A stretch of DNA of 64,000 nt from Rhizodiscina lignyota. Taxonomy: Eukaryota. Each line of letters begins with the position of its first letter. Positions within the stretch are counted from its first letter, which is position 1. Positions 1 through 64,000 of the stretch are shown here, piece after piece. Location: contig ML978141.1 in the NCBI GenBank assembly GCA_010015805.1, forward strand, positions 124,001 to 188,000. The letters are read 5' to 3'. The position numbers were made by a program, and so were the translations under genes. The notes under the pieces were generated by a model, which was not told the origin of the DNA, made no database searches, and saw nothing but the letters and a program-made list of their open reading frames with translations.

Positions 1-1349
1 CACCAAATGTGAAGGATAGTAATAAAGTTCCTTAGATGGAATGGCAGAATCCATAGCTATTGGAGCAATGTGAATTGTTTTAATTAAGAAGGAATGTATT
101 CAGTTTCAGCTACTGATATGATGATATGATACCAAAGGTTCGAGAATATATCAGAAATAATCAAAGTAACCCGAGAACCATATGTATCAGAGTTAAATTG
201 AGATCATACTTGTTTGCCAACTCGACAGTGTATAAATCCCATAGTCATACATCTCGGCATGCTCAATTGAGGTATCAACATTTAGTATCGATCCCACATG
301 ACCAAACCAACCGGTCCAAGGAGAAAGGATGTGGGATCACTACAATAACTCGCCGAATAAATGTGTAGCATTGACTCCGAGACAGTGATCAATGTTCTGG
401 ACGACATTTGATGAGTTGTTCAGAGTTGTTCAGATTTTCCCGAGTCTCCTTTTCGTGACTTGCAACCGGTATAAGCTTCTCACGAAGCTTATCCTTTTAG
501 TTCGCTCAACGTTTCCTCGAGCGCACTACCATTGGCTGCAAAAGCGGAGAACTGATGCACCTGATCTCAATGATGGTGGACTCTGCTGATGAACGGCTTG
601 AACATAATGCATGCGACGGAAGGGAGTGAACAATAGAGGGCTTGATATTCGACTCGCAAGAAAGAGAAAAATCGTGAAATTCTAATACTGGGCGTATCGG
701 CCTCAGCTCTTTTTCAATGTTTCGAGGAAGCTCATTTACGAGGCTGTTTAGACTCCTAGAGTATCAGACTATGTTCTGCCCATTGCAAGAGGCCGTATTC
801 CCGCTTGGGGGTGGCGCTTCTGGTCTTGCCAATAAAATGAACTTCTTAGCGAGAAAATGAAGAATCAGGAGAGGATTGGTTGATGCCTTAAAATTGATTG
901 TGTGTTCGAGGGAAGCCGGAAAGAAATGAGTGAAATTTCTGACCGGTGTAGAAAGGTCTCGGGTCTCTGACCGGTGTGGAAGAATGCGGCCGAAATCGGT
1001 CTAGTGCGCGTTTTGCAGCAGAAGTCCGATGCAACTTCTTCATCCGAGAGTGAGACGACAGATATTTTACTAACGTAATAAACAGGCCATTCAAGCCCCG
1101 GCGTTATTATCCACAAGCTGGACAGATTGCAGAGCTATGGAGGAAGGATTGACCTTGCAAAAATCAAGAATGGGATTACCAGCCTGACTACATGGCACTG
1201 GGAACTCAAAAATGCTTATTGAGGATTAGTATATGCTGGCACCTAAGTATATGGCATAATAATTTTTCTGTATAATCTGCGTGGAGCGGAATAGAATGTT
1301 ATAGGGAGGAGTGTCATTCAATCATGCGTCTCCTTGATTTCCTATTACC

Positions 1350-3651
1350 TTAGACGTACTCCCGGAGAGGTACATCATTGATCGTTCCCTCGTCAAAATC
1401 AATCGCTATCTCTCTGGGCTGCCAATCGTCCTCATACATTTGGGATATGAAGTAGAGCTCGTGTTCGTACAGCCCAATGTCTTTCGCTATACGGAAATCG
1501 TCCCCTGTGCGGCGGAAGTTAGCCGTACATTATTGTCCTTGAATGGAAGGTACTTACTTTTCTGCTCAACAAGTTCTTTAGTTCGCATCAAGAACATAAC
1601 CTCCTTTTCACTCATCGCGGCAAATGGCGTGGCGTGACGTCTTCGCCAGTCAAGCTTGAACGGGTCGCATGGTTGCGTGCGGTAGTGGTAGTGAGAAAGA
1701 AAGACATTGGCGGCGTGATGGCGCTCTTGTACAAAAGCAGGCATTGCATAGCGACGCTGTTTGTAGAAGATCAGTCGATAATAGTAATCCTTCGGAGTAC
1801 TGAAACTTACTTTCAAGCCATGCTTCCTTGCATTTTTGTAATTTTCGTTTGATATTCTCGCACAACTGTGCATTGACATGAAGGTTATGAGGTAAACTGT
1901 CATCCAAGTGCTTGGCTTGTTCGACAGGATTAATTTCTGCAGATCTTCCAGGACCTTCTTCCGTAGAGGTTGCAAGACTCCCAGGGTGAGGATCATGTCG
2001 AGCTGTTGAATCATAACAGGAGGAAGAGGGACCTTGCCAAAAAGTGGAAAAGACTTATCCACAGTTTCAGGCCTCATGTCCAGTGTGTCGCCGCCGACGA
2101 TATGTTCTGTTGTGTGCGTACGTCGGACAGCAAACCATAGTCGCATGAAATTGCCCATCAGCAGACCCTCTTCATCATCCTGCAATCATTAGCGAGAATT
2201 CGATTGTTCATGGACGATTGAGATTTACTCGATGGCGTTCCATATGCTTGACTGCGAAATCGTATGTTTCTTTGACCAAGGTACCAGTGTCTTGAAGGAA
2301 ATACTTCATGCATCCAAGAACGTTCTTGTCAATATATTCTTTCATGTCCTTTACTGCTGATGCCATGTTGACGATCGCAAATGGCGTTGTGTCTTTGAAT
2401 TTCTTGATCTTGCCATCCATCCATCCCCGTTTTAGAGAGTCTTGGGCAATGGGAAGGAAGCGGCGAGCGCTGACTGTGAACGGAATCTCGCATACGTCAG
2501 ACTGGAGCTGAATTTCTCGAACTTCCGTGCCGGCCCATTTGTTAATGTCTTTTAACTTCATAACCGGCCATCGGAAGGTAAACTCAAGACCCGGAGCCTT
2601 GCCAGTCCGATACAATGTGCATTCCGTGATCTTGTACCGGGCACAAGGTAGCGTGTACAGTCTCTGGTTTGTGACGGTCTGGCATGTTTTGCATGTCCCT
2701 TCTGGGTCGTTTTCATCTATCTCACACTGTGACTGTTATCCCCGGTTCAGAAGTATTAGCAGGATGTTTTCGACTTACCCGAATCTTCTGCATTCGACAT
2801 CGTACGCAAGCTTTCAGTTTGCGTGTACGACTGGTCTCCGTTCGCAGAGTCTGATCTTGGAACTTGCCGCGGTTTTTCTGTTGCGTAGAAACGGCGGACC
2901 TCGAGCTCCTATCGGCACGGACCAATTGGGTAGAGCCGTTGGAAATATTAGGCTCAATTGGGTGCTGGGCAATGTTGGTGGTTTCCGAGTCTTCAATCCA
3001 AATGAATTCGGAGCCTGAGGAGTCTACGGAGGTCCCGAGAGGTTCAACTGAGGGTATTTGGCCACTTTCCCATGGCTGTGAGTCGACCACATCGGCATTT
3101 CTATCCGATGCCTCCGAACTTCTGTCAGAATCTTCACCAAATTGTCCAGTCATTCTCGTAGTTCCACTGAGTTGGGCACCAGGAACTACCCTTGCCGAAC
3201 TTGGGTCTGAATTCCAGCCTAATTGATGTACGTCAAACATATCCGGAGTGCTATCTGGAAGTACTCCAAATGCCGACCAGTCCTCTATACCAAAACTATT
3301 AAGCTGCACGACATGTTGTGTGACGGACCTATGGGTTGCGTGGCCGGTTGGAATTGGATAAGGATTCGAGGGCAGATTGCCTTGGGCTGCGAACTGAGGT
3401 CCTGGCACCCAGCTTTGGGAATCTGTAAGATCCACTGCCCCAGCTATTGGTGCCTGAAGTTTGGGGACGAAGAAAGATGATGCAGCATCGTCAATGTGAT
3501 TTTCGGTGCTTTCTTCGTCATGGCCACCAAGTAACTGTGATATACTCTTGTTGAGGAGGGCCGCCGTACGCGCCAACGCTTCCTGGTCCGTTAATGAGAG
3601 ACCTTGGATATTGATATTTGCCTTCGATCGCTTTCCAGAATTCGACACCAT
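1350..3651 (-). CDS. Zn2Cys6 transcription factor with centrally located zinc cluster (multi-exon)
   Basis: ORFs 2722-3651, 2208-2615 and 1487-2185 join across GT-AG introns. Splicing at ~2776-2727 gives CVRCRMQKIR|CEIDENDPEGTCKTCQTVTNQRLYTLPC. The last exon reads ...LYFISQMYEDDWQPRE...PLREYV* with the stop at 1350-1352. Confidence 0.85.
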
Positions 3652-5042
3652 GGTTTCAGGATCATTGGAAAAGGGGTATGCCCGTTTCTTGGACGATGGG
3701 ATAGACTGTCACAGTCAGAGAAAGATGTGCAAAGTCAAAGGCTCCACGTAAGGAAGATCAAGAAGACAAGGCACGAGATCACGAAGGTATCATCCTACCA
3801 TTCTGAACCATTAAAGTAGCTCAGTCCGATGGTCAGTGCGACTGAGCGTTCGACCTGATCCTGATCACTTCACAAACACGGCAGCTGCGAATGCCCGAGT
3901 GGCTGGTGTTTCGCGGCAATAATCATCCAGCGGTGTGCCAACAAGACAGGTCTCATTCCTTAAGTCGCATACATGTATGAAAGCAGCTCTCGAAAGTCTG
4001 TGAGTGACATCAGGGCGCCTGGGCGTCGGGCTTCCGCATGCTTCCTTACACCGGTCAGGCGTCAAGTTTTGGGCTTGGCCGTCCGCAAAACGAATGCGGG
4101 GGCAGGGCTCAGCTGGCTCCTCGAAGTTTGGGTGGGTGGCCCACCCACAACGGCCGGGCGGCGCCCCGGCCGGGAGCCATTTTAGTTGCCGCCCCTCCTT
4201 AAAACCACCACCTCTTGTATCGACTTGGGGTCCCCTTCTACCAGTTCATCCTCCGGCGCGCTTCAAAGCAATATTTCAGCCGTCGGAAATGATACTGCTT
4301 CAGCTAAGTGCACTTTATTCATTTCAAGCCTTCTGCTCGCTGAAAGCCATGTCTCTCGTTATTTCCTAAAGTCGACTGCACTGCATATCGTTGCCACTGA
4401 TTGCAGGCTACATGCGGAGAGGTCTCCAATCACCGCCTGACAACCCTCTACCATGCATAGCAACAGAAGAGTCAACCCGTTGTGGCGAGCCGTGCCAAGG
4501 GTTAATGCTGAGGGGACTGCAAGGTCGAACTCTACAGCCTGATCCCATCTTGTTGTCACGAGACTAAGAGCCTCATCAGCTGTTCCCAGCTATTCCCTTA
4601 CGTTTTGCTGCCTGAATTTTGTCCTTAAGATGATCTGTCAATCACTCGTATCATGGCACCAGTTCAGTGCTACGATCTTGTTTCTCAGCTTTCACATACC
4701 TTACAAGATAACGAGAGACAGGACGATAGTCTAACACAACCTTGGAGAGCGTTTTGGCCACCGAGCGGAGCTGCTGATCCTGGAATTTGGCGCAATTCGG
4801 AATTTCCAGAGGTTTCCATTTGGAAATTCGATCCAAGGCAGCCGTTTGATCGACCTTGGAGAAAATGGACCCGCACTCTGCGTGCAAAAGCTGAAGCAAA
4901 TCAATACTCGCCACAGAACATCGGGCATGAGATCACCTTTCCTGCGAACAATCGTCGTTGCTGCGAAGATCCCTATGATAGCAATCCCACACATTGTGCA
5001 GTAGCAGCCAAGGAACTGGATGTACAAGCCACGACTCAGGGC

Positions 5043-6084
5043 ATGGGAATTGTTACTTCGTCTTTCGAATACTTGGCTCCATTTGCTGAATCCAGATCGG
5101 AGAAACCTTATCTTAGTCGCCTTCCATCCCTTCCTGGTTTCCGTCGGACCAACATTTCAGGCTGCGATCAGCCAACCCAGGTCTACGAAGTCTCTGGAAA
5201 TGAGCATCTCTTCGCGTTGGACACATCTGGCTTCGCATTCGTCAAGTTTTCCAACCCGATTCTAGACTTCGCAGACTCGACCGTTTGTGAGAGATACGTA
5301 CCCTGCCTTGCCAGTTGGCTAAAATCTTATCTCAATTGCCTCGATGTACACGTATACGCATACAATGTAAGTCTTGTAGCTTTCTAACTGGACTCTCCTC
5401 GGCCTAACCAGGGCACCAAGTTTCGAGGTAATCATTCTGGACAAAGCAAAGACAAGCCCTGGAAGACACCATTCTTTCGGGCTCACTGTGGTACGCTTAC
5501 TCCACCATTTGGGTGATCGAGGATTGGATAATCAACCTCGTCTTCTGACATATTATATTGGACAAGACGCAACACCAAAGTCTTGCTCGGAAAGGCTCCA
5601 AATTTACCTCCCAGGGAAAGCAGAAATACTCGGAAGCAAAAGAGTTCGCTTCCTGAAGTGCGTGTCTTGGTCTTTGAATCAGTGCATGTCGCTGAGCTTT
5701 CTCGCGCAGCATCTGGCGTCCTCTCACGACACCTCTGCAAAACTCCCCATTGGCTCTCTGTGACTTCCGTACAGTATCTCCCAGAGACCTCATCGCTGCC
5801 GATATTTTATTCCCACATTATCTCGACGAGGCCTACGAAGTCTTGCACAGTCCAGCGCATCGGTGGTTCTACAAGCAAGGGATGAAAGAAGAAGACATGA
5901 TCCTGTTCAAGCTGGACGACACCGCTGAGGATGTAGCGAAATGTACGTTTAGAAACAGATCATAAATGCCTCCACATTAACTCCTCAAGCAGTATGCCCA
6001 CATTCAGCATTTATGGACCCATCGGTACCAGCTGACACCCCCGAACGGATGAGCATTGAGGTTAGAGTGATCGCCATCGGCTAG
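5043..6084 (+). CDS. AsaB/CmcJ-like oxidoreductase (often annotated as methyltransferase), multi-exon; possible in-frame upstream start at 4653
   Basis: Family motifs EKPY...TN, F.LDTSGFAF, AHC|D, SIWRPL...SPLALCDFRTV, HRWFY, CPHSAF.DP, ERMSIEVR are spread over five exons with GT-AG introns. Confidence 0.85.
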
Positions 6085-7158
6085 ACGGCTGGAAGGTTTC
6101 TCAGCTGTGATACTAAGAGGTTCTGATGCCTTTGTGGAAAGACCGAAAATTGATTTCTTATTCGATACCAGTCTGGAGTTTCGGTTTCTTGGCTTTCAAT
6201 CGAAGTCCAAGGCTACATCCTGGTGTTTAATATACCCATCGAATGGTCCCCTTGAAGCAAAGATATTAGGATGTTATGAATGGGTCTCTCTGTATGCTCG
6301 GGCACATAAATTGGCACCTTGTGCAGGAATATGCCGACGAGGTAGAGCTTCCTTTCGTTACTTACGACGCAGAGCTTCATTCACAGATTATAATTCTCTA
6401 ATGAGTATTGATCGAATTAAAAAAACTAAAAACTGCTGCTATTGAGAGCTGTTTCTTCTCGAACTTCGCTGGAGTTCCTGCGATGTTTTTATGGCTACTC
6501 TACCAATGGTGAGACCTTCGCGAAATCGAAGGATTCAGCCACTTGCATGATCCCCACAAGCTGTTTGATGTTCATGCAAATAAGATCCAGTCGGTCAGCT
6601 CGTTCTCGTTAGTTATTGCTTTACGATTCTGCCTAACGTTGAGATCTGCAGTGTGGCGTTCGGGGAATACTAAAAGGGCCGCGGCTAAAACGCCAAACAA
6701 CCTGGCAATGTCTCTACAACTCCTTCCGCTGTTCCCTTTTCTAACTTTATTTTCGGAGACTTCGACGTAACCTAGCTTTGAAGATCCTCGTTTGTTTCGA
6801 AAAATCGGATCCAAAAGAGATTCGCCATGGTCCAGGCCAGTCGAAAAGGCCTGCACTGCACAATGCGCATTACGATTGGAGTATGACACTGCAGTTCCAG
6901 TACTCTGGTACACCGCAGCTCTTGAACGCGATTTAGGAAGCTGGCGCTTCTTTTCGCAGGGCCCCTTAGCCTTTTCTTGGAACCCAGAGACCACCACTAG
7001 CCCGCATAGGAGGATGCAGCATACCTATATCGGCATGTATGCAGAAACTCCGCATTTTGACTGATTACCTTGCATGCGCAAATAAGTATGCAGAAACTCC
7101 ACCATGCCTTTGTTTCTCCAGTATTTGAATCTCCAGTGTCAAAGACGCAGTCTCTTCC

Positions 7159-9085
7159 ATGTCGAACGAAACGAAGGGGCAGATGCCTAGCGAGGAGGTC
7201 GGGGAGGTGGCGTTGACGGATCTTGAATCTTCTTCAGCTCAAAGTCCACAAAAGCTCGATGTTCGCAATCACTCGGCCAATCAAGACGATCATATGACTG
7301 ATACCCTCTACAGAGATATATCAGAAAGATCCCTTCATACTTCTTTGACACCATTGTTTTAGCTTCTTGGGAGACTGTCGCAGTCTCTTTCCAATTCGCA
7401 ATCTTCAATGGCGGACCGGTGGCGATGGTGTACGGTTCGATCATTGCCTCCATCGGAATGACCGCTGTAGCCGCATCACTGGCTGAATTGGCGTCTATGT
7501 GGGTATCATCTTGCTTGCAGATTGCCAGAAAATTCGTCAGATAGAGGATGCGGGACTCTAATTCGAGCGTAAAGAGATCCCACTGTCGGCGCGCAGTACC
7601 GCTGGTCTGCAGCGTATGCTCCATTCGCACCCAAGTTCTGGGGATTGATTCAAGGTACGAGAGGTAATGTGAATCTCGAACAGACTCGAACTAACGATTC
7701 CAGGATGGATCACTGTCTTTGCGTGGTGTGTCGGCGTTGGCGGACCGCCAGCTATCTGCGCTCAGATTCTGGTCAGTATAGCTTAGACCGTGCCACGATT
7801 TGATCCCCCTTGCTCACTGCGTACATTTAGACGTCACTTGCGAGTTTCACTCATGCGGACTATGACCCGAAGGCATGGCATACGATGATGATCATGTGGG
7901 GAATGATCATAATCGGACTCGTGGCCAACTTATGGTTCAGGCGAATCCTTAATGCCTTTGAAATCGTTGGCGGGACATTGCATGTTGTCTTCTTCTTCAT
8001 TTCTATCATCGTGCTTCTTGTAACTGCGCGGAAAAGCTCATCCGAGTTTGTTTGGACGACTGTGGTGACCGGCGTGAGTGGCTGGCAGAATTCTGGCGTG
8101 TGCGTGGGTTTGGGTCTCTTGACGACTGCTTTCTCAGTGTCAGGTACGAGATTTGCACACCCATGATTGAGAATCGAGGAACTGACAGCTGTGTAGGCGC
8201 CGATGCCGTGATACATATGGCTGACGAAGTCAACAACGTGAGAACACGCGTACCCCGGAGTATGATGATCGGAGTCATCAGTAACGGTGTGATGATGATC
8301 ATTTGGATCATCGTTTTGCTCTATTGTATCGGAAATCTGGACATAGTGACAGCAGCTTCAAATCCACTTGTCGAAGTGTATTTTGAAGCGACCGGCTCAA
8401 CAGGTGGAACGGTGGCCCTCGTCCTCATCTCCAGTGCAACGATCTTCTTTGCACTATTCAACGCAATGGCGTCGGTCTCTCGTCTCATTTGGGCATTCGC
8501 AAAAGATAACGGTGAGACTTACAGGATGATGCAACTCTGAATAGATATCTGCTAATGTGCGATTGCAGGCCTGCCATTCTCACCAGTGTTTGCACGGGTA
8601 AGTGCGAGTCTGCTCATGCGTGTGTTCGGTCAATGCTAATATATGATTGTGAACAGATTAACAGAAAGTTCGAAGTTCCGCTGAATGCTCTTTTCCTTAT
8701 TTCTGCCATCTGTGTCCTGCTCTCAATCATCTACGTCGCGTCCACCACAGCCTTCAATGCCATTCTCTCACTGCAAACGCTGGCTCTCAATGTATCGTAC
8801 GTTCTGCCGATCCTATTCACTTTTATCCGCAAACTCCAAGGGCGGGCTCCCGAACGCGGACCATTCAACCTCGGTCGATGCGGGATTCTGGTGAACGGTT
8901 TCGCACTCGCGTACTTGTTGTTCGAGATCGAATGGATGCCGTTCCCAACGGAGCTGCCGGTTACTGGGAGCAATATGAACTACGCGGGACCGATTCTGCT
9001 CGCAGTGATTCTGATTGCGTTAGCAGATTACGCCATTAGTGGTAGGAAGAGGTTCATCATCCCTGTTGCCCCAAAGGTGCAATAA
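7159..9085 (+). CDS. Amino-acid/choline/GABA permease (APC superfamily), multi-exon
   Basis: Motifs ASWET, NGGPVAMVYG, SLAELASI|DPTVGAQYRWS, GWITVFAW, DAVIHMADEV, SRLIWAFAKDNG|LP and NMNYAG. First intron 7261-7313. Confidence 0.9.
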
Positions 9086-9290
9086 CCTTGGGAAAGCGTA
9101 TACCTTGAGATTCCAGAGAATTTGGACAGGTGACAGTTACGATAGTCATATGCATGAATGGCAGAACGGTGATTGCATTTGAGCGAGAGAGAAATTTAAT
9201 TTTGCTTTCAGCAATACCCTTGTCTCTCAAATAGCCGAATGAAGGTGCGGAACAGATTCAGTCAAGATCTCTGCTCACAAGCAACGTGTC

Positions 9291-9680
9291 TTAAGACCCG
9301 ACCTTACTGATGATAGTAAGGATGGTTTGATAGCAGAGTCGCTCACACGTGCCAGCAGTCAGGACGAAACCCGCTACAGTGAATGCTGTCTGCGAATCAC
9401 CGCCAGTTGCCGTCCAGGCAATACCGCAAACGCTAGAGGCACCCAGGGAATAGACCCAATGATTGCGATGCGAAAGCGACTCCATCCTTCGACGAACTCC
9501 AAAGCGTGCCGATGATCTGGTTTCCTCAGGCGAAACACCCACTCAATCCAGCTGTCATCAGTAGCTATGGTTGAAGGATGGTTGTATGCGTAAAACACTT
9601 CTTGTAGAGTAAAATGATCCAATGGAACGATGACCGGCCGGATGATGGTGTCATTTGATGCAATTTTGTCAGATGGGCTT
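9291..9680 (-). pseudogene. Truncated, frameshifted fragment of a fungal hypothetical membrane protein
   Basis: RPVIVPLDHFTLQEVFYAY...ALEFVEGWSRFRIAIIGSIPWV continues in another frame as ASSVCGIAWTATGGDSQTAFTVAGFVLT (1 nt missing near 9441). There is no room for a 5' end before the F-box gene stop at 9698. Confidence 0.6.
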
Positions 9681-9697
9681 CTCGCACAAAGTTTCCG

Positions 9698-10516
9698 TCA
9701 AGAAGCGCCATAATGCTCGCTCCAGAGCATCGCACTACTCATCGGAAGAAGACTCCTCGTCTTTGGCATCCCATCCATAGCATCCTTGAATACAGAATCA
9801 GCCTCCCTGCCTTTGGGTGGACGTCGTACGCTCTCGATGCGCACCCATTTGACATAATTGCTTGTCGTCTTCGCAAACAGTTCCGTCACTACGTCTACAA
9901 CATCGCCGAGTGTGATCCCAGCAGGCCGATGCTCGACGTATTTCTGCTCCCATTTTGGTTTTCCGGGTTGATAATCTAGGTATGTGACGAAGGGCGCTCT
10001 GCCGGATCCCATTTCGTAAAACGCGCGCGTACACCACATATCCATGAAGGGAGGGGATGCTAATAGCATGTCCCTCCAATTCCCAGGTGGAGGGAGGCGA
10101 TCAAACTGAGCTCTGCTGATCTCGAGCGCGAAGGTCCATAACTTTGGCTTCGATGGATCCAGGTTATATGCGCTGTATGTGTTATCGAAGGGATATGCTG
10201 TACCCCAGCTCCGTTGACGTAAGAGTAGAAATGTCGTCCATGGATTCGGCTGAGCGGGAGGGAATGCCGACTTCTCCAGCCAAGAAGCTGATTCTGTCTT
10301 ATCGGTCGCACATGGTAGATACAAACGGGCGCGTATGGGCGTTGATACATGCAGAAGCCGTTGCCATGTCCGTGAGACTGATTGAGATAGAATGATAAAG
10401 CGGCTGGAGTGTATCTCTTCGTATGGCCTGTCCCATGGTAGGTTTAACAGAATGAGCTCGAGGAGCTCAGGTATATTGAAGACTCTTGTTGCAGCATTTG
10501 CGATTGTGTCAGACAT
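9698..10516 (-). CDS. F-box-like domain protein
   Basis: Single ORF. N-terminal VFNIPELLELILLNLP...SQSVSRTWQRLL..S..IR..L fungal F-box pattern; later WRDMLLASPP and GITLGDVVD motifs. Confidence 0.75.
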   Translation of the reverse strand: MSDTIANAATRVFNIPELLELILLNLPWDRPYEEIHSSRFIILSQSVSRTWQRLLHVSTPIRARLYLPCATDKTESASWLEKSAFPPAQPNPWTTFLLLRQRSWGTAYPFDNTYSAYNLDPSKPKLWTFALEISRAQFDRLPPPGNWRDMLLASPPFMDMWCTRAFYEMGSGRAPFVTYLDYQPGKPKWEQKYVEHRPAGITLGDVVDVVTELFAKTTSNYVKWVRIESVRRPPKGREADSVFKDAMDGMPKTRSLLPMSSAMLWSEHYGAS

Positions 10517-10710
10517 ATCAGCGTCAATTGTCACCTTTATCAGCGTTCAAAGATGGTGGTGAGGTGAGTAGATACTCTTGTATCGGATTGTGAAATACCG
10601 ATGATCAGCGACCAACTGGGATTGGAATCGGGTGCTAGCCTACCGCTACCTACCGCTACCTAAGCGTAGGTACTCCAGCCAGCGAAATCTTTTCAGCTCA
10701 AAAGACATAG

Positions 10711-10740
10711 GTCACGTGATAAACCGTCGAAGTCACGTGC
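10711..10740. promoter_or_regulatory. Two GTCACGTG E-boxes (bHLH/Cbf1-type)
   Basis: GTCACGTG at 10711 and 10732, about 200 bp upstream of the F-box gene start. Confidence 0.35.
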
Positions 10741-11421
10741 GAATTTTAAAACTGCCTCATCTGAAATTTTGGGCAGAGAAACTTCCTCAAGGAATCATCG
10801 ACTTTTGCGTCAGAACTGTACTCTTTTATGTCAAATCACTGAAAGAATGAAATGTCTCTAGGATGAGTCGAGAAAGAACCTACTTTGTCTGGAGGATCCA
10901 CTCTGCATATCCACGCCGCGTAGGTACCGTCCGAGCAATTAAAGGGAATTCCCTAGAACAGACGTGAGCACTTACGATTTTGCCAGCTTATTACATGCAC
11001 GAACAGCGCGATCACTTGAGCGGATCAAGGGGGAACGCAGCAGGGGATGATAAGTCAAAGTTCAACTGGATGCACTTGAAATTCAAGTCTCTAAGATGCA
11101 TATATGGAGATATCCATTTGGATACCCGATATCCAGTGTGTTATAAGAATGTAGGCTGGCAAACGACCGTAGAATGTTGTGTCAGCGCTGACTATTGTAC
11201 TTAGAATCCCTCGTGTATTTCCCTAAGCGCACTATCTTACCACGTTCGACCTCCGGCGATCTAGCTTCATCGGTGAACGGCCACGAAATCTTACTTCAGC
11301 CTTTACTGCAACAGAAACGCGACTAATTCAGTGTTTTACCTATTTGGCCTGGCATTACCCTTGCGCCGTCGGATGGAATGCCTTCAATTTTGATATTGGC
11401 GCCTCTTGTCGATCGCCATGC

Positions 11422-11505
11422 TACAGTGCGATCAAATCATCAAATCACATCCTAGTACAGCTGGTACAGTGTGATCAAATCATCAACGCATCTTAGTGCA
11501 GCAGG
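11422..11505 (+). repeat. Imperfect ~42-bp tandem duplication in the MFS promoter
   Basis: tacagtgcgatcaaatcatcaaatcacatcctagtacagctgg followed by tacagtgtgatcaaatcatcaacgcatcttagtgcagcagg. Confidence 0.75.
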
Positions 11506-11727
11506 CAATGTCTACGCGTTCTCCAAATAGATGCGCAATTCCTAATAATAAAGAGGCTCTGGACTTATATCACACTCTGGGAACTTGTTTGAGCTTTGTA
11601 TTTGCGCAATTCATATCACCGACTGGCTCGTGTTTAGTCATTAATGTTATGTCTCTGATATCACAACCACCTGAAATTGCCTGACTAATAATCTAACAGT
11701 TTCAAATTGCTACGACGTTGTAAAAGC

Positions 11728-13517
11728 ATGGCAAGCACCGACTCCGCCGAACAGAGTCTTTCTTCGGACTACAAATCCGCGGATGCGGACAAGAAAGCAA
11801 CAATTTCACCTACCACTTATATATCTACGAATGATCTCTCTCATGTTGACGCTGAAAAGCACCTCTCACCAACGGCCAATGATGACGACCCACTCTCACC
11901 TGAAGAGGAAAGAGTCATTAATGGATGGAGATGGGCTCTGGCCTGTATTGCTCTTTATATATCGGTGTTCCTCTTTGCGCTCGACAATACCATCGTTGCC
12001 GATGTGCAAGCTCCTGTCGTAGAGCGATTTGGCCAAGTGGAGAAAGTCGGTTGGCTTGGTATCGGGTTTCCGCTCGGCGGATGTATGGCTTGTCTTACAT
12101 TGGGGAAGCTCTTCGGCCTGTTCGAAAATAAGTGGCTGTATATTGCTAGCATTATCATGTTTGAGGCTGCTAGCGCTCTATGTGGTGGAGCGCCTACTAT
12201 GGACGCTCTTGTAGTCGGAAGAGTCTGGGCTGGCCTTGGCGGTGTGGGCATGTATTTGGGGTGAGTCTCGCGCGAGTCGCCATCATATCGGCTGAGAAGC
12301 ACCTGACATGATACAGCACGCTAAATCTTATATCATCCTATACTCGAACAGCGGAGCGACCACTATATATTGCGGGTACTGCTCCGGCATGGGGACTGGG
12401 CTGCATTCTCGGTCCTGTTTTCGGTGGCGCCTTTGCCGACTCAAGCGCGACATGGAGGTGGTCGTTCTATTTGAACCTTGTCCTCTTTGGCGCCACTGCT
12501 CCCGTGCTACTTTTCATCCTCAAGCCGGTTCGCCCCCAACCAAATACACCATTGCTGGAGAAACTCAAGAGCGTTGATTGGACAGGAGGGGCGCTTACTC
12601 TTGCTGCATACGCATTATTCGTTGTCCCTGTTACTTTCGGCGGCGCACAATGGTCATGGGGCTCTGGCGGTTCAATTATCCTGTTCGTTTTATTTGGTGT
12701 ATGTTTGATCGCGTTGGTTCTCCAGCAGGGCTTCTCCATCCTGACCACACCGGAGCGGCGCGTTTTCCCAGTCGACCTGCTCAAGAGCCGTACTCAGATT
12801 CTACTATACATCAGCACAGCCTGCGGCGCTTGCGCTCTCTTCACTGGAGTCTATTACATCCCGCTATTTTTCGCCTTCGTTCACAATACCAATGGGATCC
12901 ATTCTGCAGTCCACCTCCTGCCATTCATATGCGTCGCCATCACCGTTGCGTTTTTCGGAGGAATCCTGCTTCCAACGGCAGGTAGATATATGCCTTTCTA
13001 CCTGGTCTCCGGCTCATTCCAGTTGATTGCTGCATGTCTCTTCTTCACACAGATCAACACCGACACATCCAGTGCAAAGATCTACGGCTTCAGTGCACTG
13101 ATGGGGGTTGGCGCCGGTCTCACTCAGCAAGCCGCGTTCAGCATCTCACCAATGCTGGTACCGGCTGATCGCGCCTCTGATGCCCTTAACTTCATATCCC
13201 TCGCTCAAACCAGCGGAATTCTCCTTTCGTTGACGATCTCAAGTGCTGTGTTTCAGAACGTTGGGTTCAGAAACTTGCAGAATGCGCTGCGAGGGCTCGA
13301 TCTGCCGGCTGCGGATATACACGCCGCACTCGCGGGAGCTAAGAGTGACCTACTTACAACTCTGCCTCCGGCATTTAGAGAGAAGGCGATTGTGGCTATC
13401 GTAAATGCTCTCAGGGATGGTTATTTGCTCGTCGTCGCGGGCGGCAGTATAGCAATCGTATGCGCGTTGTTGATGAAGAGAGGGAGGATGACTTTTGCTC
13501 CCCCTACTGCTGGATAA
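11728..13517 (+). CDS. MFS drug:H+ antiporter (DHA2, 14-TM efflux pump)
   Basis: LFALDNTIVADVQ, FEAASALCGGAPTMDALVVGRVWAGLGG, WRWSFYLNL, YYIPLFF motifs. One intron, 12261-12316. Confidence 0.92.
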
Positions 13518-14694
13518 TGTTCCTGCGTGTTATGAATAGCTCAGTTCTCCATGTCTTCTTGCGGATACTGCAACGCCTCCACCATCTCAGTTGGATTGGT
13601 ATATAGACAGAAACTGAGGGCTATCTTCACGCGGAACCTAGAAATCCCTTTCTTAATATCATGTTTGTGATGATGTCGTATTGAAATTGTACTGTAATTC
13701 GGAAATATAATCCCTTTGCATCCAGAGAGCGACCCAATCAAGTTAAGCCCAAAATCGTGTCCGGCTCATCCTCGGTTCAGCCACTGGACAAGCCAGGAAA
13801 GCCTCCGCTGCGGCTGAGATTCGACTTCCTCTTCTCCATTTCCATCTCACTCGCCCTCAGTGTCCGTTTCTCGGCCACGGCGTTGCTTACCACCTATTAA
13901 TTCACAATTACCTTTGTACCTCCGCATATCGTCGCTTCCAGCAGCTCGTATGAGCTGGCTCTAGGATCCCAGAAATGACTAAAGCTACCCCTAGATCCTT
14001 CATATTTCAGAGTATCATACACCGTATACAGTTCTCATACGGCGTTTGATTTAGAGCATAGCGCTTCAAGATGTTCATTTTATAGTCACTCTTCTTTTCC
14101 AGCCCTCGCCTTTCACCCATCAGAAGGTCGACTCCCTTTAATTCGTCTGAGTCCATTTTACTGAACTTCCTTCTTAATTTTTCCTTCATATGTTTTCTAT
14201 TAACTACCGCATTTGGTTGATTTCGACCGAGCCAGCTCTCGCCGTGATACCGTATTATAATCCCGAACCGATCTTTTAACTCTCTAGCCGCAGCCGAGAA
14301 CTAATACGCATATAGTGGATACATATATGGTACCGGTACGTTGTATCATATTCACGAAAAAGAATATCTCTGATGCAGCTCAGGAAACGGTTGAGGGAAG
14401 GAAACCTAGGATACTACAGGGCCATATTCGATCGAATCCGGTTCATGACACTCGACAGGGATCCACTCGCCTCCATCCTTTTCAGCATCGGTATGCTGCG
14501 GAGCCTGTGGAGCTCGATAATAAGATGGCGTTGTATCAAAACAATTCGACGTGGAGTTTCAGCCTTTCCAGGAAGCAAACAAATGTCGTTGTCCGCAGGA
14601 CTTTCAGGAGTCGGATCCAGGAAAGGAACACGCTTGCAACGGATGTTGACATACTGATATCTGCTACAAGAAGTCTCACAATGTGTGCAGGCCT

Positions 14695-17084
14695 TCATCT
14701 CTGCCACGTAGTCCACGCTGCATCATTCTCTCCTTCATTCCCGGTGGTTCTCATCAGGCTCTCGAAGAAAGCCATATCGACGCCTTGGAACGCCCAGTCC
14801 TCCCCTCCAGCGATCAATCCAGGATACTCTCCAGGTTGTGAAAAAGGATCCGATAAACTGTTCTGGAGTTGTGGCGGGCAGTGCGTAGCGATATCTTTCG
14901 GGCCAGCGGCCGGGATTGAAGATTCTCCGGATTGTACCTGAGTTCCTGCATAAATATCTGGGCCCTCTTGGGACATCCTCGAGGGTGCCTCGAATTGGCA
15001 GTGACTAGTCGTGACCGGTGTCATCATCCTAACATCTGGAATTCCACCAGACTCCCCAAGCCCTGAGGGATGCTTCGGAGGATCTGTACTGGTTGTGCTG
15101 GATTTGTCCACCACCTGCAACTGAAGTGAGCGATTAGCTGTCGCAGTAGCTCGTGGTTTGGGGACCTCCTTGCTCATTCTATCACGGGCAATCTTGATTA
15201 TGCCAAAATAAGGAATATGTACGGTCACGACAGCATCACCATCCTGATTTTGTATCTCCGTCTCGGTCCCTGCTTCTTGCACGCTCACTCTTGCAGTACC
15301 AGATGAACAGCCATCCGCCGTCTCAACCTCGACAGTCAACAGTCGGCGTAGCAATTCGGCGCTCTGGGCACTGAGTGCATCTGAATTGAGACGATTAATC
15401 TCTTTCATATTCTCCTGCGTCTGCTCAATCATTGCGCGATCACTGAGATACTGGTGAGCGAGGATATTCTCCGTCTCTGAGTGATGACTATCAAGGTGGG
15501 CCAAGAGCAAGGTCATGGCGGCCATGAGGGCGAGGAAGTCAATGGTGCGACAACTAAAGGCGATCCGATTGAAGCTGCGTAGTGCGATGAAGCGGGAGAG
15601 CACCTCCCGCGAGGCGTTCACACAGGTGATTCGGGAATACTCGTATTGACGCTCGGCCGACGAAGAGCGAAGCATGTAAGGCAGATGGAGCTGGTTGAGG
15701 AGATTGTAATGGAGCACCTGCGCGAACAGCCGCCGAATTTCCCAGAACACGGCCTGCGAATCAGTTGAGGCAATACCCAGATTCAGTGCCAACCACCACT
15801 TGCTGGGGAGGCTCCTGGCTGCTCTCTGAAGCTCCATATCGAGGGTTCGCGTCAGGGCGAGGTCATGGGAGCTGGGGTTCGATTCGTTACGCTCCAGGAT
15901 CCGAGAGGCGAGAACGCAATGCATTCGCTCGAGGCATCCCATAGGAGTATCGTTTGCAAGCATTGCATCGGAGGCCATGCTGCGATCGAGACAGCCCTGT
16001 GGAAGGCCCAACATGAGACACAGATGGCGATCTAGAAAGACGATTCGAAACCACATGAGCTCCGGATCATATTTCGTCTTGGGGTCAAGTACCTGATGTC
16101 GTGTTTGACTATCTAATCGGTTGAGTCCCATCAGCTGTGCAATACCCATGGCTTTCCGGCACGCTACCCAGCTTCGTCGAAGATTCCCGACATTCATCTG
16201 ATACATGCTCTCAAGCATGACGCACTCCAGGCCTTCGATGCTGCCAAGAAGCTCGTCATTTGTCGTGATGAGACTATGAGCAAGACCTGCTAACCGTTCC
16301 TTCATGGCTCGTGGCGATTCCGACAGGCCTTTTATCTCCTTGTGAATATCAGGATGAAGATGCTGCAGGAAGCCGGCAAGCTGGAGCATATGCCTCGATA
16401 TCAGAACAGGATGCTGATTTGGTTTAGGAATCTCCAGCAAGGTTTCGGGCGTTTTCAGACCATTCTGGCCGAGGCTGGCATATGACATTGTCAATATTTC
16501 ATGGGCGAGGACAGAGGTGTGACGGCTGGCTTTGCATATCCTCTCCGTATCCTCTCGCGATGGCAGTGATTCATGCAAGAACCAAGACAGCCTCTGGTAC
16601 CCAGGAAGAGCATCATTGCTGGTTATATGATACTGGTGGAAGTGGTCAGAAGTCGTTACACGCTATCGGAAAGTCGGATACGAACATCGGAAGATTTGTA
16701 CAACGCCAGATATCGAGCAGGCTCTGAGCTCCTTGAGAGGGGAGTGAGAATGTCAAAGTCCGCCCTTCTACCTCCCTCACTGGGCGTCGTGGGTGTTCTT
16801 TCATCATGCGCAACCAGAGTTTCAAGTCTCACAACGTCGGCACCCATCCTATCGGTCTTGTCCTTGGAAAGGGAGATCTCCTCAGGGAACTCCTGGCTGA
16901 CACATTTGGAGCCCCGTCGCCGACAGCCGTTGCAGGTCGTACTAACGAGCGGGTTGAATATACACTTCATCTTCCGTCGCTTGCATTCCCAGCAGCTGTG
17001 GGTCCCCTTCCGGACCTTTCTACGCTTCGCGTCCGATTGGGCTTGATCTGAAGCCGCAGAACGTGGTGTAGATATTGTGTTCAT
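14695..17084 (-). CDS. Zn2Cys6 transcription factor with fungal TF middle-homology region
   Basis: RKVRKGTHSCWECKRRKMKC...CNGCRRRGSKCVSQ. Intron 16633-16685 joins to the long exon containing GNLRRSW, WFRIVFLDRHLCLMLGLP and LHLPYML. Confidence 0.92.
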
Positions 17085-17244
17085 GCTTTCAACGGAGTTG
17101 GTCTACCGGCGGAAACGATTCCGCTTGCTGGTAGATCACGTACTCGACTCGCGAGTGCTGAAGACGAAAAGTCAAATGTCAGGAGGAGGCCGGCGGAGGA
17201 AGGAGTCCTGCCCTTTTTAACGACGATCTCCGGATGACTAAGCA

Positions 17245-17345
17245 CGGCGGTCGAAATTCAACCGGGAGCACGGCGGACGAATATGCCCATCAGCCAATAG
17301 CAACTCGCCATCATCGAGACGGCCAGGAGGTCGCGGCGGCCGAAT
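17245..17345 (+). promoter_or_regulatory. Triplicated CGGCGGNCGAAW motif in the TF/MFS divergent promoter
   Basis: CGGCGGTCGAAA at 17245, CGGCGGACGAAT at 17271, CGGCGGCCGAAT at 17334. CGG triplets are the typical Zn2Cys6 half-sites. Confidence 0.55.
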
Positions 17346-17687
17346 CATGGAAAAGTCCAAGATTCTCACATGTGGATAACATGATACAGTGTTTATTCAT
17401 GTCGGCCGTGTCGTCAATATCTCTACGCGGCTGACAGAGAAAGGTGACAAATGTGCCCCCGACGCTTCCTGCGTTTCTCTGTTCTGTGAGCTGCTCATCT
17501 GCATAAATATCGACATTGTGTTATTTGTGCTTTTCCCAAGTGCCTACTCGTATGTACAGCCAGCTTGAATGCGCTGATTTGTACGCTCATACTTCGTAAT
17601 TTACTCGAGAATTGTCCTCCTGAGTCAATAGATCCTCATCCACTCAACAGCCCGACAAGGCATAGCGACGAGGATCAGCTAAGAAAC

Positions 17688-19530
17688 ATGTCTTCCCAGA
17701 GTTCAGACTTGGAGAGCAACAAGAAAGCCGAGATGGAAACAAGCAACCCGACAGTCTCGGTTCTCTCGACCAGCAACGGCGAGCACTCCATGGCCGACAA
17801 CACCCAAGAGAAGCAAGATAGCGCTGTCCCCTTGCCTGCTGGTGACGAAGAGCCCGAGTACGCGACAGGCTTGCGGCTTTTTCTCACCATGTTCACCATT
17901 CTCATGAGCTCTCTGCTCGCTGCCCTCGAGATTGGAATCATCGCCACCGCAATTCCCGGCATCACCGACGAGTTCCACCGACTTGAAGACGTCGGATGGT
18001 ATGGTAGCGCCACTTTCCTCGTCGCCGGTCCCTCTTCGCCAATGTGGGGCAAGCTGTACAAGTACTTCAATGTCAAGTACGCTTATCTTTCCTCTGTTGC
18101 ATTATATTTGCTTGGGAGCATTGTGGCTGCAGCGGCTCCAAATAGTGCTGCCGTCATAGTTGGCCGGGCCATTCAAGGTTTGGGAGGCTCAGGTACTCTC
18201 AGCGGCTCCCTCTCATCATCAATTACGTGGCCGAGCCCAAGAGACGTCCTATGCTGATCGGCATCTGGATGGGCGTCTTTATGATATCGACTATTCTCGG
18301 ACCTATCATTGGCGGCGCCTTCACAAGCGAAGTTTCTTGGCGATGGTGTTTCTGGATCAGCCTGCCGCTCGGAGCTCCCATCGTTGTCCTTAGTTTACTC
18401 TTCTTGCGGATGCCGAAACATATAAAACCAGTCCCGGCCACGTGGAAAGAGATCTTCGGACACCTTGATCTTCCGGGTTTCAGCTTGTTACTCGCCTCGC
18501 TTGTATGCTTCACCTTGGCACTGCAATGGGGTGGTCAGATCAAAGCATGGAATGACGGCTCTGTTATCACCACATTGGTCCTCTGGGTATCCTTTACCAT
18601 TATTTTCTTCATCGTCGAGGGGCTCCAGGGTGCCCGCGCCATGGTTCCGTTGAAGCTACTTAGACCACGAATAGTATGGACTAATGCATTGTACTGCTTC
18701 ACGTGAGTATCTAGTCCCCTATTATTCATGTTATTCCCAGTATCTGCAACAGAGATTGACCAGTCCAGCTCCAATTCGGCTTTATTCCAGGTTATATTCT
18801 ATCTCCCCATCTACTTCCAGTCCATCCACGGCAAGTCAGCAATCATGAGCGGCGTCGACAGCCTTCCTTTCTTGGCCTTCTTTGCTTTGGGAGCCGTGGT
18901 TAGTGGGGCGGCCATTGGGAAGACACTTCTCCTGCAGCCATACCAACTGACCAGCGCACTCTTGATGACTGCTGGCATGGCCTTGTTTTACACCATGGAT
19001 GTCGACTCATCTCAAGCTCGGTACATTGGCCCTGAGATCCTCTTTGGATTTGGTCTTGGCCTCAGTAATCAAATCCCAATGACCGCCGTGCAGGGTTTCT
19101 CTAAGCCTGCAGACGTGACAAGCTCTACTGGTATCATTTTCAGTGGGTGTCCAACAAGAATATGCATTCTGCTACATATTTACTATTTCCACTAATACCC
19201 TTACCAGTGTGCCAACCCCTCAGTGGCGCTTACTTCCTCGGGATAGCGCAGTCGATCTTCGCCAATCGAATGCTGCAGACACTTGAGACCACTCCATCCA
19301 ACGTCGACGCTGTCAAGGTCTTAAACACGGGCGCTTCCGAAATCCAGCACGTCTTCAGTGGTGGAGATCTGGCCGCTGTGGTCGGTGCTTATATGGTTGG
19401 GATCAAGGACGTATTTGCCTTTGCTCTGGCTGCCTCGGCATTCGCTGTCCTCCTTGCTTTTATGATTCCTTTCAAGAAGCTTCCTGATTATGACAGCAAG
19501 AAGACGGAGGAAAAAGTGGCGACTGTCTAG
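17688..19530 (+). CDS. MFS toxin efflux pump (DHA2, GliA/AflT-like), frameshifted near 18210 (pseudogene or sequence error)
   Basis: IIATAIPGITDEF...DVGWYGSA, IVGRAIQGLG, GPIIGGAFTSEVSWRWCFWI, YLPIYFQSI motifs. The frame changes within AGC GGC TCC CT CTC ATC ATC AAT TAC, with no intron to restore it. Confidence 0.85.
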
Positions 19531-20017
19531 GCCTAGCGAGGAACAACTTGATTATCGCGGCAGAAGCCTGATTTCCTTCGAAGTTACCATCATAAAAAGG
19601 ACTTTCCAGATATGTTGTTCACCCAGGCGCGCATTTGGATCCAAGTTGTGTGAGAGTAGCACTGTAACGGTTTAAACCACCTCGGCGGATATTCTCTCGT
19701 TACGGCGGGCACGCCCGTTTATCAACATGTTATGCAATGGTGCAGCTGCCATATTAATGTTGATACCGTTCCGGAGAACGTGTCGAAAGTTTTCTGCCAC
19801 CGATCCCATACATTTATATCAATGGAAACGATAGGATGTGTACGGACGAGGCTGAGCTTTGATCCATCAGGAATTTTTCTTGCAATAGTAAAGCTATGAA
19901 GTCTGTGGACTTCCAGTCCGGGTAATAATTTTGAACTTAGACAATTACGTGCATTGAACAGTAATGAGTAAACTCAGTGCCCTGTCGTTCTCTGCTTGAC
20001 GGCGGAGCTACTCGTAT

Positions 20018-20803
20018 CTAATTGACTTTCTTCTCGCTCCCTGCTAGTCGACTCACGGCTGGCATCTTTCGTATCCACTCGTCCGCACCACCCTCGGCTG
20101 CGTCGACGAGCCATCGGGCCAGTGCTCCTCTCTTCTGTTGGATACTCCAACCAGGCGCGCCTATCCATCCCACGAACGTCTTGCCATCATTCCTGTCACT
20201 CTGCCAACTTGCCTCATCGTCACCCCCGGGGATATATGCGATGCGGTAGACGGTCCAGTCGAGACTCGCGGCTTCTCGCTCAAAAACATCGGCAATGGCT
20301 AGAACGTTGCTGTAGGCAACATTGTAGAATATTCGCACCACCAGCTTTAACACGGTTACCATAAAGGACCAGTGGTCTTCGGGCCGCGAGACCGAACCTG
20401 TACTCATGGCTAGGATACGTCGGACACCGTGCTCGTGCATCAACGGGAACACAGAGGATCGGTATATGTCCGCGTAAATGGTAGGAGGAATATTGAGATT
20501 TTGAATGGTGGGACCAAGAAGCGAGATTATGGCGCAGCTCTGGCTAATGGCAGTGGAAAGCAAGGTAAGGTTGTCCATCTCGCCCTTGATGACCTTAATG
20601 ATAAACGTTAGAACATTACACGTGGTCAAGATTTATGTTGAAATGATCACCTCGATGAACGGGCTTAACTTCAAGTCCTCAGGAATTTTAGAAGGGTTCC
20701 GGACATAGACGATGGTCGCACGCTTGCGGTAATTGAGCTCGCGCAGGACATTGATGCCAGTGGGTCCAGTGGCACCAAGAACAAGAATTTTGGAGCCCGC
20801 CAT
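20018..20803 (-). CDS. NAD(P)H-binding Rossmann-fold protein (flavin/biliverdin reductase B- or NmrA-like)
   Basis: KILVLGATGPTG, YVRNPSK, AIISLLG, LDWTVYR motifs. Intron 20594-20650. Confidence 0.85.
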
Positions 20804-21050
20804 TGTGACTCGAGATATTTCAGAAAGAACATTATGGGCAAATGGAGTTGCAGTCAGTATATATGTACTGCGAGATGGGAAGAGTAAAGGAGTCGCAGGG
20901 ACTATTTCTAGCCAATCAAGACGCTCCATGGTGCCAAGGCTGGCCGCGCGCGAGAGACACCGCGCGGTCCTCCCAGCGCGCGCTGCCTGACTCCGGCAGA
21001 CACCACGATATCCAGCGAGCACAACAAGTCTAACTCTCCGATGCTCCGTG

Positions 21051-22898
21051 ATGACAGATCCGAAAACTTCAACCGGCTGCTGGACGTGCCGGATCCGCCG
21101 TAAGGGATGCGACAATGCGTTTCCAGTCTGTCGAGGGTGTGAGGCGCTAGAGATTAGGTGCTACCACGAAAAGAGCAAGCCAGAGTGGATGGACAGTGGG
21201 AGCAGGCAGCAGGAGATGGCTCAAAAGATTAAAGCTGAGATCAAGCGTAATGCGAGGCGTCGTCAAGGCAGGCAAAAAATCCAGACTATTGTGCGAGACA
21301 TTGACGAAGCCACTCCCCTAAGCTCGACTCACCTGGATTTTAATTTGCCATCCTCCGCCAACCCAATAGCTTCTTCCCGCCAAACTCCTTCGACTCTCGG
21401 CTCCGAGATAGAACATGATGGCATTCCGTCCTCAGCAACAAGCACAATGTATGAGCGGAGCGCCTCGCTGGATCTCTCCGACAGTAGACCCAACCAGCAG
21501 GATTCAGACGAATCGACTATACAAGATGCTCCAGTGCCAAGTCTTTCTCTTCCGAATAAGCTTGAATTGATATTTGTCATGGCATACTTGGACTATGTCT
21601 TCCCTGTCTCATTTCCATTCTATCGACCTACCATACTCGAGGGCGGTCGCGGCTGGCTACTCAGCTCCATCTTGGGGAACAAGTGCCTCCACCATACTGT
21701 TATTAGCCTGACTTCGTACTTCTTTTCTGTTGTTGAGGTCAATCCTCAGTCCGCCAACCTGATATGTGGATCATACACCTGGGAAGCCCTGCAAAGCCAG
21801 ACAGAGCTAGCTCTAAAGAAGGCACAGCGTGATCTGCATGAAATCAGCTGCAATGGAGTTCACCAAAACATTTTGGGCAGCGCAAACCTGATAGAAAGCA
21901 TTGTAAATCTGCTGAGTGTTGAAGTCATCCTCGGCTCGAACGAAAACTGGCAAATGCACCTTGATGCTGCAAGCTTCTTATTCCAGCGGCTCCTCGACTC
22001 TCACAGGAAGGACGATCCATACTCCGCATTCTCACATATTCTCGAGCTAGTTGACGCCTTATCCTTCCGAAGACCTCCCGATTCACCCCTATGGAGTCCT
22101 GAGCAAGCTGCCTTCCGCTTCTTTTCCGCGATGCTTATATTCAATGACATTGTCGCCAGTACATCCCTCGAGCAATCCCCAAAACTATGCGAATGCTACC
22201 CTCATTTGCTAGGAAATGACCCACATCCAGAGCCAGACCCGTCACTGCAGCTGGCCGACTTTATCGGCTGTCAAAACTGGGCGTTGATAGCAATAGGTGA
22301 GATTGCCGCGCTCGATGCATGGAAGAAGTCCATGAAACAAATCAATCAGCTCTCTGTACCGGAATTGGTACAGCGCGGCGCTGTAATCGACCAGCATTTA
22401 CGGGACGGCCTGGCAGTTCTTGACAAGCCTGAGTCGCAAAATAGAGAAAAGAAACGTGTACCTATTACACAGCTCGACACTCTACTCTCTCATACACCCT
22501 GTGCACCAGAAACTATCAACGCCATCACCCACATCTGGGCTCTTGCGGCGCGCTCTTATCTTCTCACCACAATTTCGGGATGGCAAGTCGCCAACGCTGA
22601 ACTCCGCTCCAACGTTGCGCAAACGATTGGCCTCCTCACCGACTTGGCAACATCTCCTACGTGGATGCGCACGCTTGCCTGGCCGTTGTGTATAACGGGA
22701 TGCTTAGCTGATGAGGGAGAAGAAGTATTGTTGCGCCAGCTGCTCACTGACATGGGAGGCTTGCAGGCATTCGGTACGCTGCGTCAGGCTCTGAGCATCA
22801 TGGAGCATGCGTGGCGCAATCGCACGCAGATTGATACAGAGAATTGGGACCTCGCGGCGTGCCTGAGATGTTTGGGTCATCGGGCTCTGTTGGTGTGA
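21051..22898 (+). CDS. Zn2Cys6 transcription factor with Fungal_trans_2 (DUF3468)-type C-terminus
   Basis: GCWTCRIRRKGCDNAFPVCRGCEALEIRC; YLDYVFP, WQMHLDAA, GCQNW, WPLCITGCLA motifs. Single ORF. Confidence 0.92.
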   Translation: MTDPKTSTGCWTCRIRRKGCDNAFPVCRGCEALEIRCYHEKSKPEWMDSGSRQQEMAQKIKAEIKRNARRRQGRQKIQTIVRDIDEATPLSSTHLDFNLPSSANPIASSRQTPSTLGSEIEHDGIPSSATSTMYERSASLDLSDSRPNQQDSDESTIQDAPVPSLSLPNKLELIFVMAYLDYVFPVSFPFYRPTILEGGRGWLLSSILGNKCLHHTVISLTSYFFSVVEVNPQSANLICGSYTWEALQSQTELALKKAQRDLHEISCNGVHQNILGSANLIESIVNLLSVEVILGSNENWQMHLDAASFLFQRLLDSHRKDDPYSAFSHILELVDALSFRRPPDSPLWSPEQAAFRFFSAMLIFNDIVASTSLEQSPKLCECYPHLLGNDPHPEPDPSLQLADFIGCQNWALIAIGEIAALDAWKKSMKQINQLSVPELVQRGAVIDQHLRDGLAVLDKPESQNREKKRVPITQLDTLLSHTPCAPETINAITHIWALAARSYLLTTISGWQVANAELRSNVAQTIGLLTDLATSPTWMRTLAWPLCITGCLADEGEEVLLRQLLTDMGGLQAFGTLRQALSIMEHAWRNRTQIDTENWDLAACLRCLGHRALLV

Positions 22899-23581
22899 GC
22901 TAAGAGTCGTTCGTTGTAGCCAATTAAAGGCCTCGCCGGCATGGCGGGCAGAAGGGTTTGGGGCAGAGACAATACATTCATGCACCGAATCTCATCCTTG
23001 CTAAGCCCAGTAGGAGTCTGAATGATGGGGAGATCACGTCTCGCGACATGACTGGCGGGAGACTGTAGTCTTCACTGTTGTTGGAGAACATCTGATTGGG
23101 GCGGAAAGTCCGCCACAGCCTAGACGCTCCTTCACAGGATAACCAAATATCTAAACTCTAGACAGTCATCAGCCTAGGTGCGCCCTCCCGCCGATCAATC
23201 ATCAAGGCACGCAGGCCGAGGTGGACGCCACGTTTACTCACCGGCGACTCACACTTCGCTGTTGCGCCCCGTTTATCGGCTGAAGCTAAATTGGCTCGGT
23301 TTCGGAGAATTAATCTCAAGGGCAAGCGAAGCTGGGGTGTGTTAGACCGATTAGATTTGGAGGGAATGCCGCACAGCATTACAGGCGGCCACGCGGCCTC
23401 CATTGTTTGCAATAGCTTCGCCGGCGTATTATGTATCTCACATTGTAGAGCCTCAATAGCGCTCTGTCGAACAGGATGTGGTAAAAGAAGAATTTGGCAG
23501 TCGCGAGACACTTGGAATCTACATAATCAGGCACCAGTTCTGTAAAAAGTTCAACATAAGTTCCATTGTCCAGCTTGACCA

Positions 23582-25786
23582 TCAGGAAATTTCCGGTCCC
23601 GGCGTTTGTACCGGTGGAGTCTGTATTCGTGCAGTCTGCGTCTTTGAGTTGTGCCTCTTCTCTTTAAACATTGCATTTAAGGAAGACGCGGATCTCTTTT
23701 CCAACGCCCCAAATGCCTCTCTGGGTTCGGCATCAATACCATTCGCGACATCCGGTCCCAATCCGGGTGCCTGATACATGTAGACTCGAGCGCGGGTCGT
23801 GGTAAGAGGCTGGTATTCTGGAGGCGGTGAGCCACCTTCCCAGACGTCTTCGACATATTTGTTCATGCGCGATGGAATCCACAGATAGTCGACTAGGACA
23901 TCGGTGAGATTGTCGAATGTCGAGATTGGCGGCTCGACTTCACGAGTGATCTCTGCGCATTGGGCGAGGAAGAAAGACTCTGCATCGGAACCCATCGCGC
24001 CCATTGTGCAGATGACAACAAGCCAGACGCCGAATGGTGAGCCACGCAATAAAGACGTGAGGTCGCCGTCTCGCCAGTGTCTTAGAAGCCGCGGAATGGC
24101 CTTGTCGTGAAGTGGTTCGTACACTGGGTCCCTGCCGCGCACCATGACGGCGAACAAGATCATCAGGCCAAGTGCGAGAGCTCCGTTGAGCGATTCGGAC
24201 GTCTCGACGCGTTCGAAATACCAGTGCAGAAGCTTCGTGCCGATGAGCGAGGTCAGGATTTGCATCTCGAGACCATCCCAGACGCTTTTCGAAGGAGACT
24301 CGAACCATACTTTCATATTCTACCTTCTTAGTCAGTCATTCTGTTGAGTTTCACGGAGGCATTATTGTTTATAGACAGCGCTTACCAATGCGTGGAAGTG
24401 CATTGAGCGTACTACTCGGATGAGATCGCTATCGATGGCAAAGTCTCTGCACGCAGATGCGATCAAGCATGGGGTGTCGTCCAGCTGAGTGTCCGTCGCG
24501 TATTTGAAGTCTTCGTACATCATCTCTTCCAGCATCTGGCGAGACAGGTATGGCATCTCGAAACTCGACATGGATTTGACAGTGCTGTACCTACTTCAGG
24601 TTAGATGCCGCTTGAGGAAATGGGTTACCGATTCTGCAATTGCCCACCTGACAATGAACGCTTGCAAGCAACGATTTCCAAGTTTTCGCACTCCACCACG
24701 CAGTTCTACCATGTGGATGAGGCCGCGCAAATGCACATCCCGATGTACTGGATCTTGCGAGAGCTCTCCTTCGCGTTGGAATGTCGGAAGAAACAAGGTT
24801 TCTTCGACGCAGAGAAGGTTGAATACCGCAGCCAGATTAGCATCGCTCAGAGCCTGCTCTGGATCTGAGATGTTCTCGTTCACCGCAGCAATCGCCGCTG
24901 AGCGATGGTACAAGACATCTTGAGGCGAGCTCTTAGGATGCGTCATGTAGAAATGCAAAGCACTGATGCAAAGAAGGCTGTGCATGAAAGCACTATTCGC
25001 GAGTGAAGGCGACACCCAGTTTGATTGCACGACTTCTGGCTGTCGGCCTAGTGTAATGGGCATGAAAGACGGAGCGAGCCGCGACATGACTACTATCCGT
25101 CAGCCTTGTCGATCATGTGTTTCCAGGCTGCTGGATAACGTACAATGGTCGAGCGGCCCGGGGACTCTGCCATCGATGGGTACAGCGACACTGTCAAATG
25201 GCCTGCGCCCTTCGCTCGGCTGGATCCAAGGGGGCGTCCCAACACCTGCCCCCAGCAGATCGCATTCGAGGCACAAGGCCTCCCCTTCCAAAAGTGGCCG
25301 CTGGCAGAATGTACAGCGACTTGGAACGGCATTCTCGATTGCTCGCTTGCGTTTATGATGCGGACCAAAGCTGGGGAACGGCTCCAGAGACAATCGAGGG
25401 TCAAGCGGGTCATTGGTTCCAGAAGTACCAACTGCTACCGGACAGCTTTTATCGGACTTCTTCAGTTTGTTACCGTTTGACTTGTTCTTCCTTTCAGGGC
25501 CGGCATTCTTCTTGGCCTTCGAACTAGGTTTCCTCCTGTTGGCGCTTTTAGTGGACCACGGGTGTTGCGTACGGATCTTGTGCATCAAGAACGACCTTGG
25601 CGTTCTCTCGGCCGACGTGGCTCCATCAAAGGAGGAATTAACAAAAAGGAAGTCGTTTGCCGACATTGTGTTCATTGGAGTGATGGTCTCGTGGGGCGCC
25701 GTAGACTGTCCTTTTGAGGCAGCAGTAGCTGTTTTAACAAAATCCGTTCTGGACATGAATGTTGGTGAGAACTGATGAGCCACCAT
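23582..25786 (-). CDS. Fungal_trans_2/DUF3468-like transcription factor-related protein without a C6 cluster (multi-exon)
   Basis: FLFVN...RSFLM N-terminus, DPRLSLEPF, AFMHSLLCISALH, AIAAVNENISDP, HLRGLIHMVELRGG motifs. Four ORFs separated by GT-AG introns. Confidence 0.75.
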
Positions 25787-28564
25787 GGTCGCGGTTTTGC
25801 ATGAAGCGGAAATGGTAACTATAGTCTTCGCATGGATCTGCTGACTGCCAGGAAGAACCAGCCTTTCGAATGCTGCCGATATTGATATCTGCTCGTCACT
25901 TGTTGGACTCCTCTCAGCTTTAATTGATTTCAGACAATACTATGCACGAGGGTAACTGTCGTCCTGGAAATGCAGTGCCGCCTTTGGACTATCCCTGGTA
26001 GATATGAAGCGCGGAAGACGTCGAGTAGCAAACTATGTAAGATGCTATATGCGACATTAGGCGAAGTAGCGCCGCCTAAGGCCCTTATGAGGACCGCCCA
26101 CGAGAGACGACAAGACCATTGGGAACCGGTAAATCGCGTGCTCCTGCGTTGCAGCATCCATGTCCGTTCTGATTTAAGGTTAATTCCTGCTAACTCCGCG
26201 ACAAGAATGACGAGGGTGGGGACCAGTCAGATCTAGTTCGGTTCAGAAATGGCGTACACTTGCACCCTCCCAAGCATTGCTAGTTGATCGCTTGATCGGA
26301 GCTCCGCAGCTGCAAACATAACATCTTACTAAGACGGCACGGTGTGACACGCGTTTGCAGTTTGCGGAGGCGCAGGACTGGCATTGTTCGGCGCAAGCCG
26401 TACGGGAGGAGACTGGTCGAAGCATTCTGATAGAAGATCCCGGACGAGAATCCTCGGTGATGTTGGTGCTCGCCAATGATCATCTCATTCTCCTACGGCC
26501 GGAAATATTCCGAACACCCACGAGTTCACATGTCCTTGATATCGAGTCGCAGGATTCGATGCTGCCTTTCAATACTGAATTGGATAGCCTGTCTACTCGT
26601 TCTAGAAGCATGCTAGCTTCCACCAGAGCAGGTCCTCGCTCCATTCTGTGGAAAGTGGAAGGCCGCAACCCACGGAACTGGTCATTGCGGAAATAAACGA
26701 AAATATCTTCGAACACGCCTTGAATCAAGCGGCATATTACGCAGAGGCGTGCCGCACAGAGATTTTCTGGGATGCCGAGAGCGCCTGGTTACCTGCTCCT
26801 TCGATTGTATCGGGGACGGGATGAAGTGAAGTTGGAGGCCTGGTTCGCAAAGGTTCCGTGAAGGGAAGAGGGTCGCTATGTTGACTAATACATGAATCAG
26901 CGAGGTCGGCGAGCAACACTGTTTGTAGTATTAAATCTGGAAAAGTCTCAGATTTGGCAAGTGTCAAGCCAATTATAGTAAAATATGGAGCTGGCGACAA
27001 AATTGTCCCAGCGTTCTGAAAATTCCGAATTAGGGAATCGCCCCTTCTGGCAATCACAGCGATGTCGAGCGAACGTCTGACAACTCCAGGAACCACGACG
27101 ACGATGTCCATCTTTGAAACGCTAGGCTTGTGCGGCATCGGCATACTAGCCTCATCAGTAGCCAAGCATGCAAGTTGCTTGCAGGATCTCCCATCGCATC
27201 AAACGGCTGACATAAATACCAATGCTCCTACATAATCCTGTGAACACATGGATGGATCTCCCCAAAGTCATTATCTAACGCGGACCTGCTTCCTTGCGAA
27301 AGCATCGAATCGGCAGGCTTGGCTAGACACAGCCACGGGGAGTTTGCGGTAGCGTGAGACAAGGCGTTGAATCGATTCATACCCGCGGCTCGAATTACTC
27401 TTCATGTCTCCCAAGAACCATGTATCATCATGTGATGATTGAACGTTTGCGTCTTTGGCGAATTGATTTGAAATGCATCACGGTGCCTTAGCCATTCGTG
27501 ATTAAGATGCCATCATAAAAACAAGAGAAAGGTAAATGCCAAGGGTATCTGGAAAAACTAGAGACAGAAACACCTTTCCGCCATATATATCGCGCTTTGT
27601 CAGCGGCCTGAGGAACGCCGCGCTCAAAGATTGTCGAAGCTTTGTGCTCTTGCGGAGGAAAATTCCTTCTTGAAAGGATGTTAGGTAAGCGTTCGCTCCA
27701 TACATGTATTCGGTAGCCTGTAGCCATGCCATATGAATGGTGTGTCGGCATACGATAAAGCACACAGTATCCTTTCATCTTGAGACTTCGGCTCTGAGTG
27801 AACATGACAGCTCGGCTCGATATCGCAGTGGCCGAGAATATCCAGTTTCATTGCTGCGTTGGATCTGAAACTTATTCGAGAAGGAAAAGATACCCACAGC
27901 AAAAAGGTGCGCATATAAACATTAAGAGAATTGTAAAGCTCCAAATTCCACCAAAGGCTTCAAGCGAGCAAAACATTGCTGGACGATGCCGACAGATATT
28001 ACGGCCAGGCCCCCATTCCAGAGAGGAACGCCAAACGAAACTCCCAATGGCCGCGAGCAGTCGAGGGCGACGAGGCTCATCTTGCGAAGATACCCTCTAA
28101 TGACATTTACCCGCTGCGTCCTGAAAATAGTGGAATCATGACAGCGATTAGTTGTGTCCAAGAAATTAGTACATCTGTGATCCGGATTATAAAAGAAGTA
28201 GCCAGTAGCATCGACGTCTCCCAAATTCCCTAACAAATGTGGTGGAGTTAAGATGCGCCTAGCAACGTCGATATATGGTGCGTAAGCTCCGTGATTGCGT
28301 AATATCCATCCTGATCACTTCCAGCATGATCGTCATATCATTACGTCGGCGAATCGGACTGCCGGTGGAGTCGTATCTGATTGATAAGATCTCGTTAAGG
28401 TATCGTTACCAGCGTGAAGTTAGAAGTTGATCTTGCTGCTGACGACCATCTCGGTAAGCTTTCTCCAAGTTGGCAATATTCCAGTCGCCAACGCATCGGA
28501 CCGAATAGGATTTCCAAGGGTCCAAAAATGGGACTCCAGGTCAAGAATAGAAGTCCGATGCCAT

Positions 28565-31063
28565 TTACAGCACCGCATCCAAAACCTTATCCCTCAACCT
28601 CCTAACCTCCTCCTCCTTCGCCCTTAATTCCACCTGTGCCTTAACAAATTTATCTCGCCAATCCTCGGGCCGACCGTCAACATCATCCCTATGCCCCGTT
28701 GGTTCCTTTCCTCCTCTACCACCCCCCTCATCGCCTGAAATAACCAACCCCTTGAGCTGAAACTCACCAGACAACCCACCTAGCAGTAATGTCCAGCTCA
28801 CATCCCACGTCTCCCGGACCCTGCCTAGCGAGTCGACTTCTGAGACGTCGTCGTCCTCGTGCTCCTCGATTGGGCTGTCATATCCGTCTTCGCCGACCCG
28901 GAAACGGTGGCATACTATTTGCTTGCCGGGGCCTTGTACTTTGGCGGTTAGGCCTTCGGTGGTTAGCCCGCTGAGTTCGTGCGAGAGGCCCAGGAACATT
29001 GCTGCTTGGGAGATGCTGGGGTTGTCGATACGTGCGAGCATCGCGGCAGCGAGGCCTTTCGCTTCGTAGCCTCGCAGTCGCTTGCGTTTGCGGCCAGATA
29101 ATAGGGCACGGAGTAGTTCGTGTGCGAGAGCGCGCTTGAGGTCTTCAGGTGAGAATTGCAAAGTTGTTGGAGGTGGCAGAGGCCTCTGTACGGGTAAGCT
29201 TGGCTGGCGGAACGTCGTCGGTGGTGTCATGTGTGCAATCGGCGCGCCAATAATGATCTGCTGTTGGTCAAAGTCACCGACGCTGCTGCTGCTCTGGTGA
29301 CGGCGATGGTGCTGAGTAGCATGGCTAAGTGCACGCTGCTCATCGCCGCTAGAGTCGCCGAAGAATACCGAGCCACGAGGCGGTGGAGGAGAGTCACGAA
29401 GCGCAGGGACTTCCATAGGACCTCGTTCTGCTTCACCGTTTACCAGAACAGTTGGAGGAGCGCCGCCACTGGTTGTTGGTGGAGTGATGAGGTGTACTGG
29501 GCCAGAGACGCGTTGCGGAACCTGCAATTGCAGCCTCTCGCGTTTCGCAGAGGTGGGTGGCTGTGTGGAGGTCGTTGATTGTGGTACTGGGCTCTCAGTA
29601 CCTGGAATGGGCATCGGAATGTTCTGGGGTATCGAGAGGGGTGGGAATGCTGGCACCGTGGTGGAGATTGGTGTCTTACCCATCTCGACAGGCGTTGCTT
29701 CCTTGGCCTTCGGGTTGGCTGGGAATGTGGAAAATGGCCCATCGCGAACAGTGCGATTCGATGGCGGACGACCTCTCAATTTTCCATTTTGCGTACTCGC
29801 GCTGCTTGACCATGCTGATGACACGAGCGGTCCATGGCGCCGCCGAGACTTTGTACGAGGCGTCATAGCGGACTGAGGCTCCTCTGGCCAAGCAGAATCA
29901 GGGTGAGTTGACGCTGGAGTCACTGCAGAGAGTGGATGTGGTGTGATTGGCGTGTCCATAGTTCCATTCACCCGCCATCGAAATAGGCTATTTGGGTGGG
30001 CAGAGCTGGGCGTTAACCCTTTCATCGGATGAAGACTTGCAGGAGTCACTGCAGATGCTGCGGCCCATGGATCTGGGGGTGGCGCAAATTCATCCGGATA
30101 CGCAGAGTGTGGTGTTGCAAAGTGATGTGGGCTCGCGAATTCGATCGAACCATCGAGCTGCGGCCGCTTGGGCTCTGGTGTAACTGCTCGATCTGCATCA
30201 TCCTCAATGTCATCTGCTTTCCGTCGACCTCGCTTGGGTCTCATGCTAGGGTCTAATGCTCTGATAGCCAGATCTTCCTCAGCTGGGACACCGTCTCTTC
30301 CTCCATCCGGAGTGGGGTCGTGCAGTGGAGGAATCTGCGTATAGTACTCCTTTGGACTCCCGCGTAAAAAGTCGAAAAATGCATCGACATGCATCGCACG
30401 CATCCAGCGCTTTAGCCTAACAGAGTATTGCTGCACTTTTTGTGTGCTCTGGCCCTTATCAAGAGCTGGCTTTTCCACACCCAGTTCGAGCGCTAACTCG
30501 ACCCACGTCTTGATATCCTTCTCCTCATATCTCTTCACCAGCTCGTATAAATGCCATATGCTGAAGCTCTTGCCGTCACTCTTTGGCGGTTGCCGAAATA
30601 TCTTCCTCAATTCTGCCGTATCAGTTGTGAGCGAGAATGACGGATTGCAGTACAGTATGAACGCAGCGTAGGCATCATCAATTGACTCGTCCGATACGTC
30701 GCGCGATGGTAGCGATCGATCCGTAGGTGTGAAACTCGGAAGTGTCTGGCGCGACTGGCTGGGTGAGCGTATGGAGACTGAGTTGGAGGGCGTCGAGGGC
30801 GTTGCGGCAGTGCTACGCGGCGTGTCGCTGTACAGACCGCTGGGGATAACGGGATCGTGAGCGCTCAGGTGTGGTGACGCCGATATTGCATTCCCCGGAG
30901 GTCCTGCCGATCCTCCTGTCCCCAAGCTTGGATCTATGGGCTGCGCTCCTGGGTGCTTGAAGTGGACCTGCGGCGGGCTCTGCGCGCCCTGGAAGTGATG
31001 GGTGTGCGGCGCCAGGTGCACGCCCTCGCTCTCATTCTCTGGCCCGGGGATGTGGAAATTCAT
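28565..31063 (-). CDS. abp2: ARS-binding protein 2 (Abp2) domain protein
   Basis: Single 832-aa ORF with LPSRDV...DDAYAAFILYCNP...PPKSDGKSF...QKVQQYSVRLKRWMRAMHVDAFF (Abp2 domain), AT-hook-like KRGR and RGRP motifs, and a C-terminal coiled coil. Confidence 0.88.
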   Translation of the reverse strand: MNFHIPGPENESEGVHLAPHTHHFQGAQSPPQVHFKHPGAQPIDPSLGTGGSAGPPGNAISASPHLSAHDPVIPSGLYSDTPRSTAATPSTPSNSVSIRSPSQSRQTLPSFTPTDRSLPSRDVSDESIDDAYAAFILYCNPSFSLTTDTAELRKIFRQPPKSDGKSFSIWHLYELVKRYEEKDIKTWVELALELGVEKPALDKGQSTQKVQQYSVRLKRWMRAMHVDAFFDFLRGSPKEYYTQIPPLHDPTPDGGRDGVPAEEDLAIRALDPSMRPKRGRRKADDIEDDADRAVTPEPKRPQLDGSIEFASPHHFATPHSAYPDEFAPPPDPWAAASAVTPASLHPMKGLTPSSAHPNSLFRWRVNGTMDTPITPHPLSAVTPASTHPDSAWPEEPQSAMTPRTKSRRRHGPLVSSAWSSSASTQNGKLRGRPPSNRTVRDGPFSTFPANPKAKEATPVEMGKTPISTTVPAFPPLSIPQNIPMPIPGTESPVPQSTTSTQPPTSAKRERLQLQVPQRVSGPVHLITPPTTSGGAPPTVLVNGEAERGPMEVPALRDSPPPPRGSVFFGDSSGDEQRALSHATQHHRRHQSSSSVGDFDQQQIIIGAPIAHMTPPTTFRQPSLPVQRPLPPPTTLQFSPEDLKRALAHELLRALLSGRKRKRLRGYEAKGLAAAMLARIDNPSISQAAMFLGLSHELSGLTTEGLTAKVQGPGKQIVCHRFRVGEDGYDSPIEEHEDDDVSEVDSLGRVRETWDVSWTLLLGGLSGEFQLKGLVISGDEGGGRGGKEPTGHRDDVDGRPEDWRDKFVKAQVELRAKEEEVRRLRDKVLDAVL

Positions 31064-32415
31064 GGTAACTGGACGGCGCGATTCACCGTATGCTGTTGCA
31101 ATTGCTGGAGCGGCGACATGAACGGGCGGCGTGGGAGAGAGTCAACGTATACAGGACAGGACCAAGAGGGTAAGTGATGGTGGACTGCGTGGGTTTTGCG
31201 CTAAATGACCTAAAATGACTTCGCGCCGAGGCCTGGCGATCAGCGCCCCGATATGCGCGAGTATGCAGTACGGCCTGGGTACGGGCAGAAAATGATATGA
31301 CTCGTATAAGCCTGGTAAATAGCCAGTAGACGTCGCGACAAGCTCTGTGGCTTCGAAAAAGCAAGCCCGGCCTGATGGTTATACAGAAAGAAAAGGAGTT
31401 ATTAGGCTATTTTTGGTATGGCTTAGCGATCCTGCTATGCACCAAACGGGTGGGTGATGATGGATGTGAGCGCACAGCGTTTCCGCCGACGTTTGACCAG
31501 AACTGAACGTTGCCTTTTAACTGGCCGTAAATTGCGTTAATGCGGGCGTCGCTCGTTTGACAGCAGACGATTTTGAGCTTGGAAAGTTGAATGGTCCACG
31601 GAAAAATGAGCCCGTTCGAGCGACGCCTTTCCTCCAACAGCTACTTAACCCCAATTTCGTCCGCATTGGCATTTGCAACGTCCAGGCTTGGCCAACTGAA
31701 AGAGACATGCTCGAAACCGGATGCTCTTCATGCTGTCACCAAATGGGAGCGGAGCGGGCCCTTCCCGAGATGACGAGACTTGTCAGATGTCACTCCTGTA
31801 CATCCTGTTCAATATAGAGAATCGCCGAGAAAATAGATCCAGTGCGGATGTTCGACGCTCTACTTGGCATCTGTTATATCCTGCCCGGTTTATCAGCTAG
31901 AGTCAATCAGTGGAAGCTGATTTGTGGTGTTGAAGCCGTTCCGTCTCCCCGAACGCAAGCACTTCTAATGGAAGATGTGAGCAATGCGCCCATGGTTCCT
32001 GGCCAGGGCTGAGTCGGGGATTTCGGGAACGCTAATGAGTGGAAGATGCGCTCAATGTTCCAGGCTTTAAATTAGACCTGTGAAGATACGAGAGTCTTCC
32101 AAGGGCTAAGATATCTTCATGAACATCACGTGAGTGCTGACCACATGAGGCATAGCGCATCTTATGACGTGGAGTTCAGGCCGAGGCAAAGCATCGCCGA
32201 CATCAACCGAGAGGAGCAAGTATGGGGAAGCAGGGAGCCATGTACACCTCATCCGACGACAGGAACGGATTGAGCATCTACTGGCTTCTGCCCTTTCTTT
32301 TCTCCTCTTCTCCCTCTTGCTTTTAGACCGCACAAGACCATATCGTCTGCACACTCTCTCACTCACCGTTCGACATCCGCGTCTTTTCTTTTGATTCCAA
32401 ATCTCACATTCCACC

Positions 32416-33590
32416 ATGGCGCAATCCAAGGAAGCAGCAACTCAAAAGCTCGCGGATATCGGAGAGGGGACTAAGAAGGTTGCGGTGACCAGCACAGCTG
32501 TCCAGCAGAGCGACAATGTCGCGCACGCCCTTGCCGGAGCAGGCGGAGGACTGCTATCAATGGCCCTGACGTACGACGCCCACCCAATCTCCATCTCTCA
32601 CGATCATACTCAATATGTGCACCAGGTACCCCCTGATCACCCTCTCCACGCGCGCGCAGGTCGAGTCCAAACGTGCAGATACGTCCACACTCGATGCGGC
32701 CAGGCGAATAATTAAGCGGGAGGGGCTTGTTGGTTTATATGCGGGCTTGAACTCTGCGCTCTTCGGCATTAGCGTCACAAACTTCGTATACTACTACTGT
32801 ATGGATACATCCCGCGGCGCTTTATATCCATGCCGACTGATATGCGATCATGCTAGGGTACGAATGGACGCGCGCCTTCTTTGAGAAAGCTGCCATCAAG
32901 GCCGGTCGTGCCTCCAAGAGACTCACCACTATCGAATCCATGATTGCGGGTGCTATTGCCGGTGGCGCAACTGTACTCCTCACGAACCCCATTTGGGTCG
33001 TAAACACACGCATGACCGCACGCACGAAAGCTTCCGAAGACCAAGTACTTCCTGGCTCTAAGCCGGCGAAGTCGCCATCCACAATCGGGACTTTCCTGCA
33101 GATTATCAGGGAAGAAGGATTTTCGAGGCTGTTCGCAGGTGTCATGCCAGCGTTGGTACTGGTCATCAATCCAATCCTGCAGTACACGTTCTTTGAGCAG
33201 CTGAAGATTGTATTGGAGAGGAGGAGACGCGTGACCCCGACGGATTCCTTTTATCTTGGCGCCATCGGCAAGCTGGTCGCAACTACCATTACTTATCCAT
33301 ACATCACCGTGAAGAGTAGGATGCATGTCGCCGGTAAGGATGGTCCGAAAGAGGACATGTTCCAGAGCTTCAGCCGAATCGTGAAGGAAGAGGGTTGGAA
33401 AGGGTTGTATGGAGGTGAGCTTGATGACATTTGTTCTGATTTGCGTTGAATTGGTATTAACACACATGCGGCAGGCATCGGCCCAAAGGTTACGCAGAGT
33501 GTTCTGACTGCCGCATTTCTGTTCGCCTTCAAAGATGCTCTTTACGAAGCTACCATCAAGGCCAGACGGACCATCGCGTCGAGGAAATAA
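32416..33590 (+). CDS. PMP47: Peroxisomal membrane carrier PMP47-like (mitochondrial carrier family), multi-exon
   Basis: HALAGAGGGLLSMALT|YPLITLSTRAQV, TNPIWVVNTRM, INPILQYT, TYPYITVKSRM; three carrier repeats; stop TAA at 33588-33590. Confidence 0.9.
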
Positions 33591-34579
33591 GAGCAGCATC
33601 GTTGCGGCACGCGAAATGAGATCCAATGCGATGAAGATGTCATCACTGCGACATGACGGACCGAAACGGATGAACTCGGAGTCACCACGCGTCCTTCCGA
33701 GAGTTGGAAATTGAACAGCTTAGCCAAATATAAGAAAATGGTTCGCAAGTCGCAACACATTACTATATGGAAGTTCTGGTAGTACGATTGTCGAATGAGG
33801 TGAAAATTAACAAATGGACTATGATACCACCGCCACAATGGGCAAATGGAGGTTATTTGGAGTTATGATATTGGAAAACGTGTTGTGTAGATATTGCTGG
33901 TAAAGCAGACGAGATGTTTTGCAATATTTGCTTTGCAACTACAGACTGACCACATTCATCAACAAAACAGTCCGCGTGTTTGCATTTCTTGCGTCCAGTC
34001 GAGCCTCATGTGTGAGCCCGCACTGTTGAGCGAGAGTTAAACCTGAGCATATGTGAACATCCGCACTACATACATTATTGGTGGTCCCTACGTTCAGACA
34101 GACTGCTCTCCTCCCATCCAAAGCCACCGGAAATAATTGTATGGCAATAAAGGATTCAAGGGGTCGCCGCGCAGACAGCCACATGCAGCCTTATGCAGAC
34201 ATCCTTCGGCGCGATTTCTGAACAGACATTTAATGCACCTAATCTTCTTCAGTACTCAGCACTCGCTTTGAAGCTGAGCAATCTCCATTGTTGAACGTTG
34301 TTAAAGACGACATTGTTTTAATTCGCCGAAACAAAGGAAGCAATGTGGCACATGCCATTCGCCTGACACTCGACACGCGCATTGTTCGCTGTAACGCGCA
34401 ATATACCTCACCTTATGCCTACCCATCTTAATCCCAACATCCCCCGCCATGAGGCTTAGCAGAGTTCAGGCTCATTCCCGGACCTTTGTATGTCTACTCG
34501 CGACCCTGCGGATTAGTCTCGCGTCTCTAAACTAACTTTACCAACCTTACGAGCAGTGGACTCGACGTCATACCGCGCC

Positions 34580-37329
34580 ATGGATAGTACTTCATCCGCG
34601 TTAGCTTCCGCCCTCTTTCAGTGGATCAATACTTTCGCCCTTCCCTCACGCGTAGAATCATGGAGAGATTTGGAGGATGGGCAGATTCTGTGGCTGGTGC
34701 TGCAGAACATCGACCCGGGCTATTTTCAAGGCTCCTTGCCTGGGACGGATCGCAAGTCGACCGACAATTGGATACCGCGATGGCAGAACTTGAAGCATAT
34801 CGACCGGATGGCTACAACGTACATTCGGGACGAGTGTGGACAGTTACAATACCTTTCCAGGAATATGAATCCGGATCTCAAGGCTATAGCTATAGATGGC
34901 TCACCGGAGCAGAGCCTCAAGGTACGCCATATCTCACCTCGCCATCTGAGCGCTTCGCCCATGCTAACAGTTCCGATCATGTTGCAGTTACTGCAGTCTG
35001 TCCTGCTAGCTGCCATGTATTCCCCCGTATCGAACCAGCGCATGGTGAAAATAATGCAGGGGCTGGGTGGGAAAGTAGGAGCTCCCATAATGAACGCCAT
35101 ACAGGAGGCAGAAGCATTAGATGCTAGGCTTGAGGAATATGGCACGTCACAAGATGACAGTAATGATATTGACACTTCAGGGGAGTCAGATTCTGCGCCG
35201 CGGGGGGCTTCGTTCGATCGAGACCCAGAGCTGGAGCGAGAAGAGAAGCTCATCCAGGCCATGCAGAAGAATAAAGAGTTGGATGATCAGGTCACATTGT
35301 TGACGGAGGACAAGAAAGAAGGCGAGGAGACAATCGCGAAGCTCAAGCAGCGGCTTGCAGCTACTGAGGACGAGCTCGAGCGGCGGCAGCAGCACGGCAT
35401 AAGTGACCAAGATCTAGACGACTACAGATCCAAGTCGCAAAGTGAGCGAGACTACATCGCTGAGTTGGAGTCTGACCTTCAATTCAATAAATCCAAGGTC
35501 GAGGAGCAAGATCGACAGATCGAGCGACTCAAGGAAGATGCCACGACAAAGCAGCAACTACGCGACGAGTTACAATTGGCCAAGGCGGAATGCGACGAGC
35601 TCGCATCAAAAGCCAAAGCGACTGAGAATCTCAAGAAGAAGATCCAGGTCCTCCAGGACGACGCCAAAAGCGCTGCCTCGCTCCGTAGCCAGCTACAAGC
35701 TGCCAACGAGAAGTTGGAAGAGCTGGAGCCCCTCAGAGACGAAAACATAATGCTCCGGAAGGCAAACGAGGAGAGTGCCAAAGCAATCGCAAATGGTGAA
35801 CAGGCAGTGTTCGACCAGAAGACTGCTCGGCAACATAAGGAGCATGAATACAATGTCCTGTTGCAGAAGTACGACCAGCAGAAAGATATGAACGCTCGTC
35901 TTATGGAAACGATTCGTGAGCAAGAGGAGCATATACGCGACTCGGGCAACCAAGGAGGGGACGGTGAGCGCCTGGAAAGCCTTGATGATGAGTTGGAGGC
36001 CACAGAGAAGAGCCAACAAGTCTTGTCAGTCGCCCGCGCTGCTTTTATGTTTACAGGTGCATTAATGCGTCGATACAGATCAAAGGCAACCACCAAGGCC
36101 GCAGCCACAGATGCTGTCCTGCTCCAACAAAAGTTGGATGCTCAAAGCTATCGCGTCCACGACCTCGAAGAGAAGTATCTCAACGTTTACCAGGAAAACC
36201 TCGGTCTCAACGATGTTATCACGACTGGAGCTGGCTCTGACCAGCTGGAAGAGACGTCGTACTTTGTGCGACAGCGAGATCAGCTCCAAGCGACCTCAAA
36301 GGAGCTTGAAGGAACCAAGAGCAAATATATTGCGTCTACATCTGAACTTGCTGACCTCAAGCACCGTCTAGCTGCCGCAGAGACCGGCGACTCGAATGCC
36401 AACGTGGAAGCACTCAAGTTCAACAAGGAGCGCCAGGAGCATACCGAAAAGCTTGAGCTCGACAATCAAGAACTTCGAGATCTCGTTTGGCATGCTCTGA
36501 AGCGCGATAACGCCAACGTCCCCGATGATATCCGCGAGTCTAATGAATACAAGCTTATCCGCGAACAGCTAGTAGTGCTTCATGCCGCGTCTTCCGCAGA
36601 CGCTCCACAGACAATCGATCACACGGCAGCGCGACTCGCAGACAGAGCTATCAAGGCTGGAAAGGAGCTCCAAGATACGACAAAGGTAGGCGACCAGTTC
36701 ACTTACCATCACTCTGCATCAGGGGACATCAACCCCGCGCCAACTGCACCGCGTCCCGCGCTTCAACGTTCGTCATCCGGTACTCCCGCCCTGCAGTTCT
36801 CGAGCGAGAGTACAGGTGACAAGTTCCCTTGTTGGGCAGGCATGGGCTTCGAGGGTCCCTATCTTCACTCGGTCAAAAAGCCGTCTTGGTGGAGTAGTAT
36901 GTTTACCAAGAATCCTCGCTAATGTCGGTAAACAGCGCGCGGAAGAGCATGTTGCTCAGATCCAATCGCTACAGCGCGAGCTCGAGATGGCAAAGAAAGT
37001 CGGAGGCGACGGAGCCTTGGTATGTGTGACCGCGGATGTCATTGACATCGGCATTTTGGCAGTGCGCAAGAGTCCTTCTGACAAGCGACATACAGCCTGC
37101 GGCTTCGCAGCAGGAGCTCGTCAACCTGCGCCGGGAGAACAAACTCCTCACAAGCGCGTGGTACGATCTTACATCACGGCTGCAAAGCAACACAGTCGTC
37201 CTCCAGCGACGCAGCGAGCCGCCGAAGAGCTGGCTAGGCAGGCAACGGCTTGCGGTCGGGCAGGGTGGAGGAGGAGGATCCACGGTGCGTCGCATCTCGT
37301 CTCGTCCTTCTCCAGATCTTGCTTCCTAG
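34580..37329 (+). CDS. hookA: Hook family dynein adaptor (HookA/Hok1); exact 3' end uncertain
   Basis: N-terminal Hook domain (LFQWINTF...DLEDGQILW...NWIPRWQNLKHI), long coiled coil, and the C-terminal LRRENKLLTSAWYDLTSRLQ...SWLGRQR motif. Introns at 34922-34987, 36025-36078, 36686-36935 and ~37020-37096. Confidence 0.88.
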
Positions 37330-39713
37330 TTCCTTGTTGCTTTAACCTTTTCCCTGGGTGGGCTCTCCCGCCTGGTCGATTTTCACATGGATGGATTGTG
37401 GGTCGGCGACTCTCGGGGTTATTTACTTTAGTCGGCAGTTTGATGTTCCATTTGTCGTCTACTTAATATTATCTCTGCTATTGCGTTGGCGTAGTTTTCG
37501 ATTTCGTCTGCTGATTGCAGATTCTCTTACACGTTCTTCTCATATGAAGGCTATGTGATGCTTTGTGTTTCCCACCTTTCCTATTCGAGCATGATCCCTG
37601 TGCAAATCCTGACACGCTGGCAACTGCAGAGACGATGACAGGCGCCTCAACGACGATGAAACAAGGCGGTGAACTGTGCCCGCTGCGATTCGATGACGAG
37701 TGCGCGAGCACGATTGGATTTTCCATGAATTCCTGAAATGCGGGAGGCGGGAAACCGCACGAATTGTTTCGACGTCGCTAGCAGCCGCGGCAGCACCTCG
37801 AAACACTGCGGGGGGCTTTGGGATGACTGCCGACTGCTGCGGTAGAGGATCGTTTATGCGTTGGCCGCGAAAAGACTCGGCGAATCGTTTGGTGCATTCC
37901 TCATCTTTGTACGTTTTCTATCAGCATGCGCGGCGTGCCGGTCACCTTTGTGTTTACTCATACCCCAGTGCGCGATTGAGAGGTGCGCGAGAGGCGAGGT
38001 CTTGGGACCGGTCACTGCATAGTACGAACGGCGTTCACGCATTGGTGGGGACGCTCTGCAATAGAAGTGGGCTACTTTCGACTTGCGCAGTATCGCGCTG
38101 CAGTCTCTCGCCAACGCGTTGGATTGGGCAGCACTGTAGATCCGCTTGCGCCTTTTCCGCGCAGCGCTTGTTGGAAATTGTATTTGCTTTTCCTCATGTA
38201 AAGGCTCGTGTTGTGCCTTTGCGCTGCCTCACCTTGAGGGATGTGCATCGCGCGTCGAACGCACACCACAACTCTGCGTGTCTCACTCTTATTTCGTTGC
38301 ACGTATTGCGTTCTAGACTACTGCTTTCTTATTCCCGGTCGTCGATCTCCAGCAGACTACAGTAGTTGGGCGCTTGGTCGGAGTTCGGCATCGCGCGCGG
38401 TGCGTTCGGGAGGCCCTCCGTGCGTGTGCTCTCCTCGTTTTGCCTTCTGACATGGCTGTCACTACTGCCCTTCTCTTCGCGCGCCCTCCGGCGGTTTTTC
38501 AGCAGCAACTGGTGTTGGGCAGCGGGCCGGTCAGGAAGGTCAATCAAGGCTGTCCCCTTCTGCCTGACTCGCTTCCCGGTTCTCGAGTCCTCGTTGCTCG
38601 ATGCTTTTGTTTCCTACGACTCGTGAACGAATACGATGGAGCGCTCCCTCGCGCACCCACCCGTCTCCAAAGCTGCTCCTGCAACTGTGCTCTAATTATC
38701 AAATCTTCACGCGCCGTTCCACACCCACTGCCGGTGGGAGGAGTGACGTTCCCTTTTCGGGAACCGGTACCCGCACGTTCGTCATCAGTCTCGTCGCCAT
38801 CAGCTGGATTGGGATGTAGCAGGCTGCTTATAGGTGACATGTAGGTGATATGCGTCCTGTTGCCTCACCATGGCGTGAGGCGGGATCAACCGCAAATCTT
38901 GTCTCAGTGCCTCATGCGTTGGTTCCGCCATAGAGGTAAGGGGATTCGGTATTTGATGCCTAATGTTTGAAATTTACGATACAACGTGAAAACGAGACAA
39001 GATATGAAGCAGAAAGTTGCAATGGCCTCTAACGCTCCGTTGACTTGGGTGTCGGTGACGCCCAAGCTATGTACTCTCTCATAGTCCTCGCAGAGTTCGG
39101 TGCAAAAGGAGGATAGTACATAGATACTGCTTTGCTAGCTAGCTACGAGTAATTACACAATGGCCACAGCTCGGTGAGAGCTCCGTGATGATCATCTATA
39201 CAATCTTTGTGCCCGCGGGGCTCTGGTGTTGGTCTACATATCAGTTTTTTCCACCTGCCTCCCAAGGTTGGTAGATCTGGGGAAAGGAGTACGTCAAGTA
39301 CATCGTGAGTTTTGCAGCCAGTGCTCATAATGGCCAGCTAGAATAAAACAGTAGAAGCATGTTCGTGAGGTCGTTGCGCTCAATCTCGGAGCCGTGCCAG
39401 AACGACAAAAGGAAAGGAAACAAAATTCGTCGCACACGTTTGTGGCTTTGAAAAAGTACAGATAGCAGAATTGCAAAGACAATAGAAGGACCGTTCCCAC
39501 ACCGCTATGCAAACGAGGTAACAAGATAACATAGAAGAAATGAAGGGCTCTTGTGTGGCCTTGAAATCAAAAACAATCGCTCAAAAGCAACGCTAGAACA
39601 ACTGAAGGAATAGAGCGCTCTGCCGACCCAATGAATGCAAACAAAAGAAATGGTTGTGGATATAATCGAGTCCTATCGTCCGTGTGCGAACCGTCGAACC
39701 TCCCTCCGCGTAA

Positions 39714-41040
39714 TTAAGCCTTTGTGACTTCTTCGCCCCGGGAGCCAGTCTTCGCGATGGGCGAGTCCTGTTTCATCGCAGGATCGTGGTACCACTGCTC
39801 TCGATCCCTCTCTCTTTCTGCTTCCTTTTCCCTCTCTCTATCACCAACCAGTTCCATTTCTTCAACCTCGCTCTTCACATTCCTCCGATCATCTCCAGCT
39901 CCTTCGTTCAGAGGTGGGAGAAGAATACCGCTCGTGCCTCCAATACTGGTGCTCTGAGTCCGACTCCTCCTGCCTTGCGCACTGCTCCTCCTTCGCTTCC
40001 CAGGCCCTACTTCCTCGCCTGCCCTAGAAATCGTCGCGCCTGGAGTAGTAGGAGTTGGCGTTGGTCCTGTTGTGGCTGATGGTGGAGATCGACTTGTGCG
40101 AACGTTTTGCGGGTTGATGAGGAACGGTCCATGGTTTGCGCGCGAGGCGATCTCATCAGGTCCCATTGCCCAGATAGCATCCTCGACAGCACGAGAAGGA
40201 AGGCCCATCTCTTTACCAATGCAGTCCCATATCTCTTTTCGGAATCTGGTGGTTTAAATGTTAGGAAAAAGTGGCTTAGAGTCGTCTGCGTGGTTGGAGC
40301 AGTGATTGCGACAAAGACGGCAGAAACGATTGCAAAAACGACGGGTGCATTCAAGGGCAACTGCTGGAGAATAGGCGTTCATTGTGGGCAAAAGTTCACG
40401 CGCTGGCTTACCTCATGTATAGACGCGCAAGAGTGTTCTTCTTCTCCTCGTTCCACTCTTGCTTCTTCTCGCTATAGTTCTGGTACCGTAAGCGGCAGCT
40501 TGTCGAACTGCGCCCAGGTATGCGCTTCGCAATGTCCTCCCATTTCATGCCTGTGCGACGGAGCTCCACGTTCAACTGTGTCTCTTCGTCGTTCCATTTC
40601 GACGCCTTCTTGGCTGGCTCTCCTGGGAGCGGCGTCGGCGGCGCTGAGCGCTTGTTTAGGCTCGACGAGACGCTGGGCAAGGTCGTGATGGGATGGGGGC
40701 TGTAGGCTGAAGAAGTCGCTGGAGGATTAGCTGAGGGAAGAGGGTAGAGAGTCCGCTGCTGAGAGGAGCCATGGTGGGGATCTGCGAATTGCGCTGGCGA
40801 TGGGAGAACGGGGCTTCGCTGAAGAGGAGCATTGGATGGGGCTGGTAGAAGACTGTTGTAAGGTCCGATCGTCACTGGAGTTGGTGTAGAGCCATACGTG
40901 GAAGCTGGGGTGTAAGGAGACGGTTCTGCAATAAATGCCTTGGAACCACCAGTCGACGAGGTCGCAGAAGTGGTACTTCTGTTTCCTCTAGGAGGAGGAG
41001 ACTCTGAGTCTCTCGACTCGATGAGCCTCGAGATATCCAC
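39714..41040 (-). CDS. Myb-like DNA-binding transcription factor (two repeats), apparent GTG start
   Basis: SKWNDEETQLNVELRRTGMKWEDIAKRIPGRSSTSCRLRYQNY and WNEEKKNTLARLYMR|FRKEIWDCIGKEMGLP. Intron 40246-40411. Confidence 0.85.
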
Positions 41041-44000
41041 GACGAAGGTGTTGAGGCAGGCTTAACCAAAGTCTCGCCTGCTGAACTGGTCGAAGACTGG
41101 GAGTCGAGGTCGAACAACACCACATCCAGAGGAAGACGATCGAGTCACGGTTCCAGAGTCGTCCTATATGGCTTCTAGATGAGAACAGGACTGCTGTTTC
41201 CGAACTGTAGATGCTTCTTCTAGCCAAAACACCTGGAGCCCCGGCCGTTCCCAATCAGTCGATGGTCAAGGGTTCGTGATCCGCTTTTCGAGCAGGCGTT
41301 TGCTTCAGAGTATAGGAGGACTTCATCAAACAGATATTACCAGTGATTTCGCAAAGCGCTCCTGACAGTTCCTCTGGTGTTGTTGTACAGCAAAACGAAG
41401 TGATGACGCTTTCGTAAGTCGCCAGCGTCAAGCGGAAGTTTCGCGCTTTGACAGCAAAACGAAAGCGGCGGAGCCGGGAATCTTGTATGTCTACTAGACA
41501 GGGAGGATCTTCCAGATTAGAACGTGAATCGACGCCCAGCAGACTAAACAGGTTTGGTAATATTCGCAGCGCATGCGGCTCCGGAACACCTTGGCTCTTG
41601 CGAGAATGCGGAGGTATGCAAGTAAGTGCTACAAAAACAGCCACAGGGAAACGTGGTGGATAGCACGGACGCGTTAAGGGTGAGATGTGAAGAGGCGTTG
41701 GTAATAAACTGATGGGATGGAAAGACGTGCTGTCATTCGTGCTCTCAGATCGGGAGTCGAGCTGCCAGTCACGTCTGGCGTCTCAATGGTCGCCTCCACG
41801 AGCGCTTTTTTGGGCCGACCCAACGGCCACCGAACAGGGGATGAAACACACAATATCCAATCGAGTGTGGCAAAGGCTGCTAAGAATCTGAGCCACCCTG
41901 TCTACAAACGGATGGAGGAGGAATGTGGACAGTCAGTTCGAGCATGCAAAATGGCGAAATAGAAAATTTGCGGTGCATGACAGCTAGCTGTTTGGACGAC
42001 CACGGACTACTTAGCCAGGCCCTGTCAGATGCGCCACAAGATCCAGCGCCTGTCCCGGGATCAACCTCACAGTTCGAAAATGAAGACAGCTGATCACGGC
42101 CATCCATCAGAAAGCGTCGCCTCGTCTCAGCAGGCCCCAAGCAGCTCCAGAAAAGCACTGCCATTCTCATGGAGTGACGTGGCCACCCGTTAGGCGAAGG
42201 GAACGAGCGCAAGAATACAAGAACCTTGGCCCTCCCCAATCTTGCACTGCGGTTTATTCGAGCAAGATCTCGTCGCAGCACCTACCTGCCTACCTTCTGG
42301 GAACGGCGATTCAGTGCAAAGTCGGTGAGGACTCCCAGGGATATCTGGTCTTTGTAGGGCTAAGTCGGATCGAAGCGCGATGTGTTGGCGAACGATGATC
42401 TGCAGACCAGTTTAGGGGTGGGAAATACCATCTCCCGCCAGCCGCCCAAAAAATAAGCTTAGCTAAGTAGTGCCCATGGCCTAGAGGAGCAGGGGGGCAG
42501 GTGATGTATGTGATGTGCACTTGAAGCCGAGTAGCGCTTCAACGGTGCGCTATGGCGAAAGCTTCCTCTCTGGGAATTTGATACAGAATAGCGGTCAGTT
42601 GCCGGCTCGGGCAGCCGGAGAAATTTGTTTCAAAGGTCTCAAGAGGCGCAAGATACACGGTTTGCGGGTAGCAGCAACAGCGGAAGCGGCTGCCGTCGGG
42701 CGTGCTGGTGCAACGAAATCAATTTTTTCCACGTGAACAAAAGGTCTTCAAACGCCGGAGGCCATATTTGGCGCCTGAAGGAGGTGCCGGTGCATGACGA
42801 GAACCCGTGTTCGTGTAACCGAGGTGAGAGGGAGGGCAGAATGATGCAGCGAGCGGTGAAAAGGAGGCCGATTGCTGGAGCTGTTGGCGGGAGGTTCGAG
42901 ACGTCGATCGAGCATGTTGTACATCTGCAAATAGAGCAGATGGCGCCATCATGCCACACCAAGCCTGCATGCGGAAGACGCCTCAGAGCCTATAATACAG
43001 CCTTATATAACCCCGGGCGCTCTGCTACCAAGCAGCTGGGTCGAAGGAGGCCAAGGATCATGTTGACAGAACGTCATACTTGTTGACTGCAACAACCTCG
43101 AGTCAGATGCAGCGCTATTGGACTCCAAAAGCAAGCTGAGATAGAGCGAACAGGTGTTTGCCGGCTGAATGAGGGGCACGGTGCACGCGATCCTTGGGCG
43201 TACGGCACGGCCAAGGGTCCTCTGGTAAAGAAAAACCAATAGGGGAATACAGCGGTGCTGACCAGAGCGCGCTCGCATGCTCCACACTAGACAACGCAGC
43301 AGAGGAGTGGTAACGTGCCGGCAAAATATGCTCCTCTTCACTGCTTCAGACACTCCATCGACGTTGACACTGCCGTAAGAACGGCAAAAACCGCTCTACA
43401 CGGTGGTGCAGTAAGCCCTAGAGCCAGCTACCCAGCGTGCTGGAGACGGCGATGGATGATGGAGTTCTTGAGCCTCCTGGCACCCACCGAGCGTTCTCAT
43501 GCACGGTAGCTAGTTCGACGGCGCAGTCGGAGGCAATTCCTTTGCCGGGATCCATCGACTTGGCCGTTCTCGCCCTAAAAAGCACTGAGTTGGGACGAAA
43601 AAGAACAAAGAGCTGTGGCATCCCTTCCCTGCCGCATGATCGCACGTTTGCAGGGAGCGCAGGCTCGAGGAGATCGGAAACAGAGCCGCGCGAACCGACA
43701 AAGCAATTGTCGGCGGCGCTGGCAGAGCATTTCAGCGAGGACAGAGCAGCTGGAAAGGCGATGGTGGTTGGTGGAGGGCGGAGGGTGGCGTGGGGGCTTC
43801 CGGAAGTCGGTCACGTGCCACGTTTGCGCAGAACTGTGGCGAGTGACACGGCGAGCCTCACCTCTGCTGCCTCTGGGCTGGTGTTACATGAAGGAAATGC
43901 AATATCAACCATCCTGACACGCCCCTCTTCCCACCACTCGCTGTTTTCTCCACTCACCGCTTCCCGGCTGCTGGCCGCCGGCTTGCTTTGGCTTGGACTC

Positions 44001-44177
44001 CACGCCTTTGCGAACAGCCCTCTTCCCTGGCGTCGCCTTCCTTATCCAGCCCACTTTACCGCTGCATCATAACCTTCTGCTTGAGAGCACATTTCTGCAT
44101 CGCAAGACCCCCGACTGCCGGATATTTGCTGCTCCCGACTACCTAGTGCCATCCACAGACACCACCTCAGACACACG

Positions 44178-45766
44178 ATGCAGTCTGCGGCAGACGTTCC
44201 CATCATCGTCAACTCCTCAAACTCCTCCTCAGAGCGGCGCGTCAGCCCGTCATGGAGCATCGCCCAGTTCAAAACGCGTCTGGAGCCCATTACGGGTATT
44301 CCGGCATCATCACAGCGGCTGAGTCTCCGCGTTGGCTCTCGAGAAGTCGGGGACATCGAGGCACCAGCTGGAGGGAATGGCGAAGAGGGCACGCAATTGG
44401 CTTCGTTCCCGTTGCAGGCATACGCTGAGATATATGTGAGTGGCATTGCAAATCTCCCTGACGCTTTTGCTTTTCCATAAGCCTCAAATGTCCAACCTCT
44501 GGCGCGTCTGTTTAGGCAGGTTCAAGCCTGCCTTCATGTTTCCATTCGTTCTCATGCCCCGGTCCGCCCTCAGCAAAGCAACAAAGTTCCTCGTATGAAA
44601 CACTGCCACATAGTTCTCGGGCCCTGTCGCACAGCCGAGGCCTGGTCGACAGGTTCCGGACCCCTGTCGGAGATCTATCGAAATTCAACATAAACGGCTG
44701 CCTATTCTATGCCGGTCATCTCTGACATGCGCTGTATCTCGTTTTCTTTTCTGCTTTCAGCGCTGCAATCCGACATCCCGACCTCCGTTTTGGACATCTT
44801 CGCCCGCGCATCTCCGCGCTTTCAACTCCACGCAACGCCGAATATGCATGTGTTCCTGCCGCAGCTCTCACTGTGGCGCATTCGACCCTTGGAACTTGAT
44901 GAATAGGCTTGTTTCCGATGAAGCTGCTCCAGAAAAAGCCTGCCGTCGTCGCTCTTTCAAACGTTCCATTGAGAATGCTGTTCCAAATCGGGAAACCGCC
45001 GCGCAGCGCGTTGCTCCGTTGGGATCCTCCTTCACATTGCAGGGTCCCCAGTTGTTGACGTCCAACCATTGCTGGAATGACTTCAGCTGGCTGTGATGGC
45101 CAGTCATTGGAGGCTTCAGTCACGCAAAACACATCCTATATTTCTTCGTCTAATTTTGGTGCTGTTCATTTACTTCCCTGATTCGCATCATCAATATGAT
45201 GATTATTCGGCTGAGCGGACATGACACTCGGACCTGCTCCGCTCAGCAGTCAACAAAGCTGACCAACGTTCTTCTAGGTCCATGACACCCGTCCGGCCGC
45301 CGCACGTGTGGATTTCACGGATCCTTCCTCAGTCCCGAAGTACACGATGCCCACCAACACGTATGAGGCTCTGCCCAACTCAGTGTTGTCCTGGAAGAGG
45401 GCAAACAACCTGGGCCGCTTTGATCCCGCCGCACCCTCCATCGAAGAGCAAAAGGTTCTCGCTCTCGAGCGCGAGGTCTCTGAGCGTCATATCGAAGTCG
45501 GCAAGAGGTGTCAGTTGCTACCCGAGAGTGACGGCCGGAGAGGCGAGGTTGCGTTTGTCGGTGTTGTTGACCAGATTCCTGGAACCAAAGGACCATGGGT
45601 CGGCGTTAGGCTGGACGAACCCACCGGGAAGAACGATGGGTCAGTAAGTGGCTCAAGGTACTTTGAAGCGAAGGAAAAATGCGGTGTCTTCGTGCGACCG
45701 GAGCGTGTGGAAGTGGGCGACTTTCCGGTCTTGGATGAGCTAGGAGAAGAGATGGAGGAGATATGA
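44178..45766 (+). CDS. alp11: Tubulin-folding cofactor B (ubiquitin-like + CAP-Gly)
   Basis: SERRVSPSWSIAQFKTRLEPITGIP (Ubl domain); WVGVRLDEPTGKNDGSV...GVFVRPERVEVGDFP (CAP-Gly). 842-nt intron 44436-45277. Confidence 0.95.
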
Positions 45767-46067
45767 AAGGCAGGACCAGGAGATTTGGCAGTGATACCTA
45801 ATGATATGGTAGGTCTTGAGGCATTAACAGCATCATCAGCGTCCAGTGTACATCGTTATACCAGCGATCAAGGAACACCACCTTGATCGCAGTCGCCAGA
45901 CAAAATGTTACCAACTACTGCAGAGGATCAAAACAATCGAAAGAGTTCATCCCAATTCCAAATGTAGTATTCATGAGAACAGCCGTCCCAAAGTCGTGTT
46001 CAAAGCACTACCGAGATTTGACCAACTCCCGCAAATGCGAATTCGTGTCCGACTGCCAGCCACCCGA

Positions 46068-48855
46068 TCAATGGCCCTCGATCTCGTCTCCAGCGACATG
46101 CTCGAAACCCTGCGAGAAGAAGATGCGCGCTGGCTTCGTATCCTTGTTCTCGATACTGTAAAAGTTCCCTAGAAAAATTCACTAACCGTTAGTAACCGCT
46201 CTACAAGATTGATCAAGATTTTTCGCGCTGTGCGCGATCCCGAACGCCCAGAAGATATGCGATCCAGAAATAGTGCTCCGCTGAGAAAGAAGCGGATACA
46301 GCACATAAAAGCGGTCCATCACCGCCATTGTGACAGCTGGCAACGACAATGTCGTCAGGCACCGGCCGTTACACAAAGTCAAGCCACAGCCTCGCTGTTC
46401 GCACGGTTGCCTCGCGCAGGACCCAAAACAATACCGCAAGTTCTGTGTAACGCGACACAGCGTCTCGTCTACACCAGGAACCGGGAAATCATTTTGATTT
46501 CTGCGCGGGTACCGCGCGTCATGCAGAGCGGGAATGTGCAGTGGGGGTGTCGTTGCCACCCTGCCACTTGGTCGGGGAAGCATAATGCGACGACTGTCGT
46601 ACAAGAGACAATAGATGTGTACAATGAGAAGTCGTAGGCGAAATAAAGGAGGGATGTGATATATTGATGTTCACCGACTGTTTGACATGGCGTTTGCGCG
46701 TGACGGAGCGAAGAGAAAGGTGCTGCAAGAGGGAGATTGAGACGAAAACGACTCTGGACGTCTGGGCACGCGCACTGAGGAGACTGAAGGAAACATTGAC
46801 TCACCTCTGGGGACCTGCCACACACCTCCTTTGCTGATCGAAAACTCCAAGTCTCCGACTGTGACTAGCACCTTGCCCTCATGCAAGAAGAATATCATCT
46901 GCATCTTGCGCGAGTTCTTCGTGCGTTTGAAGCCGCCAGGAGGAATATCCACAATGCCAGCGCCGAAAAAGGGTAGTGTGAGAATCTTTGCGTAGCTGAA
47001 GCTCGAGCCCATGACATCGCGCGTCTGGATAGCATTCGCTGCAAATGCAACCTCTGTGGAGAGGTTAGTGCCTCAATTCGCGCACATGTAGGGAATACAA
47101 ACTGGATACATACCCATTTCAACATCATCATCCTCAATCGTCATGTTGTACTCTGCGTCCCACGCGCTCACTAAGCCTGTCAAAATGCCGCCTTCCTCTT
47201 CCCACTCTTCCAGATCGCCTTCGTCCTCTTCTTCAATGTCTTCCATCATCTTCGGTTTTGATTTTCTGCCGCCACTGACCTTCCGCTTAGGAGGTTCCAC
47301 CGTTTCTGCCCGGACCACATCCTTGATGGTACCGTCATAGTCGCGGTTGATTCTCTCGCCGCACCACCATGCAACGGGTTGAATCGACGTGCGTCCAAAG
47401 CGCGTCGTAGTCGTCCCTTGCTCTTCCAATGGCGTGCCTTGACGTAGAATTTGGAGGCTACGGGGCTTGCTCCCTGCTCGAGCAGTCCTCGGTTTTGGGT
47501 CCACTTCGTCATCTGCCACGTCTTTGGTGCCGCTGCGCTTTTGAGGGGCTGGACGAGCATTTGGGTCGCGCTCTTTGGGCCCTTTGGAAGCATTCTTGGC
47601 AGATCGCCCCGGTTTGCGCTTTTGAGGCTTCGGTTGAACCGACGAGCCGCGGGCGCGCTTGGATGGTCTTACTTCCTCATCCTCTTCTGTCTCATCTCGA
47701 TGTACATCGAGCTTAGCCTTTCGTGACGATTGAGGCAGCTCCGTGGTCATCTCGCTGTGGTCGTTACTTGGTAATGCACCAGCCATGGTATCTTCCTGGA
47801 TCACAAGCAGAGAAGGGTCTACCGTCGACTCATCAGATGTCGCTTGAGCCACTTCCACCGGTTTTGCGGCACTCTTACGAGGTCTACCGCGTTTTCGTTT
47901 GACTGACTCTGTTGTAGCAGGCGTGCTATCTGTTGTTGGATTATTCTCGGCATTGGTTTTTGGGGCAGTTCGCGGTGTTGATTGAACAAGTAGATCCGGC
48001 AGATGTGTCGTTTCGTTCAAGTTCACCTCTGTAGCATCACCGCCGTCGAGAATTTGAATTGAATCGTCTTCACTCGGTGCGAGCTGTGCGCCTTCCTGTT
48101 CATTCTTGGTTTGTGGTTCCCCTGCATCCAACGGTTCCTGTACGGGAGATGGCTGGATGTCAACTACTTCCGGCGCCGTGTCTACCACAGTATCTTCTGC
48201 ACCAGTTGTGCTACTAATGCCGTACATCTTAGAAGGACTGGTCTCGACACTGGCCCTTGGAGCGTCCTCATCAAAATCCAACCTGCGCCTTACAGAAGCG
48301 ATTTGTTTGGTACGAATGGGTGATCCAAGAGAGCGGCGCGACTCTGAATGTGGCGCTAGAGACGGATGCCTTTGCGGAGAGGAATGAAGGGTTGTCTTGA
48401 TTGGGGATCGCGCCTTTGGGGGTGGCAGTGAAGTTCTTGCGCTACGCGTCAATCGTCGTGCAGATAGTACGTCTATCGGTTCTGGTGCGGAGCCTGTCAA
48501 ACATAGGATTGTCAGCACCTTCGCATACTCTCTTGGTCTGTCTGCAGCGCATAACACATACTCTGCGCAACTTCCATAGACTCAGAGGAAATCTGTTGTA
48601 TGTTCTGTATACTGCGCTTGGGCGGAGACTTTTCTGGAGAAGAGAAGATCGCATCGAGGGGCTCGAAGCCATGCTCATCGCGTCTCCCGGTATCCTTTAC
48701 GGTGATGCCGGTCTTTCTGTTAATTGCATAAGCACTGCTGGCCTGTCTCTGCAATGCGATGGTGAATTGTAAGCATACCTTCCCTGAACCCCAGGTTCGA
48801 AGTAGACGTTCTCGCGCTTCTTGCGCCCTGGTGTCGCGCCGGCGAGCGGCGCCAT
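46068..48855 (-). CDS. MIF2: Kinetochore protein CENP-C/Mif2 (multi-exon)
   Basis: N-terminal GVQGR|KTGITVKDTGRRDEHGFEP.D.IFSSP; KRKRGRPRK AT-hook; CENP-C motif TRFGRTSIQPVAWWCGER; cupin domain GGVWQVPR|GNFYSIEN...ARIFFSQG. Last intron 46169-46804. Confidence 0.93.
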
Positions 48856-49451
48856 AGCTACGAGTGTTGCAGCCACTTTGAGGTCTGCTGCTTGGATAGC
48901 AATGCGCCAGTAGTTGCAAAGGAGGGTCAGTGGGTGCTGACTTTGCTGCCAGCGAGTATTTGTTGTGGTTTCCAACTGTATAACTCGAGGCGGCTGAGGT
49001 TTGTTTACTATCCATATATGCCAAGACTTTTCTTAGACGACGGACCAGCTAACCGTATGTAGCTAGCTCATTTTCATACGCCGCAAATTTGAGATGCTTG
49101 AGGCGGACAACCAGGGGAAATACACAACAGCTATATATCTGAGATTAATGCAGAAAACTAGCCTTATCCTCGCAATTGAACGCGTTCATTTCGACAGTGG
49201 GGAGACTGATCAAGAATCGGGATCCTTCCAGTCTCGTCTCGCACCCTTTACAACAGCGTGGCTATCTTGAGGTCATTGCAACGATCACATCAAGTCAATG
49301 AACAGCTCATGGTGGAAGTCAATCGACGCACTGAGAGTGTGCCAATTACGTTAATTCCTTCTAAGTTGAGCAAGTATGGTCCTCAGATGACTTCGTCTCA
49401 TCATCTTCTACGTTGAACCCGTTCTACTCATCAGCGAAGACTTTCAATCTT

Positions 49452-49928
49452 TCAATTGTATTTTTGAAGTGGCGTTTTATCAAAAAAGTTCCTTATCGCG
49501 CAAATCTGAAATCCGTCTGTTCCTTTACCCGGATCCGCCTTTCTGATAGTATAGATGAAGAACCTGGGAATGGTTGTTCCCTCAGTTTTACCATGCGGCA
49601 CAAACGTCGTCACATCCTCGATATACAGCGTGTACTTCTCCTCCTCCTTGTCCGTTATGAGCACAAACGATTTAGCGTCATGTGTATGTTGGAATGGTCC
49701 AAACAGCTCGTCGTAATGCTCCCATACTACCGCTCCACCATGAATGATTGTGCCATCGGTCTCGGTGAAAACAGTATCTGCAGAGTAAAAGTCATCGAAA
49801 GGCGCATCCCGGAATTCGTTCGGTTTGATAAAGTTGGCACCGTATTTGGCGTAAAAGCTCAGGACTGGGTGTTGAAGAAGGTCAGGTGTGGGAGGGCCGC
49901 TGTGGTAAAGGGTTTCGTATGGCGCCAT
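49452..49928 (-). CDS. Small NTF2/SnoaL-like fold protein
   Basis: 158-aa ORF with DDFYSADTVFTETDGTIIHGGAVVWEHYDELFGPF (NTF2-like F..D..F...G....G pattern) and GKGTDGFQI. Confidence 0.6.
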   Translation of the reverse strand: MAPYETLYHSGPPTPDLLQHPVLSFYAKYGANFIKPNEFRDAPFDDFYSADTVFTETDGTIIHGGAVVWEHYDELFGPFQHTHDAKSFVLITDKEEEKYTLYIEDVTTFVPHGKTEGTTIPRFFIYTIRKADPGKGTDGFQICAIRNFFDKTPLQKYN

Positions 49929-51679
49929 ATTGATTGCAAAGAAGCACGAAACTTGAATTCTGCTTTTGTCGATTTTCGTTCTGTTGGAATTGGATACTAT
50001 ATACCTACAACATCTCTTCTTATATGCTACAAACTTTCATATTGACTGCAATACAATCCCGAGGCGGCGATTAACTCGGCCGAGTTCGCTACAACGCTGT
50101 TACATGCATCCCGGCCGTGAATGCCTCGTACTAAGCTGAACAATGTATGGCAGTAAGTTGTTACTAAGCATTCAGACCGACGCTCTGCTCGAGTTTCGGC
50201 GTTGAGAGTGGGGCTGTCCGCCTCCAATATATACAAGTAGTTAAAGTCGACTGTCGTGCTTCTGCCCAGCGAGGATTCCAGCTTCACGGAAGCTCCGGAC
50301 TTCGTAAAACAAGATCCGTCGACATGTCTATGGTAGCATTGGCTTCATTAGTAATCTTTTACTTTGCATTCGGCTTCTCCGATACTTCAATGAGCGTTAA
50401 CCCAAAAACCCAAAGAGCCAACGATGGCTCTGCTCTTGGACTTCCAATATCCAGCCGGCCGATTTAAGGGAAGCGTTTCTTGCACCCTAGCGCTACCTCG
50501 GTCTCATTTCGAAATATTCTTCTAACGCAGTCAATACCTGCCCGCTGATTCATCACCAGAGGGTTGAGTTCTTCAAAGTCGTTAATAGTGGTGGAGAAGC
50601 GCCACACAATGCATCACGCCCATGATGGCACACTCTTTCGGTCGGGTTCACCATCGAGCTCTCAGCCCGGTTTCAACGTCGTACCGTGACTTCAGGGGCC
50701 ATTTGAGAGACTTCGGTGACATCGGACACAATGCTAAATCCCGCCAAGACGACTCCGCCCAATACCAAGGCATCCGCGCGAGACGTCACGCAAGCATTAA
50801 TGGCTAAGATTTGCTCTGTCTGGCTTGAATTATCTTGACTCTGATTGGCACTGTCTTACCAAGAGCCCCTAATGCCTCGAAATGTGATTAAATGTGATTA
50901 AAAGCGGTCAAAGGGGATGACATCGCGCTCATTTTGACTTTCCCGGGGCCAGACCATTAGTGGCTTTCTCCATACTCCGAAGACGGCCAAGAAGGCTATC
51001 ACGATGCTTATGACAACTAGCATTGATACTACTGCATTTTTCGTCTTCCCCGTGGGTGTTTACCGCACCCTTTCACATCATGATGGGCGAATGACATTGC
51101 TTCTCTCATTCACGAACCTGGGCTTTGTTACTTCTTCAGGAGAGCTAAGGCAGTGGATTTGCTAAGAGTAAGCAGGGCAACACCTATGGATATTTCCACG
51201 GCAGTGCCCAAGATGCGGAGTGTCGAGAGTTGATTGACGTGGAAGAGCTTGAAGGCATTGCGTTGCCCTTCTCCCCTGTTTTGGACCGAAGCCTTGATTG
51301 GCATCGCTTTCAGCGCTTTTATGGAAGCCAGGAGCATCTTTCCCACGTGGCTGCTCTAGAGTTTCAAGTGTGTAAGGCGTGATCGACTTGTCTTGGACTG
51401 ACGCGCGTTGTCTTCGTTGTCGGACATCAGGTCTTCAGGTAATTGCTGCGATGATGGTGACATCGCACGCCACGAAATTAATAGTAACAGGCGTTGAGGA
51501 GAAATCGACATCGAGGTTTCTGCAATACTCGTACATTCGATGTCAGGTATAAGAGGGACTAGGTCGCCAGAGCCTGGCCATCATAATCGAATAATTTCTG
51601 CATAGTCAATCAGTCAAATATATTCCTCAATTCAGGTTTATTGAAATTCATTTTGTGCGGAACGCCCACAGTGTCTACT

Positions 51680-52216
51680 ATGCGTTTTATTGCTCTTACA
51701 CTTCTTGCCGTCCCGGCTCTTAACGTCGTCGCCACTCCGGTCGCAAGTTCTGGAGTGCAAAATGCCGTTGAGCCTCGCTCCGCTGAGTATCCTGTATGTC
51801 TTAGCCTAACGGTTTTCATTCGACCGTTACCGCTCCGAAGCAAATGCTAACACATCATTAGACTTTGTCGAAGAAGAATCATGGGGCTGATCCTCTTCCA
51901 CACCATAGTGGTCTCGATGGGAGGTCGGCGAAGCATGGGGCGGATGACCAATCATAGTGGCCTTGATGGAAAGGTGAAGAGGAAACATGGAACCGATGAT
52001 CCTCTTCCACACCACTCTGGCTTGGATGGCCGATCTGCTAAACACGGTGCTGACGACCCTGTGCCACATCACAGTGGGCTCGACGGCCGTTCGCCCAAGC
52101 ACGGCCACGGTGCCGATGATAACCTCCCGCACCACTCTGGTCTTGATGGACGCTCAGCCAAGCATGGTCATGGTGCCGACGACAACCTTCCACATCACTC
52201 CGGTCTTGATGACTGA
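51680..52216 (+). CDS. Secreted His-rich repeat peptide precursor (KEP-like), two exons, with a frameshift in repeat 2
   Basis: Signal peptide MRFIALTLLAVPALNVVA; intron 51794-51861 (gtatgt...gctaac...ttag); six HG(HG)[A/T]D(D)xxPHHSGLD units, of which unit 2 is broken by a deletion. TATA-like TATAAGA near 51548. Confidence 0.8.
51880..52213 (+). repeat. Six coding tandem repeats of ~54-63 bp
   Basis: CAY (AGT/TCY) GGN YTN GAY recurs six times with different synonymous codons. Confidence 0.9.
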
Positions 52217-53614
52217 AGAAATATTGCTGCGGAGGTGTGGAGGACTTGCATCGAATGACTATGCAATGAGTTACGAAAATAAAGGAAATCAGTCGAGGGG
52301 GATAAGGAACACGACGTAAAATATGAAACGACATTCGGATAACAAGTACTGATTTCTTCCTACATGTACATACACTCTTTGAATGAGATATGACTTATGG
52401 AGTACAGGATAAGGACGTGTTACGCCGTGAATTGTTGCCGTCTTCGTGAAGATCATTGAGCCCTATGACAAGCTTGGATTTTCTAGCACGGGACACTGAA
52501 AGGAGTTTATAACCTGCTGATGTACTTCTGCATTTAAATTAGACACGGGACTCTGAATATATCTTGATTGACACGTACATTCTGAAGATTTATGTCTCCG
52601 CGCTCTCAAAGCTCTCGCCGCGCACAGTACACGTATCGCATATCCTAGCTTTCGCAATAGCTGATAGTATGGCTATGAGACTTATATATCAAGTTAATTA
52701 GGATAAAGGCAGTAATGTCCGATGCCAAACAGACGGGTCGTTTCGTTCTGCGGAACTTGGATAATAAAGGGTGTGAGTAAGACGGTTATCAGTGACATGG
52801 CAAAGAGTAGATATGAGATGAGGGCTAGTTGCATTGGTGGGTTCAGCTACCGAAGTTTAGGTACCCGCTAACCATGTGACTGGGTACTTAACCAGCCGGC
52901 TCGTCGTACTCCGGGTGCATCAAATCTACACGGCACTGCTGACCAACAGTTTACCTCCACTGCAGTTAAAAGCGCACGGGCACGAACAAGCTGTGCTATT
53001 TAGAATAATCCAACGAGAAAATTGGAGAAAGCGCGATATACTCTAAACCATTCTTGTTGGCCTTGTACAGATTCAACAAATATAAGTAGTCTCGAGTGAA
53101 GAGACTATGTACACCTTCACACACCGAGATATTGAATCTGTGGTACAACCTTTTGGCCCATGCAGGTTCTGTGGACATTATTCGATCCACACCACTATGC
53201 GACTGAAAGGGGAACGAATTTAGACTACTTTCCACATTGATTGTTCAGCTAAAGGGTATCTAAAACTTTTATTGTACAAACAAAGGAGATAGGCCATATC
53301 TTTACGCAAGATGTACTCGGCCACTTTGATTTCACCATACCTGTAGTGAAAGAAAAAAGTATCGAATGCCGCCGTGGGACATTTCAGTTCCACCGCATTT
53401 GTAACGAAAGAAAATCATCGAATACCACCGTGAGACACGCATCTGTCCACTATCCCAGGAAAACATCTCCTCGAATCTGCTCCGAAACCTTCAAGAAAGC
53501 TTCCTCAAACAATAGTCAGCTTCCTCATGCTGCGCACGCCCTCCTTGAAGTTTGCATCCCCCTGAAAGCCACTGTCCACTAGTAAGCAGTACCTGTTAGT
53601 TTCATAGGGAAGAA

Positions 53615-56600
53615 TCACTTGAACCTCTTCATGTACTTGTCCGCCGTAAGGAAGTCCAGCTCCATCCACTGCTTCTTCAACGCCATGTGCTGCTCCGTCA
53701 CCTCATGCACGATGACGACGGACCGACGGATCGTGCGTCTCGAGTAATACGCGTGCCGGTGAAACCACTCGATGATGCGCTCTGTAGCCGCATATGGATT
53801 CTCAAGGCCTTCGTAGTCTGGCATGTCGTGCGAGTCTAGGGACAACAATGCCGCGTTGTCACCAGGTCGGGGGACGTTCTCCACCCTCCACGTTTCCGAA
53901 GGGTTGAACTTGTGGTATACATGCCAAGTGATTTCATTGCGGGTGACGTGCTTGTCGTCCTTGGGGAAGCCATTGATCTTTCCATCGCGCAGATCTGCAA
54001 GCCACAACTGGAGGTCAGGGCGGCCGGCCAGTATCCATGTCTTCTTTCCCCACTCTTTGCCCTTGTTCTTCTCTGCCACATGCTTCACAACCGTGAGTGC
54101 GTCTTTGGGGTAGTGCGCGAAGACTTCGTCGGTGATGAAGACGATGCTTCCGCCAGGAAAGATCTTCTTGAAGATGAATTGATTCTCCGTTTGATACACC
54201 CAGCCATCTTCCTTAAGGAATTCATCATTGTTGATGGAGCCGAAAGTGAAGAAATTGCACTTCGAGTTGAGGAAGTACGACAGCTCCGGGATGGTGTAGT
54301 GTTTCCGGAGGGTCGGATGAGTGATGACAACTCCACCACGTTGATCATTCCGGAATAGCGCCTGCCAGCTCTTCCAAGAGCCCTTGACACCCATATGGTA
54401 CACCTTTGCGCCTTTGTCTTGCAGCATCCTTGTGAGGAGCTTGAGTTCGGCAGCGTGAGCCTCTGAGTCGAACATCAAGAAGAAGCGAGGAGCTAGGGGA
54501 GCATTTGGCCACTCGAGCAGCCTCTTAAAACCAACATCATCGATCCCATAAACAGTGTGCAAGACGCTCGCCATTTTGCCCTTGTCTGATCGCATCGATA
54601 TGTTACCTGCACTGAGGCCTCTGACGATTGATGTTTTGAGAGGGGCGCGAATATAGAATTGGAGCGCATGAATTGGGTCGTTCTTTGGTTTGAGGTAGGC
54701 CCATCGGTCTTGACGACTGGGGAACAGGAGAATCGCGAAGTCAGAATGCAAAATCAAGGCGCCGGAGTCGTTGATCTTGAGAGAGTCGCTGTAGACCTCG
54801 AGCGCTTCAGAAGAGGCGGGATCGTTCGGTTTGATTGTGCCAGAGGACAGGAGGTTAGTGGCATTGCCCTGTTCAAGTTAGTGGAAAGGTCCAGATGGTT
54901 GAAAGGTGGAATGGCGCATACCTCTTCCCAAAACACCCTGAAGTTTCCGGCAGTGCAGACCAACTTAACATCTAGCTTCGGCTGTTCGCCATAAGCGGCG
55001 AGAAGCAGAGATCGTGCTTCTTCGTTCAGTCCACCGAATTCCACCGGAATAGCTTGAAGTTGTCCAAAAATCTTCATGTCTGCGACAAACGGTTTTGTGA
55101 CAGGTCGATTTTTAGCTCTAGCCACATTTTCCGGAGAGAACATGTTCCTAAGCATTCGTTCCTCACTTGGCTTCAGGGCATCCGGCGTTCGGCGAGAGTC
55201 GTCAACATCGTGTTCCTTGTCGGGGTTGGTGGATGTGGCGCTCTCTTCAAGTCGGGCGCGGACTTTCCCGAGAGTCGGCACTGCCGCAGTGTTAGTAATT
55301 GGTAAATTCGTCAAGTGAAACATTTCCATGAAACTCACTTTCTCCGCCCCAGGGTCGGCAACTTAGAGGAGGTTCAGCAATCTCGTCGCAAACCACATGG
55401 TAGAACTGACACTGATCTTCTGGCATCTTGCATCCACGGATATTTTTATGTGTCTGGCATATACCAACAGCCCAGAAGAAGCAGGTTTTGTTCGCCTTAA
55501 AGCCGCCGGTGAAGGGATCTCGTGGAACGTGTGCGCTGTCTCGTTCGAAAAATATGCGTTGAGATGGAGCCATCAAGCCGGCCATCAGAAGACCAGTGTT
55601 CCAATGTGCACCATCGCACTCGTCGACAGATTTGTAACATCCTTTTCCGTAGTACCAGAACGCGCATGTAAATGTCCTTCGCCCGCCTGGGAGGGAAACC
55701 TTCAGTGAGTCGCCTCTATGCGCCTGAGCCTTGAGATTGAATGAGGCCGTATAAGGCGTGTCCTCGTGGAGGAAGGAGCACTCGTTATCCTCGTGATCTC
55801 GACACTTTCCTTCGGATCTCCAGGCTGGGCATGTCAGAGGTACTTTGTCGTCTGTTGTCAAATCCAGCCTCTCAGGTATCGGCAGAGTTTGTTCAGGAAC
55901 ATCGGCTCTTGACCATGGCCATCGTGGTTCATTGCGCTGGTTGGAGGTTGTTGCCGCCTCTGTTGTCAGGTCAAGTGGCATGAGAGCTGGTCGAAAGGCA
56001 CCAGTCTCTGGATCAAACGTCTCATGGTTTTCAGCTCCTCCTGGCGGGGGTTTCTCGTTCACTCTGGCGTTGTGAAACCTTGTCAGTTCTGTATGAGTTT
56101 TGGGGAGGGCGGGCCTGGAAGGCTCATGGTTGTCAGCAGTCCTCCTCCGCGGAGGCGCTGTACGCCTATTCGTAACTGGAAGTGGTTTATCCCAGTTTGA
56201 AAAGATATGCTCGCCGTCTTTTACACGCCGTCCCGCCATGTCTGTTGAGAGATCTGAAGTTTGTGCAGCAGGAGTGGTGGGTGTGTTGTTTTGTTGTAAG
56301 TTTTCTGGAGATGTTGTGGTGGGGGTTTGTTTTGGAGGGGTTCGTGTTGTTGTTGTTGCCTGGCCAGTTTTTGCCGCTGTGCTTGGAGCGTTGCTCAGTG
56401 CAGTCTGAGGGAGTTTCTTGGCAAGTGTTGGTGAGGGGGCAAATTTTTTGGCTGGACGCTCTTTCGGCTTGGGAGGGGGAGTGTTAGAGCGGTTTCTCTT
56501 CCTCCGCTTGTCCTTAACGCTGCTGGTTCTCAGCTCCTCCATGAGCGAGTCGTCGCTAAGAGCAGCCTCTTCTCTCAGAGGCCGGTTCGCGCTCTGCCTT

Positions 56601-57190
56601 GACATGTTCCGCTGTAGTGTAGCAAGCGGTACGTCATCCTCATCCTCACTCTCGGCAACAACAAAACCGCCTAGGTGGGGGTGGCCATCGAGCTTCTGTT
56701 TCTTTCGTCTGCTCAGTGGAATATCGTCGTCCGAATCCTCCTTGCCTGCACCATCCGCCCTCTCATCAGAATGGGTGACAAACAGCGCATCGGACGACTC
56801 TGATGGTAGCATGCCCAGTCGTTTCTGCTTAGCAACTCTACGCTTCTTCCGCTCACTCTTCCCAGCTTTGACCCTCTCCACATTGTCCAACCAAGCCTCA
56901 ACGTCAAAAGGCTGGTCGATGGTTTGCTTCACACGTAACTGCTTCTCGTGCCACAACAGAACATACTCCTCTGGAATGCCGTCTGCTGGTTCCCAGGTGG
57001 CACGTTCAACTCCGTAACCCTCCCATTGGATCAGGTATTCCAGCATACCATCTTCCTCGGTCACCCGTTGAGCAAGAATCTTGTCGACGATATAGTCTTT
57101 ACCTTCGCCATAGTTGCTTTTCTCTTCAGTCCAGGTCGAACTGTATAGCGAGATGCTATCTTCGTCCTCGTCTGGGAGTCTGGGCGGCAT
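53615..57190 (-). CDS. Chromodomain protein with three CCCH zinc fingers (Chp1-like architecture), three exons
   Basis: YIVDKILAQ...EYLIQWEGYGVERATWEP chromodomain; TCPAW..C..CSFLH, TCAFW..C..CDGAH and TCFFW..C..CQFYH fingers; a large folded C-terminal region. Confidence 0.85.
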
Positions 57191-57769
57191 GGTTGAAAGG
57201 AGAAAGTTGACAGCAATTGGAGGTCAATAAAGGATTGAAGATGCAATGCCAGCGTCAAGTTTGTAGTACGGACAGCAGCGACGAGGGTATTTCCATCACT
57301 CGGTGTACTCAGCGTATTGGAGTTGGTCCGGCTCGTGACATGTATGTATGGAGTAGAGACGGCAAGTGAAGTGATTAAAGCCACACGAGTGAAAGCGTTC
57401 GGCGTCTCTTGAGAACGTCCGTCTACTCCACCAGGGAGAGACTACCGAGTGAAGGAAAGGAACGAAAGAAGACGAAAAGCGATCAGACGATTTCGAGTGC
57501 GTGATTAGAAGGCGCGCAGAGACGTATGCAGCGTCGGTCACGTGAGGCAGCCACTGATCGGCGTCGCGGCACCCAGGCTGGCACCAAGCCGAAGGCGGTC
57601 GAGCCGTGCATCAGAGGCCACCACCACCAGAGCTCAACTGCCTATTTTGACCCCAGAAAGTCGACCTACCTCGTGCTCTCTGAAAACACTCACGCAACTC
57701 TCTTGTGCCGCTACTCGTCGGTCGCCTTACTCTTTTGCCCCTTATACGCAAGTTCACGGCTGCGCAGTC

Positions 57770-58672
57770 ATGGCGAACGACGAATATGATGTGAGCTATC
57801 CTTATGATGCCTGACATTCCACCACGACTGACATGTGCTGTTTTGTAGTTCTTGTTCAAAGGTAACACGCAGAAGCTCGCTCGAGCACGCAGATTCTAAC
57901 CTTCGATTCTCCCAGTGGTCCTCATCGGAGACTCCGGAGTAGGAAAGTCAAACCTGCTCAGCCGCTTCACCCGCAACGAGTTCAATCTCGATTCCAAGTC
58001 TACCATCGGTGTTGAGTTTGCTACGCGCAGTATCCAAGTCGACTCCAAGACGATCAAGGCTCAGATCTGGGACACGGCCGGCCAGGAGCGGTATCGTGCC
58101 ATCACATCGGCGTACTATCGAGGAGCGGTGGGGGCTCTTCTGGTGTACGATATCAGCAAGCAGCAGACGTTCTTAAACGTGAGGCGGTGGCTGGACGAGT
58201 TGAGGCAGCATGCGGACAGCAACATTGTGATCATGCTGGTGGGCAACAAGAGCGATTTGAAGCACCTGAGAGCAGTACCAACGGAGGAGGCCAAGAGCTT
58301 CGCCAGTACGTCTTCACGGTCTTTATTCACTGGTTGTCCAGTTCCTTTGAACGAAGTAGATCTATTGACACAAAGTGACTGCAGGCGAATTCAATCTCTC
58401 CTTCATCGAGACGTCCGCCTTGGACGCCAGCAATGTCGAACTTGCATTCCAGAACATCCTCACCGGTAAGACCTATTCTCTCCTGTGCGGTGCTGTTAAG
58501 TGCCACGCTTGTCTCGGCTCGCTGCTGACACTACGTCACAGAAATCTACCGCATCGTTTCCAGCAAAGCCCTCGATCAAGGCGACGCCACACAGAACCCA
58601 ATCGGCGAGCGCAAAGTCCTCGAGATCAGCAAGAGCGCAGACACAGATTCGAAGAAGGGCGGCTGCTGTTAA
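57770..58672 (+). CDS. rab11: Rab11-family small GTPase (Ypt31/Ypt3/RabE)
   Basis: [34 protein letters not shown]...[20 protein letters not shown]...GNKSDL...ETSAL...GGCC*. 13-nt microexon at 57849-57861. Confidence 0.97.
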
Positions 58673-59543
58673 GTGGGCCTGACAATACTGCTTCAGAGCG
58701 ACATGATTATGGATGTTTCAGATTGAGGGCATAATGGAGGTATGATGGGGACGCGGACAAACATGCTCGCCTTCCCGGAGAATGCGAGCTCATCACTCGC
58801 TGGCTTGCACTTTATACTGATTCCTGCAAATGTCTCATACAAGGCGTCTTGAGGTGCTTTCCTTTGTCTCCATCTGCAAGGTTTGGTTTGGTTGCATTGC
58901 CGTCTTCGTGTTATTGGTGGGAGCGCATGATGCTGTCTTCTAGACGTGAATGGGACACATGAGGTTCACGATTTGAAGTAGAACAGAAAATCCACGTCAA
59001 TCTTAAAATCACACCTTTCCGTCTCAATTAGCAGAGTCATAGCATAGGCACGAGACCCATATCCGCCACTGAAGTACGAGCAGCTCTTGTGCTCCCATCC
59101 TCTTGTGACGTATGGCTTCAATCCAGCGATGGATCCATGGATGTATAATGAATGGGAGTGAATGATATGTATTAGAACGCGGGCTGTTTCGGTTGATGTT
59201 GCAACTGACGGTAAGGACGAGTTTTCATCGGGAGATTCCCTCCACTGGTCCAGCTTCAGTGCCATGCTTTCTCTCGAGCGTCTAGCAGCGGAAGAATGAG
59301 GTAGACAAAGCCATAAAGACATCTCTAAACCCCGACAATATTAGACGCTCTTGAATGAGTTGTCTTCTCCAAAGCCTATCGGAGCGAGAGAATTTATAAC
59401 CCAGAGACGCACAAACGTTGCCTCTAGCTCTTTGCGGCTTAGCGGCGAGCAACACCCGAGCTCTCCAAATCGAACATCATCGATGCACAACAGCTCTACG
59501 GCAAAGACTCTCCAACCTGTACCAGCGATTGCGACCTCCCGTC

Positions 59544-62010
59544 ATGTTGAGACGACAGTTGTTGCGGCAGCTGCGGCGGCCGAACAGGCTGACGAGTCTC
59601 AATGCCGCGAGGGCTTTCTCTGCGACATCGCAGCGCCCTGCGGAAGTGGAGCTCACCATTGGTATGTTGTGTGCTCATCTAGCTGGGAGAATTGTGTGCT
59701 AATGAGACCTCAGATGGCAAGAAAGTGTCAATAGAGGGTATATTGACCTAATCCTGTTCCTCATGATGCAATCGCAGAACTAACCGTCCCCGCAGCCGGC
59801 TCTGCCCTTATCCAAGCATGCGAGAAAGCAGGCGTAACCATCCCACGATACTGCTACCACGAGAAACTCCTCATTGCCGGAAACTGTCGTATGTGCCTCG
59901 TCGAGGTCGAGCGCGCTCCAAAACCCGTTGCATCATGCGCGTGGCCGGTGCAGCCAGGGATGGTGGTCAAGACAAACTCTCCAATGGTCCACAAGGCGCG
60001 GGAAGGTATCATGGAGTTCCTGCTTGCAAACCATCCGTTGGACTGCCCTATTTGTGATCAGGGCGGCGAGTGTGACTTGCAGGATCAATCCATGCGGTAT
60101 GGCGCAGATAGAGGGCGATTCCATGAAGTTGGTGGGAAGCGTGCTGTGGAAGACAAGAATATTGGACCCCTCATCAAGGTACGACAAGAAAAACGATGAA
60201 ATCGATCTTGCTATTGACAGCACCAGACCTCGATGAACAGATGTATTCACTGCACACGTTGTATCCGTTTCGCTAACGACGTTGCCGGTGCTCCTGAACT
60301 TGGATCCACTGGGCGTGGCAACGACCTCCAGATCGGCACCTACCTCGAGAAGAACCTTGATTCTGAAATGTCCGGAAACGTAATCGATCTCTGCCCCGTT
60401 GGTGCTCTCACATCGAAGCCGTATGCCTTCAAAGCAAGACCCTGGGAACTATACCACTCTGAATCAATAGATGTTCTGGATGGGCTTGGATCGAACATCA
60501 GGGTCGACACAAGGGGCATGCTGGTCATGCGGATACTCCCGCGACTAAATGATGACATTAATGAGGAGTGGATCAACGACAAGTCTCGGTTCGCATGCGA
60601 CGGCCTCAATACCCAACGCCTTACTGTTCCTCTAGTCCGACAAGACGACACATTCCAGCCAGCTTCATGGGAGCAAGCACTCGTAGAAATTGGTAGCGCA
60701 TACAAGCGTATTGCTCCTAAAGGTGATGAGTTCCAAGTCGTTGCTGGACACCTTGTCGAAACCGAGTCTCTCGTCGCGATGAAGGATCTGGCCAATCGTC
60801 TTGGCTCTGAGAACCTTGCTCTCGATCAACCGGGTGGAAATGCACCTGTTGCACATGGCATTGATGTCCGATCAAATTACGCATTCAACAGCAAGATCTA
60901 CGGCGTCGAAGAGGCAGATGTGATCCTCCTAGTTGGCACGAACCCAAGATGGGAGGCCGCTGGTCTGAACGCTCGCATCAGGAAGCAGTGGCTCCGCTCT
61001 GACCTCGAGGTTGGTCTTGTCGGAGAAGACTTCGAGTCAACCTTTGACTACGAGAACCTTGGCGCAGATGCCAACTCGCTGAAGAAAGCATTCTCCGGCC
61101 CCTTCGGCAAGAAACTCGCCGCAGCTCAGAAGCCCATGATCATTGTTGGCAGTGGCTGCGTCGAGCACGCAGATGCGAAGAACATTTTCGAGACAGTCGG
61201 CAATTTCGTCGAGAAGAACAAGGCCAATTTCCAGACCCCCGAATGGAACGGCTACAACGTCCTTCAACGCGCAGCCAGCCGTGCCGGCGCTTACGAAGTC
61301 GGCTTCACCGTTCCATCGCCCAAGGTCGCGGAGACGAAACCGAAGTTCGTCTGGCTCCTCGGAGCCGATGAGATTGACGAGTCCCAAATCCCCAAGGACG
61401 CCTTTGTCGTGTATCAGGGCCACCACGGCGACCGCGGCGCGCAAATCGCAGACGTTGTACTTCCTGGCGCAAGCTACGTAGAGAAGGCGGGCACATACCT
61501 CAACACCGAAGGCAGGGTGCAGATGACGCGTCCTGCGACAAGCCATGTTGGTGCGAGCAGGGAGGACTGGAAAATCATCCGCGCGGTGAGCGAGTACCTC
61601 GGCACGCCGCTGCCGTATGACGATATCGAGGCGCTGAGGGACCGTATGGAAGAGATCAGCCCGGCGATGAGGAGGTATGATGTTGTCGAGGGAACAGGGT
61701 TGGCGGCTTTGAGCAAGGTGCAGTTGGCGGATCAGAATAAGGGCGCGAAGGTGTTGGGTGAGCCGTTGAAGAAGGTGATTGAGGACTTTTACTTCACGGA
61801 TGTCATTTCGAGAAGGCGAGTGCCAGTTTCTTCCCATCCGTACGATTTCAGATACTAACATTTGTGTGTAGTTCACCGACAATGGCACGTTGCTCCGCAG
61901 CAAAGGCAACCAAGAACCCGCTGACGAACTTCATGGCACCCGGCGAGCCAGATCCTCAAGTCGAATATGGCCCAAAGGATTCACCAAGCGCATTGCAAGC
62001 GGGCGGCTGA
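59544..62010 (+). CDS. nuo78: NADH:ubiquinone oxidoreductase 78 kDa subunit (NDUFS1 orthologue), multi-exon
   Basis: Arg-rich mitochondrial presequence; Fe-S motifs [50 protein letters not shown]; ends ...SALQAGG*. Confidence 0.97.
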
Positions 62011-64000
62011 TGGAAGAAGGAAACGAACAAGCAAATCAGTGCGTCTGCTCGCTTTTTGTACATATGGATCCACTCGTGTATCATCGGCGTTTTCCGTTTG
62101 TAAATGCCCGAATAGTAGAGGATAGAGCTCGAACTCGAACTTGGTTCTCTTTCGTTCACTTTTACACCTTCTTTTTTTTCACTGTCATAAATCGTGATGA
62201 GTGCCACGGGTTGTATGCTGTGTTTGCAGCGCGTTCAATTATTAGCGGAGGCCAGTCGACTCCCACAATACTTACTCTAAAAGCTTGCCTAGAAAGGAGA
62301 TGCTCGAAACTGACGACTCGCGTATCTGTGTGTTTACGGAGCGTTCGGGCATACGTGGAGTCTGTCGGACCTGTGCGATATTAACGTCGAAAGCTTCCTT
62401 TGGAAGAGAGAGCCTTCTAGTTGACAACCATCATCTCTGCACTCGCAGATGATTTGGGTCTAAGTGGGCTCTATTGAGCTGGGGCTCCATAACATTGACA
62501 ACTTCCTTTCGAGAGAAGATAGCCGAAGTTGCCGACCAGCGCATCTATGTGCACGCATACCTTTTGAGCATACTCGGAATGTGTTGAACTTATATGGCAT
62601 TTAACGTTGAAGGCTTCTTTCAAGCGAAGGTAGTCAAGGTACTCCAAGTTGACAGTCCTCACGTCTGTGCTCTTGCAGCTGGTTTGGGGATGCGCGGGAT
62701 CTATTGAGTTGACGTGGTACGAATATCGAAGAGTGTTGGAAAATGCAGGTCGTCCAAGAGAGCTTCTTCAGCAGCTGTCCGCTTGCGCCATGTTTGATCA
62801 TACGTTGCGTCCACTAGACTGTGATGGCTGTAGCATTGAAAGAGTTCTTTGTCGTCCCTTGCATTTTCTAAGCTGTTGTGCCTCTTTCTTGCTCATCTTC
62901 TTCCTCCGTGAACGCGAGAAAGCTCTCGAAATCTTTGAGCTGGCTAATGTCCAGAGTGATGGAAATATATATCTTTAAATTGAGTCCTAATAACGCAGCC
63001 ACCATTGTCGTTTTCGATTGCTTTCGTTGCATCAGATGCCGAATTGAGAGGCAGCACATCTCCGCGCTCGCAGACTGTTTGAACATGCACGGGGGCTCCC
63101 GCCAACTCTGATTCTTCTATCACACTTACAACCTTAGACGAATTAGATCCTGCTCACTCGACTTTGGCGGGTTCTCTAGCATGCGATCATGCGATAACAC
63201 GCACTTTCTTAAGGTAACCACACTCATAACACGAGCAACCACAACGATGAAGAAGAGCAGGAGCTCGGATGTTATACGGCACTGGAAACACTCCAAAATA
63301 CATTTAACTCAATGAGTTACCTCCTTGGTACTTGATTTCAGGGGAGCATCCCAAGCCTCTTCTCGGGTATTTGTGTCCATTGCTCGGCCGCAATTTAAGA
63401 AGAATGAAACGAACTTTACGAACGCTTGGAAGGAGAACACTGGCAAGGAAAAGAAATATCAGCATGGAGACATTCCGTGCAATCGTCGAAGCCTCTCACA
63501 GAAATGATCAGGAGAGGTCGAGGTCCCGCAGGTAAATTGACATGAGAGTGAGGCCTCGTATTATCGCCGTTTCGACCCTCGACATATCTGACATACTATG
63601 GATATAAGGGATCTTATGTACAACCTTGTTCGAATAACTTTCAATGACACTAACAGTCGACTCCCTTTGCCTGTCGCCGTCTTGACTCCTACTGCTAATT
63701 CACTCAAGTGTGAGACTAGCAGAGACAAATCGAATTTGCTATATACTCTATTGTTAGACGCAGTTTTTAAAGGTATGCGTCCAACTCTAAGGAACGTGAT
63801 CTTTTCTTTTATACATCATATCCATAGTCATTACACATCATTTATACATAATCAAGTCCTCGCGCGCGACCGTCGTCCAAACATGGCCCAGCTCGGCCGC
63901 CGAGTCTGCTCTTTCAATTCGCCCGGTCCCTCTTGCTGACCTTCAGCATCACCCTCTGTCTCTGGAACGCCAGCCAATCGAGGCTGCTCGCTGCGTCTCC

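Follow-up and report, generated by a model that had tools for sequence, protein, structure and literature searches.

The yeast α-factor precursor is the archetype of the Kex2-processed repeat proteins (KEPs). According to the definitions given with the published catalogues, a KEP bears a signal peptide and at least three tandem repeats with KR, RR, or KK (or also RK) between them (PMC6339444, PMC7329392); the repeats are at least 8 aa long (PMC7329392, PMC6339444) and make up at least 15% of the protein (PMC6339444). One of these catalogues lists 7878 KEPs, 2560 of them without homologues, and reports HH motifs in 3.9–5.7% of KEP repeats (PMC7329392). Ste13 is described as the protease that removes X-Ala and X-Pro dipeptides (PMC6339444), and peptidomics of KEPs has revealed cleavage after a single Arg (PMC9769878). 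Since KEPs are numerous and diverse, a further rare type of such a precursor is not surprising.

The window, i.e., the whole 64-kb stretch of DNA analysed here, holds a genuine secreted tandem-repeat peptide gene of a filamentous fungus that belongs to a very rare family; the coordinates of its features are collected in Table 1. An earlier note on this DNA had proposed that a signal peptide and a short pro-region precede six repeat units. The translation of exon 1 agrees with this prediction: its N-terminus is hydrophobic and similar to that of the homologous protein P0011 (see below). In particular, MR is followed by 12 hydrophobic residues, and the 9-residue Kyte–Doolittle means lie between 1.5 and 2.9 over residues 1–18. 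The putative signal-peptide cleavage site (NVVA/TP, where the slash marks the cut) was placed by eye with the help of the −3/−1 rule and hydropathy. The start codon has A at position −3. The intron placed in the earlier note was found again with its donor, branch site, and acceptor, and, as a prediction, it bears every mark of an intron of a filamentous fungus. The signal peptide and pro-region together comprise 43 residues, and the units fill essentially all of the sequence beyond. A tblastn search within the 64-kb window revealed no second copy of the gene.

Table 1. Features of the repeat-peptide gene, with positions counted from the first letter of the window.
Feature	Positions	Strand	Remarks
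TATA-like TATAAG	51548..51553	+	about 130 nt upstream of the ATG; pattern scan; putative promoter element
Exon 1	51680..51793	+	38 codons, MRFIALTLLAVPALNVVATPVASSGVQNAVEPRSAEYP; translation; ATG at 51680
Layout of exon 1		+	signal-peptide-like MR, FIALTLLAVPAL, and NVVA/TP, then pro-region ...VEPRSAEYP
Predicted intron	51794..51861	+	68 nt; donor GTATGT, branch site TGCTAAC 11 nt before the TTAG acceptor; putative splicing
End of pro-region	51862..51876	+	TLSKK (dibasic KK); translation
Unit 1	51877..51924	+	NHGADPLPHHSGLDGR; 48 nt; one Asp codon fewer than the other units
Unit 2	51925..51973	+	49 nt; SAKHGADD in the incoming frame, NHSGLDGK in the +1 frame
Unit 3	51974..52033	+	VKRKHGTDDPLPHHSGLDGR; 60 nt, +1 frame; bears the sole KR junction
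Unit 4	52034..52090	+	SAKHGADDPVPHHSGLDGR; 57 nt, +1 frame
Unit 5	52091..52153	+	SPKHGHGADDNLPHHSGLDGR; 63 nt, +1 frame
Unit 6	52154..52216	+	SAKHGHGADDNLPHHSGLDD, then TGA; 60 nt, +1 frame; C-terminus ...HHSG-x-DD as in P0011
TGA stop	52214-52216	+	ends unit 6 in the +1 frame
AATAAA	52278..52283	+	polyadenylation-signal-like hexamer, 62 nt past the stop; putative function

All six units are present in the translation with the amino-acid strings that the earlier note had listed, and at the DNA level they comprise 16–21 codons each. The description of the junctions as mostly monobasic is likewise correct: four of the five inter-unit junctions read G-R-S-[A/P]-K, one reads G-K-V-K-R-K, and the pro-region ends in K-K. 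The units are rich in His (16%), Asp (16%), and Gly (17%) and bear no Y, W, F, or C. A single-sequence AlphaFold2 model contains no secondary structure (pLDDT 57.6, pTM 0.11), which is weak evidence as no alignment was used. On composition alone, the most plausible activity of the peptides would be the binding of divalent metals.

That the amino acids of the units are nearly invariant while the codons differ, and that this reflects selection on the peptide and not recent slippage, was another claim of the earlier note, and three kinds of counts agree with it. Two to four codons spell the same amino acid in 12 of the 21 aligned codon columns. Among 242 codon pairs of the units, differences fall mainly on position 3 (152, or 63%), with 46 (19%) at position 1 and 32 (13%) at position 2. 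By the Nei–Gojobori method, units 3–6 give pS of 0.73–1.12, which means saturation, and pN of 0.04–0.16, so that pN/pS is about 0.13. The third-position bias thus indicates long-standing selection on the peptide. Units 1 and 2, each read in its own frame, follow the same pattern of synonymous changes with the consensus amino acids kept, and hence all six units must have been coding over a long time. Moreover, in the four G-R-S-[A/P]-K junctions the amino acids are constant and the codons varied, which argues that the junction itself is under selection. Tandem Repeats Finder (51600–52300, score 30) detected 0 DNA repeats, the repeat being visible at the protein level only.

Related proteins were sought with HMMER among 1.84 billion representative proteins. 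Eleven matches were obtained at E ≤1e-3. On visual inspection, nine of them were set aside as unrelated repeat proteins, and P0011 alone proved to be a homologue with the same architecture. It is a protein of 111 aa, named “hypothetical protein” by JGI, and the sole member of its cluster. Its N-terminus shares 20 of 37 residues (54%) with exon 1 (E 4e-10), a comparison that is independent of the repeats, while the units of the two proteins match at E 2e-11. P0011 consists of three identical 24-residue units, KNGADDPFAPHQNHHSGFDEVVKR, with R-R-K ahead of unit 1 and E-V-V-K-R-K at both inter-unit junctions. The two proteins have in common the core [H/N]-G-A-D-D-P...H-H-S-G-[L/F]-D and the C-terminus ...HHSG-x-DD; P0011 differs in the F-A-P-H-Q-N insert within its units, in its intact frame, and in KR at both junctions. 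As only one same-build homologue was found, conservation at the family level rests on two sequences.

Other searches added no further member of this kind. A word-index protein search with P0002 yielded 145 candidates, none at E ≤0.01, and with P0011 1757 candidates, of which only P0011 itself matched; of the 263 metagenome stretches that P0011 picked up in a scan, none was confirmed. At E up to 10, Pfam gave no family for P0001 or P0002 and only DUF6058 (E 0.37) for P0011, and Pfam together with NCBIfam contained no model for P0001, P0002, P0011, or the bacterial protein P0007. A stretch of P0011 resembling NCBIfam XopAJ scored 19.4 bits against a cut-off of 300 and was dismissed as noise. In the ESM Atlas, the best score for P0011 was 0.87 and that of an MF_alpha cluster was 0.81, both under the 0.9 threshold for a lead, and P0002 had no usable match. 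A full-text literature search for the core strings of the units returned nothing related, and a search on Kex2-processed, histidine-rich, secreted, metal-related repeats returned nothing relevant by title or abstract.

The earlier note assumed a six-unit precursor in one reading frame, and here the sequence disagrees: the two dots written within unit 2 conceal a frameshift. From 51862, the incoming frame reads TLSKK-NHGADPLPHHSGLDGR-SAKHGADDQS and then meets TAG at 51955-51957. The break is located within 51949-51955, and the remainder of unit 2 through unit 6 lies in the +1 frame; unit 2 has 49 nt compared with 57–63 nt for units 3–6. The product of the predicted splicing would be a protein of 69 aa that ends halfway through the second unit, after the signal peptide, the pro-region, and the whole of unit 1. 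Because units 3–6 are still perfectly conserved though out of frame, the lesion is recent. The present copy is thus a truncated or newly dead allele, and it may no longer work.

Could the break be a sequencing or assembly error, so that the strain encodes an intact six-unit precursor? The site is covered by a single data set, and conservation downstream of it is perfect, both of which would favour an error. However, an independent Logan contig of run X1 is identical over 51400-52500 (0 other letters, 0 gaps) at a mean word depth of 151.6, and a slip of one base in a homopolymer would not explain why unit 2 lacks 8 nt compared with unit 4. We regard an error as very unlikely. The identical re-assembly excludes an assembler artefact and does not address strain specificity, run X1 being the sole public run covering the stretch and probably the source sample of the window itself, not an independent isolate.

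Rescue of the frame by splicing can be imagined in two ways. A second intron was rejected: nine GT-AG pairs would restore the frame, and none has a consensus donor (the donors being GTCGAA, GTGGTC, GTCTCG, GTCGGC, or GTGGCC). The other way is a longer intron of 180 nt from the donor at 51794 to an acceptor at 51973, by which units 1 and 2 would be skipped in a functional gene. Such a transcript would be open from ATG to TGA and would encode 118 aa with four perfect units behind V-K-R-K; its junction, ...RSAEYP/VKRKHGTDDP, parallels ...RSAAPVMRRKNGADDP in P0011, and both lesions (the Asp codon that unit 1 lacks and the frameshift of unit 2) would fall inside the longer intron while units 3–6 are flawless. 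Nevertheless, the acceptor at 51973 is weak, with AAAG in place of the usual YAG at a distance of 122 nt past the strong TGCTAAC branch site, whereas the first AG after TGCTAAC is the canonical TTAG at 51861. In addition, units 1 and 2 keep the consensus with synonymous changes, which marks them as exon sequence for most of their history. A functional gene of this kind appears quite improbable.

In the +1 frame, unit 1 (51881-51940 of the window) reads as a hydrophobic stretch, MGLILFHTIVVSMGGRR, opening at an ATG in frame with units 3–6. It is the only ATG-started entry to these units without alternative splicing, and it probably arises by chance from the repeat.

We consider the best explanation, with slightly better than even confidence, to be a rare secreted repeat-peptide gene built like a KEP, whose frame is broken in unit 2 in this genome. 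In the ancestral state, the signal peptide would have carried the precursor into the ER. Proteases of the Golgi would then have cut at KR/K (in P0011 and at one junction of the window gene) and at G-R/S-[A/P]-K (at the other four), and the ends would have been trimmed by a Kex1-type carboxypeptidase and a Ste13-type dipeptidyl aminopeptidase. As a result, about six unstructured His/Asp/Gly-rich peptides of 16–20 residues, starting with K-H-G-A-D-D, would have been released outside the cell. Release is not assured, since four of the five inter-unit junctions are without a dibasic Kex2 site.

The second credible HMMER match, P0007, is encoded by a high-GC bacterial gene, and four metagenome loci (L001–L004) found with P0002 are also high-GC bacterial genes for small exported proteins. 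A genome scan added 18 loci (L005–L022) from Burkholderiales, Chloroflexia, Anaeromyxobacteraceae, Rhodobacteraceae, Hyphomicrobiales, Mycobacterium, Marmoricola, Solirubrobacterales, and Conexibacter, and a profile search, in which 8000 candidates were scored, gave at least 344 proteins at E ≤1e-3, almost all of them unnamed. The proteins of this bacterial family have about 75–220 aa with repeats of [K/R]-[H/N]-G-A-D-D-P-A-G-[H/D], often ending in D-D-G-P-N-H. Pfam and NCBIfam offered no model or domain for them (L001–L022, P0007, and P0014–P0132). The JGI name “Ni/Co efflux regulator RcnB”, carried by three among the 120 bacterial matches listed, was not reproduced by Pfam and was set aside. 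An N-terminus is available for 17 loci, and in 12 of these the first motif comes immediately after an A-x-A signal-peptidase-like site, as judged by eye. Half of the 18 scanned loci (L006, L008, L013, L014, L017–L020, and L022) have a histidine kinase and/or a GerE (NarL-type) response regulator at a distance of at most about 1.5 kb; the kinases were recognised by HisKA_3 or, in L006 and L013, by HATPase_c only.

Two other neighbourhoods of the bacterial genes may be mentioned. A large DUF5916 protein adjoins the repeat gene in all three Anaeromyxobacteraceae loci (L007, L010, and L016). In L004 (2-7631, the same Burkholderiales sequence as L005), a CHAT-TPR protein, an S8 subtilase, the repeat gene (4803-5333), and a TonB-dependent receptor follow one another in one direction, a layout that suggests, from this single locus, a system in which a peptide is cut and imported.

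The bacterial proteins share with the window gene a secretion signal and a repeated [K/R]-[H/N]-G-A-D-D-P-x-x-H...G-x-D-D in a low-complexity, His/Asp/Gly-rich sequence; in the window gene, too, the signal is followed by the repeated core with a downstream His and G-x-D-D. They differ in that the bacterial genes have neither Kex2 sites nor an intron, and their motif usually lies at the predicted signal-peptidase site, whereas the fungal genes, of which P0011 has Kex2 sites, bear an intron and a eukaryotic signal peptide. When the fungal pair (A3) was compared with ten bacterial members (A4) by hhalign, a probability of 96.9% was obtained (E 1.5e-10, scores 53.4–56.2). The controls remained far below, with scores of 11.6 for the reversed alignment, at most 17.3 in 100 column shuffles, and at most 31.2 in 200 unit-consistent permutations of P0011, and none reached a probability of 90. 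The bacterial set was gathered with P0002 itself and is therefore not independent of the window, and the shared core has only about 10–20 residues, too short for a tree; homology, convergence on one function, or selection bias may each account for the likeness.

The occurrence of the same core in bacterial look-alikes without a Kex2-type system suggests that the motif can be active without cleavage of the protein around it. A rival explanation holds that the fungal family encodes no peptide precursor at all: its product would be a secreted, intrinsically disordered repeat protein rich in His and Asp, which resembles the bacterial HGADDP-repeat proteins and would do its work with little or no cleavage, perhaps by buffering or binding metals outside the cell. 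The basic residues would then belong to the functional repeat and would not be protease sites. The hhalign result and the monobasic nature of four of the five window junctions are consistent with this explanation, as is the conservation, without Kex2, of the Lys ahead of H-G-A-D-D-P in the bacterial proteins. It is harder to reconcile with P0011, in which KR at both junctions and RR before unit 1 constitute a KEP signature, and with the residue after G-R-S, which is only Ala or Pro, both acceptable to Ste13 according to the preference given in PMC6339444. An uncut protein is possible in our opinion, if rather unlikely.

A bolder proposal makes the window gene and P0011 eukaryotic members of the widespread bacterial family, which extends from Actinomycetota and Chloroflexia to Proteobacteria, the core being a conserved metal- or sensor-binding module that one fungal lineage acquired and repackaged as a Kex2-processed multi-copy precursor. 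We hold this to be unlikely. If it were correct, one and the same mature N-terminus, K-H-G-A-D-D-P, would be exposed by three routes: by bacterial signal peptidase at A-x-A/K-H-G, by fungal Kex2 at K-R/K-[H/N]-G, and by fungal cleavage at G-R/S-A followed by dipeptidyl aminopeptidase trimming. Should the likeness reflect a common activity, the function of the fungal and bacterial groups alike could be established by one binding assay on a synthetic peptide.

To return to the window, the neighbours of the repeat gene are housekeeping genes, encoding Mif2/CENP-C, a chromodomain protein, a Rab GTPase, and the 75-kDa subunit of NADH dehydrogenase. The gene is flanked by two long ORFs on the minus strand, one of 194 aa (49455-50036) and one of 420 aa (53618-54877), neither with a Pfam match at E ≤0.001; the latter is probably part of the chromodomain gene extending to 57223. 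Two MFS transporters, one of them TRI12-like, and two Fungal_trans_2 factors are encoded at 11692-13514, 17490-19192, 20991-22895, and 24599-25939. These genes of the first half of the window are distant from the repeat gene and have no obvious link with it.

The earlier note had also reported no DUF3328/UstYa gene in the window and considered a linear peptide more likely than a dikaritin. This opinion is supported: DUF3328 was found in none of the 141 ORFs of at least 110 aa in the 64-kb window (E ≤1e-5), a size limit that a gene with small exons could escape, and the units are without Tyr or Trp. A product of the dikaritin or ustiloxin type is thus unlikely, and a linear peptide is the more likely one. 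Among described precursors, the ascomycete KEPs of groups G-3 and G-8 resemble the window gene in having HH with Pro in their repeats (Umemura 2020, PMC7329392), a likeness drawn from descriptions, as Table S2 of that paper consists of accession numbers only. DUF3328 cyclisation genes adjoin 57 of 64 G-3 and 45 of 49 G-8 KEPs (PMC7329392), but none lies by the window gene. The motif strings of the units had 0 occurrences in the supplements of PMC7329392 and PMC6339444, which for the former, with its accession numbers, is uninformative.

How, then, does the gene compare with the KEPs as a class? With the KEPs described by Le Marquer et al. 2019 (PMC6339444) and Umemura 2020 (PMC7329392), it shares the signal peptide, the short pro-region, and the tandem arrangement of near-identical short units. 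Common to both as well are the basic junctions, the X-Ala or X-Pro that follows the cut, and the lack of a neighbouring gene for a modifying enzyme. A secretion signal is indicated by hydropathy, the −3/−1 rule, and the likeness to P0011, and the repeats make up more than the required share of 15% of the protein. However, only one of the five inter-unit junctions of the window gene is dibasic (both are in P0011), the units are His/Asp/Gly-rich without aromatic residues or Cys, and the frame is broken, so that the spliced frame encodes one complete unit and a half where a KEP has at least three repeats; the ancestral frame, or the model with the acceptor at 51973, would encode three or more. 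Nor is there a Pfam MF_alpha or MF_alpha_N match that would liken the gene to pheromone precursors of the α-factor type.

P0011 fits the KEP definition, and the window gene does not. As P0011 has KR or RR before every unit, the ancestral design is that of a Kex2-processed repeat protein, and the window gene would best be described as KEP-derived, most of its KR sites probably having been replaced by G-R-S-[A/P]-K before the frameshift arose. The α-factor/KEP design read into the locus by the earlier note accordingly stands as regards the signal, the repeats, and, through P0011, the RR/KR sites, and falls short as regards dibasic junctions in the window gene itself; its processing logic is plausible but unproven. 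The family offers a natural test case for monobasic cleavage combined with dipeptide trimming, beside a sister gene, P0011, with textbook KR sites. What is new here is one rare histidine-rich type in the already large and diverse class of KEPs, present in this genome as a broken copy.
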